A DNA stretch of 64,000 nt from Thermoproteota archaeon. GTDB lineage: Archaea; Korarchaeota; Korarchaeia; Korarchaeales; Korarchaeaceae. The stretch is from the NCBI GenBank assembly GCA_027491415.1, contig JAOZFH010000025.1, positions 19,974 through 83,973 of the forward strand. Direction: 5' to 3'. Every line of letters starts with the position of its first letter. The first letter of the stretch is position 1. Positions 1 to 64,000 of this stretch are shown here, piece after piece. Below the pieces are notes generated by a model. The model did no database searches. It was not told the DNA's origin and saw nothing but the letters and a program-made list of their open reading frames with translations. Made by a program: the position numbers and the translations under genes.

Positions 1-2
1 GC

Positions 3-92
3 CGAACGGGGAGGCAGCTGGCAGAGGGCAGGCACAGGTTCATGGTCGAGTTCCTCAAGAGGTACGCGGCCGAGATGGATGGGCGCCTATAG
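3..92 (+). CDS. 3' end of a probable HD-domain phosphohydrolase (partial)
   Basis: Frame 3 reads RTGRQLAEGRHRFMVEFLKRYAAEMDGRL*, which resembles the T-x-x-G-x-x-LA-x-x-RH-x-FM-x-x-FL tail of YedJ-like HD proteins. Confidence 0.55.
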   Translation, partial: RTGRQLAEGRHRFMVEFLKRYAAEMDGRL

Positions 93-134
93 CTGGCGGA
101 AACCTTTTCTCGGACGCTCCGCGTTTGAAAAGCC

Positions 135-689
135 GTGCGCGACGAGATCGAGGAGGGCATAAGGAGAACGCTTGAACTCATGTCGAGACTTGGGATAGAT
201 GGCGAGATCCTCAGGCACGAGGAGGTCAGCGGGAGGACGTCCGAGGGGGCCGCCGAGGCGCTCGGGGTGCCGCTGGAGAGGGTGGTCAAGACCCTGATCT
301 TCACAGCAGGTGGCAGGTTCGCCGCGGTCGTGACGCTCGGAGATAGGAGGGTGGATGTCAAGGCATTGAGGGACCTGGTGGGTTTGAAGAAGCCCAGGCT
401 CGCGACCCCAGAGGAGGTCGAGCGCCTCTTGGGATTCAGCCCGGGTGGGATCCCGCCCTTCGCCCCCGCAAGACTGATGCCCTGCTTAGTAGAGCAGGCG
501 GCGCTCGAGCTGGACTGGGTGGTGGGAGCCGCCGGGAGTGAGTTCGCCGGCGTCAGGTTCGACCCCAAGAGCCTCCTCTCCCTTGGGTTCAAGCCGGCAA
601 ACGTCTCGGGGTCCCGAGAAAAAAGGCGTTACGAGCCCTCAGAACCGTCTGAGGGCTACGATCTTGGTGAACGCCCAGACGAGACCTAG
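135..689 (+). CDS. YbaK/EbsC family aminoacyl-tRNA deacylase
   Basis: VVKTLIF, RLATPEEV..LLGFSPGGIPPF and AAGS motifs. Confidence 0.9.
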   Translation: MRDEIEEGIRRTLELMSRLGIDGEILRHEEVSGRTSEGAAEALGVPLERVVKTLIFTAGGRFAAVVTLGDRRVDVKALRDLVGLKKPRLATPEEVERLLGFSPGGIPPFAPARLMPCLVEQAALELDWVVGAAGSEFAGVRFDPKSLLSLGFKPANVSGSREKRRYEPSEPSEGYDLGERPDET

Positions 690-3059
690 TGGTACGCTCA
701 CCAGTGTGGAGAGGACTAGGGCGGTGGACCCAAGGGCCGCGAGTGCATGAGATGAGGACGCCACGCCCAAGGCCAGGATAAGGAGCCCTGCACCATCAGC
801 CGCGAGCGCCGCCCTGACCCACCTGGGGTTGATCTCACCTGCCAAGAGGCGAAGCGCCAGGACAAGTGGGGCCAGCAGGTACATCACCCCCAGGAGGCCG
901 GAGGCCACTACACCGGCAATGGTCACGGAGGTTTCAGAAGGTCCCATCACTTCCATGAGCATCTTAGATGCGGATAGGGACCACAGCAAGGGGGTGATGC
1001 CGAGCCTCACGGCCGCCATAAGACTAGGCCTGCCCGAGATAAACTCCGCTACCCCCGGGCTCCACGAGTAGTAGAACGCGTTGAACACCCTGAGGAACGC
1101 TGAGCCGGCGAACGTAGCAGCCACGTCCTCGTCCCTGAACTCCCTGAGCATCTGGACCTGGGGCGCCAGCTCCGATCCGTAGGCCGCGGTGGCTATGACG
1201 CACCTAGACGGGGCTGCCTGCGCCGGCTGGACGGTCAGCGTCGCTGTGGCGGTCTTGACGCTCCCCCCGCCCGAGGCGGTCACGGTCACCGAGAAGGTCC
1301 CCGTCGTTGCCCCCGTCCTCACCTCCAGCGTAGAGATCCCGTCTGGGGTGACCTGCTCCGGGGCGATGCTGTAGGCGTAATCGGAGGGCAGCCCGGAGAC
1401 TCTGAGAGAGACGGGCTGAGGCGCCCCAGACAGCGTTCTGAGCGCGACGGTGAACGTCACCGTGTCCCCTGTCCTGGCCTCCGCCGCCGACGGTGAGACC
1501 TCAACTTCGAAGTCGAACTGGCTGGGCGCCGAGGTAGTGCTCGGGGGGCTCGAAGAGGTCGGGGGAGCCGTCGTCTGGGGAGGCTGGGTCGCCCTCGGGT
1601 TAACGACGAGCGTGACCATAGCCGAATGGGTCTTCCCCCCGCCCGAGGCGGTCACGGTCAGCACAAAGCTCCCAACGGCCTCACCGGTCTGTATGGAGAG
1701 CGTCGCGGTGTAGGCCCCGGTCTGAGTCACGGAGAACGTTGAGTCCTGAGGCAGACCCTCCAGGCTTACTGTTACGGGGTCCGAAAATCCTCCAATCGGG
1801 ATTATCTCGATCTCGAACTCAGCCACGTCTCCCTGAGTTACCGTCAAGGAAGCTGGAGACAGAGATATCGAGAAGTCCGGCTGCACGGATCTCTGAACGG
1901 TCAGCTGAGCGGTGACGGAGTGGCTCAGGGATCCGGCCGATCCGGAGACGGTGATCGCGCTCGACCCCTCCGGAGTCGACGTCTGGATGGAGACCGTCAG
2001 GGTCGTGGAGAAGGGAGGAACCCCGCTGGGCCTGGTGAAGGAGTACGTGGTATCCTCGGGGAGCCCTGACACGCTTAGGTGAACGGCCTGATCGAAGTCT
2101 CCCACTGGTGTCACCTCGACCGTGAACATTGCCTCGGACCCTGCTTCCACAGTCCTCTCCGTGGGTGAGATGGACAGGGCGAAGTCCCTTGGTGCCTCAA
2201 CCACGTGCAGCGTCAGCTCCTCCTGTACGGCCAAGCCTCCCCAGAAGGCATTGAATGTGGCCGTGACTCTCAGCGTGTAGTCTCCGGGGGTCGCGTCCTC
2301 CGAGGCCAATATGGAGAGGGTGATCTTCTTCCTCCCCCCGGCGGGAACGAAAGGTGTTGGGTCGTCGAAGCCCGTGGTTATCCCGGAGGCGGAGAGATCC
2401 GTGGTCCGGAGGCTTACCTCCCCCTCGAATCTGTGAACCGACGTCAGCAGTACCTGAACCTGCTTTGAACTCCCCTGTGTGAGAGTGACCTCGGTCTGAT
2501 TCAAGCCTATACCGAGTGAGGGTTTAATCCCCCTAGTCTTGAAGAGGTAGTCCTTAACGAAATTTCCCGTGGTCAAAGCGCCATCCCTTACCTTGTCCCC
2601 GTTTGGGCAGTCGTACCCCATAGTCTTCCATGAGACCGCGTAGGTGGAGAAGAGCTCGAGGAAGTAGGGCTCCCCGGGGTCCACCTCCACGGGTTCCGAG
2701 AAAGAGAACTCCTCCCACCTCGGCCCCCCGATGTCGATCTGCTTCGTCTTTTCGGCTATAACTGGCCCCGAGATCGACCCCCTGTGGATCCTGAGGGTAA
2801 GCGGGGCGGGCCCGCTTACAGAGGAAAACTCCACATATACTAGGACCGAAGTTATGGTCCCGAGTCTCGGGCGGATGATCTCTCCGATGGGCGAGTGAAA
2901 ACTCACGAAGTCCCCGCCGGAGACGGCGGCAGAGCAAACCAAGTCGTCGATGATCGTGACGGCGGCTTCGGCGGGCGCGTACCCCCCAGGTAAGGGGGCG
3001 GTCAAGAGGATGAGGGAGCCCAGCAGTACGATGGCTGCTGGGCCGCGTGCGTTGCTCAT
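639..3059 (-). CDS. Large secreted/surface protein with tandem Ig-like repeats and a CFI-box-CTERM membrane anchor
   Basis: Signal peptide, about four repeats of DFxISxSP...V..G....F...V.P.GGF...V.LSxxGLP, a P/T/S linker, CVIATAAYGSELAPQVQMLREFRD, and C-terminal TM helices. A TATA-like box lies about 24 nt upstream of ATG 3059. Confidence 0.85.
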   Translation of the reverse strand: MSNARGPAAIVLLGSLILLTAPLPGGYAPAEAAVTIIDDLVCSAAVSGGDFVSFHSPIGEIIRPRLGTITSVLVYVEFSSVSGPAPLTLRIHRGSISGPVIAEKTKQIDIGGPRWEEFSFSEPVEVDPGEPYFLELFSTYAVSWKTMGYDCPNGDKVRDGALTTGNFVKDYLFKTRGIKPSLGIGLNQTEVTLTQGSSKQVQVLLTSVHRFEGEVSLRTTDLSASGITTGFDDPTPFVPAGGRKKITLSILASEDATPGDYTLRVTATFNAFWGGLAVQEELTLHVVEAPRDFALSISPTERTVEAGSEAMFTVEVTPVGDFDQAVHLSVSGLPEDTTYSFTRPSGVPPFSTTLTVSIQTSTPEGSSAITVSGSAGSLSHSVTAQLTVQRSVQPDFSISLSPASLTVTQGDVAEFEIEIIPIGGFSDPVTVSLEGLPQDSTFSVTQTGAYTATLSIQTGEAVGSFVLTVTASGGGKTHSAMVTLVVNPRATQPPQTTAPPTSSSPPSTTSAPSQFDFEVEVSPSAAEARTGDTVTFTVALRTLSGAPQPVSLRVSGLPSDYAYSIAPEQVTPDGISTLEVRTGATTGTFSVTVTASGGGSVKTATATLTVQPAQAAPSRCVIATAAYGSELAPQVQMLREFRDEDVAATFAGSAFLRVFNAFYYSWSPGVAEFISGRPSLMAAVRLGITPLLWSLSASKMLMEVMGPSETSVTIAGVVASGLLGVMYLLAPLVLALRLLAGEINPRWVRAALAADGAGLLILALGVASSSHALAALGSTALVLSTLVSVPLGLVWAFTKIVALRRF

Positions 3060-3184
3060 AGCTGCGCCCAGCACGCCATCCTATTTAATCTAATGTCATG
3101 ACCCGACTGCCCACCTGTTGGTGAAATCGAGGAGTAAATCCCCGAAAATGCTAAAGAGATATGAAAGCTCTCCCCTGATCAAGT

Positions 3185-3403
3185 TCACGGTTCTCCCACG
3201 CCCTCGACCTCAAACACCTTCTCCCTCGACCTCTGTCCCTTGACGAGCCTGACCCTGCTCTTGCTCACTCCAAAGTACTCCGCGAGGATCTCCCTCGCTT
3301 CCTCGTTCGCCCTGCCCTTCTCTGGCGGCGATCGGACGTAGACCACCGTGAGGTCTCCCTCCACCTCGACCCCCCGCCTTCGCGCCCTGGGGTGGACCAG
3401 CAC
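3185..3403 (-). CDS. DUF167/YggU family protein
   Basis: PPEKGRANEE..LAEYFGV..SRVRLVKGQRSREK. The true start may be ACG at 3415. Confidence 0.9.
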   Translation of the reverse strand: MLVHPRARRRGVEVEGDLTVVYVRSPPEKGRANEEAREILAEYFGVSKSRVRLVKGQRSREKVFEVEGVGEP

Positions 3404-3418
3404 CTTAACGCGCGTTGG

Positions 3419-3877
3419 TCAGCACCTCGCCTTCAGGGTCTCCGTCACCACGGCCGGGCAGACCCTCGTGACCCCCTGCATCTGGCTGATCTCCCTGAGT
3501 ATCCTATCCATTTCCTCCTCGTCTCTCGCCCATATCTCCAGCATTATCGCGTGGTCGCCTGCCGTTATCCAGGCTCCCTTGACGTACTTCTTGGACGCCA
3601 GCTCCCTGGCCAGCCTGATAAGATCTCCAGGCTCTACGTCCACCCCGGTCAGTGAGGTCACTCTGTAGCCCAGTGCCTTGGGGTCAACCACGGCGGTGTA
3701 GCCAAGGATGACTCCGCTCTTCTCCAGCCTGTTGAGCCTCTTTCTGACGGCGACGTCGCTTATCCCGAGAGCGTCGGCCAGCTCCCTGTAAGTCACCCTC
3801 CCGTTTTTCATTAGAATGCTAACTATGGTTAGGTCCTTATCGTCGAGCACGAGTCCAGCCTTGGTGGTCCTCACCAT
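3419..3877 (-). CDS. Lrp/AsnC family transcriptional regulator (LrpA-like)
   Basis: HTH LDDKD..NGRVTYRELA..LGISDVAVRKRLNRLEKSGVILGY followed by a RAM domain. Confidence 0.93.
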   Translation of the reverse strand: MVRTTKAGLVLDDKDLTIVSILMKNGRVTYRELADALGISDVAVRKRLNRLEKSGVILGYTAVVDPKALGYRVTSLTGVDVEPGDLIRLARELASKKYVKGAWITAGDHAIMLEIWARDEEEMDRILREISQMQGVTRVCPAVVTETLKARC

Positions 3878-4065
3878 CAGTCGCTCGAACCTCTTGTTCC
3901 GAGGTCGCAATTAAACAATTCGAAAAAGAAACCTTTTTATTTTGGAATGAAAACTTCTAAAAGATCTGGCGTTAAAGGGCAAATAGATATGGGACTGTGG
4001 CAGCCAAGCGCCGGCATAATGCTGTCTGGGTGAACGTTTATCTCTGTCCCGAGGAGCTTTTTGGT

Positions 4066-4329
4066 ATGCCCTGCCGAAAGAAGAAGAGAGGCTCGAAAGG
4101 CGCAGGCGGGCGCGCCAAGGCCGAACTCGACGAGGAGGCCATCGCCATCCTCAAGGCCTTGGCGTCTCTCAAGGAGCCGGCAGGTTGCTCTAAGATAGCC
4201 GAGATCGCCGGTCTGCCGGCGAGGAAGGTCACGGGCAAGCTGAGGGGACTCCTCAACAGGGGGCTGGTGTCTAGGCCCAGCAGGGGGGTCTACGTCATAA
4301 CCGACGAGGGGAGGAAGGCGGTTTCCTGA
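4066..4329 (+). CDS. Small winged-helix DNA-binding protein
   Basis: AILKAL..PAGCSKIAEIAGL..RKVTGKLRGLLNRGLV..GVYVITDEG, with a basic N-terminus. Confidence 0.75.
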   Translation: MPCRKKKRGSKGAGGRAKAELDEEAIAILKALASLKEPAGCSKIAEIAGLPARKVTGKLRGLLNRGLVSRPSRGVYVITDEGRKAVS

Positions 4330-4398
4330 GGGCCTCTAACCGCACAGGGTGGCCCGGCAGAAGCGGCTCCCGAGAAAGAAGAAAAAGGGGACTGGCTC

Positions 4399-4560
4399 TC
4401 AGTCGATCCTCTCGAATAGATCCTTGGAGGCCCCGCATATCGGGCAGACCCAGTCCTCCGGCAGATCCTCGAACTTGGTGCCCGGGGCTATCCCGTGCGA
4501 GGGATCCCCCTTCTCCTCGTCTAGGACGTACCCGCAGACCGTGCACCTCCACTTCACCAT
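4399..4560 (-). CDS. rub: Rubredoxin (53 aa, absent from the ORF track)
   Basis: Manual translation gives [53 protein letters not shown], with two CxxC motifs. It lies directly downstream of SOR. Confidence 0.97.
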
Positions 4561-4571
4561 AGAGATCCCCC

Positions 4572-4946
4572 TCACTCAACCTCAATCCTCTTGGAGTTCT
4601 CCCAGACCCCGTGGACATTGCAGTACTCCAAGGCGAAGAGGGTAGCCGACTTGACCAGCTTCATCTTGAAGGTCACCTTGGGCTCTGCGTACGCTGGGCC
4701 CAGATCGAAGGTGGCGATGTGGATGGGGTTGTACGGCCTGTCCTCTTCCCTGATGAAGACCTGAATCCACTTTATGTGGTGCTCCACGGTGTTTGGGTGG
4801 GGGACATCCTTGCCGACGATTATCGAGACCTCAAACTCTTCGCCAGCCTTCACCCTGTCTGGGGCCTCGATGTGCGGGGTGTGCTTCTCCCCTCCCAGCT
4901 CGGCCTCCTTCTCACGGGTGTAGATCTGGTCTCCGAACCTCTCCAT
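4572..4946 (-). CDS. sor: Superoxide reductase (neelaredoxin, 1Fe-SOR)
   Basis: [17 protein letters not shown] and YCNVHGVWE iron ligands. Confidence 0.95.
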
Positions 4947-5124
4947 GGGACTCGACACCCGAACAGCAGGGTGCCGGGGAGGTTATAACCGTTGTTTTCT
5001 GAATTTGAATGTCGGCAATTCTGAACTCCTGGCGTTCTCCCTCCAACCCGCCGCCCATGTGGAGGTGAGTATCGAGAGTGGATCTGCAAGGACTTAAATC
5101 GCCGGGTGGCGGACGGGGTCGGGC

Positions 5125-7314
5125 ATGGGGAAGGTCCTCGTAATCACCGAGAAGCCCAGGGTGGCCCAGAAGATAGCGCAGATCCTGGGTGAAGGGAGCG
5201 CCAAGTCGGAGAAGAGGGGCAGGGTGACCCTGTATCGATTCGAGAGGGATGGCGAGGAGTGGGTCGTTGTCCCCGCATCTGGACACGTCTTGGAGCTTGA
5301 CTTTCCCGACTCAAAGAAGGAGTGGACCTTCCCCGTGATACACCCCCCGGAGGAGCTCGTGTTTCGACCCATCCGGTCAAAGTCCGCTTATCTGAGGGTT
5401 ATCCGCGAGGAGGGCAGGGACGCTGACCGGATCATCGTCGCCACCGACTTGGACACGGAGGGCTCTGCCATAGGACTGGAGATCGTTCGATACTTGGGCT
5501 GGGAGGGCGAGAAAGAGATACTGAGGGCCGAGTTCTCCGCCCTCACCCCAGAGGCGATAGAGAGGGCCTTCGCCGATCTGAGGCCCTTCGACTACCCTAG
5601 GGCGAACGCCGGATGGGCCAGGAGGGTTCTCGACCTCGAGTGGGGGGCCAACGTGACGCGCGCTCTCACGCTGTCTACGAGGGAGCACAGCTGGGTTAAG
5701 GTTCTCTCCGGTGGGAGAGTCCAGAGCCCGGCCTTGGCCCTGATAGTCAAGAGGGAGGAGGAGATAAGGAACTTCGTTCCACGCAAGTACTACGTAGTCA
5801 CCGCCACCTTCGAGACGCCCAGGGGGGAGACTTTCGAGGCCGTCGCCCTACCCCCCAAAGGACAGGACAGGATCTGGGACAGGGAGCTGGCCGAGAAGAT
5901 AAGGGAGGATGTCCTAAACGAGTTTGGCCTGGCCAAGGTCAGCGCAAGGGAGGTCAGCGTCCCTCCCCCGCCCCCGTTCAACGGCACCGACATGCAGGTG
6001 GAGGTCAGCAGGATCACCGGCCTGACGCCGAGACAGATAGCCGACAGGACAAGGGGGATCGCTCAGCAACTCTATGAGGCCGGCTTGATCAGCTACATCG
6101 GCACTGAGAGTCAGAAGTACCCAAAGGAGTGGGGCAGGAAGGAGTTCGAGGCGATGGTCAGGGTGATCCAGAGATGGGAGCCGCTCAGGGACGTGGCAGA
6201 GTGGGTGCTGAAGAACATGAGGCCCAGGCCTGTGGAGGGAAGGAAGGACGACCCAGCTCACCCCTGCATACATGTGGTCGGTGCCCCCAAGGGGCCCGAC
6301 GACCTGCCCACCAAGAGGCACGCTAGGGTCTACGAGGTCATAGCCAGGAGGGTCCTCGCCACGCTCTCGCCAGACGGCAGGGACAGGAGGACCAGGGTAG
6401 ACGTGGAGGTAAGGGGGCACCCCTTCAGGGCCGCGGGCAGGGTGATCCTCGAGCGGGGATGGAGGCGGGTCTACCCTTACGCGAAAGCCGAGGAGAGGGA
6501 GCTTCCGAGGGTCGAGAGCGGGGAGAGGCTGAGGTGCGTCGACGTCAGGATCGAGGAGAAGGAGACCCAACCTCCCCCCCGCTACACCCCCAGGAGCCTG
6601 ATCAGGGAGATGGAGAGGCTGGGCCTGGGGACCAAGAACACGAGGGCTCAGATCCTCGACATACTCAGGGAGAGGGGGTACGTGGAGGGCAAGAGCTTTA
6701 AACCAACGCCCATCGGAGAGGCCGTGGTCAGAGCCCTGGAGAAGAGCGTTCCGGAGATAGTGAGCCCTGAGCTGACGGCTCAGCTTGACAGGGCCATGCA
6801 GGAGATAGAGCTGGGGAGAATGGACCACCGGGAGTTCCTCCGGAGCACGCTGAAGAGGCTGGAGGAGATCGCGAGTGAGTTCGAGCAGCGAGGCCTCGAG
6901 CTGGGCCAGTCGCTGGCCGAGGCCCTGAGGGCCCACAGGCGCGCGTCGCGCGAGGTGGGTACGTGCCCCAGGTGTGGGTCCCCCCTGGTCATCCGCAGGT
7001 CCAGGTATGGCAGGTTCGTCTCCTGCTCGGCCTACCCGGAGTGTGACGTGAAGTACAACCTTTATCCCGGCGAGGAGGTCCTGACCGAAGCCTGCGTTTG
7101 CGGGCTGCCGCTCGTCAGGGGCAGGGTCCGCACCAAGTCAGGGAGGACTCTCCAGTACCTTCGGTGCCTTGGCAACTGCGACCAGACCCCTCTGCGGTGC
7201 AGGGAGTGTGGAGCCCCGGCGGTGCCCAGGAAGGGCAGGTACGGGGTCTTCATCGCATGCACCCAGTGCGAGAAGGTGAACTACTTCCTGGTCAGGAGGC
7301 GCAGGCCCAGCTGA
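5125..7314 (+). CDS. topA: DNA topoisomerase IA with C-terminal Zn ribbons
   Basis: ITEKP, TOPRIM ATDLDTEG, SGGRVQSPAL, LYEAGLISY, GLGTKNTR, and three Cys4 ribbons. Confidence 0.93.
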   Translation: MGKVLVITEKPRVAQKIAQILGEGSAKSEKRGRVTLYRFERDGEEWVVVPASGHVLELDFPDSKKEWTFPVIHPPEELVFRPIRSKSAYLRVIREEGRDADRIIVATDLDTEGSAIGLEIVRYLGWEGEKEILRAEFSALTPEAIERAFADLRPFDYPRANAGWARRVLDLEWGANVTRALTLSTREHSWVKVLSGGRVQSPALALIVKREEEIRNFVPRKYYVVTATFETPRGETFEAVALPPKGQDRIWDRELAEKIREDVLNEFGLAKVSAREVSVPPPPPFNGTDMQVEVSRITGLTPRQIADRTRGIAQQLYEAGLISYIGTESQKYPKEWGRKEFEAMVRVIQRWEPLRDVAEWVLKNMRPRPVEGRKDDPAHPCIHVVGAPKGPDDLPTKRHARVYEVIARRVLATLSPDGRDRRTRVDVEVRGHPFRAAGRVILERGWRRVYPYAKAEERELPRVESGERLRCVDVRIEEKETQPPPRYTPRSLIREMERLGLGTKNTRAQILDILRERGYVEGKSFKPTPIGEAVVRALEKSVPEIVSPELTAQLDRAMQEIELGRMDHREFLRSTLKRLEEIASEFEQRGLELGQSLAEALRAHRRASREVGTCPRCGSPLVIRRSRYGRFVSCSAYPECDVKYNLYPGEEVLTEACVCGLPLVRGRVRTKSGRTLQYLRCLGNCDQTPLRCRECGAPAVPRKGRYGVFIACTQCEKVNYFLVRRRRPS

Positions 7315-7362
7315 TCAGATGGATCCGCCGGGATTGGGGGGCAAAGGGGAGGGGAAGGGTGG

Positions 7363-8718
7363 TTAGACCCCCTTCATCCACGTCTGGACCTCGTTAAAGA
7401 GGGCCCTTTCCTCGGCGTACCACCTCTCGAACCCCTCTGGAGAATCTGGGAAGCTAGAGTACAGCTCGACGGCCCTGTCCATGTACTCCTTTACCTTCAC
7501 CAGCTGCCTAAGCACGGAAGGCCTTCTGAGGAGCTTCAGGCCAGAAGAGACCCGCCGGACTGTGTCGGACGCCAGCCTGCCCCTCGATCCTATGTCGTAG
7601 ATGTCCTCGCCTGACACCACGCCGGAGGATATGATGAAGTCGAGGTCGTCGTTGGTGAGCCTCTGCAGGTAGAGCCTGAGCACGTCAAGCCCGGCTTGCT
7701 TGGCCCCGTAGAGCTTGTGGTACCTCTTGTGGTAGCTCCAGAGGCCGGCCACGGTGAAGTCACCCCTCTCGCTCGCCTCCAGGACTGCCTCCGCCGCGGC
7801 CTTTGCGCCCAGCATGCTGGGCCCGATACCGCCGCCGTGGATTGGGTTGGCCGCGCAGATGGCATCCCCGACGGCCAAGAACCCGTTCCAGGCCATGCAG
7901 GGGACTGTTCTCCTGGTCGGGACGACGCCCCCGCCCACGTGCAGCCTCCGGCTCACCCTATACCGCGGCTCGAGGACCTCCTCGTACACCCTTCTGGGGT
8001 TCGGGTTGCCGGGTATGGCCTGGACCCCCAGCCCGAGGTTGATGTAATTCCCGCCCTTGTGGAAGGACCACCAGTACCCTCCAGGCGCTATCTCTACGTT
8101 GAGATAGATCACGGCGTAGCCCCTCTCCCTCTCCGGCACCTCCTCAACCTCTATCTCTCCCCTGTAGGCTGCGATGAGATCTTCCTTAGGCACCCTGTAG
8201 GAGACCCACCAGCCCTCTGGGAGCTTGCTCCTGAGGGTCGCCGTGGCGCCGGTGGCGTCGATCACCACGCTGGACCTAATCTCAAAGACCTTCCTTCCCC
8301 TGAGATCTCGCACCTTCACGCCGACCACATTCGAGCCCTCGACGAGGGGCTCGAAGGCGTGGTGCTCGCCGAAGAACTCTGCGCCAGCCTGCTCAGCTAT
8401 AGAGAGGAGCCTCTGTCCGAAGTGATACCTGTTCAGGGCGTAGCCCTCTCCCTCCACGATGATGACATCCCTCTCGTTGGGCGCGAAGACCTTTACGCCC
8501 CGGAACTTCCCCTCGACCTCAGGTCCGGTGGGGTGGGGTATCCCGACCCTGTCAAAGTGCCGGACATCTATGGCGTCCCCGCAGACCTTGTCGCCCACAC
8601 CCTCCCTGGGCTTCATGTCCAGCAGAGCCACCTTGAGCCCGCCCTTTGCCAAGAAGTAGGCGGCCGTGGCACCTGCGGACCCAGCCCCGGCCACCACCAC
8701 GTCGTACCTCTCGGCCAT
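7363..8718 (-). CDS. Digeranylgeranylglycerophospholipid reductase (GGR family)
   Basis: GAGSAG FAD motif, KVCGD, PGGYWWSF, GDA..ANPIHGGGI. Confidence 0.92.
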   Translation of the reverse strand: MAERYDVVVAGAGSAGATAAYFLAKGGLKVALLDMKPREGVGDKVCGDAIDVRHFDRVGIPHPTGPEVEGKFRGVKVFAPNERDVIIVEGEGYALNRYHFGQRLLSIAEQAGAEFFGEHHAFEPLVEGSNVVGVKVRDLRGRKVFEIRSSVVIDATGATATLRSKLPEGWWVSYRVPKEDLIAAYRGEIEVEEVPERERGYAVIYLNVEIAPGGYWWSFHKGGNYINLGLGVQAIPGNPNPRRVYEEVLEPRYRVSRRLHVGGGVVPTRRTVPCMAWNGFLAVGDAICAANPIHGGGIGPSMLGAKAAAEAVLEASERGDFTVAGLWSYHKRYHKLYGAKQAGLDVLRLYLQRLTNDDLDFIISSGVVSGEDIYDIGSRGRLASDTVRRVSSGLKLLRRPSVLRQLVKVKEYMDRAVELYSSFPDSPEGFERWYAEERALFNEVQTWMKGV

Positions 8719-8795
8719 GTCATCACCCGGTGCGCGTGGGGCACCAGGTGCGCCATCTTATAAGGGAGAGGTGAGGGCGGCGTCACCTGGTCCGG

Positions 8796-9242
8796 ATGAC
8801 GGAACCTGGGTGGGCCGACTCGATCATGGCCCTCGTAGAGGCCAAGATCGAGCACACGGTCAGGGGGATAGAGGAGACCCTCAGGCAGGTCTTGGAGAGG
8901 CGCGGGGTGAGCAGGGAGGAGCTCGTTTCCGCATTGGAGAGGCTTCAGGAGGGGTTCTCCCTGCTGTCCCAGCGCTGGGTGCTGCCGGTGATGATAGTCC
9001 TGCTCCTGGGGGGAGAGCAGAGGTTCAGCTCCCTCAAGAGGACCCTCGGCATTGGGTCTAGGGTGCTCACCGACAAGCTGAAGGCCCTGGAGCGCGCCGG
9101 CTTGGTGGTGAGGAGGGTCGAGCCCGGTCCCCCCATCTCGACATGGTACTCCCTGACGCCGCGCGGGAGGGAGATGGCCCTGCTGGCGATACCCCTCCTC
9201 TACCGGGCTGCGGCGACTCCGACCACGCCCGCGGACGGATAG
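8796..9242 (+). CDS. HxlR-family winged-helix regulator
   Basis: QRWVLPVM..RFSSLKRTLGIGSRVLTDKLKALERAGLV.R....PP..WYSLTPRG. Confidence 0.9.
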   Translation: MTEPGWADSIMALVEAKIEHTVRGIEETLRQVLERRGVSREELVSALERLQEGFSLLSQRWVLPVMIVLLLGGEQRFSSLKRTLGIGSRVLTDKLKALERAGLVVRRVEPGPPISTWYSLTPRGREMALLAIPLLYRAAATPTTPADG

Positions 9243-9289
9243 GAGGCCAAGAGGCGGAAAGTTTTATCTATGCCCCCCTCGGGAGGAGG

Positions 9290-10546
9290 GTGCCCCTCTA
9301 CGACGTCATTGTCGTTGGCGCAGGTCCTTCTGGCTCTACGGCGGCCAGGCTGCTCTCAGAGAGTGGCTTTCGAGTCCTCCTGATTGAGAGGGCGCGCCAC
9401 CCCAGGAGGAAGGTCTGCGGGGGAGCGCTGTCCCTGAGGGCGGTCCGGCGCTACGGCATTCCCATAGAAGAGGCCGCCGAGATAAGGGACGTCTTCCTGT
9501 GGGGACCAGGCGGAGCGGAAGTGGTTGTCCCCTCCGACAGGCCAGTCGGGTACCTCATGCCAAGGGAGAGGTTGGACGAGATTCTCTTCAGGAGGGCCCT
9601 CGAGTCCGGCGCGGAGGCCGCTCAGGGAGAGGCGGTCGTCAACGTGGATGTGTCCGGCGAGGGGGTGCTCGTGACGACGACGGGGGGCAGGTACTCGGCG
9701 AGGGCGGTGGTGGGCGCCGACGGCTTTGCCTCGAGGGTGAGAGAGTCTCTGGGCCTGACTCCGCGTGGGTGGTTCACCGATAACGCCTTCTGCCCCGTCT
9801 GCTACGTCCCCCTGGACTCAGCCGGGGAGCTGGCGGGAGACGCGGAATTCTACCTAGGCGTCTACGGCGAGGGATACGCGTGGATATTCAAGCACCGAGA
9901 CCACCTGAACATCGGGATAGGGACCTTCTTGAGGAACTACAAGTCTCACCCGGCCACTCTCCTGGTCGAGTTCCTCCAACGGCACTCTGAGGCCTCCTCT
10001 AGGGTACTGGAGCCCCCCCAAGAGTCCAGGATCGTCGGCTCCTATATCCCATACAACGGCGCCATCCCAAAGACGTACTCGGAGAGGGCCCTCCTGGTCG
10101 GAGATTCAGCCGGTTTCGTCAGCACACTGACCGGGGAGGGGATCTACCACGCCATGCTGTCCTCCGAGCTGGCCGTCGACGTCCTCTCAAGGTCCTTGGA
10201 GGAGGGGGATCTATCGGAAGAGCGGCTCTCCGAGTATCAGAGGAGGTGGCTGCAGGAGCCCGAGCTCGGTGAGATGCTCGCGTACGGGAAGCTCCTGAGA
10301 AACCTCCTTTTCAAAGATCCCAGGCTGCTCTCGAGAGTCCTCAAGGCCGCCTCCGAGGACGCGGAGCTGGCTAGACTGATAAGGGACATAGTGTTCGGCC
10401 TCAAGGGATACAAGGCAGGCGCCTGGGAGCTAGCGAGGAGGATACCGCTTCGTGTGGCAATGGACATGCTCCTGCTTGCTCCGGGGGACGTCTTCAGGCT
10501 TGCCGCCGGATCCTCCAGCCCATTCTTCGGGGGTGGTAAGGTCTGA
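9290..10546 (+). CDS. Geranylgeranyl reductase family FAD oxidoreductase
   Basis: YDVIVVGAGPSG, KVCGG, GADG, GYAWIF, VGDSAGFV..TGEGIY. GTG start at 9290 after GGAGGAGG. Confidence 0.9.
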   Translation: MPLYDVIVVGAGPSGSTAARLLSESGFRVLLIERARHPRRKVCGGALSLRAVRRYGIPIEEAAEIRDVFLWGPGGAEVVVPSDRPVGYLMPRERLDEILFRRALESGAEAAQGEAVVNVDVSGEGVLVTTTGGRYSARAVVGADGFASRVRESLGLTPRGWFTDNAFCPVCYVPLDSAGELAGDAEFYLGVYGEGYAWIFKHRDHLNIGIGTFLRNYKSHPATLLVEFLQRHSEASSRVLEPPQESRIVGSYIPYNGAIPKTYSERALLVGDSAGFVSTLTGEGIYHAMLSSELAVDVLSRSLEEGDLSEERLSEYQRRWLQEPELGEMLAYGKLLRNLLFKDPRLLSRVLKAASEDAELARLIRDIVFGLKGYKAGAWELARRIPLRVAMDMLLLAPGDVFRLAAGSSSPFFGGGKV

Positions 10547-10968
10547 GGCTCAAGATCTCCTGTCCTAGGTGCGGAAGGGAGGAGGACCTCGGAGATCCCG
10601 AGAGGCTCGCGACCAAGGCGCTCGAGTCCCCAGCCAAAGTCGCGGTGGTGGCCCTGGATCACGGGAGTCACATCCTCTTGGTGATGGTGGACGAGAGGGG
10701 TCAGGTGGTGGGCACCGAGGTCTCAGAGAGGGCCTCGGCCGGCGGGGTTTTGGACCGGATCCGGATCAGGCCCCTCCCGTCCAAGAATCCCCCGAGCTTG
10801 GACGCCCTCTCCAGGGACGAGTGGAGGGTATTTGCCCTATGTGACGGGATCAGGACCACTCACGAGATATCGTCGATCCTCGGGATTCCCGAGGGGATGG
10901 TCCGCCTCATAGTGGAGTCCCTCAGGGCGAGGGGCTACCTGTCCGACGTGGTGGTGGAGGTGGGTTGA
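10543..10968 (+). CDS. Zn-ribbon (CPRC...HxxH) plus C-terminal wHTH protein, probable CTG start
   Basis: The frame of track ORF 10645 is open back to CTG 10543 (in-frame TAA at 10537): LRLKISCPRCGREED...DHGSHILLVMVDERGQV, then LCDGIRTTHEISSILGI...LRARGYL. Confidence 0.7.
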   Translation: MRLKISCPRCGREEDLGDPERLATKALESPAKVAVVALDHGSHILLVMVDERGQVVGTEVSERASAGGVLDRIRIRPLPSKNPPSLDALSRDEWRVFALCDGIRTTHEISSILGIPEGMVRLIVESLRARGYLSDVVVEVG

Positions 10969-10969
10969 G

Positions 10970-11647
10970 TTGATCAGGTCGAGTCCTCTCGCGGTCCTGA
11001 TAGCCAAGGCCAGGAAGAGGCTGGGAGGCAGCGTCGTGGACACCTTCACCCTCAACAGGGTCTACATGATGGCCGTGACCGAGATGTCCGAGTCGCACGG
11101 ACCAGAGGAGAGCGCGAGGAGGCTGTTCGAGTGGGGCTACGCGATGGGCCACGCGTACCTCCTGAAGCTGGAGAAGGACCTGAAGGCCTACCCGCCCAAC
11201 CTTCGAACCGTGAGGTTCATAGGAAGGCTGGCCTGGTACATGTTCTCGGGCAACGACCCGCAGGTTGAGGCCTGGGAGGAGCGGGGCCCGGGAGGCCTGT
11301 GGTTTCACCTGAGCATAAGGGACCCGAAGTCCCCCTGGGCCTCCGGGGTGAGCATGGGGAGGAGGATCTGCCACTACCCGGCCGGGGCCTACGAGGCCGC
11401 CGGGAGTACGTTCTTCGCCCTCGTGGAGGACATGGGACACTACGTCATCTCGAGGGAGACGAAGTGCATAGCCAGGGGGGACGAGCACTGCGAACTCACC
11501 TGGGTGGCCGTTCCCAAGTCCGTCCCGCTGGACGAGGCGATTAGGCGCCTGAGGCCGAGGTTCGGAGATTCGCTCGAGGAAATACCCCCTGAAGTGACCG
11601 CGGATCTATACAGGAGGGTGTTCGGTCGGGCCCCGGGTGGGGAGTGA
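10970..11647 (+). CDS. V4R-domain protein
   Basis: LFEWGYAMG, ICHYPAGAYEAA, ETKCIARGDEHCEL. Confidence 0.85.
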   Translation: MIRSSPLAVLIAKARKRLGGSVVDTFTLNRVYMMAVTEMSESHGPEESARRLFEWGYAMGHAYLLKLEKDLKAYPPNLRTVRFIGRLAWYMFSGNDPQVEAWEERGPGGLWFHLSIRDPKSPWASGVSMGRRICHYPAGAYEAAGSTFFALVEDMGHYVISRETKCIARGDEHCELTWVAVPKSVPLDEAIRRLRPRFGDSLEEIPPEVTADLYRRVFGRAPGGE

Positions 11648-11665
11648 GGCACGCTGAACCCGCTG

Positions 11666-12178
11666 GTGCCCTTCGGAGACCGCAGGCCCAGGGTTCACCA
11701 CAGCTCCTTCGTGGATCCGGGCGCCAGGATCTCCGGGGACGTCGAGATAGGGCCGAGGTGCGCGATCCTCTTTGGCGCGGCGGTTCGAGGGGACGACGAG
11801 CCGGTGAGGATACTTGAGCGCTCTGTGGTCCTCGAGCACGCCCTGATCGAGGCTCCAAGTGGTCACCCGGTCGTGGTGGGCCCTGGAGCCCTGATCTCCC
11901 ACGGCGCCATAGTCCACGGCGCGGAGGTTCGGAGGGGGGCTCTCGTCGGGATAGGCGCCATAGTGCTCGACGGCGCCGTCGTCGGGGAGGAGTCGATCGT
12001 GGCCGCCGGGGCGGTGGTCCCACCCGGGAGGGTGGTAGAGCCCGGGTGGCTCGTCGCGGGAATCCCGGCCAGGCCTGTCAGGGATGTCTCCGCTGACGAG
12101 AGATCTCGAACCGCCGAAGAGATTGAGAGGGTCCTGGCAAAGGCGGAGGTCTATAGGAGGCACTTGGAGTGCCCATGA
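11666..12178 (+). CDS. Gamma-carbonic anhydrase-like hexapeptide-repeat protein
   Basis: GDVEIG..AVRGD, ISHGAIVHGA, VGIGAIVLDGA, AGIPARPVR. The start may be CTG at 11654. Confidence 0.88.
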   Translation: MPFGDRRPRVHHSSFVDPGARISGDVEIGPRCAILFGAAVRGDDEPVRILERSVVLEHALIEAPSGHPVVVGPGALISHGAIVHGAEVRRGALVGIGAIVLDGAVVGEESIVAAGAVVPPGRVVEPGWLVAGIPARPVRDVSADERSRTAEEIERVLAKAEVYRRHLECP

Positions 12179-12184
12179 TGGGCC

Positions 12185-12778
12185 TCACTCCAGACTGGCG
12201 TGTCTGCGGGCTATGTCCTCCTCGGTCTTCCCGAGCCTGCTGGCGAGTTCGGAGACGAGCGCGTCGCAGAAGATCATGGTGGACAGCTCGAAGAGAGTGC
12301 CTAGGGGGGTGAGGGGCTCGTGGATTCCCATTATCTGTCTGGACTCGTAGTCGGTTGTGGTCTCCGGCTTGATTCTACCCCTTATCGTGACGACAACATC
12401 CGCGAGCCTTCCTATCGTGGAGTCGGGGTAGCTCGTGATCGCCGCTATGACGCCGCCCAGCTTCTTGGCCTCTCTGGCTATGGTGCTAGGATAGAGGGTC
12501 TCCCCTGAGCCGCTTATCACGATGAGCAGGTCTCCGGGGTCCATCCTGGGAGTGGTGGTTTCCCCGACCACGTGCACCGAGAAGCCCAGATGCATCAGCC
12601 TCATTGCGAACGCTCTGGCCACCAGGCCGGACCTGCCGGCGCCGACGACGAATATACTCCGGTCACCCAGCGTCCTGAGGATAGCCGCGGCCAGCCTGTC
12701 GACCGCCCCCTCGTCCAAGGTGGCGAGGTTCTCCCTCAGGGTGTCAATCAGCAGGAGCGCCCTCTCTCTGACTCCCAG
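12185..12778 (-). CDS. hxlB: 6-phospho-3-hexuloisomerase
   Basis: GAGRSGLVARAFAMRLMHLG, VGETTTP, ISGSGET, PLGTLFE, RHASLE. Extended to CTG 12778 (track start is TTG 12718). Confidence 0.93.
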   Translation of the reverse strand: MGVRERALLLIDTLRENLATLDEGAVDRLAAAILRTLGDRSIFVVGAGRSGLVARAFAMRLMHLGFSVHVVGETTTPRMDPGDLLIVISGSGETLYPSTIAREAKKLGGVIAAITSYPDSTIGRLADVVVTIRGRIKPETTTDYESRQIMGIHEPLTPLGTLFELSTMIFCDALVSELASRLGKTEEDIARRHASLE

Positions 12779-12805
12779 GGCGATCCCCTCTGCCCGTCCC
12801 GCTCA

Positions 12806-12820
12806 CCAAATATATTGTTG
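12806..12820. promoter_or_regulatory. AT-rich TATA-like element between divergent hxlB and hxlA
   Basis: caaatatattgtt is the only AT-rich patch in the roughly 60-nt divergent gap, about 25-30 nt from both starts. Confidence 0.55.
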
Positions 12821-12838
12821 CCCCGGCCGCATTCGGGT

Positions 12839-13465
12839 GTGGAGGTCTTCGTATCCCTGGACGTGGTTGAACTTGGGCGCGCCATAAGGATAGCCCTCGA
12901 GGCTTGGAGCGCCGGAATAAGGCACATCGAGGTTGGGACCCCGCTCATAAAGTCCGAGGGGGTCCGCGCCATCAGGGCCCTCAGGGAGGCGCTGCCGGAG
13001 GCCGTGATATTCGCCGACACGAAAACGGCCGACGTGGGGTCTTTAGAGGCTCGAATGGCCCTAGAGGCGGGGGCGGACATAATGAGCGTGCTGGGGGCAG
13101 CTCCCGACGCCACCATAAGGTCCGCGGTGGCGGCAGCCCGCGAACTCGGCGGAACCGTTCTAGTGGACAGCTTGGGGCTGGGAGACAGGATCTTCGAGAG
13201 GGCAAGGGTCGCCTCGAGGCTGGGCGCTGAGATGATATGCCTCCACAAGGGCGTAGACGAGGGGGTCTTTTCAGATGAGGGCCTCCTAACCGAGCTCAGG
13301 GGTCTCGGCGTAAAGATAGGCGCGGCGGGCGGACTTGACCCCGAGGGCGTCTCCAAGCTGGTTGGGCTGGCGGACTTCGTCATGGTCGGGAGGTACGTTA
13401 CCGGCAGTGAGGACCCCAGGGGGGCGGCCGCTCGGGTGCTGGAGGCGGCTCGCAACTCACGTTAG
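12839..13465 (+). CDS. hxlA: 3-hexulose-6-phosphate synthase
   Basis: VSLD, IEVGTPLIKSEG, ADTKTADVG, GADIMSVLG, AAGGL, MVGR. Divergent from hxlB. Confidence 0.9.
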   Translation: MEVFVSLDVVELGRAIRIALEAWSAGIRHIEVGTPLIKSEGVRAIRALREALPEAVIFADTKTADVGSLEARMALEAGADIMSVLGAAPDATIRSAVAAARELGGTVLVDSLGLGDRIFERARVASRLGAEMICLHKGVDEGVFSDEGLLTELRGLGVKIGAAGGLDPEGVSKLVGLADFVMVGRYVTGSEDPRGAAARVLEAARNSR

Positions 13466-13499
13466 CTCTCACCGCACACCTGACGAGAGATCTGCTCTC

Positions 13500-14855
13500 C
13501 TATCTTTTCCTGAGGAACCTGATTCTTCCCTCAGAGAGTTCCATCAAGTACCTGACGCCCTGGATCCCCAACCTCCTAGACTTTAGCACAGACGCCTCTC
13601 TTAGGAGGACGCCATCCCTCTCCGTCACCCTGAGGAGGATCACGGTGTCCGCGTAGAGAGAAGCCGCCCTCGTGTCCTTCTCGAAGTGCCCGCTTCCAAG
13701 CTGCGTGCACAGGATCGTTATCCCTCTCTCCTTGGCCATCCACTGGAGGTACCTGGTGAAGTCTATGAGGCCTTCTCTCCCGACAGCGTGTTCGATCGCG
13801 GTAAGGCTGTCCACGAGCACGAATTCGGATTGGTTTTCGTCCACCAGTTCCTCTATCAGCTCGAACTGCTCCACCGGCCCGAGCGCCTGAGGAACCACAG
13901 ACGCCACCTGCACCTCGTCCTCTTCGGCCATCCCGAAGGACTTGGCAAGCTTCACGACGGTTCCCTTGGAGGCCTCAAAGGACACGATGAGTGATCTCCG
14001 GCCCATCTTGGCCGCCGACACCGCCAGCGAGACTCCGAGGACTGTCTTGCCAGACCCAACCGGTCCCTCCAGTATGTTGAGCGAGGACCTCGGCAGCCCG
14101 CCGCCGAGCATCTCGTCGAGCCCGTCGATCCCCGTGGAGACGAGGTCCAACGGTTCCTCCGTGTCCAAGGAGTGAGGTAGCGTGATCACCCGCGCGCCCC
14201 CGCGCCTGGCGGAGATGGAGAACATGATGACAGGCTCCCGCGGGGAGGCCATCCTGACCTTCGCTATCTTGGCCTTTCTAACCAGTCCGCCCCTCTCCCC
14301 CTCCGACAGGTAGAGGTCCACCACGGCGTCGGCGAGGAACTCCACGCCGAGGAGCATGGGCCTCTTGAGAGCATCGGGAACAACCGTAGCCACAACGGTG
14401 GCCCCCGCCTGCTCCGCCGAGGTAATAAGCCTCTGAGAGAGTATCCTCTGCGCCGAGCTCACCCCCAGGACCGCGAGTACTTGGGAGAGCCCGTCGATAA
14501 ACACCCGATCCGGTTTAAGCTGCTCGATCTCGTCCGCCATGGAGAAGAGGGCCATCTCGGCCTCTACTGGGGAGCCGGGGATTCCGAGGGACTTCACCCT
14601 CAGGCGCTCATCCTCTAGGAAGATATCCAGATCCCTGTGGAGGGAGGACGCCTGGAGGATAAGCTTCCTCTCGGGGTACCCGACCGCCAGGGCCAGGCAC
14701 CTCTCCCCCGCCCGGCAGCCTTCGTGCAGGAACTGGATCCCGAGAACGGTCTTCCCACTCCCCGGGTCTCCGGTTACCAGAATCAGAGAGCCCGGTCCGA
14801 GTCCCTCTAACGCCTCATCGAGCGGCTCTATTCCGAAGAAAGTCCTCACTACCAT
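13500..14855 (-). CDS. KaiC/RAD55-like double-domain ATPase
   Basis: Two RecA-like domains with GDPGSGKT and GPVGSGKT, plus K-x-R fingers (KVR, KSR). Confidence 0.88.
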   Translation of the reverse strand: MVVRTFFGIEPLDEALEGLGPGSLILVTGDPGSGKTVLGIQFLHEGCRAGERCLALAVGYPERKLILQASSLHRDLDIFLEDERLRVKSLGIPGSPVEAEMALFSMADEIEQLKPDRVFIDGLSQVLAVLGVSSAQRILSQRLITSAEQAGATVVATVVPDALKRPMLLGVEFLADAVVDLYLSEGERGGLVRKAKIAKVRMASPREPVIMFSISARRGGARVITLPHSLDTEEPLDLVSTGIDGLDEMLGGGLPRSSLNILEGPVGSGKTVLGVSLAVSAAKMGRRSLIVSFEASKGTVVKLAKSFGMAEEDEVQVASVVPQALGPVEQFELIEELVDENQSEFVLVDSLTAIEHAVGREGLIDFTRYLQWMAKERGITILCTQLGSGHFEKDTRAASLYADTVILLRVTERDGVLLREASVLKSRRLGIQGVRYLMELSEGRIRFLRKR

Positions 14856-14880
14856 TGTCGCAGACTGCTACATCCTTCTA

Positions 14881-14907
14881 CAAAAAATTATATTAATTTA
14901 TATTGAT
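14881..14907. promoter_or_regulatory. Very AT-rich promoter region upstream of the KaiC-like gene
   Basis: caaaaaattatattaatttatattgat, about 30 nt upstream of the ATG, in an otherwise GC-rich background. Confidence 0.6.
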
Positions 14908-15093
14908 TCAGGGCCTTTACAGCGGTGAAAATTTGTTCAGATTCAAAGATCGACATGGGCTCTCGCAGGCTTTCAGGCTGGGCCCACGCGCCCAGTTCAG
15001 GTTGAGAGCAGCCGGAGGCTTTGAATACTGGTCTTACTAAAGCTCGGACGTTTCATCCCAATGTTTAAATCCCGACATCATAGCAAACAAAAT

Positions 15094-15672
15094 TCATTTT
15101 ACGAGGTCACCGCCCTCCCCCAGGCTCCTGATGAGCTCGGGAGGCACCCACTCCGTCAGATAGATGAGATCTGAGCCCCTCCACACCCTCATACCTCTCC
15201 GGACAAGACCCTGAGCATCCACCCCGAGGACAACTACGTCACTTCCGTGCCTCCTGCCGACCTCCACGGCCACCTCCGGGGTCGCAGAGAGGTGAACGAA
15301 CCTGCGCCTCATGGGCTTGATCCCCTCCCTGAGGATCTTGCTGAGCGCTCTCCTGGTCGTGCCGTGGTACAGTACCGGTGGAGGGTCCTCAAGTGGATCC
15401 CCGGGTGGGAGGACCGGTACGCTGTGGCCGTAAGTCGCTCTTATTCTACCGCCCTTAATTTCGAACCTCCCGCGAGGATCGCGCATCACGACCATCTCGA
15501 TGTCCCCCGCGGTGACCCACTCGAACCCGCGGAGGCGGGATATCCTTCTGGCTAGTTCGCCAACATCTACGTCGGAGAATCCGAACTCGTCCAGCCTAAT
15601 CCCCATCAACTCCGGCCTGTGCCTGAGTACGAGGGTGAGCAGCTTGCTCAACCTCCTCATCCTCTCATCCAT
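15094..15672 (-). CDS. kptA: RNA 2'-phosphotransferase Tpt1/KptA
   Basis: LRHRP, RFE, RIRATYGHS, LYHGT, RRFVHLS, VGRRH. Confidence 0.95.
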   Translation of the reverse strand: MDERMRRLSKLLTLVLRHRPELMGIRLDEFGFSDVDVGELARRISRLRGFEWVTAGDIEMVVMRDPRGRFEIKGGRIRATYGHSVPVLPPGDPLEDPPPVLYHGTTRRALSKILREGIKPMRRRFVHLSATPEVAVEVGRRHGSDVVVLGVDAQGLVRRGMRVWRGSDLIYLTEWVPPELIRSLGEGGDLVK

Positions 15673-15737
15673 CTACCTCATTTAGCGACCGCGGCGGGAT
15701 CGTTTATACGATTTACCGCTCCCAATCGGAGCCTGAG

Positions 15738-16343
15738 ATGTCAGTGGCAGAGGTGGGGGGACTACTCGCTTCCCTGGGAATGCTCGCAGCGAGCGGCCTT
15801 ATCTCAGCCGCCTACCTGATGCAGGGACTCGCAAGCTCAGCGATCTCGAGGGCAATCCGCGCACCCATGGCCGAGCGAAGACCTCTAGACAGAGTCTACA
15901 CGCTCACTTGGATTCTCGCGGCCGCCGTGGCAGCGTGGATCTCACGGAAGTCCGGCATATTCACGGTTCTCGCCGTGGCACCGGCCTTCAAGAGCGGCGC
16001 GGACTTGGGAAGCAGGGCAGTCTACTCAGTGCACGATCTCACTCTGCTCGGTCAGGCCAGAGGACTCCGCTCGGCCGTTTCGAGGGCGCTCGCCCTAGCC
16101 TCCCTACCCAGTCTCTTCTTCCTCCTCAGCTGGTGGCTCCTCCGGCAGGCAGCCTCGCTGGCCGTCAAGGTGGTCCTCGGCCTGCGGCTGGATCTCGTTG
16201 CTCTGACCTTCTGGCTGCTCGGGGTGGCGTTCGGACTGGCGTTTGGCGCGGCGAGATCGCGCGGCGAGTCCGGCTTACTCCTCAGGGGGGAGCTGGCGTT
16301 GGTGCTGGGATCTAAGGCGCGAGAGGCTTTCTCGCCTGGCTAG
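15738..16343 (+). CDS. Hypothetical multi-pass membrane protein
   Basis: About five hydrophobic segments. TATA-like tttata about 33 nt upstream. Confidence 0.65.
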   Translation: MSVAEVGGLLASLGMLAASGLISAAYLMQGLASSAISRAIRAPMAERRPLDRVYTLTWILAAAVAAWISRKSGIFTVLAVAPAFKSGADLGSRAVYSVHDLTLLGQARGLRSAVSRALALASLPSLFFLLSWWLLRQAASLAVKVVLGLRLDLVALTFWLLGVAFGLAFGAARSRGESGLLLRGELALVLGSKAREAFSPG

Positions 16344-16398
16344 CGCTCACGGGTGAACGAGAAGGATAATTTCGTGAACCAGACGGTTAGGGAGTGGG

Positions 16399-17061
16399 AT
16401 GCCGAGATCGGTCAGGTCGGGCGAGGGCGGCGGCGTGGTGATTCGCGGCAGCGGCGTCTACAGGGAGGGGGAGGAACTCAGGGTCGCGGGCTCGGCCAGG
16501 GCCGGCGCCGATGTAGTGGCGAGGAGAGTCTCGGTGGCCGGGAGGCTCGCCGTTAAAGGGGTCCTCAAGTCTGAGACTGTCTCCATTGCGGGCACCCTGA
16601 GCGCCGGGGGAGTGGAGTGCAGGCGGCTCTCTGTGGCTGGCCTGGCCAGGATCGACGGCAGGCTTGTGGCGGAAGTCGTCAAAGTCGGCGGTCGGCTCGA
16701 GTCCAAAGAAATCCTCTCGAAGCTGGTGAAGATTGGTGGCTCCGTCCGAGCGGGTTCTATAGAGGCCGACGAGCTCGAGATAAATCTGGGGGGATCCTCA
16801 GAGGTCAGAAGGATCTCGGCCAAGACCGTGAGGATAAGTCCCAAGAGGGACCTGATGGGGCTCTTGATGCCCTCAAAGAGGAAGCTGAGGGCCGAGAGAA
16901 TAGAGGGAAAGCAGGTGTACCTCTCTCGGGTCACGTGCGAGGAGGTCGTGGGAGAGCGTGTGCTCGTGGGGCCGGTGTGCCGGATCCGCAGGGTGGTCTA
17001 CAGCGAGGTCGTGAAGGTTTCCGACCGGGCCAGGGTGCTGGAGCTGGTCAAGGCCAAGTAG
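16399..17061 (+). CDS. Bactofilin-like (YhbE/YhbF-type) beta-helix polymer-forming protein
   Basis: Repeated (V/I)-x-G units, ending IEGKQVYL..V.GERV.VGPVCRIRRV.YS. Confidence 0.75.
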   Translation: MPRSVRSGEGGGVVIRGSGVYREGEELRVAGSARAGADVVARRVSVAGRLAVKGVLKSETVSIAGTLSAGGVECRRLSVAGLARIDGRLVAEVVKVGGRLESKEILSKLVKIGGSVRAGSIEADELEINLGGSSEVRRISAKTVRISPKRDLMGLLMPSKRKLRAERIEGKQVYLSRVTCEEVVGERVLVGPVCRIRRVVYSEVVKVSDRARVLELVKAK

Positions 17062-17067
17062 GCGGGG

Positions 17068-17682
17068 CTACCTCCCTCCGAATCTGGCCCGCTCGCTCAG
17101 CATCCTCTCGTAGTCGGCCCTTGTCACGACGACCTCGCGGCCGCAGTGCTCGCACGTGAACCTCACCGCCTCCTCTCCCTCGCGTGGCTCTCCGCGGAGG
17201 GGCCTCCCGCAGTAGCACACGAACCCGATGAGCCGAGCCGGGTTTCCAACCACTAGGCCGTGGGGAGGGACATCCCTCGTGACCACCGATCCGGCGGCCA
17301 CCATGGAGTACTCCCCTATGGTCACCCCGCAAACGACCGTGGCGTTGGCCCCTATGCTCGCGCCCCTCTTGACGCGGGTGGGCACCACCTCCCAGTCGAC
17401 GTTGAATGACCTTGGGTACTTGTCGTTGGTGAAGGTGACGTGCGGCCCGATGAAGGCGTCGTCCTCGATGGTCACCCCCCTGAAGACCGAGACGCCGTTC
17501 TCTATCTTCACCCCGTCGCCTATCTCGACCCCGGCGTCGACGTACACGTCCTTGCCGAGGACGCAGTTCCTTCCGATCTTTGCTCCGCTCCTCACGTGCG
17601 CGAAGTGCCACACCTTGGTGCCCTCCCCGATCCGGGCCCCTGGCTCCACGACCGCCTTCTCGTGAACGAAGGCCCTACCCAT
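17068..17682 (-). CDS. Hexapeptide sugar-nucleotide N-acyltransferase (WbpD/WxcM-like) with a C-terminal Zn ribbon
   Basis: KVWHFAHV, FTNDKYPRS, GASIGANATVV, VGNPAR, CYCG...CEHCG. Confidence 0.9.
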   Translation of the reverse strand: MGRAFVHEKAVVEPGARIGEGTKVWHFAHVRSGAKIGRNCVLGKDVYVDAGVEIGDGVKIENGVSVFRGVTIEDDAFIGPHVTFTNDKYPRSFNVDWEVVPTRVKRGASIGANATVVCGVTIGEYSMVAAGSVVTRDVPPHGLVVGNPARLIGFVCYCGRPLRGEPREGEEAVRFTCEHCGREVVVTRADYERMLSERARFGGR

Positions 17683-17742
17683 CACGACACCCCCGCGCAC
17701 CGCCGCATCAAGTCATTAATCCACACGGTCAGATCCCTCCGG

Positions 17743-18561
17743 CTACCCAAATCCCCCGGCGGCGGGCGCGAACCTGAAGTTCAGGGGGTCTAGGAAGTAC
17801 TTGGGCACGATCGGACTCAGAGGGTACTTCAGGGCGAGCCACCCCTGGAAGATCATGATGGCGGCCGTCGCCCAGGCAGAGTTCTCCCTCTCCAGACCTA
17901 CCGAGTACCTGAAGGCCCTGTAGATCAGGAACGCCTCCCAGACGAGGAAGGCCGCGCCAACGATGGCCGAAGTGGTGAGATCGAAGGAGTAGTATCTTTG
18001 AAGGTCGCTTAGAGTTTTGACTGAGAGTTCTTGGAGGAGCTTCGGCGAATAGGCCACGCTGAGATCGTATAGGATCACAAGGTTCCCGACCGTCAGGCGC
18101 TTCGCCGCGACTAGGGCGACCGCCCTGAGGGCCTCGGGCACCAAGACGGGGCTGGTGGCCATGACGGCCGCAGATAGGGGAAGATCTCGCCCCATTCTGC
18201 GCGCCACGTACGAGGCCAGGGCCCCCCTCACGACCATCAGGAGCCCCATCAGGGCCGGAATGATGAACGCGCTGGCGACCGCCTGGAGGGTCATGGCCCT
18301 GTCGCTGTAGAAGATCACGTCGATGTTCGCCACCCAAGGCGGGAGGTTCGCCACCTCGTAGCGTATGCCCGAGTCCAAGGCGAGCTTAGACGCGAGCACT
18401 ACGACGGACTGCACGACCCACATCGAAACAAGGATTTTCAGGCTGGACGCCCGCCCTAGCTTGACGTAGAGTTCCTTGCTTCCGATGAAGGCCCCTCTCA
18501 GATACTCGCTGAACGTGTAGAAGGCCTCGGCTCCCAGCAGCCTCTCGCCCTCGGCATCCAC
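17743..18561 (-). CDS. Multi-pass membrane protein, possibly Yip1-like
   Basis: About five TM segments in a Yip1-like arrangement. Co-oriented downstream of the peptidase-like gene. Confidence 0.55.
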   Translation of the reverse strand: MDAEGERLLGAEAFYTFSEYLRGAFIGSKELYVKLGRASSLKILVSMWVVQSVVVLASKLALDSGIRYEVANLPPWVANIDVIFYSDRAMTLQAVASAFIIPALMGLLMVVRGALASYVARRMGRDLPLSAAVMATSPVLVPEALRAVALVAAKRLTVGNLVILYDLSVAYSPKLLQELSVKTLSDLQRYYSFDLTTSAIVGAAFLVWEAFLIYRAFRYSVGLERENSAWATAAIMIFQGWLALKYPLSPIVPKYFLDPLNFRFAPAAGGFG

Positions 18562-18592
18562 ACGGTGCCCAGAGACGATCGCGGAAAAAAGG

Positions 18593-20242
18593 TTAACGAT
18601 CAGTTCTGAACAGAATCCAAGCCCCCCTGAGGGGGTTGAAGTTCCAAATCAGGTCTTGCGAGCAGCTGAGGCACATCCACACTGGGTCGTACGAGTACCC
18701 CTCGTCCCTCAACACCGACTCCTTGAAGAAGGCCAGGGCCTCCAGAATGCCAGCCCTCCCGGCGCCGCCCGGGAGATAGTAGTCCGGGTAGGAGAGAGCA
18801 AAGGCGAGGAACTCGACTATTCGCGCGTACTCCCCGTCTATTAGCTGTCCCCTCGACGTGGTCGCTATGATCAGGGCCTGGCTGAGCCCCGATACCTCGC
18901 GCGCGAAGCCTTCGGCTTCGCAGCCGTTTACGAGGAGGACGAGCTTGCCGTAGCTCAGGTTGGCCAGCGCCCTCGATAGGTCCTCCGCAGTCAGGTTCCC
19001 AGGGGCGAGGTCGACCCAGTCCCACCCCGCGCCGTGGTGGGCGTCTATGACCACGAAGACGATGTCGTTCAGGTCCGACGGGAGGGAGGCGATGGCATGA
19101 AGGGCCCTCTCCACGTCCTCCTCGGTCTGAATTATGAGGTCCGGGTAGATCAACCCGGCCGAGGGGGCCTTCCTCCTCCTCCCCCAGGGGACGTCGGACA
19201 TGTACATGCCGACTTGGAAGGGGCCAGCCCAGCCCCTGGAGAGGTGCGTCCAGTACAGGGCCGTGGCGTCGAGTCCCTCCTCGGTTCGGAGGGACGTCTG
19301 GCTGACGATGAGGAGTATGCTGTCCTCGCCGTAGCCGTGCCTCTTCGCGAGGTGGTAGAGCATGAGAGAGCCGCCGGCCCCTATCCTGCCTCCCTGAATT
19401 ATCACGAGATACCTCTGGGACCTCCCGTAGAGCGCGTTAAGTCTAGGATTGTCCAGATCGTTCATGGGATCAGTTCCAGCCTCCAGCTCCTCAAGGTTGG
19501 AGAAGCCATCCGAGTCCGCATCTCCGCGCAGGACCTCACCTCCCAACAGGCCCGACTGGCACAGGTCCACGACGTAGTAGAAGGGGAGCGCCTCCAAGGA
19601 GAGTAGAGCGGATGTCTCTCCGTCGTCGACCACCCCGTCGCTCAACACGGCATCCACAAGCCTCGAAACGCAGCCGCGCGTCTCTTCCACCGTGAATAGT
19701 CTAGAGTATTCTGGAGGAGGTCCGCGCAGGATACCCTCCACGACCCTGACAAGGGCCCACTCTCCTTCCTCCATCCTCCCGTCTGCCTCGAGCCGAGACA
19801 GCATTCGATAGACCCACCTCTCCATCCCCGTGCGGATGGCGTAGGATAGGAGGGGGCTGGCCGACAGCGGGTTGCCACCCCAGCTGAACTCGTCCCCGTC
19901 GCAGATCCCATCTCCATCCGTGTCCCAGAGTACGGGAGAGGTTCCAATCTTCACTTCGAAGCCGTCCATCAGCCCGTCTAGGTCCGTGTCGAACTTTCCC
20001 ACCTTTGTCTTGTAGACCAGCTCCTCCAGCGCGTCGGCGAGCATGTCGTCATCTCTGTCCACCAGACCGAACGTGAGTGTGGTCAGGCTTCCCAGCTGGC
20101 TCAGCAGGAGCGCAAATGACAGGAGAGCACTTAGTCTCTTGGCCCTCGTCCTCCAGCGGATCAACCTCAGCGCGCTCAGAAGGCATGGGGGTGAACATAA
20201 CGGTTTGCCCCCGACCAAATCGGTCCTCCTGGCCTGATTCAA
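18593..20242 (-). CDS. Membrane-anchored protein with DxDxDG Ca-binding repeats and a C13/caspase-fold peptidase domain
   Basis: N-terminal TM, DTDLDGLMDGFE, DTDGDGICDGDE, DADSDGFSNLEE, then IVFVVIDAHHGAG...LVLLVNGCEAEGF (His-Gly/Cys dyad). Start position uncertain. Confidence 0.7.
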   Translation of the reverse strand: MNQARRTDLVGGKPLCSPPCLLSALRLIRWRTRAKRLSALLSFALLLSQLGSLTTLTFGLVDRDDDMLADALEELVYKTKVGKFDTDLDGLMDGFEVKIGTSPVLWDTDGDGICDGDEFSWGGNPLSASPLLSYAIRTGMERWVYRMLSRLEADGRMEEGEWALVRVVEGILRGPPPEYSRLFTVEETRGCVSRLVDAVLSDGVVDDGETSALLSLEALPFYYVVDLCQSGLLGGEVLRGDADSDGFSNLEELEAGTDPMNDLDNPRLNALYGRSQRYLVIIQGGRIGAGGSLMLYHLAKRHGYGEDSILLIVSQTSLRTEEGLDATALYWTHLSRGWAGPFQVGMYMSDVPWGRRRKAPSAGLIYPDLIIQTEEDVERALHAIASLPSDLNDIVFVVIDAHHGAGWDWVDLAPGNLTAEDLSRALANLSYGKLVLLVNGCEAEGFAREVSGLSQALIIATTSRGQLIDGEYARIVEFLAFALSYPDYYLPGGAGRAGILEALAFFKESVLRDEGYSYDPVWMCLSCSQDLIWNFNPLRGAWILFRTDR

Positions 20243-20388
20243 CGAACTCGCGCGGGCCCCAGGGTGGGCGATCCCACAACCTGCCTCTAGGGCCCCCCGG
20301 GCGACGCCGTGGTCAGGTGCCAGTTGAAAGCCTCCTTTATACAGGAAGGGACGTCTCGAGGATGTAGGGTAGGTGTTGATTCCTGACT

Positions 20389-20411
20389 AAAATCTTTAAT
20401 TAATTGATAAA
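20389..20411 (+). promoter_or_regulatory. AT-rich promoter of the membrane protein-longin-GTPase operon
   Basis: aaaatctttaattaattgataaa, containing the palindrome ttaattaa, 35-50 nt upstream of 20443. Confidence 0.55.
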
Positions 20412-20442
20412 GCAGAACGTTTGAAGTACTCTCTTAGCTCTG

Positions 20443-21054
20443 GTGTGGTTCATGTCGGGCTTGAGCTTGTTGGGGAGGGTGGTGGCTTGGGAGTTCCTAG
20501 TGGCAGCCGCCGCCTATCTGCTAATGGCCGTCACAACCGGTCTCTCACCTAAGAAGTCCCCGCAGGTGGGATTCTTTGCACTCGGCTTTGCCTTTCTGTC
20601 GCTGGCCATGGCCGCCAGGTTCGTCTCCCTGTTCCTCCCCCCCGCCGTCAGGTGGAAGCTGACAATACCCTCTGGGGCCCTGGTCTTCATGTCGGCTTCG
20701 GCCCTCCTCAGCGGGTTCACCAGGCCCTCGTCAAGGCCGATTGCCGAGGCTGGGGTGATCGTTGCCGGGGCCGCGGTACTTGCAGTGGTTGGCAACGATC
20801 CCTCCGGCTTGTCCCTGATTGAGTTCTGCTACGGCCTCGTATTCTTCATCCTGTTCGCCCTGTCGGCCCGGGTTTACTCAAAGTCCGGCTTGTCCACCCA
20901 CCTCTTTCTAGCCCTGGGGCTTTTGCTGATTGGCCTGTCAGGCCTGTTGCCCGCGATCACCCTTCCGTTCCTGTCTCACGCTCGTCTCCTCTTGTCGGCC
21001 TCTCTTCACCTGGGCGCCGCCGTGTCATTCGTGTGGGCGCTCGCGGGGGTCTGA
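20443..21054 (+). CDS. Multi-pass (about 7 TM) membrane protein, putative sensor
   Basis: Almost entirely hydrophobic, with an internally repeated ALGF/ALGL motif after basic loops. Confidence 0.75.
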   Translation: MWFMSGLSLLGRVVAWEFLVAAAAYLLMAVTTGLSPKKSPQVGFFALGFAFLSLAMAARFVSLFLPPAVRWKLTIPSGALVFMSASALLSGFTRPSSRPIAEAGVIVAGAAVLAVVGNDPSGLSLIEFCYGLVFFILFALSARVYSKSGLSTHLFLALGLLLIGLSGLLPAITLPFLSHARLLLSASLHLGAAVSFVWALAGV

Positions 21055-21056
21055 GA

Positions 21057-21473
21057 ATGGGCCTGAGGGACGTCTACGTCTTCGAGGATCGCACGGGTAG
21101 GCTGGTGTTTGCCAAGTCGTACGGGAGTCTCAGGGGGGACGAGGATCTCATTTCAGGGTTCCTGTCCTCGATTCAAAACTTCCTCGCCGAGGTCGCGGAG
21201 GACGAGATAAAAGAAATCTCGGGAAGGAGGTTCAGGTTCCTGTTTAAGAGGGCGGGAGACTGCGTTGTTTGCGTCGTCGTTGACGGTAGCGAGGGCTCCG
21301 AGTCGTCCAAGAGGCTGCTGGACAGTGTTGCCAAGGCCTTCTTGAAGGCCAGCAGGGTGACCGGCCTCAGGCGGCTGGATCAGTTCGAGAAGAAGTGTGA
21401 CGAGATAGCGGAGAGCTGGGGGAAGCTGGTCAGATGGAGTGAGGCCCTAGACCAGCTCGATGAATGGGGGTGA
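21057..21473 (+). CDS. Longin-domain protein
   Basis: VYVF..TGRLVFAKSY...DEDLISGFLSSIQNFLAEV..EIKEI....RFLF.....VVCVVVD gives the bb-a-bbb-aa longin pattern. Confidence 0.8.
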   Translation: MGLRDVYVFEDRTGRLVFAKSYGSLRGDEDLISGFLSSIQNFLAEVAEDEIKEISGRRFRFLFKRAGDCVVCVVVDGSEGSESSKRLLDSVAKAFLKASRVTGLRRLDQFEKKCDEIAESWGKLVRWSEALDQLDEWG

Positions 21474-22177
21474 GACCCCTGGGCCTCAGCGCCATAGAAC
21501 TCCTCGAGTCCCTCCCACCAGAGCTCGTCTCAGCGGTTACGGAGGCTCTCAAATCACTCGGCCTCTCCCCCGGGGATCCGCTGGACGACGATCACCTCAC
21601 GAAGATTTTCAGGGAAGTCTCCCGGTCTCTCGGCAAGGCGAGAGCTTACCAGGCGTTCCGCGAGGCGGGCGTGGTGAGGGGGATCACCAGGGCGAAGGCC
21701 TTCGTGGTGGGAGACGCCGCGGTGGGGAAGACGACGTTCTGCGTCAAGCTGGCGACGGGAAGGTTCAAAGAGGAGTACAAGGTGACGGTCGGGGTCGACT
21801 TCTACACGCTCGACCTGATAAGCGGTGGCAGGCTTGTGAAGCTGGTGCTCTGGGATCTAGCAGGCCAGGAGAGGTTCGGCCTGGTGAGACCGAACTTCTA
21901 CGCCGGATCCTGCGGGGGTTTCATTGCATTCGCCTTGGACAGGCCCGAGACCCTTCGCAGCGTGCCGGGGTGGGTCAGGGAGATAGAGGAGAACGTGGGA
22001 AGGAAGGTTCCGGCCGTTCTGATCGGCACCAAGCTGGACCTCTCCCCAAGTCTTCCCGAGGCCTCGAACATCGCCGAGGAACTGGACCTGGTGGGCTACG
22101 TGCCCGTGAGCTCGAAGACCGGGGAGAACCTCATGAGAGCCGTCAGGACGCTCATTTCGGCCTGCGTCAACATCTAG
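21464..22177 (+). CDS. Rab-like small GTPase with an N-terminal helical extension of about 72 aa
   Basis: G1 GDAAVGKT, G2 YKVTVGVDF, G3 WDLAGQERF, G4 TKLD, G5 SSK. Confidence 0.92.
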   Translation: MGVRPLGLSAIELLESLPPELVSAVTEALKSLGLSPGDPLDDDHLTKIFREVSRSLGKARAYQAFREAGVVRGITRAKAFVVGDAAVGKTTFCVKLATGRFKEEYKVTVGVDFYTLDLISGGRLVKLVLWDLAGQERFGLVRPNFYAGSCGGFIAFALDRPETLRSVPGWVREIEENVGRKVPAVLIGTKLDLSPSLPEASNIAEELDLVGYVPVSSKTGENLMRAVRTLISACVNI

Positions 22178-22178
22178 A

Positions 22179-23477
22179 TTACTTTCTCCTCCTTTCCTCG
22201 ACGAATAGTGCGAACACCGCCAGGGCGGCCATGCCTATAGCAGATCCTATCCAGAAGGAGACCGAGATGCCCGGCAGGACGGCCCCCAGGATGTGGATCT
22301 CCCTACCTTGGCAGGACCTGTAGAGGTACCCGCCCAGTATCGGACCGATCACGGCTCCGACGTTGAAGGCAGCTTGCACGGTCCCGAATACCTTACCCCT
22401 CATGCTCTCGGGTACTAGGTCTGCCTGCAGAGCCCTCATGACCGGCTGAAAGGAGTTGAACGCCACGGACCTAGCGGTAGCCAGCGCGGTGAGATCCCTC
22501 ACACTCTTGGCTATTGGGATCAGGGCCGTCATGACCCTAGAGGCGAAGCCCCCCGCTATCACTATGGCCTTCCTGCCCACGGCGTCCGAGAGCCTCCCAG
22601 CTGGGTATGCCGCGAGCATCCCCACCAGCCCAGAGATTGTGGTGATCGCGGCCAACGCGGCCGGGTCTGCGTCAACGTACTGGACAACGAACAGCCCCAT
22701 CAGGGGCCCCGAGAACCCCATGGCTATTCCGTTCGCCACGGCCATGAGGTAAATCGCGTTTATGCTCCTCCGGACGGAGGGATCGACCTCCCGATCCTCC
22801 GACTCCCCTCCCTGAGACGACGGAAGGATCTCACTCCTTGGCTCGACGCGTGGTTCCTTGAGCAGGAGGGCTGCGGGGAGCCCGAGCAGGGAGAAAAGTG
22901 TCAAGAAGAGGAAGGGAAACTTGAGGGCCCTCTCGACGTCTCTGATTCCCAAGTAGAAGACTCCGAACTTGTAGGCCGTCACCCCGAGGGCCGGGCCGGT
23001 GATGAACGCCAGGTTGGTCGCGACCATATACACCGCCATGGCCCTCCCCCTCCTCTCGCTCCCCGTTGAGTCCATCAGGAGGGCCTCGGCCACCGGCCAG
23101 ACCATGGCTGAGGCGACTCCCTGAAGGCCCCTGATGAGGTAGAGCTGGTTGAGGCTGTTCGCCAGCAAGTATCCGAGGGAGAGGAGGACGTACATGATCG
23201 AACCAGACGCTATGAGCCTCTTCCTCCCAACCTTGTCGCTCAGGGATCCAAAGTATCGGGCCAGGAACGCCCTGGTCAGCATGAAGGCCGATATGAGGGT
23301 GCCATACTCCACCGCGTAGCTCCCCGCCCCGCCGATCGTTCCAAGGGTCTCCGGAAGCTCTCTAAGCTCTCCGACGAGATACAGCATGTAGTACGGTATT
23401 ATTCCCATGATGGCGCCGTAGCCTAGGCTGATGACGAACGCGAGCCAGGAGAGGAGTGTGAGATTTCGTCTGTACAA
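22179..23477 (-). CDS. MFS transporter
   Basis: GSLSDKVGRK and GRLSDAVGRK motifs, about 12 TM. Likely TTG start at 23477. Confidence 0.9.
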   Translation of the reverse strand: MYRRNLTLLSWLAFVISLGYGAIMGIIPYYMLYLVGELRELPETLGTIGGAGSYAVEYGTLISAFMLTRAFLARYFGSLSDKVGRKRLIASGSIMYVLLSLGYLLANSLNQLYLIRGLQGVASAMVWPVAEALLMDSTGSERRGRAMAVYMVATNLAFITGPALGVTAYKFGVFYLGIRDVERALKFPFLFLTLFSLLGLPAALLLKEPRVEPRSEILPSSQGGESEDREVDPSVRRSINAIYLMAVANGIAMGFSGPLMGLFVVQYVDADPAALAAITTISGLVGMLAAYPAGRLSDAVGRKAIVIAGGFASRVMTALIPIAKSVRDLTALATARSVAFNSFQPVMRALQADLVPESMRGKVFGTVQAAFNVGAVIGPILGGYLYRSCQGREIHILGAVLPGISVSFWIGSAIGMAALAVFALFVEERRRK

Positions 23478-23780
23478 GCTCGCGGGCCCTTCTGAACGGG
23501 AGTTAATATTTCTTACTGAACTTGACCCAGCGGACGGCCTGCGGACCCCGGGACGCGCTTTAACTGAGATGAATCCGCGACTATATGGAGTCATATCAGA
23601 TCAATACTCTCCATTTTCGAATCGAGCGGTTCAGCACCCCCTGACTTTGGGTGAATTCCGGATCAAACCGGGGCGCCGGACCTAGGGGCACCTTCTGCCT
23701 ATTTCAGGCGATTTGTTTAAGAAGTTTTTCTAGGGTAGTTTATATAGTGAAAAGAGGTAAGCACACGTGAAGTAATCGGA

Positions 23781-25118
23781 ATGAGTGAGGAAGGCGAGGT
23801 TGCGGGCGCGCCCCGCAGGTTGAGTCTCGGGGTAGACCCGCTTGACTTGTTGTTGGATGGGGTTCAGCCTGGATCGATCCTAACAATGTTAGGGCCGCCA
23901 GGATCTGGGGCGAGCACACTTGCTGTGGAATTTCTGCTAAAAGACGTCGCAAGGGGGGAGAGGGCCGCGGTTCTCCTGACCACGCGGAGAACCTGGGAGC
24001 TCCTGAGGATCGCCGAGGCCTACGGGCAGGAACTGAAGAAGGGGCTGGACGGCAGACTGATCAAGGTCGTGGAGATCGAAAACCCGTTCGCTCAGAGCGA
24101 GGTGAACGAGTCCCTGGTCGAGTTCTTCACGGCCCTCGAGGAGTTCAAGCCGAGCCGCGTCTACGTAGACGTGATAGACCCCCTCCTAGTGACCCTCGGA
24201 CGAAGGGGTCTGATGTCGGGGCTCATAGGGCCACTGATCGAACTCTCCCGCAGAAAGAAGCTTCTGACGCTCATCAGATGTGCGACGCCTAGGACGTACT
24301 CTCTCCTCTCCCAGTTCTCGACGGGGGCCTTTAGACTGGAGTGGAGCCCCGAGACGAGGGAGGGGGGTAGCCTGAGGAAGCTTGTGCTGGACAACCTCCG
24401 CGACATCCCGCACCTAGAGTCCTCGACCGAGTTTAAGTTAATTCCAGGAGACGGGATAAGGGCGATAAGGCCCGGAGAACTCCCTGAGTGGCTGGAGCGA
24501 ATCCCCTCGGGACTCCCGGATCTGGACTCCGCCATCGGAGGTGGATACCCCTCGGGCTCGATGGTGCTGATCTCCGGCGGCCCTGGCTCCGGGAAGACCC
24601 TCCTCGCCCTCAAGTCCTCCGCGATTCTATCCAGTCGAGAACTGCGGGCTCTCTTCGTCAGCTTCGCGGAAGGTTCAGAGGACATCCTCAGGAGGGTCCG
24701 ATCCATTGGAAACGAGGTGACCGACTTCAGGGCCGTGGGAGCTGATCCCTCCATCGGATCCGTTGCGAGGCACATTCAGGAGCTGAAGGGGGCTCTCACT
24801 GAGCACAGCCCAGACGTCGTGGTCGTGGACGCCTTGGAACTCATGGTCTCCCTGCTGGACAGGTGGGAGGAGGGCCTGAGGTACCTGAGATTTCTGAGGG
24901 GGTGGGTCAGGGATTCAAAGGGACTGGCAGTCGTGTCGACGGGTAAGAATCCCTTGGTGGAGCTTGCCAGCCCATTGTTCGACGTCTCGCTGGAGCTGGA
25001 GGTCCTAGAGGTGGGCGACCGCCTAGTGAGGACGCTTAAGGTCCGGAAGGTGTCCTACGGTGGTGGGTCGGCGAGGAGGATACCCCTCTCCAGCTTAGAC
25101 GGGTCAGGCTCGAGGTAG
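23781..25118 (+). CDS. KaiC/RAD55-like double-domain ATPase with a degenerate N-domain
   Basis: N-domain Walker A GPPGSGAST lacks the Lys. C-domain has GGPGSGKT and VVVVD. Confidence 0.85.
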   Translation: MSEEGEVAGAPRRLSLGVDPLDLLLDGVQPGSILTMLGPPGSGASTLAVEFLLKDVARGERAAVLLTTRRTWELLRIAEAYGQELKKGLDGRLIKVVEIENPFAQSEVNESLVEFFTALEEFKPSRVYVDVIDPLLVTLGRRGLMSGLIGPLIELSRRKKLLTLIRCATPRTYSLLSQFSTGAFRLEWSPETREGGSLRKLVLDNLRDIPHLESSTEFKLIPGDGIRAIRPGELPEWLERIPSGLPDLDSAIGGGYPSGSMVLISGGPGSGKTLLALKSSAILSSRELRALFVSFAEGSEDILRRVRSIGNEVTDFRAVGADPSIGSVARHIQELKGALTEHSPDVVVVDALELMVSLLDRWEEGLRYLRFLRGWVRDSKGLAVVSTGKNPLVELASPLFDVSLELEVLEVGDRLVRTLKVRKVSYGGGSARRIPLSSLDGSGSR

Positions 25119-25158
25119 CCGATCAAACCTTTATCCTGATCCGGGCTAATGGCCGCAC

Positions 25159-25929
25159 GTGCTCGGAGATCGAATTCTAGGCGTGCTTGGTGGAATGGGG
25201 CCTGAGGCCACGGCGTACTTCATTTACCTGATTACGGAACTCACCCCCGCCGAGAGGGACCAAGACCACATCCCCATGGTGGTGATCAGCGACCCCAAGA
25301 TCCCAGACAGGAGCGAGGCCATCCTGAGCGGGGGTCCGAGCCCGGTGGGCAGGGCCCTCCAAGACCTCCGCATATTGGAGAGCCTGGGGGTGGAGCTGGT
25401 GGCGATCCCGTGCAACACGTTCTTCCACTTCTACGAGGAGGTTGCCCGGGGCACCCCCTTGGAGATAGTTCACATGCCCCGCCTGACGGCCGAGCTCCTC
25501 GCGGACGCCGGAGTTCGGGCGGTCGGCCTCTTGGGAACGACTGGACTAGTCAAGTCGGGTCTCTACCAGAGGCTCCTGACGGACAGGGGGGTAGAGGTGG
25601 TCCTTCCTGACGAGCAGACGCAGGCCGAGGTGATGAGGGCGATATACGAGATCAAGGCTGGCCGAAAGTCGGGAGCGAGGCTGGCCCTGATCCGCGCGTC
25701 CCGTAGGCTCTTGGATCGTGGAGCCCAGCTGATCGTCGAGGGCTGCACCGAGATCCCCCTCGTGCTCAGGGGCGAGCCCCTCCCCCTGCTGGATCCGATG
25801 GAGGTGATGGGTAGGGCGTGCGTGGACAGGTTCAAGGGCACGGCGCTGCTGACCGAGCTGAGGGCCCAGCTTGCGGAGGGAGACTCTCGATCGCCGACCA
25901 GAGGGCTCTCCGGTGCTCTTCCCCGATGA
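25159..25929 (+). CDS. Aspartate/glutamate racemase
   Basis: GGMGPEAT, DQDH, IPDRS, PCNT, GCTE. Confidence 0.93.
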   Translation: MLGDRILGVLGGMGPEATAYFIYLITELTPAERDQDHIPMVVISDPKIPDRSEAILSGGPSPVGRALQDLRILESLGVELVAIPCNTFFHFYEEVARGTPLEIVHMPRLTAELLADAGVRAVGLLGTTGLVKSGLYQRLLTDRGVEVVLPDEQTQAEVMRAIYEIKAGRKSGARLALIRASRRLLDRGAQLIVEGCTEIPLVLRGEPLPLLDPMEVMGRACVDRFKGTALLTELRAQLAEGDSRSPTRGLSGALPR

Positions 25930-26371
25930 AGGTCACCCTCTGGAGCCTGTCGGAGTAAACCTCGGGCACCTCTCGGGACTTGCAGCCAGGCCCTAGGGAT
26001 ATCGGGATGGTCTCGGCGAGGCTCCCCAGCTCCCTGGCCCCCCTCTCGGAGTAGGCGTCGCAGGCCATACCCACAACCGCGTCGGGCCTCAAGAGTTCCA
26101 CGATCTGAGCTACCTCGTCGTAGCTTACAACTATCTTGACAAGGACGTCGATCCCCAGCTCTCTCGCGCGGAGAGCCAGTCTCACGACGTCCCGAACGCC
26201 GCAACCCTCTTCCGCGCACAACTCGCCTAGGCAGATGGAGTTGAGCCTCCTGATGCCCCCGCGGGGATCCACTGCGGGACACTTGGGGGACTTAGCGCAG
26301 GCGGGAACCAGCACAAGTACCTTGGGCAGCGGAACCACCGCCGAATATCGGATTGAGAAGCGAAACTCCAT
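25832..26371 (-). CDS. DUF116 family Cys-rich protein
   Basis: VLVLVPAC...KCPA, C..C...C, PDAVVGMAC, PGC. Start uncertain. Confidence 0.75.
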   Translation of the reverse strand: MEFRFSIRYSAVVPLPKVLVLVPACAKSPKCPAVDPRGGIRRLNSICLGELCAEEGCGVRDVVRLALRARELGIDVLVKIVVSYDEVAQIVELLRPDAVVGMACDAYSERGARELGSLAETIPISLGPGCKSREVPEVYSDRLQRVTFIGEEHRRALWSAIESLPPQAGPSARSAAPCP

Positions 26372-26542
26372 GCCGACAGACGATTCTTTTCGTAGGCGTC
26401 TCAGCGCGCAGACTCCTCCTAACTTCGCGTGCTGCGCGCGGCGGGCGCCATGGAGTAGCGCCACTGTCTGCCTTTTTTTGGTTATGTGGGTCGGTGAGAG
26501 CAGCGACGCGGACGTCTCCAACCGCTCCAGGGGGCCCTTCCA

Positions 26543-27430
26543 ATGAGGTTTCGTGCAGCTGCGGCCGCGATCTTGATCGCGCTGTTGACGGCCACTTTGG
26601 GGCCGTTTGCGGTCCCGGTCCAGTCAGAGAACCCCCAGCTGTCAGTCAGGGTTCGGCTGTTTTCCGACGGCTGGGCCGACGTGGAACTCTCCGTCAACCT
26701 GACGAAGGCAGAGGCCTTCACAGTCGTCCCGCTGATGGGGGATCCCGAGGCTCTGCTGGCGGTGGACGAGGACATGTCTCCCCTCAACTACTCCCTGGAG
26801 GACGGCTCCATCCTAATCGCTACCATGGGATCTCAGAGGGTCACGGTCTTCTACCAGACTCCCTCGCTCACGGCGAAGTCAGGGGGCGTCTGGAACGTTA
26901 CCGTATCACCCAACGTCGCCTCGTGGATAGTGATCACCCTACCCAATGGGTCCACAGTCGTAGGTCTCTCCGACGTCCCCGAGAGGATTGAGTCGGAAGG
27001 GGGGAGGATAACTCTCGCGTTCGTCTCGGACTCTGCGTGGGTCTCCTACGTGATCCCACCCCCAGTCGAGTCGGGTCGAGGGACGGCCGGGTCGGGCCCG
27101 GGGGCAACCGAGGGTGCGGTTCAGCGGGCCTCTTGGTGGGTTCCCGCGGCGGGCCTGGCCGCGGCAGCGGGGGTTGGAGCTGCGATCGCGCTGTCAACTC
27201 GGAATCGCCGAAGACCCTCCCCCGCGGGCGAGATGGACTCCACCGACGCGGCCATACTCGAGGGCCTCGCCCGCATGGGGGGAGAGGCGTACCAGGCCGA
27301 CCTGATAAAGTCCCTCGGGCTGCCGAGGTCCACCGTCTGGAGGCGAATTAGGAGGCTGGCCGAGGAGGGACACGTGGAGCTCAGGGACGGGGAGAGGGGG
27401 AAGATCGTGAGGCTCAGACGAGCGGAGTGA
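26543..27430 (+). CDS. Type-I membrane protein with a beta ectodomain and a cytoplasmic wHTH (COG2512-like)
   Basis: Signal peptide, beta-rich domain, TM (WWVPAAGLAAAAGVGAAIAL), then GGEAYQADLIKSLGLPRSTVWRRIRRLAEEGHV. Confidence 0.85.
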   Translation: MRFRAAAAAILIALLTATLGPFAVPVQSENPQLSVRVRLFSDGWADVELSVNLTKAEAFTVVPLMGDPEALLAVDEDMSPLNYSLEDGSILIATMGSQRVTVFYQTPSLTAKSGGVWNVTVSPNVASWIVITLPNGSTVVGLSDVPERIESEGGRITLAFVSDSAWVSYVIPPPVESGRGTAGSGPGATEGAVQRASWWVPAAGLAAAAGVGAAIALSTRNRRRPSPAGEMDSTDAAILEGLARMGGEAYQADLIKSLGLPRSTVWRRIRRLAEEGHVELRDGERGKIVRLRRAE

Positions 27431-28214
27431 CGCTCAGAGCGGCCACTCCAAGCAGCCAGAGGGCCACAGGGAGGGTCAGCCCGGGCAAAATCCTCCTCTT
27501 GGAGTATAGGAGGTGAAGGGTCAAGACCACGCCCGTGTTGAGCAGGAGGAGGGTGAAGAGGGCGCCGACCAATCCGAACATTCTCGAAGAAGAGGCTGAG
27601 GCAAGAGAGTACGCGAACAGGTCACCCAACCCCATCGACACCCTTCCGTGGGTGACCATCATGGGCTTCAGCGGATCGTCGCGCAGGTTCACGCCGTCTG
27701 ACGCCCCCGCAGAGGAGAACATCTCCCCCAAGGGTCCCCTGAAGATGGCGTACGCATCGTAGAGGGCCAGGCTGCCCAAGAAGATGAACGTGAAAACTTC
27801 GGGGAATGTGCTGACGAAGAGGTATGCCACCGCGGATGAGAGCAGGGCCTTCGAGGCGTTCCCGACCAAACCAGATCTCAGCCCCAGCCAGGTGAAGGCC
27901 GCGCCGAGCGGGACGGAGAGGGTCCACGAAAGGCCCAGGGACTCGAGCACCTCCGCCAGCGAGAGCGCGGCCGCGTAGAAGAGGGAGATTAGCAGGAGCG
28001 CCTTTAGGACTCTGAGCCTACCCGTCTTTAAGAGATAAACCATGAGCGACGCCGTGGCAAAGAGCAGCAGGACGTAGAATGCGGAGAGACCTCCCGCTTG
28101 GACGGCCGTGAGTTCCACCTCTGGCCTAGGTCTCGTGGCTGCCACCATGGCCAGCGCAATGAGCTGAGCCAGACAAGGCCAGATCAGAACGGAGTACGCC
28201 CTATCACCCTCCAT
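27414..28214 (-). CDS. Presenilin/SPP-type GxGD intramembrane aspartyl protease
   Basis: LYDAY (YD), MGLGD (GxGD), LPGL (PAL-equivalent), about 9 TM. Confidence 0.88.
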   Translation of the reverse strand: MEGDRAYSVLIWPCLAQLIALAMVAATRPRPEVELTAVQAGGLSAFYVLLLFATASLMVYLLKTGRLRVLKALLLISLFYAAALSLAEVLESLGLSWTLSVPLGAAFTWLGLRSGLVGNASKALLSSAVAYLFVSTFPEVFTFIFLGSLALYDAYAIFRGPLGEMFSSAGASDGVNLRDDPLKPMMVTHGRVSMGLGDLFAYSLASASSSRMFGLVGALFTLLLLNTGVVLTLHLLYSKRRILPGLTLPVALWLLGVAALSVTPLV

Positions 28215-28767
28215 CTCCCTCACCCCGCCCCTTGAGGAGCTTTTCCTCCAGCTCGGGGTGCTTGGGGAGGACCTTAGAGAGAAACCGCTCGAGGGCGTTC
28301 AGCACGGCCCCATACTTGGACCAGAGCGTCTCCCCGGTCAGCTCGGATTTGGCAACCTCCGAGAACGCCACCGCGTAGCCGTCAGAAGTGGCCCCGCAGG
28401 CTGCCAGCCTGGCGTCGAGGGAGAGCCTCAGGAGGTCGGGGGCCACGGCGGACAAGTCCGTTGGGCTCAGCGGGAAGGGGAGGAGCGGCGCTGCGATGAG
28501 CACGGAGTCACCCTCGTCCAGGATCTGAACGGAGATCACGAGCCTTCTGACGCTTTTCTCCAGGCTCACCTCGATTAGCTCGGTCACCAGCACGCTCATG
28601 CTCTCCTCGTCGACGTAGATCCTTTCGGGCTCCACCCCGACATCCTCGAGGAGCCTGCTGAGACCCCTGAGGGTATCCCCGACGCCGTCAGTCTCCGACA
28701 ACGCGACCAGGCCTCCCCAGGCTGTGGAGGATACGCCGAGTGATCTCCCGGATCTCTTGAGGTTCAA
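28204..28767 (-). CDS. Hypothetical protein, possibly YbjN/CesT-like fold
   Basis: a-bbb-a-bb-a pattern with LLRLS. The true start is probably near 28700. Coupled to mobB and the presenilin gene. Confidence 0.55.
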   Translation of the reverse strand: MNLKRSGRSLGVSSTAWGGLVALSETDGVGDTLRGLSRLLEDVGVEPERIYVDEESMSVLVTELIEVSLEKSVRRLVISVQILDEGDSVLIAAPLLPFPLSPTDLSAVAPDLLRLSLDARLAACGATSDGYAVAFSEVAKSELTGETLWSKYGAVLNALERFLSKVLPKHPELEEKLLKGRGEGDGG

Positions 28768-29236
28768 ATCTGGGCGCGCCCCCCTTGTCCCTCGCGGCCC
28801 GAACTCTCCATACCTCCCCCCCTGCCGACTTGAGCATCTCCTCGATTCGGCGATCTCCCCCGATGACCACCTTCACGACGTCCTCCCTGGGGATCGCCTG
28901 GGACTTGAACCCCTCGATCAAGACCACCCTCGCGCCCGGGTCGACGCACCTCACCACGCCGAGCGCGCCCTCCAGGTCCGTGGGGGCGGACCTGAAGACC
29001 GCGATCAGGTTTGGAGACGCGAGCACGACCGTTGAGGCGCCGGCGGCAGCCATCCTCCAGCTGTCAGTGCCCGGCCTGTCGACCTCTGGGCTCGCCTCGT
29101 GCGTGTGCTTGATGGCGGCCGCCCTGACCCCCGCCTCGGAGAGCGCCCTCAGGATGGCCTCCACGAGGGTCGTCTTTCCCGCCGCCTTCCCTCCCACGAC
29201 GGCGACGAGCAGCGGCCCGCCGGGAGACTCGCTCAT
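28688..29236 (-). CDS. mobB: Molybdopterin-guanine dinucleotide biosynthesis protein B
   Basis: GGKAAGKTT, IKHTH, DRPGTDSWR..AGA, LIEGFK. Confidence 0.92.
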   Translation of the reverse strand: MSESPGGPLLVAVVGGKAAGKTTLVEAILRALSEAGVRAAAIKHTHEASPEVDRPGTDSWRMAAAGASTVVLASPNLIAVFRSAPTDLEGALGVVRCVDPGARVVLIEGFKSQAIPREDVVKVVIGGDRRIEEMLKSAGGEVWRVRAARDKGGAPRFEPQEIREITRRILHSLGRPGRVVGD

Positions 29237-29325
29237 CCTGCCTCGCCCACCGACCTCTATTTTAAACGGCCTTCCCCCGACCCCGCGGATCACGAGGGTT
29301 AATAACTCCGGACCGACCTCCTATT

Positions 29326-30432
29326 TTGGCGCAGCCCATGCCCGAACCCTGTCCAGACGGGGTCGGCTCTCGAGTCAGGGCCAGCCTCCAAGAGCCCCTA
29401 CCAGACGGCCGAGTCAGGTGTCTCGCCTGCCCGCGCTATTGCGTCATCCCCCCGGGCCTCAGGGGCGCCTGCGGGACGAAGGTGAACGTTGGCGGGACCC
29501 TCTGTGAGGTCAACTACTCCAGGGTCAGCTCGGTAGCCATGGATCCGATAGAGAAGAAACCCCTCTTCCACTTCTACCCCGGCTCGTGGGCATACAGCAT
29601 AGGGACGGTTGGGTGCAACCTGTTCTGCGACCACTGTCAGAACTGGCAGATCTCCCAGCCCGGGGTGAGGCCCGAGGACTTCCCGTGGCTCAGGACGCTG
29701 ACGCCGGAGGACGCCGTTCGGCAGGCGAGCGAGCTCGGGGCCGCTAGCATAGCCTACACGTACAACGAGCCCACCATAGTGAGCCTGGAGTGGGTTCTGG
29801 AGACCGCCAGGCTCGCCAGGAAGGCCGGGCTGAAGAACGTCAGCGTGACGAACGGGTACTGGAGCAGGGAGGCTAGGGAACTCCTCGCGCCGCTGATGGA
29901 CGCGGCCAACGTCGACGTGAAGGCCTTCTCCGACGATTTCTACAGGAGGGTCACCAAGGTGACGTCCCTGAGGCCGGTCCTGGAGACCGTGGAGCACCTC
30001 AAGAGGGAGGGGGTGCACGTCGAACTCACCTACCTCGTCATCCCCGGCCTGAACGACTCGGAGGAGGAGATAAGGTCGTTCGCGGGGTGGGTCGTCGAGC
30101 GCGTGGGGGACGACACCCCCGTGCACTTCTCTAGGTTCCACCCGGACTTCCGAATGCTCGACAGGCCGGCGACGCCCCTCAAGACCCTCGAGATGGCCCA
30201 CCGCGTCGCCAGGGACGAGGGGCTCAAGTTCGTCTACCTCGGCAACGTGCCGGGAGACCCAAGGGAGCACACATACTGTCCCAGGTGCGGGGCCAGGGTG
30301 ATAGAGAGGTACGGGTTCGACGTCCACGGCTGCAGGCTCACCGAGGACGGGAGGTGCGCCAGCTGTGGAGAGCCCATCCCGATCGTCGGCGAGTGCAGGC
30401 GGTCCTCGGGGAGCTTCTACCTCGGCATCTGA
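29326..30432 (+). CDS. amrS: AmmeMemoRadiSam radical SAM enzyme
   Basis: CLACPRYC, DPIEKKPLFHF, CNLFCDHCQNWQISQ, YTYNEP, HFSRFHP, YLGNVPG. Confidence 0.92.
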   Translation: MAQPMPEPCPDGVGSRVRASLQEPLPDGRVRCLACPRYCVIPPGLRGACGTKVNVGGTLCEVNYSRVSSVAMDPIEKKPLFHFYPGSWAYSIGTVGCNLFCDHCQNWQISQPGVRPEDFPWLRTLTPEDAVRQASELGAASIAYTYNEPTIVSLEWVLETARLARKAGLKNVSVTNGYWSREARELLAPLMDAANVDVKAFSDDFYRRVTKVTSLRPVLETVEHLKREGVHVELTYLVIPGLNDSEEEIRSFAGWVVERVGDDTPVHFSRFHPDFRMLDRPATPLKTLEMAHRVARDEGLKFVYLGNVPGDPREHTYCPRCGARVIERYGFDVHGCRLTEDGRCASCGEPIPIVGECRRSSGSFYLGI

Positions 30433-30459
30433 CCGAGGTGGCGGGGGCAGGCGGTCGGA

Positions 30460-31197
30460 GTGGGAGATCGGCGTTCCCACCCTGCTGGAGTCGCTGGGGG
30501 CGTTCCTCCTAGCAGCCCCCGCGGTCGTCTGGGTAGCCTCTAGGTTGATCCCGGGCCCGATAGCGGGAGGAGGTCCTTCCCTCGGATTCACGCTGGCCTC
30601 GGCGATGATATTTACCCTGGCGGCGCACGAGGGGATTCTCGCGGCGCTCTACCGGCTGTCCGACTCTGGGGCGAAGTTCGGGGTCGGCACACACTACCTC
30701 TACGGGCCGCCACGCGGCCGGTCACCCGCGAGACCCTCCTGCTGGTCAGCTTGGCCCCGCTGGCGGCGATAAGCGCCGCCACGCTGGCCGTCGCACGGGC
30801 GTTTCCGAGCCACGCCGGGCTGCCCGCGGCGATCTTTGCCCTAAACGCCCTGGGATCGGTCGGGGACGTCGTGCTCGCGGTCAAGGCGCTCGGCTCTCCA
30901 CCGGGGTCGCTGGTAGCGGACAGGGGAGACCGGTCCGTGGTCATCCCACCCGACGGTCAGTACGGGCCGCCGGGCTGGTGGGCATCTGTTGACGCCTTCC
31001 TAAGGATCTATCCGATCGCCCTCACCCTGTTGGGTGCTGCCCTGGCTCTGCTGGCCGGCGGCGCCACTCTGGAGTTTCGTAGGGACAGCGGGTTCCAGCT
31101 AGTCGTCGAGGTCGATCCCTCCGCGCTGGCGGTGGCAGTCATGATTTCCGTGGTGGCCGTCCCTGTGATCTCCACGCGGTCCGGCCAGGGCGGTTAA
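30460..31197 (+). pseudogene. Frameshifted DUF3267 putative zincin membrane protein
   Basis: HEGIL (HExxH with the second His lost) and KFGVG..YLY, a 1-nt loss near 30704, then AATRPVTRETLLLVSLAPL...NALGSVGD. Start approximate. Confidence 0.7.
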
Positions 31198-31203
31198 AAA
31201 TCT

Positions 31204-32508
31204 GTGAGGGCCCCGGCAAGACCGATCGCCGTGGGTCGGACCGGCAGGGAGAGGAACGTCGTGGTCATCGCGCTAAGCTGGACTATGATGCGCCCGTTCG
31301 GAGCGGCCACGAGGACCTACTTCGCCCTCTACTTCCTGGAGTTCGGCGCCGACCCGGCAAGGATAGGCCTCATCACGATGGCGGGGTCGCTCACCGTCGC
31401 GATCTCGAGGCTGATCGGGGGATACCTAGCCGACGCCGTCGGCAGGAAGAGGCTCATCGTCTCGATGACCGCGGTCTACGCCTTCGCCTCCCTCCTGTAC
31501 GCCCTGGCGAGGGACTGGACCTGGATACTCGCCGCGGAGGTGATCTCGTCCGCCACCCTCCTCTACCAGCCGGCCATAGCCGCGATACTGGCCGACAGCC
31601 TGCCCTCCGAGGTCAGGGGCAGGGGGATCTCGGCGGCTCGGACGGCCGCGACCCTCTCGTCCCTGGCTGGCCCTCCCCTCGCGGCCTTTCTGGTTGGTAG
31701 GATGGATCTCGTCCCTGCGGTCCGCCTCCTGTACGCCGCGAGGTCGGCAGCGGTGCTCGCGGCGGCGGTCGTGAGAATGACCCTCACGGAGACACTGAGA
31801 CTGGAGGAGAGGAGGCCAATCAGCCTTCGGTCGATCTTGGAGGATTACAGGAGAGCCGTGATCTGGCTTAAGGGTGATCTAGGGAGGTTGATCGCCGTGA
31901 ACTCGGCCGCCATGGGATCCTACAGCCTGGCGGAGCCGTTCATACAGATCTTCGCGGTCAAGGAGATCGGAATAGATCCGGAACTCTGGGGGCTTATCTC
32001 AACGGTCGTGCGGGCCGAGATCCTCGCGAGCATCAACCTCTCAGGATACATCGCCGACAAGCTGGGAAGGAACATATCCCTGGCCCTCGGGTACGGCTCC
32101 GGCGCCGCCGGAATGCTAATGCTCCTGATGTCCCCGCCGGGCTCCGGCGCTTGGGTCCTGGTGTCCCAGCTTGTGTACGCCGCCTTTGCCTCGTGGCCAG
32201 CTAGGTTCGCCCTGTTCGCGGATCTTACGCCGGCGGAGACCAGGGGGAGGCTCACGGCGGTCAGGGGGCTCGTGGAGAACCTGTCCTCCAGCGCGGCCTC
32301 AGCGGCGGGCGGCGTGCTCTACTCTATCTCCCCCATTGCAGACCTGGGGCTGGCTTCCGTGGGCCTCACTCTCACGGCGCTGGCCGCCCTTAGAATCCTC
32401 CCGAAGGTAGGCAGGCTTCCCGATCGGGCTACGGCCGAGATATCTGATTTAGAGCCAGCAGTTGTTCCTGGGTCAGCCTCCAACCTAGAGCCCCCGAGTT
32501 CTCCCTGA
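31204..32508 (+). CDS. MFS transporter (paralog of 33333-34544)
   Basis: GYLADAVGRKR and GYIADKLGR. Confidence 0.9.
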   Translation: MRAPARPIAVGRTGRERNVVVIALSWTMMRPFGAATRTYFALYFLEFGADPARIGLITMAGSLTVAISRLIGGYLADAVGRKRLIVSMTAVYAFASLLYALARDWTWILAAEVISSATLLYQPAIAAILADSLPSEVRGRGISAARTAATLSSLAGPPLAAFLVGRMDLVPAVRLLYAARSAAVLAAAVVRMTLTETLRLEERRPISLRSILEDYRRAVIWLKGDLGRLIAVNSAAMGSYSLAEPFIQIFAVKEIGIDPELWGLISTVVRAEILASINLSGYIADKLGRNISLALGYGSGAAGMLMLLMSPPGSGAWVLVSQLVYAAFASWPARFALFADLTPAETRGRLTAVRGLVENLSSSAASAAGGVLYSISPIADLGLASVGLTLTALAALRILPKVGRLPDRATAEISDLEPAVVPGSASNLEPPSSP

Positions 32509-33238
32509 CGTGCTCCACCCTCGCGGCCTTGGGGATGGCCGCGACCTTGGGCTTGGATATCAGCCAGTTTAGGGCCACCTGAGCCGGGGTCCTCCCCACG
32601 GCGCGCGCCACCTCTGCCAGTGCCCTTGGGGGGTCCACCGCCAGGCGCCCCTTCTCGAGCGGCGTGTAGGCCAAGATCAGGACCCCCTCCCGCTGACAGA
32701 ATGGGAGGAGGTCTCTCTCAATCCTCCTGTCGATCAGGCTGTATCGGACCTGGTTTGCGGCTATCTCAACCTCCCTGGTGGCCTCCATGGCCCGCTTAAG
32801 GAGTGGGAGGTCGAAGTTGCTCACCCCTATGTTCCTGACCTTCCCCTCCACCACCAGCTCCTCCATGGCCCGGATCGTCTCCTCTATCGGCACCTCAGGG
32901 TTAGGCCAGTGCACTAGGTACAGGTCGATGTACCCGACCCCCAGCCTCTCGAGGCTCCCCTGGGCGGCCCTCAGCAGAGCTCGCCTGCTCAGGTTGGTGC
33001 TCCACACCTTGGTCACCACAAAGTACTCCTCCCTGTCGAAGGGCCTGAGCGCCTCGCCGACTATTCTCTCGACCCTCCCCCAGCCGTACATCTCGGCCGT
33101 GTCGATGAGCCCCATACCGAGGTCGACAGCCAGTCTTATGGCCTCAATCGCCGCCTGCGGGTTCTCCTCCATGCGATAGGTACCGATCCCGAGCTTGGGG
33201 ATTCTGTCCCCGGTGCCCTTGAGCCTCTCCCACTCCAT
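32429..33238 (-). CDS. Aldo/keto reductase
   Basis: LGIGT, IDTAEMYG, TKV, DLYLVHWP, IGVSNF, NQVRY, IPKA. Confidence 0.95.
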   Translation of the reverse strand: MEWERLKGTGDRIPKLGIGTYRMEENPQAAIEAIRLAVDLGMGLIDTAEMYGWGRVERIVGEALRPFDREEYFVVTKVWSTNLSRRALLRAAQGSLERLGVGYIDLYLVHWPNPEVPIEETIRAMEELVVEGKVRNIGVSNFDLPLLKRAMEATREVEIAANQVRYSLIDRRIERDLLPFCQREGVLILAYTPLEKGRLAVDPPRALAEVARAVGRTPAQVALNWLISKPKVAAIPKAARVEHVRENSGALGWRLTQEQLLALNQISRP

Positions 33239-33332
33239 CACCCCACCCCTTCGGCCCCCCGCTAAAACCCCATCCCCCGGCCTCTGACGGACTTTCGTTT
33301 GAATTTTTAACTCGGCTCGCACGGCACAGCCC

Positions 33333-34544
33333 GTGTCCCGGGAAGTGGCAAAGCGGAACATGACCATCATGGCGATCACGTGGGCCATGATGGGCCCCTT
33401 CTCCGCCGCCACTAGGGTTTACTCATCCCTATACTTCCTAGAACTCGGCGCAGGGGCGGCAGAGGTCGGCATCATATCCATGGCCGGCCTCGTGACTCTC
33501 GGCTTCTCGAGGCTCATCGGAGGATACCTGGCTGACGCCGTCGGCAGAAAGAGGATAATCGTCCCCATGACCATGATCTACGGTGTGGCGTCGGTCCTAT
33601 ACGCCGTGGCGAGGGACTGGACCTGGATACTCGCGGCCTCCGTGCTCTCCTCTCTGGCCCTCCTGTACCAGCCGGCTATCCAAGCGATACTGGCCGACAC
33701 GCTGCCGCCCGAGGTGAGGGGGAGGGGCCTCTCCCTCGCTAACATGGTCTCCCAGCTAGCCAGTCTAGCTGGCCCCCCGCTCGCGACGCTCTTGGTGGCT
33801 CGGATGCCCCTCGCCAGGGCCATGAGGATCCTCTACGCAGCCAACGCCGCCGCGATATTCGGGGCCGGGATAGTGAGGATGGCCTTCGTTGAGACGCTGA
33901 AGGAGAGGGTAAGGCCTAACTTCAGGGACGCCCTTCGGGGGTACGTCAGCGCCATCAGGGAGCTGCGCGGCGACCTGGGCAAGCTCATCTTGGTCTCCTC
34001 GCTGGCCCCGGCGTTCTACCAGATGGCATTTCCCTTCGTCCAGATATACGCCGTGAGGGAGCTCGGAGTGTCTGAGGAGTTCTGGGGGCTGATCTCCACG
34101 GTCGTGTCCGTCGAGTCCGTCGCGTCCATGCTCGCGTCGGGCTACCTCACCGACAGGATCGGCAGGAATCTGACCCTAGCCCTGGGGTACGGCTCCGGCT
34201 CACTAGGCCTCGCCATTCTGGCCCTCTCCCCGCCGGGTGAGCCGTACCTAGTCCTGCTCTCGCAGGTGGTGGTCGCCGCCTTCGCCTCCTGGCCCGCGAG
34301 CTTTGCGCTCATGGCCGACCTAACGCCGATCAGGCTCAGGGGCAAGATAATGGCCATAAGGGGAATGATACAGGGCAACCTATCCGGTCTCGGCTCCGGC
34401 CTGGGGGGCGCCCTGTACGAGGTGAACCCCGCCCTTCCGATCGCTGCCGCCGCGGCGGGCCTCTTGCCGCTGGTGGTGATCTCAGCCAAGTGGCTGCCGG
34501 CCGGCGCCATCGAGAATGGGAAAGTTCGTAACGTAAACCATTAA
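33333..34544 (+). CDS. MFS transporter (paralog of 31204-32508)
   Basis: GYLADAVGRKR and RDWTWILAA, shared with the paralog. Confidence 0.9.
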   Translation: MSREVAKRNMTIMAITWAMMGPFSAATRVYSSLYFLELGAGAAEVGIISMAGLVTLGFSRLIGGYLADAVGRKRIIVPMTMIYGVASVLYAVARDWTWILAASVLSSLALLYQPAIQAILADTLPPEVRGRGLSLANMVSQLASLAGPPLATLLVARMPLARAMRILYAANAAAIFGAGIVRMAFVETLKERVRPNFRDALRGYVSAIRELRGDLGKLILVSSLAPAFYQMAFPFVQIYAVRELGVSEEFWGLISTVVSVESVASMLASGYLTDRIGRNLTLALGYGSGSLGLAILALSPPGEPYLVLLSQVVVAAFASWPASFALMADLTPIRLRGKIMAIRGMIQGNLSGLGSGLGGALYEVNPALPIAAAAAGLLPLVVISAKWLPAGAIENGKVRNVNH

Positions 34545-34579
34545 ACGGAAGCTCTCGCGGTCCCCTTTGGGAGTACGCT

Positions 34580-34918
34580 TTGAGCGCCCCGGGGGCAAGG
34601 GAGATCACCTGCCCGATATGCGGTCAGAGGCACAGGCCTCCCCTCACTAAGGGGTGGAACTTCGTCCCCTGCAGCCAGGACCACGGCATAGTGGTCTTCG
34701 TGGACTCTGGCGGAAGCGTCAGGGAGGTCCACGGGGCCTCCCTCTCGAAGGCCGCGAGCGACCTCGTGCTGGAGGAGGGAAAGCTCCACCTCGTCCCCAA
34801 GTGGATAAATGTGGACAGGATAAGGGCGGTCATCGAGGGCAAGGCGAGCCCCACCGAGGCAGACAGGGCTGGGATCTCCCTGCTCCTCAACCTGGGGATC
34901 TTGAAGAGGAGGGCGTAG
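34580..34918 (+). CDS. Small Zn-ribbon protein (CPIC...CxxxH)
   Basis: ITCPICG...PCSQDHGIVVFVDSGGSVRE followed by a helical tail. Confidence 0.7.
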   Translation: MSAPGAREITCPICGQRHRPPLTKGWNFVPCSQDHGIVVFVDSGGSVREVHGASLSKAASDLVLEEGKLHLVPKWINVDRIRAVIEGKASPTEADRAGISLLLNLGILKRRA

Positions 34919-34948
34919 GTCTTATGGTGATCTCGAGGGGGTGTTAGT

Positions 34949-35971
34949 TTGGCCCGCCACGCCCTTGCGAAGCTCCTGTCCAAGCTCTCCGGGACGGCCG
35001 GGGGGGCTAGAGTTCCCTCCCACGTCCAAAAGGCCGCCTCGGAGGTCCTGGAGATCTGCGAGTACAGGCTGGTCCTCACGCTGGACTCGATGGGGTTCTT
35101 TAGGGATGTGGAGGGAATCAGCCCGGCCGAGGCGTCCCTGAAGTTCGCCGACAGGTCCCTCTTCTTCTCAATCATGGAGATCCTATCGCAGCTGGGGTAC
35201 GTCTCCGTGAGAAGGGGATTTGGCTTCATGGACGGCAGGATTCGGCAGGTTCACGACCTTCCCCCCTCCCCAATGGCCACTACGCCCGAGGCCATCGAGT
35301 TCGACTCCGTCTTCGCGGAGATAATCTCCTCCCTGCCGGACGCTCTGAAGGAGGGGAAGAGGAGCCTCCACGTCGCTTCATCGGAGAACAAGGCCCTCCT
35401 GGCCAAGATGTACGACTCAGAGGTCTTCAAGACCCTCCTCACGCTGGAGGTCAAGTCCCTGGGGATCTCCGACGTCCCGCCGCACGGGTTCATAGTCTCC
35501 CTCGGCCCCGGCGTCGGGGCCGAGCTGCCAACCGTCCTCCTGGAGTCTGACGCCAGGGTGATATCGGTGTTGAGCAGCGAGGACGACGCGAGAATCGCCG
35601 AGCTGACGCTGTCCGGCCTGGGCCTCCTCAGCGATCAGGTCATGTTCGTGGTTGGTCAGCCGGAGAGGCTCCACAGGATAATAGAGGAGGCCAAGACCGG
35701 CCCCGTCGACGCGGTCGTGGTGGTCCACTCGCTCCACTGGTCCAACGCGCCAGAGGCCTGCCTCAGAAACGCGTCGAAGGTGTCTCGGAGGGTTATGGTA
35801 TCCCAGCCCGTCCTCAGCGAGGCGACCTGGCCTCTATCCATAGCGAGCTACCTGCTGGGATCGAACATCCTCCCGAAGCCCGACCAGATAGACTTCTGGG
35901 TGAACTCCGCCGGGCTGTCCGGGAGGACCCTGATGACGAACCCGATTTACTTGGCCCAGCTCGTGAGGTGA
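34949..35971 (+). CDS. Class I SAM-methyltransferase-fold protein with an N-terminal helical domain, possibly degenerate
   Basis: IVSLGPGVG motif I (lacking the usual acidic residue) and VDAVVVVHSLHW. Confidence 0.65.
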   Translation: MARHALAKLLSKLSGTAGGARVPSHVQKAASEVLEICEYRLVLTLDSMGFFRDVEGISPAEASLKFADRSLFFSIMEILSQLGYVSVRRGFGFMDGRIRQVHDLPPSPMATTPEAIEFDSVFAEIISSLPDALKEGKRSLHVASSENKALLAKMYDSEVFKTLLTLEVKSLGISDVPPHGFIVSLGPGVGAELPTVLLESDARVISVLSSEDDARIAELTLSGLGLLSDQVMFVVGQPERLHRIIEEAKTGPVDAVVVVHSLHWSNAPEACLRNASKVSRRVMVSQPVLSEATWPLSIASYLLGSNILPKPDQIDFWVNSAGLSGRTLMTNPIYLAQLVR

Positions 35972-36043
35972 TGGGAGAGATTTCGGGACGCTTCAGCATC
36001 CAGATCCAGTCTTAACTCATCTCTCCGACGGGTATACCGGAGT

Positions 36044-36571
36044 ATGAAACTTGCGAGGGGCCAATTATATCTCGGCGGCCGCGCTTCGGCGGGGAGCGCG
36101 TTGAGGCGGCTCAAGGTCATCTTCGCGGGCGAGTCAGAGGTGGGTAAGACCAGCGTGGCCGCGGCCATCTCGGCTGCCGGCCTGGCCAGCGGCGGGCCAA
36201 CGATAGGGGCCGACTTCTTCGTCTCGGGTCCAGACGGGGTCAGGGCCGTGATCTTCGACCTGGCCGGGCAGGACCGCTTCGCGCCGCTGGCCCCGCTGCT
36301 CTCGCGCGGCGCGAGGATCGTCGTCCTCATATTCGATGTCTCCAGGCCGGAGACCCTGTTGGCAATTCCGGATTGGGCCGAGAGGGTCCTCAGCGGGACG
36401 GAGGACGCGAAGGTGATCCTAGTGGGGAACAAGCTCGACGCGGGTCTCCGAGTGACGCCGGAGGACATCGCGTCCGTGGCGGCGGCGGTCGGCGCCCACA
36501 GGGTCATCCTGACGAGCGCTTCCACGGGATTCGGACTCAATGAACTCAGAAAGGAGCTCTTAGAGGCCTGA
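36044..36571 (+). CDS. Rab-like small GTPase
   Basis: GESEVGKTS, PTIGADF, FDLAGQDRF, NKLD, SAS. The start may be TTG at 36101. Confidence 0.9.
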   Translation: MKLARGQLYLGGRASAGSALRRLKVIFAGESEVGKTSVAAAISAAGLASGGPTIGADFFVSGPDGVRAVIFDLAGQDRFAPLAPLLSRGARIVVLIFDVSRPETLLAIPDWAERVLSGTEDAKVILVGNKLDAGLRVTPEDIASVAAAVGAHRVILTSASTGFGLNELRKELLEA

Positions 36572-36618
36572 CGAGATCTTGGGCTAAACCTATAATGCGG
36601 GCGGGGGAAGGTGGAGGG

Positions 36619-36924
36619 ATGAGGGGCACCCTCGCCCTCATGACCCTTGGCGCCCTGCTCATCGCCGCCCTGGTGGTGGGCTTCTCACTGCTGAAGCTCT
36701 TGGCAATCTTGGCGGGGGTGGGGTTCCTCTCCGGGGCGGCGTTCGGCGCCGCCTCCTCATCGGGCGGCCTCTCCCGGAGGGTGAAGTGGGCCCTGAAGGG
36801 CGGCCTGATTCTGGGGATTCTGATACCGGCGGCCGCGGCCCTCGCTATTCCGCTGGCTGCCGCCGGGCTGGTCATCGCGGCCGCCGGCGAGATCCTGTCT
36901 GCCCTCGACGAAGGCGGAGCTTGA
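36619..36924 (+). CDS. Small hydrophobic membrane protein
   Basis: Three to four Gly/Ala-rich TM segments. GGAGG precedes the ATG. Confidence 0.6.
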   Translation: MRGTLALMTLGALLIAALVVGFSLLKLLAILAGVGFLSGAAFGAASSSGGLSRRVKWALKGGLILGILIPAAAALAIPLAAAGLVIAAAGEILSALDEGGA

Positions 36925-37498
36925 CCTGACTCCAAAACTCCCGCAGCTTGGACGGCTCCCTTGGGGGGTTGAGGAACACCGAGAGCGGTATGTCGCCCGT
37001 CGCCGCGGCGAGGGAGAACGCCTCGACGGTTCTGACGGCCTCTTCCTGATCCCAGCTCTCCACGGCGCCGGGACGAACCCTCCTTACCTTCTCTATAGCC
37101 GCGCTGGCCGTCATGCCCCTCGTGAAGACGAGGTAGGCGGCCGCGAACATGCCCGACCTCCCCCTGCCAGCGAGGCAGTGGACCCCTAGCGGCCTCCCCA
37201 TCGAGACGACCCTCCTCGCCCACAGGAGGGCGTTGATCAGCTCCTCGGGCTCCGGAGACCTCCTGGTCTCCGTCGGAAGGAAGTACGGCCAGACGTCGTT
37301 GTCGAGCATGGCCCTAGCGAATAGGAGCACGTTTCCCCAGTACGTGAGGATCTCCCTCCCAGTCGCTAGGGACACGACCGCCCTGACTCCCTGGAGCCTG
37401 AGCTTCCTGATGGCCTCCCTGTCCACCGGAAAGCCGCAGATGGCCAGTTCGCCCGGGATCACCCAGAGGACCCACAAGGACCTCCACCCGCCTACCAC
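36872..37498 (-). CDS. Dual-specificity/PTP-like phosphatase
   Basis: HCLAGRGRSG (CX5R) and RPGAVES..Q. Start at 37498 or 37477. Confidence 0.9.
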   Translation of the reverse strand: MVGGWRSLWVLWVIPGELAICGFPVDREAIRKLRLQGVRAVVSLATGREILTYWGNVLLFARAMLDNDVWPYFLPTETRRSPEPEELINALLWARRVVSMGRPLGVHCLAGRGRSGMFAAAYLVFTRGMTASAAIEKVRRVRPGAVESWDQEEAVRTVEAFSLAAATGDIPLSVFLNPPREPSKLREFWSQVKLRLRRGQTGSRRRPR

Positions 37499-38379
37499 CA
37501 GGGGGCGCTGGAGAGGACCTCCTCTAGGCTGGCCCTCACGAACACGTGGAAGCACCTGCGCCTCTTGCGGTCCTGAGCCAGATCCACGTCCAAGAACCCT
37601 AGCCCCATCAACTTCTCAAAGACCTCCGCCGTCGCGGCCCTCCACTCTCGGAGTAAATCCAGCCTTCCCTCCCTCCTGTACTCTGAGACGCTCCAGGGGA
37701 TCTCGACGAGGGCCAGCTCGGCCTTCGACCTCACTCCGAGCACCCTTGGCCTCCTCAGCCGGTCCCCCTCTGGCCGAGAGTCCAGGCAGACGACGGCCCC
37801 CCTGTCCAGGAGTTCGCCCGGCGTCGGCGGGGGTCTCTCGGCGGCCGTGATCGCCCTCACCCTCTCCGAGTCCAGGAACCACTCCGCCACGACCCTGTCG
37901 GAGGGGATTCCCCTGTTCACCTCGTCAAGCATCTCCCCGTAGTAGCTCCTCACGTACGTCCTTATGACGACGCCCAGCTTTCCCAGGTTGAGCCTCGAGT
38001 TTCCGCGCTGCAGGGGGTCGAAGGTCCACTCTATGAGCCTCAGACCCCTAGAGAGGGCCGCCTCTCTCTGGGCCATCTTCAGCCTGAACCCGACCCCCCT
38101 CCCCTGCCACTCGGGCACGACCCCCATCATGTGCGAGTAGTGATACGGGCCCTCCGGCCCTAGACCGGTGAACCCGAAGACGAATCCGATCAGCCTTCCA
38201 GAAGACGGCTCGAACGCCCCCAGCACCACCCCCCCATTTTTGGCAGCGGCTATCAAAACGTGGGCGGGGACGCGCTCGATCTCGGGCATCCCCCAAGCGA
38301 GTTCTTGAACCTTCACCGCATCCTCAAATTCCTCGTACCGCAGGAGCGGGCGAACGACCACCTCCTCGCGTTCGGCCAT
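37492..38379 (-). CDS. GNAT family N-acyltransferase (COG3375-like)
   Basis: YSHMMGV..QGRGVG..LK..QR, WTFDPLQ, NLGKLG, YYG.M.D..NRG.PSDR. Confidence 0.88.
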   Translation of the reverse strand: MAEREEVVVRPLLRYEEFEDAVKVQELAWGMPEIERVPAHVLIAAAKNGGVVLGAFEPSSGRLIGFVFGFTGLGPEGPYHYSHMMGVVPEWQGRGVGFRLKMAQREAALSRGLRLIEWTFDPLQRGNSRLNLGKLGVVIRTYVRSYYGEMLDEVNRGIPSDRVVAEWFLDSERVRAITAAERPPPTPGELLDRGAVVCLDSRPEGDRLRRPRVLGVRSKAELALVEIPWSVSEYRREGRLDLLREWRAATAEVFEKLMGLGFLDVDLAQDRKRRRCFHVFVRASLEEVLSSAPWW

Positions 38380-38470
38380 CCGGCTCGTCCCTCCCAGAGA
38401 TGGGAGTCCCGTGGGCAGCGCGTGGGTTCTGGTAGACGGCGGCCGGGTTTCCTCAAATCTTTCGGTGGAG

Positions 38471-38953
38471 TCACCCGCCACCCAGCCAGTCGGCGCCTCC
38501 CCGCTTCGGTCTCAAGTGTACCTTACACGTCTCCCCAGGTGTCAACCTCGCTTGGGCGCTCATCTGCCTACCCAGAACCTCGCCTACCATGAATGCGAGC
38601 ATTCCCCCCCAGGGGCAGGCCGTCCCCTCGAACTCGTACCCGCCCACCCTTTTCGGGCAGATGAGGCATCCGTCAATGGTGGCCACAACGGAGCCGTCAC
38701 CCCCGACCTCGAACCTGAGGGACTCGGCGAGCCTGCTGGAGACCAGCGCCTCTGTTAGATCGCTCAGAGACTTCGGCTGACAGCCGCTCTCGGACATGTG
38801 CTTCAGGATCTCTCTCCCGACCGCGTATCCCACCACGTTTATGACCGCCTGGGACGTCTTTCCCAGCACCCTCTCCATCCCAACCATGAAGCCTATGATC
38901 ACGGCGTTGAGCAAATTCCCGGCGCACTTCGCAGAGGGGTCCAACCGAGACAC
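38471..38953 (-). CDS. V4R-like / output-domain small protein
   Basis: VGYAVGREI, GCLICP...ACPWGG, TCKV. Confidence 0.65.
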   Translation of the reverse strand: MSRLDPSAKCAGNLLNAVIIGFMVGMERVLGKTSQAVINVVGYAVGREILKHMSESGCQPKSLSDLTEALVSSRLAESLRFEVGGDGSVVATIDGCLICPKRVGGYEFEGTACPWGGMLAFMVGEVLGRQMSAQARLTPGETCKVHLRPKRGGADWLGGG

Positions 38954-39002
38954 CTCTTCCTGGGCTTTCAGCTCTCGGGGATAGTGGGTCCCGTTCAGCC
39001 TG

Positions 39003-39812
39003 CTACTTATTGAGATTACTCGAGGGGTGACTCACCCTGGCGGTCAGCGCCGCTGGAACGGCGCCGGCCGCGAGCCCGACTGTAGACGCGATCAGGGCCT
39101 CCACCCAACCCGCCTGGCTCGCTCGCCCAACTAGAACGGTGTCCACGAGCAGGTCCCAGGAGGAGTGCATAGCTACGGGCCCCCACAGGTTATCGGTCGC
39201 CTCGAGGTACAGGCACATCAGGAGTCCGAATCCGAACACGGTGTACAGGTGCCAGGCCGCCTCCAGCGGAGAGAGCCCGTGGACGAACACGTCGATCGGC
39301 AAGTGAGAGACCGAGAAGAGCGCAGCCGACACGACTGCCGCAATGACTGCACCCCTCCGGCCGGCTAAGTCCCTCTTCAGCTCTAGGTAGATGTACCCGC
39401 GGTCCATGGCCTCCTCGGAGAGGCCGACGACGCCCAAGACGTAGGCGGCATAGGCAACCCACGCCCAGTCCAGCCCAACCAGGCTCAGTCCGGGCCATCC
39501 GGAAAAGGCTGAGGGGACGAGGACCTCTTCCACCACCCAGGAGGCCGCCGCTCCGATCACGCCGACCGCGGCCGCCCGAGAGGCCCCCCTGCGCGTGAGC
39601 CGCAGGTACGACAGTCCGCCTCCGTCGAAAGCCCTGGCGAATAGTACCGTCAGGCCGAATATACCCGCGAGCTTAACTGGAATGTCGAGCAGGTAGAGCC
39701 AGACTCCTGGACCCACGTAGACGCCCGTGAGGTAACGGTAGGGCGTCCACGTCGCCATGTGAGCGAGGTAGAGTCCGAGAGCGTGCCTCCAGTGCTTGGG
39801 TCGGCTTGCCAT
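39003..39812 (-). CDS. CPBP (Rce1/CAAX-like) intramembrane protease
   Basis: EEAMDRG, FSVSH, MHSSWD. Confidence 0.9.
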   Translation of the reverse strand: MASRPKHWRHALGLYLAHMATWTPYRYLTGVYVGPGVWLYLLDIPVKLAGIFGLTVLFARAFDGGGLSYLRLTRRGASRAAAVGVIGAAASWVVEEVLVPSAFSGWPGLSLVGLDWAWVAYAAYVLGVVGLSEEAMDRGYIYLELKRDLAGRRGAVIAAVVSAALFSVSHLPIDVFVHGLSPLEAAWHLYTVFGFGLLMCLYLEATDNLWGPVAMHSSWDLLVDTVLVGRASQAGWVEALIASTVGLAAGAVPAALTARVSHPSSNLNK

Positions 39813-39866
39813 GCGACGCGGTCGACCCTCGCAACGGCCAAAAAATAAGGCCGGGGGGAGGCCCCG

Positions 39867-40397
39867 ATGAGGATCATCTACCGGGGCGTCGAGATCTCAG
39901 TGGTCGAGGGGGACATAACGGCCCAGGTTGTCGACGCGATCGTAAACCCGGCGAACCGGAGGCTGGTCATGGGTGGAGGGGTTGCAGGAGCCATAAGGAG
40001 GGCTGTAGGAGAGGAGATAGAGAGGGAGGCAGTGTCCAAGGGCCCCATCGAGATAGGTGAGGCCGTCGCCACCACCGCAGGGAGGCTGCCCGCCAGGTAC
40101 GTGGTACACGCCCCGACCGTCAGGAGCCCGGGCGGGCGGGCGTCGCTCAGCTCCGCACGGGCGGCGACCCGGGCCGCCCTCCGACTCGCCGACGAGCTGA
40201 ACCTGGAGTCGATCGCCTTCCCGGGCATGGGCACGGGCGTCGGCGGGTTGAGGATCTCCGAGGCCGCGAGGGCCATGGCGGATGAGGTGAGGAGATTCAT
40301 AGACGGGGGAACCGGGCTCAAGAGGATCGTCTTCGTGGCCTACGGCGAGGGCGCCTTCAGGGAGTTCCGGGAGGCCGTCAGGAGGGTCTTTGGGTGA
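39867..40397 (+). CDS. Macrodomain (ADP-ribose binding/hydrolase) protein
   Basis: GDIT, DAIVNPAN, MGGGVAGAI, AFPGMGTGVGG. Confidence 0.95.
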   Translation: MRIIYRGVEISVVEGDITAQVVDAIVNPANRRLVMGGGVAGAIRRAVGEEIEREAVSKGPIEIGEAVATTAGRLPARYVVHAPTVRSPGGRASLSSARAATRAALRLADELNLESIAFPGMGTGVGGLRISEAARAMADEVRRFIDGGTGLKRIVFVAYGEGAFREFREAVRRVFG

Positions 40398-40409
40398 CTT
40401 CCGGCCTCT

Positions 40410-40691
40410 TCAGAGCCTGAGGCCGAGGGAGTCGAACAGCCTCTTCATCCTCCTGAGCTCCACGAGCAGCCTGAATCCATCCTCTGTGAGTTCGTACCCC
40501 GTCCTGCTGCCCTCGACCTCCACCTCCCTGATGACGCCCCTCTCGAGCAGGTGGGAGAGGTACTCCCTCAGCCTAACGTGGGGGAGGTTGACCTCTTGGG
40601 TCAGCTTCGACGGCCCCAAAACCCCATGTGCTGACAGAGCCTCAAGGAGATCTAGGATGATGGCGGCCTGCGAGCGGTAAGATCTCCGCAT
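40410..40691 (-). CDS. Small wHTH regulator (COG3432-like)
   Basis: RSQAAIILDLL, SKLTQEVNL...YLSHLLERG, YELTEDG. Confidence 0.85.
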   Translation of the reverse strand: MRRSYRSQAAIILDLLEALSAHGVLGPSKLTQEVNLPHVRLREYLSHLLERGVIREVEVEGSRTGYELTEDGFRLLVELRRMKRLFDSLGLRL

Positions 40692-40696
40692 TCAGC

Positions 40697-41284
40697 TCAG
40701 CCCCACCAGCTCCTTAGGAGTATGGCCAGCAGCGGTAGGAAGCCTGCCGCCTTGAGGGCCTCGCCCGCTAAGAAAAGCGCGGGTCTGCCGAGGATGCCGG
40801 AAAGGAGCAAGACTGTGTGCGCTGCGAGGAGGATGGAGTACCCGAATAGCGTGAGGGTGGAGCTCCTGGGCTCGTCCCTAGACGTGTAGACTAGTAGAAG
40901 CCCGAGGGGAATCACGGCCAGAGCGTCGAACGCCATTCGGAGCCGTTCGGCGACGAATACAGGGACGGCTGCTAACTTGGCCTCCACGCCCTTGTGCGAG
41001 AGCATCAGCAGGGAGTACCCGAGCGGAAATGCCATGCCGTGTAACGTCCACACGAGCGCCTGGGTCCCAGTTGGAGCTCTGAGCCACGGGGACCCCAATC
41101 CGACCCGGTGGTGGAGCCCCGCAGAGAGCGTGATGTAACTCCCAAGCGCGGCCCCGAGGGCCAGCACGGCGAATCCAAGGGCCGCCCACGCGAGGTGACG
41201 TGCCCCATACCTCCAGGCCCTGAGAGACAGGAGTGCCAACGCTGAGAGCGTGATCAGAGAGATCAGTTCGAGCAGACCCACCAT
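40697..41284 (-). CDS. Multi-pass membrane protein, putative sensor
   Basis: HLAWAALGFAVL, about six TM, 5 nt upstream of the wHTH gene. Start approximate. Confidence 0.7.
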   Translation of the reverse strand: MVGLLELISLITLSALALLSLRAWRYGARHLAWAALGFAVLALGAALGSYITLSAGLHHRVGLGSPWLRAPTGTQALVWTLHGMAFPLGYSLLMLSHKGVEAKLAAVPVFVAERLRMAFDALAVIPLGLLLVYTSRDEPRSSTLTLFGYSILLAAHTVLLLSGILGRPALFLAGEALKAAGFLPLLAILLRSWWG

Positions 41285-41327
41285 GAGGGAAAAATGAGGA
41301 GGGAGCAAGGCAACACCTCTCCCTGCC

Positions 41328-41780
41328 TCATCCACCGAACCGGGAGGCCGTGAACCCGTCGTACCGCAATTCAGTGGCCATCCAAGCACCCCAAGTCTCG
41401 CTGTAGTGGCAGGTCACCTCCACGCTCGTTCCTGGCCTTAGCTCGTCCACCAGATCCTCCCAAGAGATCCTCTGGCCATCGGTGTACCACACGCCCCTGA
41501 TCAGGACGTCGACGCTTTCGCCCGACGGGGTCCGAACGGTCAACCGCCCCACCGACTCTTCCATCTCGACTACGACTCCAATGACCGTTGAGGTCTCTTC
41601 GTAATATTCGTGCTCCTCTGCGTCGTGTCCATGATCCTCAGCGCCCTCTTCTGCCCACCACGGTCCATGGGACTCCTCGCCCCCACCGGTGACGCTCGCC
41701 ACCCTGGGCCCCCACAGCGGCACCGTGGCGATGACGACGGCCGCCGTCAGCACCAGGGCGAACTTGACCGCGTCGCCCAC
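41328..41780 (-). CDS. Secreted/anchored His/Glu-rich OB-fold-like protein
   Basis: N-terminal TM, EESHG...EDHGHDAEEHE, and a beta-rich domain. Confidence 0.65.
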   Translation of the reverse strand: MGDAVKFALVLTAAVVIATVPLWGPRVASVTGGGEESHGPWWAEEGAEDHGHDAEEHEYYEETSTVIGVVVEMEESVGRLTVRTPSGESVDVLIRGVWYTDGQRISWEDLVDELRPGTSVEVTCHYSETWGAWMATELRYDGFTASRFGG

Positions 41781-41781
41781 C

Positions 41782-42066
41782 TCAAGACCCCCCGAACAGC
41801 CTCTTGACGAAGACCTTCAGGGGCCTGAAGTTGAGGTAGACGTGCAGAGTCACCAGCCCGCCCATGAGGAAGCCCGAGTAGTCGTGAATGGTCTCCCAGG
41901 CGTGCTTCCCCAGGCCGAGCAGGTAGACCTCGCCGCTGCCGGGGCCGTGGGGAGCGAAGTACAGGATCACGCCCGAGAGCAGCAGTACGGCGCCGACGAT
42001 CACCTGAGACAGGGACACGGCGGCGCGAACCTTCAGCATCTTTGAGTCAGACCCCATTCGCATCAC
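41782..42066 (-). CDS. DUF4405 family small membrane protein
   Basis: SGVILY, WETIHDYSGF...LHVYLN. Confidence 0.85.
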   Translation of the reverse strand: MMRMGSDSKMLKVRAAVSLSQVIVGAVLLLSGVILYFAPHGPGSGEVYLLGLGKHAWETIHDYSGFLMGGLVTLHVYLNFRPLKVFVKRLFGGS

Positions 42067-42198
42067 CCGGGTTTGAGTGGCGCGAGGTGGTATATCGAGA
42101 ATCCGGACGATTCGTCCAGAGATCGGGCTTCAATTCAGGCGTCGACGGCGGGGAGAGTTATCATAATATACCCGCGCGCGTGGCCAACGACCCCACGT

Positions 42199-43524
42199 AT
42201 GCGGGAGAGGTCCCTCAAGTGGGTCCTACTGGCCGAGATGGCGCTCAGCGCGCTCTACATGGCGCTGACTAGGAGCGTCTTCCTGATCTACTTGGCCGAC
42301 TTAGGCCTCAACCTGTCGGGCGTGTCCTACGTGTCGATATGGGGAGGCGCCCTGACCCTCTCGGTAGGCGCCTACGCCTACAGGAGGCCGAGGGCCATCT
42401 CGAGGAGGGTGAGGCTGAAGCTCCTCGCGTCACACCTCCTGGAGAGGATCTGCTGGATTCCGATCGCTCTCGGCAAGACGGTGGTAGTGGTTGCCGCCGC
42501 CTACTCCGCCTACTCGGCCTTCCAAGCCCTGACCACTCTCGGGATGAACCTCGTGATCTTCGGCTCGTTCGACGAAGAGGGGGTTCAGGACGTCGTGGCT
42601 GGCAGGATCTCGAGCGGGGCGGCGGCGAGCATAGTGGGCATGATCCTTTCGACGGGCCTCCTGAGCCTGCTCAAGGGACCCGAGAAGTTTGAAGTGATCT
42701 TCTTCCTGGGCTCCGGGCTCGGGGTCCTCTCTACCGGTCTGCTGGCCACTCAGGATCTGTCTCACCTCGAGGGAATCAAGGTCCCGGAGAGGGTGAGGGA
42801 AGGGGAGAGGATCTTCGCCGCCTCCGCCTACCAACTAGCCTTGGCCTCCTCCGGGGCTCTGTTCTCCATGTCCTGGATCCCCTACCTCATCCGCGTCGTC
42901 AACTACCCGGACTACCTAGTGGCCGCCATGACGCTCGTCGGTACGGCCACCAGCATGTTCGGCGCCCCGATATGGAGGCGGATTGACCCCAGGAGGTACA
43001 AGCTGGGCGTGCTCATTAACGCTATGACGCCGGTGCTCGTGCCTCTGTCGCCGCTCCCCGTCGTTCAGTTCGGGCTCTACGCCGCGGCCGCGTTCTCATT
43101 CAACGCGGCCAGCCTCTTGGGGACCTACCTGTTCGCGAAGTACAACAGGTGGCTGGGCTCCGTCAGGTCGAGCGCGCTCACGCTGGCGATCTCCGGGGCC
43201 GCCCAGCTCGGCGCCTCGGGGCTGGGGCTTTTCCTGGGATCCAGCTTTGAGCTGGCCTTCGCCCTCGCGGCGGCGCTCAAGTTCGCGGCCCTCGCGCTCT
43301 CCGCGCTGATCGTGCCGGAAGTGGCCGTCGTCCCGCCCCACCTGGCAAAGGCGTACGCCAACGCGGCCTACGGGGCGACGCTAATGGGCTACAGGGTGAG
43401 CGTCGCCATCACCAGGGAGACCCTCGTGGCCACGCTCAGGATGATCGCGCTGACACTCGCCCTCCTCACCCTATACATCATATACAGGATCGCCGCGCTG
43501 CTGCTCACTTCGGGGGTGAGCTGA
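42199..43524 (+). CDS. MFS-like multi-pass transporter
   Basis: About 12-13 TM. Likely ATG start at 42199. Confidence 0.75.
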   Translation: MRERSLKWVLLAEMALSALYMALTRSVFLIYLADLGLNLSGVSYVSIWGGALTLSVGAYAYRRPRAISRRVRLKLLASHLLERICWIPIALGKTVVVVAAAYSAYSAFQALTTLGMNLVIFGSFDEEGVQDVVAGRISSGAAASIVGMILSTGLLSLLKGPEKFEVIFFLGSGLGVLSTGLLATQDLSHLEGIKVPERVREGERIFAASAYQLALASSGALFSMSWIPYLIRVVNYPDYLVAAMTLVGTATSMFGAPIWRRIDPRRYKLGVLINAMTPVLVPLSPLPVVQFGLYAAAAFSFNAASLLGTYLFAKYNRWLGSVRSSALTLAISGAAQLGASGLGLFLGSSFELAFALAAALKFAALALSALIVPEVAVVPPHLAKAYANAAYGATLMGYRVSVAITRETLVATLRMIALTLALLTLYIIYRIAALLLTSGVS

Positions 43525-43543
43525 TCTGCAGGCAGAGCACGTC

Positions 43544-44242
43544 GTGACGGTGATCGAGGATGTGCTGAGGCAGCTGGCGCAGGAACTCGCCGACCTGGCA
43601 CCCAAGCTGTTCCTCGCGCTCACGGCGCTCATGGCCACGCTGGTGTCCGTCAAGGTGGTCAACATCTACCTCAGGAGACTCCTTAGGTTCTCGAAGGTCG
43701 ACGAGGCCGTGGAGAGGTTCGTCGGTGGGAGGCCCCCAGTCCTACTCTCCAGCGTCATAGTCGGGGCCGCAGACCTGGGTCTGGGGTTCATAGGGATCTA
43801 CCTCGTCCTAAGTCTCCTCCTCCCCCCGGACGTTATGGGGAGGGTCGACTCTGCCGCGCTTTACGCGGCCAGGGTACTCAGCGTTCTGGCCATGATCGGA
43901 TTCGTTCTGCTGGCCTTCAACATGCTGATGAGCAGGATAAGGCTCGAGACGAAGCTCAAGAGCTACATGACGTTCATCTCGTTCCTCCTCGCTACGGCTC
44001 TGCTCATCGACGTCGTGGCGCTGTCTGACCCGGTGAAGCAGGCGCTGGTATCAGGCCTGGCGATCGGCATAGGCCTCTCCATCGCTGTGTTCGCCGCCTG
44101 GTTTTTCTTCTCGGACTACATAGAGCGATACGTCCGTGCCGTCGAGGATGGGCTTACCGGCCCGGGGCGGATTGAGGCGCCGAATGAAGCCACCACCCCC
44201 ATGCCGGAGCAGAAACACCCCCACAATGGGGTTAAGGGTTAA
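43544..44242 (+). CDS. Membrane protein with MscS-associated TM helices (on + strand; the track says -)
   Basis: The + strand reads gtg acg gtg atc gag from 43544 to taa at 44240-44242. LAPKLFLAL, KVDEAV and GLAIGIGL patterns. Confidence 0.75.
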   Translation: MTVIEDVLRQLAQELADLAPKLFLALTALMATLVSVKVVNIYLRRLLRFSKVDEAVERFVGGRPPVLLSSVIVGAADLGLGFIGIYLVLSLLLPPDVMGRVDSAALYAARVLSVLAMIGFVLLAFNMLMSRIRLETKLKSYMTFISFLLATALLIDVVALSDPVKQALVSGLAIGIGLSIAVFAAWFFFSDYIERYVRAVEDGLTGPGRIEAPNEATTPMPEQKHPHNGVKG

Positions 44243-44403
44243 AAGCCTGCCATGTCCGCTACCGGCGAACTGCCTAAGGGTGGCCCGAGTTGCGCAAGGG
44301 GGACGCTAGGGAGTCCACTGCTGCGTGGGTTCCCGACTTCGCTCGTTACCCGTCTTCCAACTGGACGGCGTCGTCCCCCCCCTTTAATCCCCTGTCCGTG
44401 ATA

Positions 44404-44988
44404 ATGGACCGGTTCGGCTCCCTCTTAGGGACGCTGCTGGGTGTGATTCCACCCCTGGCGTTCCTGTACGGAGGGAGGAAGAGGGACAGGACAGTTCCGA
44501 ACCGAGTCCTCATTAAGTGGGATCCCGCGAGGGACAGGGTCGACGAGCTGGTCGCCGCCGTAAAGTCGCTATGCGCCGGGAGGCCTTCCACGATACTAAC
44601 CAGAAGGGGCAGCCCGCTGGCCACCCAGATTAAGGGGGAGTTCGGCGAGAGGGGAAGGATGATCTACCTGAAGCAGGGGGTCTCATACCCGATCTCCACC
44701 GAGGACGCCCTCATAGCCGCCCCCACGACGCCGCACGTGATTAGCCTGATAAGAAAGGCGAGGATAGAGTTCGGCGAGCCCATCGCCGTCGTGATAGACA
44801 GTCTCACGGACCTCGCGATGATCCTCGGAACCAAGAAGGCATACGAGCTCGTTCGAGAGATGCTGGACTCGCTGGAGGAGGAGGACAGGGTGGCCGCCAT
44901 AATCGTGGGTGGGGCTCAGGGAGAGAGGGAAGAGATGCTCTTCAGGTCCCTCTTCCCGGACGAGTTCCCCCTCGGCAAGCTAAAGTGA
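44404..44988 (+). CDS. DUF835-like degenerate KaiC/RecA domain with an N-terminal TM
   Basis: TILTR and VVIDSLTDLAMILG..KAY. No Walker A. Confidence 0.7.
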   Translation: MDRFGSLLGTLLGVIPPLAFLYGGRKRDRTVPNRVLIKWDPARDRVDELVAAVKSLCAGRPSTILTRRGSPLATQIKGEFGERGRMIYLKQGVSYPISTEDALIAAPTTPHVISLIRKARIEFGEPIAVVIDSLTDLAMILGTKKAYELVREMLDSLEEEDRVAAIIVGGAQGEREEMLFRSLFPDEFPLGKLK

Positions 44989-45006
44989 GCATCGAGTTCT
45001 CCAAGA

Positions 45007-45360
45007 TCAGGGCACCCTAACCCTGATGCTTCCTCCGGGGAGCCTCCCGACGGCCTCGGCCGCCCTCCTCGCCCCCAGCATCAGCGCCTCGAAGAGTTCC
45101 TCGGGGGTCACACCAAGCTTCTCGGCGGACTGCGGGAGGTCGTAGGCCCCCCTGACCCACACGGTCACCATTGATCCAAAGAGGCCGATCCTCAGGTGAG
45201 TCGGGACGTTCACGCCGGCGGGCATCAGCGCGAACCCCTCGGCCCTCCTCTCCGCCACGAATCCGGTGGATTCGATCACCCTCACAAGCTCCATGGCTAG
45301 GTCCATCGCGTCTCCGGGCCCGGCGTCGGCCACGATCTCGACGCCAGCCAGCCTGGACAT
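45007..45360 (-). CDS. Hypothetical protein
   Basis: ATG after GAGGAG, plausible amino-acid composition. Confidence 0.55.
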   Translation of the reverse strand: MSRLAGVEIVADAGPGDAMDLAMELVRVIESTGFVAERRAEGFALMPAGVNVPTHLRIGLFGSMVTVWVRGAYDLPQSAEKLGVTPEELFEALMLGARRAAEAVGRLPGGSIRVRVP

Positions 45361-45471
45361 CAGCTCCTCTGCGGGTCCGTGTTCGGGCAGACTCTCACCG
45401 TGAAGAATACCGCGACGCGCGTCAATTAACCTTTGTCCGCCGAGGACCAAAAAAGGAGGGGGAGCGGAGGG

Positions 45472-47097
45472 TCATGTCGGAGGGATCTCGTGAAACAGCG
45501 TCCTCACATCGACGCCCCTCCTCCTGTTGTAGACCATGTAACCCACGAAGATGGACGCTCCGGCCCCGTAGAAGAGCGAGATCCAGAGCATGTCGGATAT
45601 GGCGGCCCCCGACCCTATGAGGCTCAGGAAGAGCCAGAAGTTCAGCACCATCGTCGCTATCCCCGAGGCGGACATCAGGGGGACTCCAGCTACCTCGTGC
45701 CTCAGGGGGCTCCTTTCGTAGAGGTCGGACCTCATGAAGGGGAGCACCGTAGCGGCCGCGCCTCCGAAGACCGACGGGAACCACCACAGCAGGGTTGAGA
45801 GTCCGTCGAGGGTGTTGATGAAGCCGATCGCTCCCACGTAGTGAAGCTTCTCCGCGGCGTACCACCAGACTACGCTGAGCTGCCCAAGAACGGTCGCGAG
45901 CAGCACGGCCCTGGTGGGCGAGCCGTACCTGTTGACCTCCGCCAGGCTCTCCGGGAAGAACCTGTCGAACGACCAGGCAAACGGGAGCCTCGTGCTAACC
46001 AGGTAGAAGGCGGGGACGTCGTTTAACAGCCAGAGGGCGGCCATCAGGGCAACCAGGAGCTGTAGCGCGGGCTGACCGGGCATGAGCCCCGCGGCGAAGA
46101 GCGGGAGCATGGGCCTCCCGGAGTAGGGCATCACCTCCGCGAGCCTGTCGCCCTCCTCGAAGAATGCGTAGGTGTAGGCGCTGACGAACTCCCCGTAGGC
46201 CCCGTACAGCAGGAAGGCCGCGGAGACCATGTAGGCCGCGATGACCGCGACGGCCATGACGCCGCCCCAGACGGCGCTCTTCTTGACATCCCTCACCTCC
46301 CCGCCGATGTACGTGACCATTGCCCAGCTCCCCACGAACGCGAACATGGGGGACAGCAGGGCCCCGGCCGTGGCGTCCCAGCTTGACCTCACGTAGGCGG
46401 CGGGGTCCCATCCGGACTCCCTGGCTATAGTGAGTATGGCGTCCCAAGTCCCGACCCCGAAGGTCGCGTCCCACAGGGCGTGGGCATGCCCAAGCCCCCT
46501 GATCATGGCCCAGAAGAAGGCGGCGCTCCCGAGCACGGGTATGGCGAAGAGAAGCCAGATCAGCCTGCTGTAAGCCCTGAGACCGAAGACGGAGACCAGC
46601 CCCATGCCCAGCGTTATTGCGGTGCCCAGCGCGAGCATCCACTCGGGGCTCGTGGCGAGGAGGTCTCCGACTCGGAGCAGGGTCTGGCTGCCGATCGCCC
46701 CTCCTGCGATCTGCAGAGAGAGACCCCAATACCAGACGTCCCAGAAGGCTATGGTCCCGACGGCTATGGCGGTCGCGATCCAGTACCCCCAGCTCAGCAC
46801 GAACCCCAGCAGGGGGTTGATGGTCCTGGAGATGTACACGTAGTCCCCGCCGGTCCTGGGCATGGCCATCAGCAGGTAGGTGTAGGCCAGCGCGGTCACA
46901 ATGGCCGCCGCCCCAACGATCAGGAAGGCCAGGGGCACGTTGGCGCCGGGGTGGTCGTAGGATACCTTCACGAGGAGCCAGTTCACCCCTCCCCCAATGG
47001 TCCAAGACATGGCCGTGGCTAGGGCCGTCCAGGGCCCCACGGTCCTGACCAGGCCGGAGGCCCTGCGCACGAACAGGGTGGGTCTCCCAGACTCCAC
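45472..47097 (-). CDS. APC family amino-acid/amine permease
   Basis: LFVRRASGLVR, MPRTGGDYVYISR, GGEVR, FAWSFDR..P. Confidence 0.93.
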   Translation of the reverse strand: MESGRPTLFVRRASGLVRTVGPWTALATAMSWTIGGGVNWLLVKVSYDHPGANVPLAFLIVGAAAIVTALAYTYLLMAMPRTGGDYVYISRTINPLLGFVLSWGYWIATAIAVGTIAFWDVWYWGLSLQIAGGAIGSQTLLRVGDLLATSPEWMLALGTAITLGMGLVSVFGLRAYSRLIWLLFAIPVLGSAAFFWAMIRGLGHAHALWDATFGVGTWDAILTIARESGWDPAAYVRSSWDATAGALLSPMFAFVGSWAMVTYIGGEVRDVKKSAVWGGVMAVAVIAAYMVSAAFLLYGAYGEFVSAYTYAFFEEGDRLAEVMPYSGRPMLPLFAAGLMPGQPALQLLVALMAALWLLNDVPAFYLVSTRLPFAWSFDRFFPESLAEVNRYGSPTRAVLLATVLGQLSVVWWYAAEKLHYVGAIGFINTLDGLSTLLWWFPSVFGGAAATVLPFMRSDLYERSPLRHEVAGVPLMSASGIATMVLNFWLFLSLIGSGAAISDMLWISLFYGAGASIFVGYMVYNRRRGVDVRTLFHEIPPT

Positions 47098-47331
47098 GCT
47101 GACACCTCCCGAGTGACGAGCCGAGGCCGCGAGACGAGGGTGTGGCTACCGCGGCCTCAGCCCTGGCTTGGCTCTGGGCCTGGGACCTCTATCTGAGACT
47201 CAGACGGCCCGCTGATTCCAGCGAAAAGCAGGAAGGCGTTCACGCGGGCCGCCCTCACCGCACAGACCTCCCGGCCAGGGCCGGGGGGCTGGCGAGCGAC
47301 AGATATTAAGGGTTTCTAGAGCGGGCTCCGG

Positions 47332-48294
47332 GTGCCCGGATCTGAGGAGGTCAGGGGATACGCCGCGCTCCTCGGCGCCGCCGCGCTCTGGTCCACCACC
47401 GGCGTCGCCAGCAGGGCCGCGGTGATGTGCGGGTCAAATCCCTGGACCAACGCCTTCATGAGGGCGGGCTTCGGGGCCCTGGTGGGCGGACTGATCGCCC
47501 TCTCGGGGATGAAGGTGAGGTTCTTGGATGCCAGGATGGCGGCCTACGGGCTCCTGCTCTCAACCCCTCTCTACTCCTCCTACCTGGCCGCGGTGGAGCG
47601 CCTTGGTGCCGGGGTGGCGGCGGTCCTCCTGTACACAGCGCCTCCCATCGTGGCGGTAGCCTCGGGCCCCCTGCTGGGGGAGCCCTTGACCAGGGTGAGG
47701 GCGGCTTGCGTGTGCTTGAGCTTCCTGGGGGTCGCGCTGATTCAGCTCGGCCACTCCTCTTCCGGTGGGTTCGACCTCGCCGGGGTGGCCTTGGGTCTGA
47801 CCTCAGGCGCCTCTTACGCCGGCGTGATCCTTGCCTCGAGGGCCTTGGTGACCAGTGGGTGGGCGCCCACCGAGGTCGCCTTCGGCCCGCTCCCCTGGGC
47901 CGCCCTTGGGACCGGCCTCGTGGCGGCTCTCCGGGGAGCACTCCGGGTGCCCCCGGCGGGCGGCCTCCTCTGGGGCGCCTACCTGGGCGCCTTCACGGCG
48001 GCGGGGGCGTACCTGCTCCACGCCTCCGGGCTGTCTAGGGTCCAGGCCACCCCGGCCGGGGTCGTGTCCAACCTCGAGCCCGTGCTCGCGATAGCGCTGG
48101 GCGCGGTCTTTCTCTGGGAGGCCCTGAGCCCCCTCAGGCTGGCCGGGGCGGCGCTGGTCATATCCTCCGCCGTCGCCGTCTCGGCCGAGGACGTGCTTCA
48201 CGAGCCCACGTCCAGGTACCTGGAGAGCTCCCACTCGCTCACGGCCAGGCGCGTGGACCCCCAGTCGCCGACTTCCCGCAGGTACTCCCGGTAG
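47332..48294 (+). CDS. EamA/DMT family transporter
   Basis: LWST, LLYTAP..LGE, NLEPV, about 10 TM. Confidence 0.9.
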   Translation: MPGSEEVRGYAALLGAAALWSTTGVASRAAVMCGSNPWTNAFMRAGFGALVGGLIALSGMKVRFLDARMAAYGLLLSTPLYSSYLAAVERLGAGVAAVLLYTAPPIVAVASGPLLGEPLTRVRAACVCLSFLGVALIQLGHSSSGGFDLAGVALGLTSGASYAGVILASRALVTSGWAPTEVAFGPLPWAALGTGLVAALRGALRVPPAGGLLWGAYLGAFTAAGAYLLHASGLSRVQATPAGVVSNLEPVLAIALGAVFLWEALSPLRLAGAALVISSAVAVSAEDVLHEPTSRYLESSHSLTARRVDPQSPTSRRYSR

Positions 48295-49433
48295 TCCGCC
48301 TCCAGCCTGCCCGCTATTGCGTCGACCACCCTGTCGGTTAGCACCTTCCTCGCGAACTCGCTGGACCTGAGCTCCCTAGCCGCCTCCCCTGGATCGGCCG
48401 GGAGCGTCTCCAGGCCGTCTGCCTCGTACACGTTCACCCTGACCTCCTCCGGGGGATCCAACCTCTCCTCTATTCCCTCGAGGCCCGCCGCGATGGCGAG
48501 GGCGGCCACGAGGTGCGGGCTGGAAGACGAGTCGGGCACCCTGAACTCGATGCGCTCGAAAGACCCCCCGTACCACGGGACGCGTACGAGGGCGCTCCTG
48601 TTGGACCTCCCCCAGGCCAGGTACACCGGGGCCTCGTGCCCGGGGACGAGCCTCTTGTAGGAGTTGACGGTGGGCGCTGCCACTGCCGTGATCTCCCTCG
48701 CCCTCCGAAGGAGGCCCGCCAGGAACGAGAGCGCCACCTTGCTGGGGCCACCACCGTCAAGGAACGCGCTTCTCCCGTCCCTGAGCAGGCTCAGGTGGAG
48801 GTGCATGCCGCTCCCGTTGACGCTCGAGAAGGGCTTCGGCATGAAGGTCGCCCCCATGCCGGCCGCCTCGAACTCCCGCCTAACAAGCGCCTTCAGCGCG
48901 ACCACAGAGTCGCAGACCTCCAGTGGGTCGCCCCCGGCGGGGACGATCTCGTACTGCCCAGGCGCGACCTCGTGGTGGAACTTGACCACCCTCAGCCCCA
49001 GCTCCCCAGCCACCCTCGCTATCTCGAGGAGCACGCTCTCGACCTCCCTAGGTGGAAGGGAGAAGTAGCCGAGGCGATCCACTGGCCGTATCTCACCGGC
49101 GCGCCCCCTCCGGATCGCGAAGAACTCGGGCTCGACCCCCAGCCTGACCTGAAACCCCATCTCGGAGGCCGACCTCAGGACCCTGCGGAGTGCCTCCCTG
49201 GGAGAGTGCTCTAGGGGCCTCCCCGTCGGCCCTAGGGTCTCGGCGAAGGCGAGCGCGCCTCCTGCGTTGAACTCCAGGCGAACGTCGCTGTCGTGAATGT
49301 CGGCCAGCCAGTCCACGGACGAGCCGTCCAACCCAGTCTGCCGCTCGTCCCCCCCGAAGAGGTAGACGACCCTCAGGGCGCCGGTGTGGTCGGGTATTGC
49401 GACCATGACGGGACCGCGCGACTGTTCGGCCAT
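48198..49433 (-). CDS. glnA: Glutamine synthetase type I
   Basis: DGSS, EPEFF, HHEVAPGQYE, FMPKP..NGSGMH, NSYKRLVPGHEAP, NRSALVRVP, IEFR. Confidence 0.9.
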   Translation of the reverse strand: MAEQSRGPVMVAIPDHTGALRVVYLFGGDERQTGLDGSSVDWLADIHDSDVRLEFNAGGALAFAETLGPTGRPLEHSPREALRRVLRSASEMGFQVRLGVEPEFFAIRRGRAGEIRPVDRLGYFSLPPREVESVLLEIARVAGELGLRVVKFHHEVAPGQYEIVPAGGDPLEVCDSVVALKALVRREFEAAGMGATFMPKPFSSVNGSGMHLHLSLLRDGRSAFLDGGGPSKVALSFLAGLLRRAREITAVAAPTVNSYKRLVPGHEAPVYLAWGRSNRSALVRVPWYGGSFERIEFRVPDSSSSPHLVAALAIAAGLEGIEERLDPPEEVRVNVYEADGLETLPADPGEAARELRSSEFARKVLTDRVVDAIAGRLEADYREYLREVGDWGSTRLAVSEWELSRYLDVGS

Positions 49434-49519
49434 TGGCGCTCGGTTCGCCGTGGTCAGTAATATGTCATTTGAAGGTCTTGCCGAACGAATGCACGGATTT
49501 TAAATTTTAGTTCGGACAG

Positions 49520-50026
49520 TTGTATCCAATGCCTCTCGGCCGCCGGCTGGAATCGGATCTGGACGAGCTGGACCTGAGGTTGATAAGGGCCATCTCAACC
49601 TACCCGGGCGCCTCGATAAGGACGCTGGCGGGCATTCTGCGGGTGTCGCCTTCGACCGTCTCGAAGAGGGTGAGGAGGCTGAGGGAAGTCGGGATCCTGA
49701 GGGGGCGCGGCCTCAGGCCCTTCTTCAACTACGAGAAGCTGGGATTCGACCTGACGGCCATTGTGGAGGTGACCGTCTCTGGAGGCAAGCTCTTGGAGGT
49801 CGAGAGGAAGATAGCGGAGGATCCCCACGTGACCGCCGTCTACGACGTGACCGGCCCGTCCGACGTGATAGTGGTGGCGAGGTTCGAGGGGAGGGCCCAG
49901 CTGAGCGAGTTCGTGAAGGGGCTGCTCGCGATGCCCAACGTCGAGCGGACGAACACGAGGGTCGTCCTAAACGTGATAAAGGAGGACGACTCCGGCCTAA
50001 TCGACCTCCTCACGTCGAAAGCGTGA
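49520..50026 (+). CDS. Lrp/AsnC family regulator, divergent from glnA
   Basis: LDELDLRLI, SPSTVSKRVRRL, VYDVTG..D, TNT. Confidence 0.92.
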   Translation: MYPMPLGRRLESDLDELDLRLIRAISTYPGASIRTLAGILRVSPSTVSKRVRRLREVGILRGRGLRPFFNYEKLGFDLTAIVEVTVSGGKLLEVERKIAEDPHVTAVYDVTGPSDVIVVARFEGRAQLSEFVKGLLAMPNVERTNTRVVLNVIKEDDSGLIDLLTSKA

Positions 50027-50521
50027 TCAGCCCCTTATGGCGGGTGCGGTCACGATCCCCATCCCGATGGCGTCAGGGAGAACCTCCCTCACCCGCCGGA
50101 GTAGCTTGGACGTCTTGCCGGGGTCCTCGTAGGAGGAGACCAGCCTGTCTATGGTCTTCCTCACGTGCTTGGGAAGCATCAGCCTCCTCCTCCTGAAGGC
50201 GGGAGACGCCATCAAGATGCTGGCATCCTCTCCACCCTTTGTGAGGATTCCCGACTCGGAGAGCTCCTCTGCCACGGACCTTATCTCCTCGGAGGAGGGG
50301 AGTCCAGAGGCCAGTTTCCATTCCAGCCCCAATCCGGGCTTCCTCTTCCTCGCGAGCTCAAACTCCGCCAGGAAGAGGATCAGCTGAAGCCTCATCGGAG
50401 TCAGCCCCTCTCTCGCCTTTGCCAGCGTATAGACCACGAGCGAATCTGTCTTCACCGCCTCAAGCCCCGCCGACTCATCCTGTGTGAACTTGAAGGCGCC
50501 CGTAAAAGGCGGCATGCCCAA
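50027..50521 (-). CDS. wHTH protein resembling Panacea/DUF4065 antitoxin-like domains
   Basis: RLQLILFLAE...LEWKLASGLPSSEEI..EL...G resembles the KLQKLLY...F....GP.S..I pattern. Confidence 0.5.
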   Translation of the reverse strand: MGMPPFTGAFKFTQDESAGLEAVKTDSLVVYTLAKAREGLTPMRLQLILFLAEFELARKRKPGLGLEWKLASGLPSSEEIRSVAEELSESGILTKGGEDASILMASPAFRRRRLMLPKHVRKTIDRLVSSYEDPGKTSKLLRRVREVLPDAIGMGIVTAPAIRG

Positions 50522-50610
50522 GGCACCCTCCTCAGAGGCCCGGTTGGTCTATCCCTCGCGCTCCAATATAGGTTTTTCAGCCACTTTTTCCATTGCCCGC
50601 CCCCTCAGCT

Positions 50611-51426
50611 TCACTCTACCCTCAGGAGCGAGATCAGGTAGAATGCGGCGCTCACCATCCCGGCTATGGCGCTTGGGGACACGTTGACGATCGCCGACAG
50701 CAGGAGTCCCATGGCTATCGAGCCAGCCGAGATGAGGAAGGCCAGAGCCATGCAGTGCTTCGGACCTCTCGCGAACCTCACGGCCGCTCCGGCCGGGGCG
50801 ACGACGAGGGCGTAGACTAGTATGGCGCCGACGGCCTTGGTCATGGCCGACACGCTGAGGGCTATGACCGTCAGCATGATCCAGTCGTAGAGGCCGACCC
50901 TCAGACCGTGGGCCTCAGATCCGACCGGGTCGAAGGAAGAGTATACGAACTCCCTGTAGAAGGCCGTGATAGCCGCCAGCGAGAGCGTCGCCGTGAGCGC
51001 TATGGTGGCCAGGTCGACCGGGGACAGCAGGAGAATGTCCCCCACCAGGTAGCCCCACACGAGGGGGAGCTTCTCCGGCGGGAGCCAGTACATCAGGAGG
51101 ACCGTCAGGCTCATGGAACCCGCAAAGGAGACGCCCACTGCCACCTCCATCGACTCGCCGCTCCGACCCCCCCTGCCCGCGGCGCCGACGACCGAGGCCA
51201 CTACGACGGCCATCCCCGCGGCCCCGAAGGTTGGGTCCAGCCACGGCAGCCTCGACTGTAGGAGCAGCGCTAGGGCCGCCCCTCCCAGCGCGGCGTGGGC
51301 GGCGGCGCTCACCAGGAAGGACAGCCCTCTGAACACCACCAGCGGGCCAAGCGCGCCGGCGGACACGGACACCAGCAGGCCGGCGACGGCGGCCAAGAGG
51401 ATCGTCTCGATCGCCACCCGCATCAC
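50611..51426 (-). CDS. znuB: Zn/Mn ABC transporter permease
   Basis: AHAALGG, YLVGDIL, SFDP, VGAILV. Confidence 0.9.
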   Translation of the reverse strand: MMRVAIETILLAAVAGLLVSVSAGALGPLVVFRGLSFLVSAAAHAALGGAALALLLQSRLPWLDPTFGAAGMAVVVASVVGAAGRGGRSGESMEVAVGVSFAGSMSLTVLLMYWLPPEKLPLVWGYLVGDILLLSPVDLATIALTATLSLAAITAFYREFVYSSFDPVGSEAHGLRVGLYDWIMLTVIALSVSAMTKAVGAILVYALVVAPAGAAVRFARGPKHCMALAFLISAGSIAMGLLLSAIVNVSPSAIAGMVSAAFYLISLLRVE

Positions 51427-51427
51427 C

Positions 51428-52216
51428 TCACCTGTGAGCGTCGCCCACGATCGCGTAGCATATTCCGCCCACCTCCACGACCTTCGCCACGGGCCCGTAG
51501 ATCTTCCTCAGGTTCTCCGGGGTCAGGGCTGCTGCCAGGGGTCCCGCCGCGACGAGCCTCCCCTCGCTGAGCAGGGCGACGTAGTCCGCGATGGGAGCCA
51601 GGGGGTTGACATCGTGGGTTACCACCACGGACCCAACCCCCTTCTCATCTCTCAGCCTGGCCAGAACCTCCGCGATCTTCCTCCTGCTCTCCGCGTCGAC
51701 GGCAGAGAGGGGCTCGTCGAGGAGGAGGAGTTCCGGCTTGGAGGCGAGCGCCCTGGCAATGAGGACCCTCTGCTGCTGGCCGCCAGAGAGCTTCTTGAAG
51801 CACCTGTCCCTGGCCCAGAGCATGTCCACGAACTCCAGAGCCTCCTCCGCGGCGTCGACATCCTCCCTCGTGGGCCTGCGCGGCGGTCCCTTCTTGATCA
51901 GCCTGGCCATGAGGGCGACGTCGATGACCCTGAGGGGAACGCCCCACGACACCTCCTCCTTCTGTGGGACGTAGGCGACCCGTCTCCGGACCTCCTCTAA
52001 CCTCCCTGGCACCGGGACCCCGAGGACCCGAATTTCCCCGCTCAGGATCCTTGCCAGGCCGAGGGATGCCTTGAGGAGCGTGGTCTTCCCCGCCCCGTTT
52101 GGGCCCATAATCACGGAGACGGAGGGGTGGGGGATTGCGAGGTCAACACCCCTGAGGACCGGCCGGCTCCCATAACCCACGTCGAGCCCTCGGGCCTCGA
52201 TGGCGTGGCTCGGCAC
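51428..52216 (-). CDS. znuC: Zn/Mn ABC transporter ATPase
   Basis: GPNGAGKTT, YVPQ, LSGGQQQR, LLDEP, THD. Confidence 0.92.
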   Translation of the reverse strand: MPSHAIEARGLDVGYGSRPVLRGVDLAIPHPSVSVIMGPNGAGKTTLLKASLGLARILSGEIRVLGVPVPGRLEEVRRRVAYVPQKEEVSWGVPLRVIDVALMARLIKKGPPRRPTREDVDAAEEALEFVDMLWARDRCFKKLSGGQQQRVLIARALASKPELLLLDEPLSAVDAESRRKIAEVLARLRDEKGVGSVVVTHDVNPLAPIADYVALLSEGRLVAAGPLAAALTPENLRKIYGPVAKVVEVGGICYAIVGDAHR

Positions 52217-52234
52217 TCAAGACCACCCCCTGGC

Positions 52235-53236
52235 TCACGCGGCCTTCCAGAGGGCCACCGCCAGCCCCAGAATCGCCACCGCGGAGGCGGCCACCACGCA
52301 CATGGCCAGCGACCACCCCCCGCCCTCGGCTGGCGTAGCTCTCAGGCTGGAGTCTATGGAACCAAGGTTCCACGCCCACAGGGCCTCATAGCTCGATAGG
52401 CCACTGGACAGGACCCTGACCCTGAGAATAGTGGCTCCGTGCTCCTCAGCTAGTTGTATAGCCATCTGACCCGGCTTAAGCCTCTCGCTGACCTCTGACA
52501 CGGTGACGAACCTCACCTCCCCCCTCTCCACCGCGCGCCCGAGCTGGTCCAGCTCTCCGGCTCCGATCACCGCGCCCGGACCCCTGCCGATGGTGTCGAC
52601 TGGGATCATCCCGAGGGTCGAGGCGATGTAGGCCTCCGCCGGAACGGATACGATCACCTTCTGGGCCCTCAGCCCTCTAGATGACGAGAACGAGTTGATG
52701 GTCTCCTTTAGACTCTCGATCTTCCCCCTGAACTGGGACAGCGACTCCTCATAGGCTTCTGCTCCACCCGGATCTATCCTCTCCAGCGCCTCGACCGCCG
52801 CCTCCCCTATGGCGAGGGCGTTGTTGGGGTCCAGCCAGAAGCCGTGGATGTCGTCCCCGCCCTGCCCGGGAACGGGAATAAGCCTCAGCCCGTGCCTCTG
52901 GTAGTCCTCCATTCCTATCACTGGAGCGTCGGCCACCTCCGCGACCTGCTCCTCCACGGGGAGGTGGGCGACCGTGACTATGAGCGCCGCTCTCTCCACG
53001 GCCTCAATGGCCTCCGGGGTCGCCTGGTAGGTGTGCGGCTCCGCCCCCTCCGGCACTATCACGAACACGTCAACGTGGCCGCCCGTGGCCTCGCTCACTA
53101 TGGCCCCCAAGGGCTCCAAGCTCACCGCCACCAGCACGCGCCCGTCGTCCGACGAGGCGGGCGAGATTGAGGGGGAGAGCAGGGTCAGCCACAGGGAGGC
53201 CAGGATCAGGAGGGCTCGCCCTCTCTCGAGCCTCAT
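52235..53236 (-). CDS. znuA: Zn/Mn ABC substrate-binding protein with a C-terminal TM
   Basis: EPHTYQ, DIHGFWLDP, IDP..A..Y. Confidence 0.88.
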   Translation of the reverse strand: MRLERGRALLILASLWLTLLSPSISPASSDDGRVLVAVSLEPLGAIVSEATGGHVDVFVIVPEGAEPHTYQATPEAIEAVERAALIVTVAHLPVEEQVAEVADAPVIGMEDYQRHGLRLIPVPGQGGDDIHGFWLDPNNALAIGEAAVEALERIDPGGAEAYEESLSQFRGKIESLKETINSFSSSRGLRAQKVIVSVPAEAYIASTLGMIPVDTIGRGPGAVIGAGELDQLGRAVERGEVRFVTVSEVSERLKPGQMAIQLAEEHGATILRVRVLSSGLSSYEALWAWNLGSIDSSLRATPAEGGGWSLAMCVVAASAVAILGLAVALWKAA

Positions 53237-53655
53237 GGGACCACCTCCGGGTGCGGGATCGGACGCCCGTGGGGGCAGACGCGCGGGTGCCCCATCCTCT
53301 CGCAGAGCCTGACGAGCGAGTCCCGGGGCAAAAGCATCTCGAGCCTCGTCGCCGCCTCGCAGGCCGTCTCCGAGTCGATCCCAAGCTCCTCACAGAGGAA
53401 GGACTCTATCACCCTGTGCCTCCACAGGAGTTCCTCGGACACTGAGAGGCCCTCGGGGGTGAGCGTCACGCCCTCCCCCCGCCGGTACTCGACGAGTCCC
53501 ATCCCCTCCAGTCTCTTGAGCGCCGAGATTGCTGTGGGGAGGCGAACTCTGAACTCTCGAGCAATCTCCGTGGGGGAGAGCCCACTCTCGCTGTCCCGGA
53601 GGAGCCGGAGGTACCTGCAGTCCCGCGCCGTCAGCCCGAGGTCTTCGGGGGTCAT
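53233..53655 (-). CDS. DtxR/MntR family metal-dependent regulator
   Basis: EIAREF.V..PT, LTPEG, RHRVIE.FL, A..LE, CPHGRPIP. Confidence 0.93.
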   Translation of the reverse strand: MTPEDLGLTARDCRYLRLLRDSESGLSPTEIAREFRVRLPTAISALKRLEGMGLVEYRRGEGVTLTPEGLSVSEELLWRHRVIESFLCEELGIDSETACEAATRLEMLLPRDSLVRLCERMGHPRVCPHGRPIPHPEVVP

Positions 53656-53657
53656 CG

Positions 53658-53702
53658 GTTAGCGCGGCGCTACCGGCCTCAAAAACTTAGCGCCGCGCTA
53701 AC
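53658..53702. promoter_or_regulatory. Twin DtxR-type operator boxes (TTAG-N7-CTAA)
   Basis: ttagcgcggcgctac (53659-53673) and ttagcgccgcgctaa (53687-53701). Together they form a perfect 15-bp inverted repeat directly upstream of the regulator ATG. Confidence 0.8.
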
Positions 53703-53781
53703 GACCGACGAGGGGCTACGCTCACCGTCGATGTAGGTTATGGTTATTACAGAAACCCCCAGGGGCCCAACAGGTGCGAGC

Positions 53782-55032
53782 ATGAGCAAGGGCCAACTGA
53801 TTGGAATCCTGGTGGTGCTGATAGTGATCGTGGCTGGCGTGTGGTACGCGACCAGGCCGAAGGCTCCAGCGACTCCCGCCCCCACCACCCCTGCCCCGAC
53901 CACGGCCGCGCCCACCACGACCGCGCCTCCGCAGACCACCGCCCCCCCGAAGAAGGTCAAGGTTGCCGTCATGTTCGACATAGGTGGCAGGGGCGACCTG
54001 GGGTTCAACGACATGGCCTGGATGGGGGCTGAGAGGGCCAAGAAGGACTTCGGCGTCGAGGTCACCTATGTCCAGCCCAGGTCCGAGGCCGACTACATCC
54101 CTAGGCTCAGGGAGCTCGCCGGCAGCGGCGAGTACGACCTGATAATAGGGGTCGGCTTCCTGCTGACCGACGCCATCCACCAGGTGGCCCAGGAGTACCC
54201 CAACCAGTGGTTTGCCATCGTGGACTCCGCCACGCCCGACCCCAACGTAAGGGGAATCCTGTTCAAGGAGAACGAGGGCTCTGCCCTGGTCGGAATCCTG
54301 GCCGCCTACGTGACCGAGAGCAACAAGGTGGGCGTCGTCCTGGGAATGGAGATCCCAGTGCTGTACCACTTCGAGGCCGGCTTCTACTGGGGAGTCAACT
54401 ACGTCGAGAACAAGACCGGAAAGGACGTCCAGATCATATACAAGTACACCGGGAGCTTCGTGGACAGGGCCCTCGGGAAGCAGGTGTCCGAGGGCATGCT
54501 GGCCCAGGGTGCTGACGTCCTGTACAACGTCGCCGGCCTGACCGGCCTGGGCGTCCTCGACGCGGTCCACGACTTCAACGTCCAGCACGGCAAGGAGTTT
54601 GGTCCCCCGTTCGCCATAGGCGTCGACAGCTGCCAGGACTGGATGTACCCAGGCCACGTCATAGCCAGCATGATGAAGAGGGTTGACAACGGCGTCTACT
54701 ACGCCATCAGGGATGTGGTCTACGGCAACTTCACCGGCGGCATCGTGGCCTACGGGATCAAGGAGGGAGGCGTGGGCATCAGCGGACTGGAGGAGCTCCA
54801 AGCCTTCATGCAGATAGCCCAGGAGATGGGCACCGAGCTTCCCGACACGCCAGAGAACATCATCGCGAAGTGGCAGCAGATGAGGGCCATGTACCCCGAG
54901 GAGGTCTGGAACACCATCGAGGAGGTCAAGCAGAAGATCATCAGCGGCGAGATCCAAGTACCCACAACCGACTCTCCCGAGGAGATCCAGGCCATCAGGC
55001 AGAGGTACGGCGTCGGAGTGCTGGGAGGCTGA
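53782..55032 (+). CDS. BMP family nucleoside ABC substrate-binding protein
   Basis: TM plus P/T linker, GGRGDLGFND, FKENEG, GADV, AIGVD, SMMKRVD. Confidence 0.93.
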   Translation: MSKGQLIGILVVLIVIVAGVWYATRPKAPATPAPTTPAPTTAAPTTTAPPQTTAPPKKVKVAVMFDIGGRGDLGFNDMAWMGAERAKKDFGVEVTYVQPRSEADYIPRLRELAGSGEYDLIIGVGFLLTDAIHQVAQEYPNQWFAIVDSATPDPNVRGILFKENEGSALVGILAAYVTESNKVGVVLGMEIPVLYHFEAGFYWGVNYVENKTGKDVQIIYKYTGSFVDRALGKQVSEGMLAQGADVLYNVAGLTGLGVLDAVHDFNVQHGKEFGPPFAIGVDSCQDWMYPGHVIASMMKRVDNGVYYAIRDVVYGNFTGGIVAYGIKEGGVGISGLEELQAFMQIAQEMGTELPDTPENIIAKWQQMRAMYPEEVWNTIEEVKQKIISGEIQVPTTDSPEEIQAIRQRYGVGVLGG

Positions 55033-55110
55033 ACTCCCGGCCCTTCCTCCTCTCTTTTTAATTTCCGGCCGCGCACCGCCCAGTCGTCTGACTGGTGAAA
55101 GGACGGTGAT

Positions 55111-56688
55111 TTGACGTTGGCCGAGTACGCGATTGAGATGCGCGGGATGGTGAAGATCTACCCCGGTGGCACGGTCGCCCTGAAGGGGGTGGACTTCGCC
55201 GTCCGTGAGGGTGAGATACACGGGCTCCTCGGCGAAAACGGGGCCGGCAAGACCACCCTCATGGAGATCCTCTACGGCACCAGGAGCCCCACGGAGGGAG
55301 AGATATTCGTCCGCGGGAGGAGGGTCGAGATAAGGAGCCCCAGGGACGCCATGGCGCTCGGCATAGGCATGGTGCATCAGCACTTCACCCTCATCCCCGT
55401 CTTCACGGCACTCGAGAACGTGGTCCTGGGAGACGAGCCGGTCAGGTCAGCGGGCCTCCTGGACGTCCAGGCGGCCAGGGCCAGGGTGGAGGAGCTGATG
55501 GATCAAACCGGCCTCCACGTCCCCCTGGACGAGCCCGTCGAGAACCTGTCCACGGGGGAGAGGCAGAGGATCGAGATCCTCAAGATGCTCTACCGCAACG
55601 CAGACATCCTAATCCTAGACGAGCCCACGGCCGTCCTCACCCCCCTGGAGACCAAGGAGCTGTTCGCCTTCCTGAAGCGGATGAAGGAGGAGGGCAAGAC
55701 AATAGTCTTCATCACCCACAAGCTCAGGGAGGTCAAGGCGATCACCGACCGCGTGACCGTGCTCAGGAGGGGCGAGGTCGTCGGAACCGTGGACACGGCG
55801 GAGGTCTCGATGGAGGAGCTGGCAAGGATGATGGTCGGCAGGGAAGTCCTGTTTGAGCTGGAGAAGAAGCCTAGGGAGCCCGAGGAGCCCAAGCTGACCG
55901 TCGAAGACCTCTGGGTAAGGGGCGAGGGCGGAGACTACGCCGTCAAGGGCGTCTCCTTCGAGGTGAGGGGGGGCGAGATATTCGGCATTGCCGGCGTTGA
56001 GGGCAACGGGCAGACCGAGCTGGTTGAGGCGATAACAGGCCTCAGGCTGCCGGATAGGGGCAGGGTGCTGTTGGCGGGAGAGGACGTCACCGGGGCGAGG
56101 CCCCATCACCTCTACGCCAGGGGGCTCGGTCACATACCCGAGGACAGGCACAGGAGGGGGATAATCCTGGAGTTCACCGTCGCCGAGAACTCCATATTGG
56201 GCCTGCAGAGGCTCCCGCCCTTCATGAACAAGTGGGGCGTACTGCAGGAGTCCGTGGTCAGGGACTGGGCCAGGAAGGTCGTCGAGAGGTTCGAGATCGA
56301 CACGCCAGGCATAGACGCCCCGGCCTCCGCCTTGAGCGGCGGGAACCAGCAGAAGCTCATCGTCGGCAGGGAGATAATGAAGGACCCGAAGGTGGTCGTC
56401 GCCGCCCAGCCGACCAGGGGCCTGGACGTGGCGGCCACCGAGTACATCAGGAGGACCCTCCTCAGGATGAGGGACGAGGGTAGGGCCGTCCTCCTGGTGT
56501 CGGCCGACCTGGACGAGGTCCTCATGCTGAGCGACCGCGTCGGGGTGATGTACGAGGGGGAGCTGATGGGGGTCGTGAGGCCGGAGGAGGTCACCCTGGA
56601 GGAGATCGGAATGATGATGGGAGGGGTGAGGCTAGAGGACATCAAGGGCGGCGGAGCGAAGGCCGAGGCCGAGTCGACGGGAGGGTGA
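55111..56688 (+). CDS. Nucleoside ABC transporter double ATPase
   Basis: GENGAGKTT, MVHQHF, DEPT, IPEDR, LSGGNQQK, QPTRGLD. Confidence 0.95.
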   Translation: MTLAEYAIEMRGMVKIYPGGTVALKGVDFAVREGEIHGLLGENGAGKTTLMEILYGTRSPTEGEIFVRGRRVEIRSPRDAMALGIGMVHQHFTLIPVFTALENVVLGDEPVRSAGLLDVQAARARVEELMDQTGLHVPLDEPVENLSTGERQRIEILKMLYRNADILILDEPTAVLTPLETKELFAFLKRMKEEGKTIVFITHKLREVKAITDRVTVLRRGEVVGTVDTAEVSMEELARMMVGREVLFELEKKPREPEEPKLTVEDLWVRGEGGDYAVKGVSFEVRGGEIFGIAGVEGNGQTELVEAITGLRLPDRGRVLLAGEDVTGARPHHLYARGLGHIPEDRHRRGIILEFTVAENSILGLQRLPPFMNKWGVLQESVVRDWARKVVERFEIDTPGIDAPASALSGGNQQKLIVGREIMKDPKVVVAAQPTRGLDVAATEYIRRTLLRMRDEGRAVLLVSADLDEVLMLSDRVGVMYEGELMGVVRPEEVTLEEIGMMMGGVRLEDIKGGGAKAEAESTGG

Positions 56689-56692
56689 AGTC

Positions 56693-57802
56693 ATGAGGCT
56701 CGACCTGAGGCAGTACGCAAAGCCCCTGGCGGAGTCCGCCCTGTCGGTGCTGATAGGAGTCGCGGTCGGGACCCTGCTGGTGATCCTCGCCGGCTACAGC
56801 CCGGTGGTGTTCTTCAAGGCGCTGTTCGGCGGGGCGTTCAGGAGCAGGAACGCCTTCTTGGACACGCTGAGCTACATGGTGCCCCTGACGCTGACGGCAA
56901 TCTCCTTCGCAGTCGCTGCGAGGGCCTCTGTGTTCAACATAGGAGCGGAGGGCCAGATGTACGTTGGGGCGCTCGTGGCGAACGCCATCGGGGTCGTGGC
57001 GCTCCCCAACGGAGTGCACCAGGTCGTCGCGATACTGGCGGCGTTCCTCGCGGGAGGCCTCTGGGGCTGGATCGCCGGCATCCTGAAGGCCAAGAGGCAG
57101 GTTAACGAGGTGGTCTCGACCATAATGCTCAACTGGCTCGCCTTCTACCTCGTGAACTACGTCGCCACCTACCACCTCTACGATCCGAAGGCCCCCTACA
57201 AGACGGAGTACGTAAGGGAGACCGCGAGGCTGCCGGAGCTCATTCCGAGGACCTCCCTGACGCTCGACTGGGTTCTCACGATACTCATAGCCTTCCTCAT
57301 GTTCTTCCTGGTCTGGAAGACGTCGCTCGGATACGAGATAAGGGCCACGGGGATAAACCCGACCGCCGCGGAGTACGGGGGCGTGGACCCATCCAAGGTT
57401 ATCTCAATCTCGATGTTCCTCAGCGGGGGGGCCGGCGGCCTGGCCGGGGCCTTCCTGGTGCTGGGGAGGTTCGGGTTCATCACGACCACGCTGACCAACA
57501 TACTAAACTGGGGCTTCGACGGCATAGCGGTCTCGCTGGTCGGGAGGAACCACCCGATCGGCATACTGTTCTCAGCCCTGTTCTTCGCCCTCCTCTACAA
57601 CGGGGCCCTGGAGGTTCAGGTCGCCACTGCGACCGGAGGGAAGACGGGAGTGCCGATAGAGCTCGTCTTGGCCGTCATGGGAATCATAGTCATCGCCGTC
57701 GCTGTTCCTGGCCTGTGGGACATGGTCCAGGAGAGGCTCCTCCTCAGGAGGAAGAGGGTGGAGGTCCGAGAGGAGGCGGCCGGGACAGTGGGAGGTGAGT
57801 GA
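56693..57802 (+). CDS. Nucleoside ABC permease
   Basis: FNIGAEGQ, NEVVSTIMLN, GFDGIAV..GRNHP. Confidence 0.93.
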   Translation: MRLDLRQYAKPLAESALSVLIGVAVGTLLVILAGYSPVVFFKALFGGAFRSRNAFLDTLSYMVPLTLTAISFAVAARASVFNIGAEGQMYVGALVANAIGVVALPNGVHQVVAILAAFLAGGLWGWIAGILKAKRQVNEVVSTIMLNWLAFYLVNYVATYHLYDPKAPYKTEYVRETARLPELIPRTSLTLDWVLTILIAFLMFFLVWKTSLGYEIRATGINPTAAEYGGVDPSKVISISMFLSGGAGGLAGAFLVLGRFGFITTTLTNILNWGFDGIAVSLVGRNHPIGILFSALFFALLYNGALEVQVATATGGKTGVPIELVLAVMGIIVIAVAVPGLWDMVQERLLLRRKRVEVREEAAGTVGGE

Positions 57803-58703
57803 GTTGCAGGTGGCTGAGCTCCTGAGGTTCCTGCTCTACCCCACCTTCTACGCCGGGATGCTGAGGATGATGGTCCCGATAACGCTCGGCGCGGTGGGCG
57901 AGATCATCAGCGAGAGGTCGGGGGTCGTCAACATCGGGCTCGAGGGCATAATGATGCTCGGCGCGCTGGTCTCAACATACGTGGGCCACTTCACGGGCAG
58001 CATGGTCCTGGCGATGGTGTCTGGCCTAGTCGTGGGCCTAGCGGCCGGGTTCCTCCACGCGGGGATAGCCGTGAACCTGGCGGGCGACCAGATAATCGAC
58101 GGCGTCGGTCTGAACCTGTTCGCCGTGGGCATCGGGGAGGTCCTCCTCTACCTGACCTGGGGCAGCTTCGCCACCAGCCCGCAGCTCCCGCCGGAGGTGA
58201 GGGTTCCGAGCATTCACGGCTTCAGCCCGTTCGTCGTCCTCACCCTCCTGGTCGCAGCGGCGACCTGGGTCGTGGTCGAGAAGACGAGGTGGGGCCTCAG
58301 GCTGAAGGCCGTCGGAGAGGATCCGGTGGCCGCCGAGGCGGCGGGCATAGACGTCTTTAAGGTCAGGACGATCGCGACCGTCGTAGGGTCACTCCTCACG
58401 GCCAGCGCGGGGGTGTTCCTGTCCCTCGACTGGCTGGGCGCCTACACGAAGAACATCAGCGCCGGCAGGGGCTTCATAGCGCTGGCCCTCGTGGTCTTCA
58501 GCAGGTGGAACCCGCTCACGGCCCTCTTGGGCGGCCTCATATTCGGCTTCCTCTTCCAGCTGAGCCAGTCGATACCCAGCGGCGTCGTCCCGGACCAGAT
58601 ACTGTGGGCCCTGCCGTACCTGGTCACCCTGCTGATATCGGCCGGCTTCCTGGCAAAGGCCAGGCCTCCTGGCGCCGTGGGGAGGCCTTACAAGAGGGTC
58701 TGA
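57795..58703 (+). CDS. Nucleoside ABC permease
   Basis: ERSGVVNIGLEG, GEDP.AA..GI, GRGFIALA, LPY. Confidence 0.93.
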   Translation: MSELQVAELLRFLLYPTFYAGMLRMMVPITLGAVGEIISERSGVVNIGLEGIMMLGALVSTYVGHFTGSMVLAMVSGLVVGLAAGFLHAGIAVNLAGDQIIDGVGLNLFAVGIGEVLLYLTWGSFATSPQLPPEVRVPSIHGFSPFVVLTLLVAAATWVVVEKTRWGLRLKAVGEDPVAAEAAGIDVFKVRTIATVVGSLLTASAGVFLSLDWLGAYTKNISAGRGFIALALVVFSRWNPLTALLGGLIFGFLFQLSQSIPSGVVPDQILWALPYLVTLLISAGFLAKARPPGAVGRPYKRV

Positions 58704-58747
58704 CGGGGCCTCCCCCGCCTTCCCCTCCACCACTTTTCCCCGCGCAC

Positions 58748-60397
58748 TCAGATCTCCTCGCCCGAGCACGCCCTGAGGAAGGCCGTGAAGAGAGGGTGCG
58801 GCCTCAAGACCCTGGACTTGAACTCCGGGTGGGCCTGGGTCGCCACGAAGAACGGGTGGTCCGGCAGCTCGATGAACTCTACGAGCTTCCCGTCGGGGGA
58901 GGTCCCGGAGAAGACCAGCCCGCACCCCCTCAGGAGGTTGTGGTACATGGGGTTCACCTCGTACCTGTGCCTGTGTCTCTCGAAGACCAGGTCCGCGCCG
59001 TAGATCCTGTGCACCAGCGTCCCAGGCCTCAGGACAGCCGGATGCGCGCCCAGCCTCATGGTTCCACCCTTCCCTCCGACCCCCCTCTGCTCCGGCAGGA
59101 GGTCGATCACCGGGTGCGGGGTCTCCGGGTCGACCTCTGTGGAGTTCGCGCCCTCGAGGCCGCAAACGCTCCTGGCGTACTCCACGACGGCGAGCTGGAG
59201 GCCGAAGCACAGGCCCAGGAAGGGTATCCCCTCCTCCCTCGCTACCCTGATGCTCTCCACCTTCCCCTCGGCCCCCCTCCTGCCGAAGCCACCCGGGACC
59301 ACGATTCCCTGGACGCCCTCCAGCTCACTCCTCACGTCTATCAGCCCCCTCTCGACGTCGGTGGCCTCGATCCACCTGACGTCCACCCTGAGGGACAGGT
59401 GCATGCTGGCGTGGTCTATCGCCGCCAGGAGCGAGGCGTAGGCGTCCCTCAGGTGCGTGTACTTTCCGACTATTGCCACGGCGACGGACTCCCGGGACGA
59501 CTCCCAACGGTCAAGCAGACGCCTCAGCTCCGCCAGGTCCCCCTCCCCGTGCCCCGGGGCCTGGGCCTTGGCCGAGCTCATCCCGAGGACCTCGGCCACA
59601 CGCTCCGCGAGCCCATGCTCCTCCAGCAGGAGGGGGACCCTGTAGATCGACCCGACGTCCGGGTCCGAGATCACGTTCTCCTCCCTCACGCCGCAATACA
59701 GGGCGATCTTCTGCCGGGCCTTCGGCTCCAGCGGCCTCCTGGACCTGGCCACTATGACGTCAGGGTCTATCCCCATGGACCTGAGCACCGAGACCGAGTG
59801 CTGGGTGGGCTTCGTCTTCTGCTCTCCGGAGGGGAGCTCGGGCACCAGGGTGACGTGCACGAAGGCGAAGTTCTCCCTGCCGAGCTCGTTGGAGAGCTGG
59901 CGAATCGCCTCTATGAAGTAGGCGTTCTCGATGTCGCCGACAGTCCCGCCCACCTCCATTATGACCACGTCCGCGCCCTGCTCCTCGGCCACCCTCAGGA
60001 TCCACCGCTTCGCCTCGCCCGTCACGTGGGGTATGAACTGGACCGTCTTGCCTAGGTACTCCCCGCGCCTCTCCTTCGAGATGACGCTCAGCAGGAGCTT
60101 GCCCGAGGTTATGTTGTTGTCCCCCTCCAGCGTCACGTCCATGAACCTCTCGTAGGTCCCGAGGTCCATGTCGCACTCTGTCCCGTCGTCGAGCACGTAG
60201 ACCTCGCCGTGCTCGTACGGGTTCATCGTGCCCGCGTCGACGTTGAGGTAGCCGTCGAACTTGATGGGCGTTACCCTGAGGCCCCTGGACCTCAGGAGCA
60301 TCCCGAGGCCGGCCGCGACCAGGCCCTTGCCCAGCCCGGACAGCACCCCGCCCGTGATCACGACGAACTTCGGCGCGCCGCCGCTCAACGAGCGCAC
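58748..60397 (-). CDS. pyrG: CTP synthase
   Basis: GGVLSGLGKG, NVDAGTMNP.EHGEV, KTKPTQH, GLCFG, RHRHRYE, HPE. Confidence 0.98.
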   Translation of the reverse strand: MRSLSGGAPKFVVITGGVLSGLGKGLVAAGLGMLLRSRGLRVTPIKFDGYLNVDAGTMNPYEHGEVYVLDDGTECDMDLGTYERFMDVTLEGDNNITSGKLLLSVISKERRGEYLGKTVQFIPHVTGEAKRWILRVAEEQGADVVIMEVGGTVGDIENAYFIEAIRQLSNELGRENFAFVHVTLVPELPSGEQKTKPTQHSVSVLRSMGIDPDVIVARSRRPLEPKARQKIALYCGVREENVISDPDVGSIYRVPLLLEEHGLAERVAEVLGMSSAKAQAPGHGEGDLAELRRLLDRWESSRESVAVAIVGKYTHLRDAYASLLAAIDHASMHLSLRVDVRWIEATDVERGLIDVRSELEGVQGIVVPGGFGRRGAEGKVESIRVAREEGIPFLGLCFGLQLAVVEYARSVCGLEGANSTEVDPETPHPVIDLLPEQRGVGGKGGTMRLGAHPAVLRPGTLVHRIYGADLVFERHRHRYEVNPMYHNLLRGCGLVFSGTSPDGKLVEFIELPDHPFFVATQAHPEFKSRVLRPHPLFTAFLRACSGEEI

Positions 60398-60450
60398 TCT
60401 GTTCCTAGGCTAAGCTAAAAGCGGCCCGAGGGCGACTTCCGATCCGCTGC

Positions 60451-60497
60451 CCCGGCGCCCGGGGGTGGGCGCCCGGCGCCAGGGGGGCGCCCTTAAG
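60451..60497. repeat. Cluster of four GGCGCC palindromes next to a cttaag TATA-like box
   Basis: GGCGCC at 60454, 60468, 60475 and 60486, within the divergent pyrG / secreted-protein gap. Confidence 0.55.
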
Positions 60498-60533
60498 CGG
60501 GCGGGGGGCGGATTTAGGTCACGGCGTTCGAAG

Positions 60534-61616
60534 ATGGCGTCCACCAGATCCCTCGAGGTCTCGGCCCTTCGGGGCAGCCCGAAGGGCGGAGCGGGTGCGA
60601 GCGCAAGGGCAAAGCTCGCGGCCGCGGCGCTGCTGGCGCTGATGGCGGTGCCCGTCGTGGTCTACGCGAGCCCCACAACGGCGACGACCGCCAGCTACCT
60701 CCTGGACATCTACGAGTCCACAAGGGCCAGGCTCATTGAGATTGTAGAGGTCTACGTTAACTGGACGGCCGGCGCGTCCAACGCGACCAGCGCCTCTGGG
60801 CCGTGTCACCAGCTGGAGGTCAACGTCGAGGCAGCCATAGCGGAGGGAGACGCCCTCGCGGAGCAGGCGAGGGCCGCACTCGAGGCCGGCAACGCCGACG
60901 AGGCGGCCGTCCTCGCGATCAGGGCCATAAACGCGCTGACCAGGGCCTTCGTCCAGGCCACGGTTTGCGTGAGCTTCCCGGGCGAGGCGCGCAACCAGAC
61001 GGCCCCGCCCGGGCTGATGGCGGCCATAACCAGGCTCGAGGTTAGGCTGAGCAGGCTCATGGCCACCGCAGAGGCCACGGAGGCCTCGGGGATGAACGTC
61101 TCGGGCGTGATAGACCTTCTGCAGGAGGCCTCGGCCGAGCTCCAGGTCGCCAGGGAGGCCGCGCTCTCGGGAGACGTCAGGGCAGCCGCGGAGTCCATAT
61201 CTAGGGCCAACCGGCTCATGGGGGAGGCGATCTCCATCATCAAGACGGCCTCGACCGTCGCTGTGGAGCACCGCGCCAGGGAGTTCTGCCGGCACGGGAA
61301 CTGCACGGCGCAGGTTCTGAACCTGACCAGGATGACCGAGAGAATGAGAGAGAAGATCGCGGAGAGGTGCAGGGCTCTAGGACTCGTCGAGGCGAACATC
61401 ACGGCGCCAGGGATGCGCCACAAGGAGGAGCACAAGAAGATGCACGGGCCGCCGGAGAACGTAACCGCGCCTCCAACAGAGCCGCCCGTGTCCGGTGAGC
61501 ACCCCGGCCGGGGACGCGAGCACCCCGGCGAGGCGCCCGCCCCACCGGCTGAGGGGGAGCAGCCGCCGGTAGACCACGAAGAGGCCCACTGCCCGCCTCG
61601 GGGCTGCGGAGGGTGA
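60534..61616 (+). CDS. Secreted helical-bundle glycoprotein with a His/Pro/Glu-rich tail
   Basis: Signal/TM segment, Ala-rich helices, eight N-x-S/T sequons, EHPG repeats. Confidence 0.75.
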   Translation: MASTRSLEVSALRGSPKGGAGASARAKLAAAALLALMAVPVVVYASPTTATTASYLLDIYESTRARLIEIVEVYVNWTAGASNATSASGPCHQLEVNVEAAIAEGDALAEQARAALEAGNADEAAVLAIRAINALTRAFVQATVCVSFPGEARNQTAPPGLMAAITRLEVRLSRLMATAEATEASGMNVSGVIDLLQEASAELQVAREAALSGDVRAAAESISRANRLMGEAISIIKTASTVAVEHRAREFCRHGNCTAQVLNLTRMTERMREKIAERCRALGLVEANITAPGMRHKEEHKKMHGPPENVTAPPTEPPVSGEHPGRGREHPGEAPAPPAEGEQPPVDHEEAHCPPRGCGG

Positions 61617-61697
61617 CCTACCCTCCCCGCTCCTACCAGCCCTACCAGCCCCTGCTTAGAGGGCAGGTGCCGAACCGAACTGGGAGGTGATTCCTGC

Positions 61698-62396
61698 TTG
61701 ACCGCCTCGCTCCGCGGGCGCGTCCACAGGTCAGCGCTTTCGACGCTTGTTCTCCTCGCCGCCCTGACCGTCGCGCTGACGGCGCCCGGTGCCTCCGCCC
61801 TCCGGCAGACCGAGGCACCCAAGGTGACCGTGGTCCTCGCGCCCTACGGCGACGGCTGGGTCGACGTGATCATACGGGCGAAGCTGCCGGAGGAGGCCTT
61901 CGTCGTGCTCCCGCTGCTCGGGGACCCCGACGCCGTCCTCGTGACCAACGGCGACGGGGTCCCCCTGAGCTACACTATCGGGGACGGGGCGGTGGTGGTC
62001 GAGGCAATGGGCGAGCGGGAGGTCGTCGTGTCCTACCAGACGCCCGACCTGGTGAAGAGGGTGGGGGGCGTCTGGGAACTCTTAGTGGATGTCCCGACGG
62101 CCTCCAGGCTAGAGGTCCGCCTGCCAGCCGACGCGGTAATAGTGGGCCTCTCGCCCGTGCCAGCGGAGGTCGAGAGGGGCTCCAACGCCCTGACGATCAC
62201 CTTCGACTCGGGGACGGCCAACGTCACCTACGCCCTCGCCAACTTCCAAGAGGGGGGCTCGGCGCAGTTGGCCGCGAACCCCTCGGGCTCCCAGGCCGTC
62301 GAGGGGCCGCTTCAGGGGGCATCTCCTTACGCAGTGGTAGGGTTGGCCGCCGCAGTCGCCATCGTCGCCCTCCTGGCGGCCGGCAGGAGGGGGTGA
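61698..62396 (+). CDS. Type-I membrane protein, wHTH-less paralog of 26543-27430
   Basis: Shared DGW.DV, PL.GDP.A, MG...V.V.YQTP.L....GGVW, LP....VGLS.VP. Ends right after the TM. Confidence 0.85.
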   Translation: MTASLRGRVHRSALSTLVLLAALTVALTAPGASALRQTEAPKVTVVLAPYGDGWVDVIIRAKLPEEAFVVLPLLGDPDAVLVTNGDGVPLSYTIGDGAVVVEAMGEREVVVSYQTPDLVKRVGGVWELLVDVPTASRLEVRLPADAVIVGLSPVPAEVERGSNALTITFDSGTANVTYALANFQEGGSAQLAANPSGSQAVEGPLQGASPYAVVGLAAAVAIVALLAAGRRG

Positions 62397-62615
62397 CCAG
62401 CCCCTCCCGTGCCCTTTCTTTGGATCCCGCCCGGCGGTTGGGCCGCGCCCCTCAAGGCCGTGGGGCCGCTCTCAGCGCGGGGGGATGTCCCCTCCGAGGA
62501 GGGCCCCGCTTCTCCCAGCTTATTCGGGGCGCGTAGCCCACCCCGATAGAAGCGCTCAAAGCGCCCTCGGTGGAATCCGCGCCCCGCCGGGTCGAGGCAG
62601 ATCGGGCCGCGGCCG

Positions 62616-62978
62616 CTACACCTCCCTGCACTCCCCCTTGACGAATCTCAGGTACCAGCCCCTCCAGGACTCCTCGCTCACCACGTGCACCTCAAAGGGG
62701 TGGAAGAGGCCCAGCCTCTCCCTGAGCTCCGCCCTGAACGCGGCCCTCTCGGACTCCGTGGGCTCCCTGTCAAGGACCACGGCGACGTCTATGTCGCTGA
62801 GCGGGCCGTGGTCCCCCCTCAGGGTGCTCCCGAATAGGTAGACCCTCACCCCGGGCCCAAAGCGCTCTCGGGCGAGGTCCCTTATCGCGACGAGGTGCCT
62901 ACTCAGGCTCCGTCTGTAGGCCTCCACCACCTCCGCCGACCTCTTCAGAACCTCAATGTATCTCTTCGTCGAACTCAT
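62616..62978 (-). CDS. Minimal nucleotidyltransferase (MNT antitoxin)
   Basis: VYLFGSTLRG....SDIDVAV and FEVH. Confidence 0.92.
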   Translation of the reverse strand: MSSTKRYIEVLKRSAEVVEAYRRSLSRHLVAIRDLARERFGPGVRVYLFGSTLRGDHGPLSDIDVAVVLDREPTESERAAFRAELRERLGLFHPFEVHVVSEESWRGWYLRFVKGECREV

Positions 62979-63325
62979 CCTTGAACCTCTCCAGAAGACT
63001 GAGGGCCTCCTCGGCGGTCTCCCTTCCGTAACTCCACATCTAGGTACCTGCTACCCACGTACGCCTCGGCCAGAAGGTCCAGGACTACCCTGTTCTCCGA
63101 GAGGAACCTGACGGCCCTGTCCCCCACGACGGAGGACAGGGCCTCGAACAGGCGGATGAGGCCGTGGGCCTTTGGGAAGTCCCCGAGCTGCTTGAGCAGC
63201 GCGTACTTGAGGTACAGCTGGAGGGCCTGCTCCACGAAGAAGAGGGTGAAGTTGTAGTTTCCCTTGTCGAAGGCCTCGCGCGCCTCCTCCTCGAAGAGTT
63301 CGGCCCTCCTCTTCAGGAAGCTCAT
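62953..63325 (-). pseudogene. HEPN-domain protein with an apparent 1-nt insertion near the C-terminus
   Basis: EQALQLYLK, FPKAHGL, AYVGSRY. Removing one base at 63030-63031 restores EYGRETAEEALSLLERFKDEFDEEIH*. Confidence 0.7.
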
Positions 63326-63762
63326 CGGAACTCGGCCCGCCACACAGTTATAGCCCTTATGCCGGGCGCGCGTCCGCGAAGGGTTCCGTCAAGGCGAGTG
63401 AGGTAGTCGTTTTGGGGGCAGGCTTGGAACGTCTTCGGGATCTCGCTTGTCTCCGATTTAACTTTCAACGTCGAAGCAGGAGGCGGCAAATCTGCTCCGT
63501 ACGACGCCGCCTCGCCTTGGGCGAGTAGTACCCGCCCTTGCACGTGGGCAGCTGACCTCCTGCGGCAGGCGCTCCCCCTGAGCTCCGAGGTAGAGCTACG
63601 ACGTAACCCGCGCGCCGGGGCGTGGCCCCAGGTCTTAGGGCGACCTCCCCCTCTCCCGCCGGGAGCGGCCACAATGTAACCGGGTCACACCCGGATATCC
63701 GGGCCGAGCCGAACCGGGCGGGGTCCCCTTTATTTTACCCCGGAGGCGAGAGTGTTCACGGG

Positions 63763-64000
63763 ATGGACCTCGCCAGGCTTGGAGGGGCCTGGATGGCCCT
63801 CACCCTCACCCTCCTGCTGCTGCCCCCCGGGCTGGCCTCTAGCCAGCCGAGCGGCTGGGTTCCGGTCCAGGCTATACGCTTCGCGGTCTACCCGGACACA
63901 CCCAGCGCCATGGAGGCCCTCGAGGCCGGGGAGGTCGACCTGGTCTACGCCAGGATGGACGACTACGGCGAGCTGAAGCTCCTGGCCCCGAGCTCCGAGG
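63763..64000 (+). CDS. 5' part of a family-5-like (peptide) ABC substrate-binding protein (partial)
   Basis: MDLARLGGAWMALTLTLLLLP...IRFAVYPDTPSAMEALEAGEVDLV, open to the window end. Confidence 0.7.
   Translation, partial: MDLARLGGAWMALTLTLLLLPPGLASSQPSGWVPVQAIRFAVYPDTPSAMEALEAGEVDLVYARMDDYGELKLLAPSSE

Follow-up and report, generated by a model that had tools for sequence, protein, structure and literature searches.

The window, the whole stretch of 64,000 nucleotides analysed here, comes from the genome of a hot-spring-type korarchaeote lying outside Asgard; the phylum Korarchaeota comprises 43 genomes. The open-reading-frame list places three coupled plus-strand genes at 20452-22177, encoding a seven-helix (7TM) membrane protein, a longin and a GTPase in that order. 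The features of the locus are:

20389 to 20413, plus strand: candidate archaeal promoter, an A-rich stretch and the TATA-like CTTTAATTAA, with the first start codon about 40-50 nt downstream
20452 to 21054, plus strand: gene 1, polytopic membrane protein of 200 aa (open reading frame; stop codon at 21052-21054)
21057 to 21473, plus strand: gene 2, stand-alone longin of 138 aa from the ATG at 21057 (open reading frame, AF2 model, profiles)
21464 to 22177, plus strand: gene 3, Ras/Rab-like GTPase of 237 aa (open reading frame, Pfam Ras)
21464 to 21691, plus strand: N-terminal domain of the GTPase, about 76 aa (alignment of family members)
21692 to 22177, plus strand: G domain of the GTPase (Pfam Ras/Roc, intact G1-G5 motifs)

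Read from the sequence, the stop codon of the membrane-protein gene (21052-21054) and the longin ATG (21057) leave a 2-nt gap, and the longin and GTPase genes overlap by 10 nt (21464-21473), which bears out the tight coupling claimed in the original prediction. The upstream neighbour is divergent, on the opposite strand, and encodes a 549-aa TSP3-repeat protein; the downstream neighbour is a convergent MFS transporter gene whose stop lies 2 nt past the GTPase stop. With opposite-strand genes on both sides, the triad is therefore a unit of its own. The AT-rich AAAATCTTTAATT (20389-20401) is invariant in all four genomes of genus g1 that were compared, while the adjoining intergenic DNA has diverged, so the TATA-like candidate box behind the predicted private promoter is kept in these four genomes. 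The best explanation of this sequence arrangement is a single transcription unit of three genes behind its own candidate promoter. For the membrane protein, a GTG start at 20443 would give 203 aa; the ATG at 20452, behind GGTG, is more likely, and the length in public gene calls is 199-200 aa.

The three proteins recur at 54-99% identity in three other g1 genomes, and their conserved sequences and invariant G motifs indicate that the genes are not chance open reading frames. The order 7TM-longin-GTPase is found in G000, G002, G003 and G004; in the fifth g1 genome (G001, 72% complete), all that is present is a GTPase fragment at the end of a contig. In genus g2 a longin-extended protein of about 300 aa comes first, followed by a 5-8-TM protein and then the GTPase, as read out in G005, which holds the triad twice, one copy (L042) having a 17-nt overlap of the TM and GTPase genes. 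In each of the other four g2 genomes, one contig carries a longin match and a GTPase match separated by 1.4-1.7 kb. The N-domain of the g2 longin-extended protein is homologous to the window longin (hhalign 98.6%, E 1.1e-15), and its C-terminal half does not resemble the longin profile significantly (hhalign 0.7%); the same comparison was not significant for a 151-aa protein (0.6%) and a roadblock-like protein (7.5%) of genus g3. A locus search with a narrow longin alignment returned 6 loci. Ten metagenome contigs carry a GTPase of this family, seven with a longin gene and six with a TM gene; two of the ten end before the partner genes, and one (L065) lacks a longin and a small TM neighbour. 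The neighbourhood is thus conserved in two genera and in two gene orders.

Among named sequences, those closest to the longin, and likewise those closest to the G domain, are Asgard proteins. The host is a korarchaeote and not an Asgard archaeon, the group of which the original prediction called longin and small-GTPase pairs typical. Longin-GTPase fusions occur among distant Asgard relatives of the longin: a motif test over the 149 distant longin relatives listed flagged a GTPase domain in 12, and Pfam confirmed fusions in 6 of 10 scanned (four longin-then-GTPase, two Arf-then-longin). These fusions link the two protein types in the Rosetta-stone sense.

Modelled fold and sequence signal alike identify the middle protein as a genuine longin. 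The AF2 model (pLDDT 83.2) runs strand-strand-helix-strand-strand-strand-helix-helix (E3-10, E16-21, H29-47, E53-55, E59-66, E69-76, H81-100, H105-137), with a five-stranded sheet, two C-terminal helices and no N-terminal helix, the secondary-structure order taken as diagnostic of longins from the available text of PMC10933270. Helix 1 opens with a conserved DEDLISGFLSSIQ motif, the DLISGFLSSIQNF motif quoted in the original prediction is present, and the C-terminal helix is long, acidic and Trp-bearing. As a single sequence, the protein matched Pfam Fuz_longin_1 under the cut-off (E 1.3e-3; 19.4 bits vs 26.1). Foldseek of the model against the PDB gave 151 hits at E <= 1e-3, the matches listed belonging to the roadblock/longin superfamily. 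A profile of 44 sequences found Bet5 as the best PDB match (E 1.5e-5), then AP-3 sigma (1.9e-4), Mon1 (4.3e-4) and TRAPPC1 (5.5e-4), and the top VIA-align match was TRAPP Trs23 (3cue_A; Z 12.7, 120 residues, rmsd 2.6). Both kinds of search therefore agree on the longin fold, on which the original prediction of a stand-alone longin depended. The protein has no PF03259 (Roadblock/LC7) hit and its model no N-terminal helix, so it is not of MglB type; as a single 138-aa domain, it also differs from tri-longin subunits of the Mon1-Ccz1 type.

Longin/roadblock partners of small GTPases act as GEFs, GAPs or effectors. We favour an exchange factor here; VIA-align scores for Fuzzy/CPLANE (Z 12.3) and BLOC-3 (Z 11.4) stand beside that of Trs23, and LAMTOR2, adaptor sigma, zeta-COP, MglB, SRX and C9orf72-SMCR8 lie about 1-4 Z units under the top match. 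The longin could instead be the off-switch (GAP) of the GTPase, in the same complex with the opposite sign, a reading that we consider unlikely. Eukaryotic longin subunits such as NPRL2, FLCN and SMCR8 are GAPs for Rag and Arf/Rab GTPases, and the model matches chains of C9orf72-SMCR8 (Z 9.8) and GATOR1 (Z 9.3). Its scores against MglB (3t1r_A, Z 11.0; 6hjm_A, Z 10.9) nearly equal those of GEF longins, and MglB, the one well-studied prokaryotic operon partner of this fold, acts in bacteria as the GAP of MglA according to PMC4316618. The best profile hits are nevertheless the GEF-core longins Bet5 and Mon1, not GAP longins, and roadblock chains align with only 94-103 residues of the model vs 115-136 for longin chains. 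In the wider family of 44 sequences, moreover, G14 and G34 are the only invariant or near-invariant residues, no arginine is conserved, and neither an arginine nor any other residue could be given a catalytic role. The GTPase carries its own catalytic Gln, which speaks against a GAP while being compatible with one all the same.

The third role open to this fold is that of a partner of the GTP form alone. SRX binds SR-beta, and sigma/zeta subunits sit in Arf-recruited coats. A longin acting here as effector or adaptor, with the switch setting the activity or location of the 7TM protein as its target or cargo, is in our estimate distinctly unlikely. Coat longins and SRX are among the structural matches (delta-COP 5mu7_B, Z 12.4; AP-3 chains, Z 10.6-11.0; SRX 2go5_1 and 5ck3_A, Z 9.4 and 8.1, respectively), AP-3 and AP-2 sigma chains match the longin profile (E 1.9e-4 to 2.7e-3), and a membrane protein is always in the unit. 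None of these results separates an effector from a regulator, however, and the longin-GTPase fusions are more easily reconciled with constitutive than with nucleotide-dependent partnership.

The GTPase contains the motifs TVGVDF and WDLAGQERF, and its G1-G5 elements are GDAAVGKT (P-loop from residue 83), T108, WDLAGQ, TKLD and SSK. None of the five, the Gln of DxxGQ included, varies in any of the 17 family members aligned, which argues for a working switch. It matches Pfam Ras (E 4.8e-33; 114.5 bits vs a cut-off of 21.6) and Roc (2.3e-22), and its best PDB relatives are Rab43 (6.3e-27) and a Thorarchaeota Rab (2e-22). Set against the RabF1-F5 consensus, reportedly that of Pereira-Leal and Seabra, VGVDF fits F1, KLVLW, RFGLVR and FYAGS partly fit F2-F4, and IAFALD misfits F5. 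A quick FastTree of 133 rows, mostly the best hits of the query with one eukaryotic Rab and no Ras/Rho/Ran reference set, recovered the family as a clade (support 99) that joins a 33-row clade with named Asgard 'Rab family GTPase' sequences at a support of only 82.

Eukaryotic Rabs are attached to membranes by a lipid anchor. The C-terminus of the GTPase reads CVNI here and CVE, CLR or LPEI in orthologues, and g2 members have no cysteine there at all; no conserved C-terminal cysteine prenylation motif was found in the family alignment, so another link to the membrane would be needed. The missing cysteine motif also argues against a Rab proper, as does the published phylogeny, in the available text of which no archaeal sequences are specifically sister to Rabs (10.1101/2024.02.28.582541). 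The Rab-type motifs and the Ras/Rab similarity named in the original prediction are thus real, and the label 'Rab-type' is better replaced by Rab-like or RasL-like.

The GTPase also has the N-terminal extension originally put at about 72 aa and here at about 76 aa. Every full-length family member retains it, and nine sequences from both genera share invariant L17, L40, D42 and G57. The best match of this domain among PDB profiles was an N-terminal segment of an H-NOX protein (E 0.044, not significant), and the Atlas gave no usable hit. A suspected V4R-like protein elsewhere in the window (160 aa, 38474-38953), itself with no Pfam hit, was tried as a relative of the domain and rejected (hhalign 0.2%).

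The AF2 model of the membrane protein shows seven helices and no soluble domain (pLDDT 72.2, pTM 0.72), as had been predicted, from an alignment of only 6 close sequences. The charges of its loops (K+R 5 in odd vs 4 in even loops) do not settle the topology; LSPKKSPQ and PSSRP are conserved loop motifs. The protein belongs to an orphan family seen only in genus g1: a search of 5.8 billion proteins found only 4 homologues, one of them named Candidatus Korarchaeota, and there were zero matches in Pfam (E <= 1), NCBIfam and PADLOC. Searched against 301 Asgard genomes, a g1 7TM profile turned up nothing credible, only 8 weak partial matches of at most 58 residues (best E 1.7e-4 per genome). The Atlas returned unnamed Bacillota clusters at 0.95 and, as a lead only, a HisKA_7TM-bearing cluster at 0.79 (10% of members with HisKA_7TM). 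Foldseek against the PDB gave 0 hits at E <= 0.001 (best 0.042).

VIA-align matched the membrane-protein model, built from the 6-row alignment, to a designed GPCR-like fold (Z 14.5), a value to be read against the Z 13-14 that helical bundles commonly reach, and to class C GPCR transmembrane domains (Z 10.4-11.7, 172-186 of 200 residues). A full prokaryotic membrane-receptor cascade, in which a signal would alter the shape of a GPCR-fold receptor and a longin exchange factor carried on its conserved loops would then charge the Rab-like switch with GTP, is in our view very unlikely. If true, the cascade would work analogously to, and might be related to, the eukaryotic lysosomal LYCHOS/GATOR1/Rag 7TM-longin-GTPase circuits, and would be part of a wider archaeal longin-GTPase-7TM operon theme common to Asgard.

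A small polytopic protein is present in the unit of g1, in that of g2 and in an Arf-type unit of g3. The membrane proteins of the three genera have no detectable mutual sequence similarity (hhalign probability 0.3% or less), and their recurrence may be analogy or chance. This lack of relation, with the orphan status of the g1 protein (4 homologues in all, none credible in 301 Asgard genomes), would fit a functional longin-GTPase pair whose membrane protein is an unrelated neighbour sharing the transcript. We hold such a bystander to be highly improbable, as a small polytopic protein stays inside the unit in g1 and g2 despite the changed order, the TM gene is present in both G005 copies and lies in g2 between the longin and GTPase genes, and start and stop codons are coupled (the 2-nt gap here, the 17-nt overlap in L042). 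Small polytopic open reading frames (at least 5 TM, at most 300 aa, by hydropathy) make up only 38 of about 1685, or about 2%, in the host genome.

With the membrane protein taken as a member of the unit, our leading proposal is a membrane-held small-GTPase switch in which the longin binds and regulates the GTPase, a proposal that we judge to have about an even chance of being right. The longin, probably dimeric like other longin/roadblock platforms, would bind the GTPase through its conserved helix-1 face. The seven-helix protein would replace the lipid anchor, holding longin and GTPase at the cell membrane, and may also relay a signal. The N-domain of the GTPase would be a family-specific adaptor for the longin, the membrane protein or some effector. 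A complex prediction for two longins and the GTPase from separate alignments scored 0.25 against a mark of 0.32 and counts neither way.

The closest counterparts are the longins of eukaryotic Rab GEFs (TRAPP Bet5/Trs23, Mon1-Ccz1, Fuzzy-Inturned, HPS1-HPS4), which share the fold and helix order, give the top structural and profile matches, and likewise have a Rab-like GTPase as partner. The korarchaeal protein is a single 138-aa domain, however, not a heterodimer of multi-longin subunits, has no Bet3-type subunit, and is prokaryotic, non-Asgard and in an operon with a 7TM protein; its exchange role would be by analogy. MglA-MglB, as described in PMC4316618, resembles the triad as an operon of a Ras-superfamily GTPase and a small roadblock/longin-superfold protein, but the partner here has the longin, not the roadblock, helix order, and the GTPase, which has the standard DxxGQ form of G3, falls with Rab-like/RasL sequences. 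A different contig of the host genome bears a separate Roadblock-V4R-GTPase operon, and the three PF03259 proteins of the genome are all elsewhere.

The Asgard repertoire includes longin-GTPase fusions and a LAMTOR1-like/Rab-like/DENN operon, according to the available text of PMC10933270 and 10.1101/2020.10.19.343400, and MK-D1 GTPase genes are generally reported outside operons with roadblock or longin genes (Tran et al., PMC10933270). In contrast, the korarchaeal module divides its three parts among separate genes of a single operon, lacks DENN and LAMTOR1-like genes, and has in addition the 7TM gene and the GTPase N-domain. Another eukaryote-like small GTPase, ArfR (Kcr_0908 type), is confined to part of Korarchaeia (10.1101/2024.02.28.582541); its g3 unit also holds a longin-like domain and a 6-7-TM protein, but this GTPase is of Arf type (Pfam Arf 1.6e-49), carries the longin-like domain as a C-terminal fusion and has roadblock-like and 151-aa companions, in a genus apart from those of the Rab-like triad.

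ArvA-ArvB-ArvC, a Haloferax vesiculation operon with ArvA homologues reported in 8 Korarchaeota, is also an archaeal three-gene operon around a membrane-acting small GTPase, in which ArvB and ArvC, DUF2073/DUF2072 zinc-ribbon proteins, lie downstream of the GTPase (PMC10927574). Membrane action of the triad would be by analogy, and its partners are instead a 7TM protein and a longin, upstream of a Ras-type GTPase. The triad was rejected as an ArvABC system, its partners having no DUF2073/DUF2072-type Pfam hit and the downstream gene being the convergent MFS transporter. An anti-phage defence reading was likewise rejected (PADLOC searched).

No description of a 7TM-longin-GTPase triad was found in the literature searched, in keeping with the original prediction of an undescribed system. 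Small GTPases, together with longin or roadblock regulators, give eukaryotic membranes their organisation. Most known archaeal forerunners of these proteins come from Asgard, and this small set lies outside it. Asgard GTPases are described as hard to match to regulators because they are generally not in operons (Tran et al., PMC10933270); the gene order here by itself puts one membrane protein and one longin with one GTPase. Being short and free of further domains, the three proteins make exchange, hydrolysis and binding assays and structure determination straightforward. The triad bears on whether one longin domain by itself can serve as GEF or GAP, on how a GTPase that has no lipid anchor stays at the membrane, and on whether longin-GTPase pairs predate Asgard or spread from Asgard by gene transfer.

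Three open reading frames in the same direction (plus strand) lie at 20443-22177 of the window, which is contig 6 of an assembly of 1.78 Mb (completeness 96%). The triad and its upstream neighbour are laid out as follows.

GTG 20443 (203 aa) or ATG 20452 (200 aa), plus strand, gene 1, open reading frame for a hydrophobic membrane protein
ATG 21057, plus strand, gene 2, open reading frame for a longin, 138 aa
ATG 21464, plus strand, gene 3, open reading frame for a GTPase, 237 aa
18593-20242, minus strand, TSP3-repeat protein, 549 aa, matching TSP3_bac (bacterial thrombospondin type 3 repeats, 3.6e-11)

The ATG at 20452, behind GGTG, is the more likely start of gene 1 and agrees with public gene calls of 199-200 aa. 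The tight coupling of the three genes in the original prediction is read directly from the DNA: 2 nt separate the gene 1 stop (21052-21054) from the start of gene 2, whose final 10 nt are shared with gene 3. Neighbours on both sides are on the opposite strand, and because the TSP3-repeat gene upstream is divergent from the triad's promoter region and the MFS transporter gene downstream is convergent, the triad is bounded as a unit. For a promoter of its own, described as AT-rich, the candidate is AAAATCTTTAATT (20389-20401, within the 200-nt intergenic region), which is identical in four genomes of the window's genus (g1) between diverged flanks and fits an archaeal TATA box approximately 45 nt ahead of the start codon. 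The host is not an Asgard archaeon, and a close relative of its membrane protein carries the name Candidatus Korarchaeota archaeon.

The middle protein is a stand-alone longin, as first proposed. Its single sequence matched Pfam Fuz_longin_1 under the cut-off (19.4 bits, E 1.3e-3), and a HMMER search with the g1 alignment against 1.84 billion representatives returned 175 relatives at E <= 1e-3, only 2 of them at E <= 1e-10. An AF2 model built from an alignment of 44 of these relatives (pLDDT 83.2, pTM 0.75) has the element order strand-strand-helix-strand-strand-strand-helix-helix, which matches the longin and not the roadblock order as PMC10933270 describes the two. Foldseek aligned the model to 151 PDB chains at E <= 1e-3, roadblock/longin superfamily throughout among the matches listed, and the top match of the independent VIA-align search was Trs23 of a TRAPP subassembly (Z 12.7, 120 residues, rmsd 2.6), followed by delta-COP, CPLANE, BLOC-3, SNARE longins and MglB, with adaptor sigma and mu chains, synbindin and Mon1-Ccz1 further down; longins aligned over 115-136 residues vs 94-103 for roadblocks. 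Against PDB sequences, the 44-sequence profile matched Bet5 (1.5e-5) and AP-3 sigma (1.9e-4), then Mon1 (4.3e-4) and TRAPPC1 (5.5e-4). G34 is the sole invariant residue and G14 near-invariant in the 44 sequences, while a subset of 11 sequences keeps L31, G34 and F35 throughout, with D28, S37 and D76 near-invariant; the majority of conserved residues fall in a DxxLISGFLSAI motif at the start of helix 1. The longin would bind the GTPase directly and may serve as its exchange factor, a role favoured because its nearest relatives in sequence and structure are GEF cores. It may instead act as a GAP or an effector, since only about 1 to 4 Z units separate the top VIA-align match from MglB, GAP longins, coat longins and SRX.

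P-loop and NKxD motifs occur in 12 distant longin relatives among 149 listed of the 175, and a Pfam scan of 10 motif-bearing relatives gave four longin-then-GTPase and two Arf-then-longin architectures. Of 10 clusters of relatives looked up, five have organism names, each of them Asgard (Jord-, Frey-, Odin-, Hel- and Promethearchaeota), and so are the two named distant genome loci. Tran et al. (PMC10933270) report longin-GTPase fusions and state that GTPase genes of MK-D1 generally lie outside operons with roadblock or longin genes.

The GTPase matched Pfam Ras (4.8e-33), Roc (2.3e-22) and Arf (3e-4), and its closest solved structures were Rab43 (6.3e-27) and a Thorarchaeota Rab (2e-22), then Rab4B/30/21/1, with Rho1 and Ran behind the Rabs at approximately 1e-20. 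It is a competent switch, judging from the P-loop Lys/Thr, switch-I Thr, WDxAGQERF and TKxD motifs, all invariant in 17 aligned family members. A quick FastTree was computed on 133 G domains, mostly the query's own best matches. In it the N-extended family forms a single clade (17 rows, support 99) divided by genus and separate from the remaining Ras-like GTPases of korarchaea (8 rows, support 99). Its link to a 33-row clade, among which are sequences annotated as Asgard 'Rab family GTPase', has a support of only 82. A published phylogeny has no archaeal sequences specifically sister to Rabs and terms such proteins RasL (10.1101/2024.02.28.582541), so that in place of the proposed 'Rab-type' the correct term is 'Rab-like'. 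The N-terminal extension is present at approximately 76 residues ahead of the G domain rather than 72, is conserved in g1 and sister genus g2, and resembles no known protein in a PDB profile search and an Atlas search. A 197-aa member (metagenome locus L065, 3576-4169) is without the first ~40 N-domain residues, and neither a longin gene nor one for a small membrane protein lies beside it.

No conserved cysteine motif is present at the GTPase C-terminus in the 17-member alignment; without a lipid-anchor motif another route to the membrane is needed. The 7TM protein is the evident choice for this and may bring the GTPase there in place of a lipid anchor. A signal-sensing role for it is speculation. 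The membrane protein has no family match in Pfam, NCBIfam or PADLOC and only 4 homologues were found, each at least 71% identical. Its AF2 model (6 sequences; pLDDT 72.2, pTM 0.72) supports the seven helices originally claimed. Best VIA-align matches were designed soluble GPCR-like folds (Z 14.5 and 13.5), then transmembrane domains of mGlu1, GPRC5D, mGlu5, GABA-B and CaSR (Z 10.4-11.7) and LYCHOS (Z 9.5), the GPCR-like matches spanning 172-186 of 200 residues; helical bundles often reach Z 13-14 anyway, the alignment is shallow and Foldseek gave zero matches at E <= 0.001, and the receptor-like fold is a lead. Outside the helices, conservation is highest in loop 1 (9/15 invariant) and loop 3 (7/10 invariant), whose charge gives no clear side of the membrane.

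Related genomes keep the triad, with the same genes in g1 and a reordered set in g2, in a phylum sample of only 43 genomes. Three g1 genomes (G002, G003, G004) carry these three genes in this order, and in G001 (72% complete) only part of the GTPase is present, where a contig ends. All five g2 genomes encode an orthologous N-extended GTPase (44-50% identity) and a protein of ~300 aa that is homologous to the g1 longin over its N-terminal 120 residues (hhalign 98.6%, E 1.1e-15). At the g2 loci read, the gene for this longin-extended protein comes first, one for a protein of 217-267 aa with 5-8 hydrophobic segments second and the GTPase gene third; the arrangement occurs twice in G005, where the TM and GTPase genes of one copy overlap by 17 nt. 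Ten metagenome contigs with a family GTPase, possibly from the same organisms and thus not independent, show the longin gene in 7 and the TM gene in 6; upstream DNA is absent in L058, L061 ends inside the first gene, and L065, with neither partner, is the sole exception found. A profile search covering 40 genomes of the class gave the longin-like domain in 22: 3/4 in g1 plus the window's genome, 5/5 in g2, 13/21 in sister genus g3 and 0/9 across four other genera. A two-domain KaiC/RecA-like ATPase gene (445 aa, 23781-25118, plus strand; Pfam KaiC 1.4e-26), two genes downstream of the triad, is not kept beside it in g2.

A further unit is common to L027, L020, L029 and other g3 loci.

L027 537-3155, plus strand, g3 unit: roadblock-like protein (120 aa), Arf-type GTPase with C-terminal longin-like domain (300 aa), 151-aa protein, 273-aa protein

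Its GTPase (Pfam Arf 1.6e-49) is built like korarchaeal ArfR, whose gene neighbours are not discussed in the accessible text (10.1101/2024.02.28.582541), and its 273-aa protein has 6-7 hydrophobic segments. Small proteins with at least 5 hydrophobic segments number only 38 among ~1685 crude open reading frames of the window's genome by the same hydropathy test. No mutual similarity could be detected among the g1, g2 and g3 membrane proteins, so the recurring membrane gene would reflect either extreme divergence or repeated recruitment.

Four Ras-family matches and three Roadblock/LC7 proteins in the assembly, with an operon on contig 55 (L080), make the triad one among several small-GTPase modules.

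165-602, plus strand, Roadblock/LC7 protein (PF03259, 7.3e-10)
625-1182, plus strand, V4R-domain protein (PF02830, 7.3e-9)
1195-1878, plus strand, small GTPase, 227 aa, third gene of the Roadblock-V4R-GTPase operon

This operon resembles the MglB/MglA module in its roadblock and GTPase pair, with a V4R partner added, a domain family linked to TRAPPC3 in PMC10933270. A second Ras-family GTPase of the window (175 aa, 36044-36571, plus strand; Pfam Ras 1.1e-18) has no adjoining longin or roadblock gene; it lies between a 340-aa protein with no Pfam match (34949-35971) and a 109-aa hydrophobic protein (36595-36924), near a dual-specificity phosphatase on the opposite strand (36872-37555, PTP-SAK 3.3e-13). 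Two g1 genomes have a Ras-like domain within an open frame of 542-544 aa that contains one in-frame TGA; a pair of genes, a recoding site or a broken gene could each explain it.

G003:C45:2535-3059 (L046), Ras-like domain in the TGA-containing frame
G001:C149:1555-2079 (L047), Ras-like domain in the TGA-containing frame

No description of the triad was found in the literature searched, supplementary tables that might list korarchaeal GTPases falling outside the search. A small GTPase with a roadblock or longin partner is a kind already known, and what is new here is a variant of the pairing. On sequence and models, the best-supported reading is that the triad would form a membrane-held switch with the longin as the direct partner of the GTPase.
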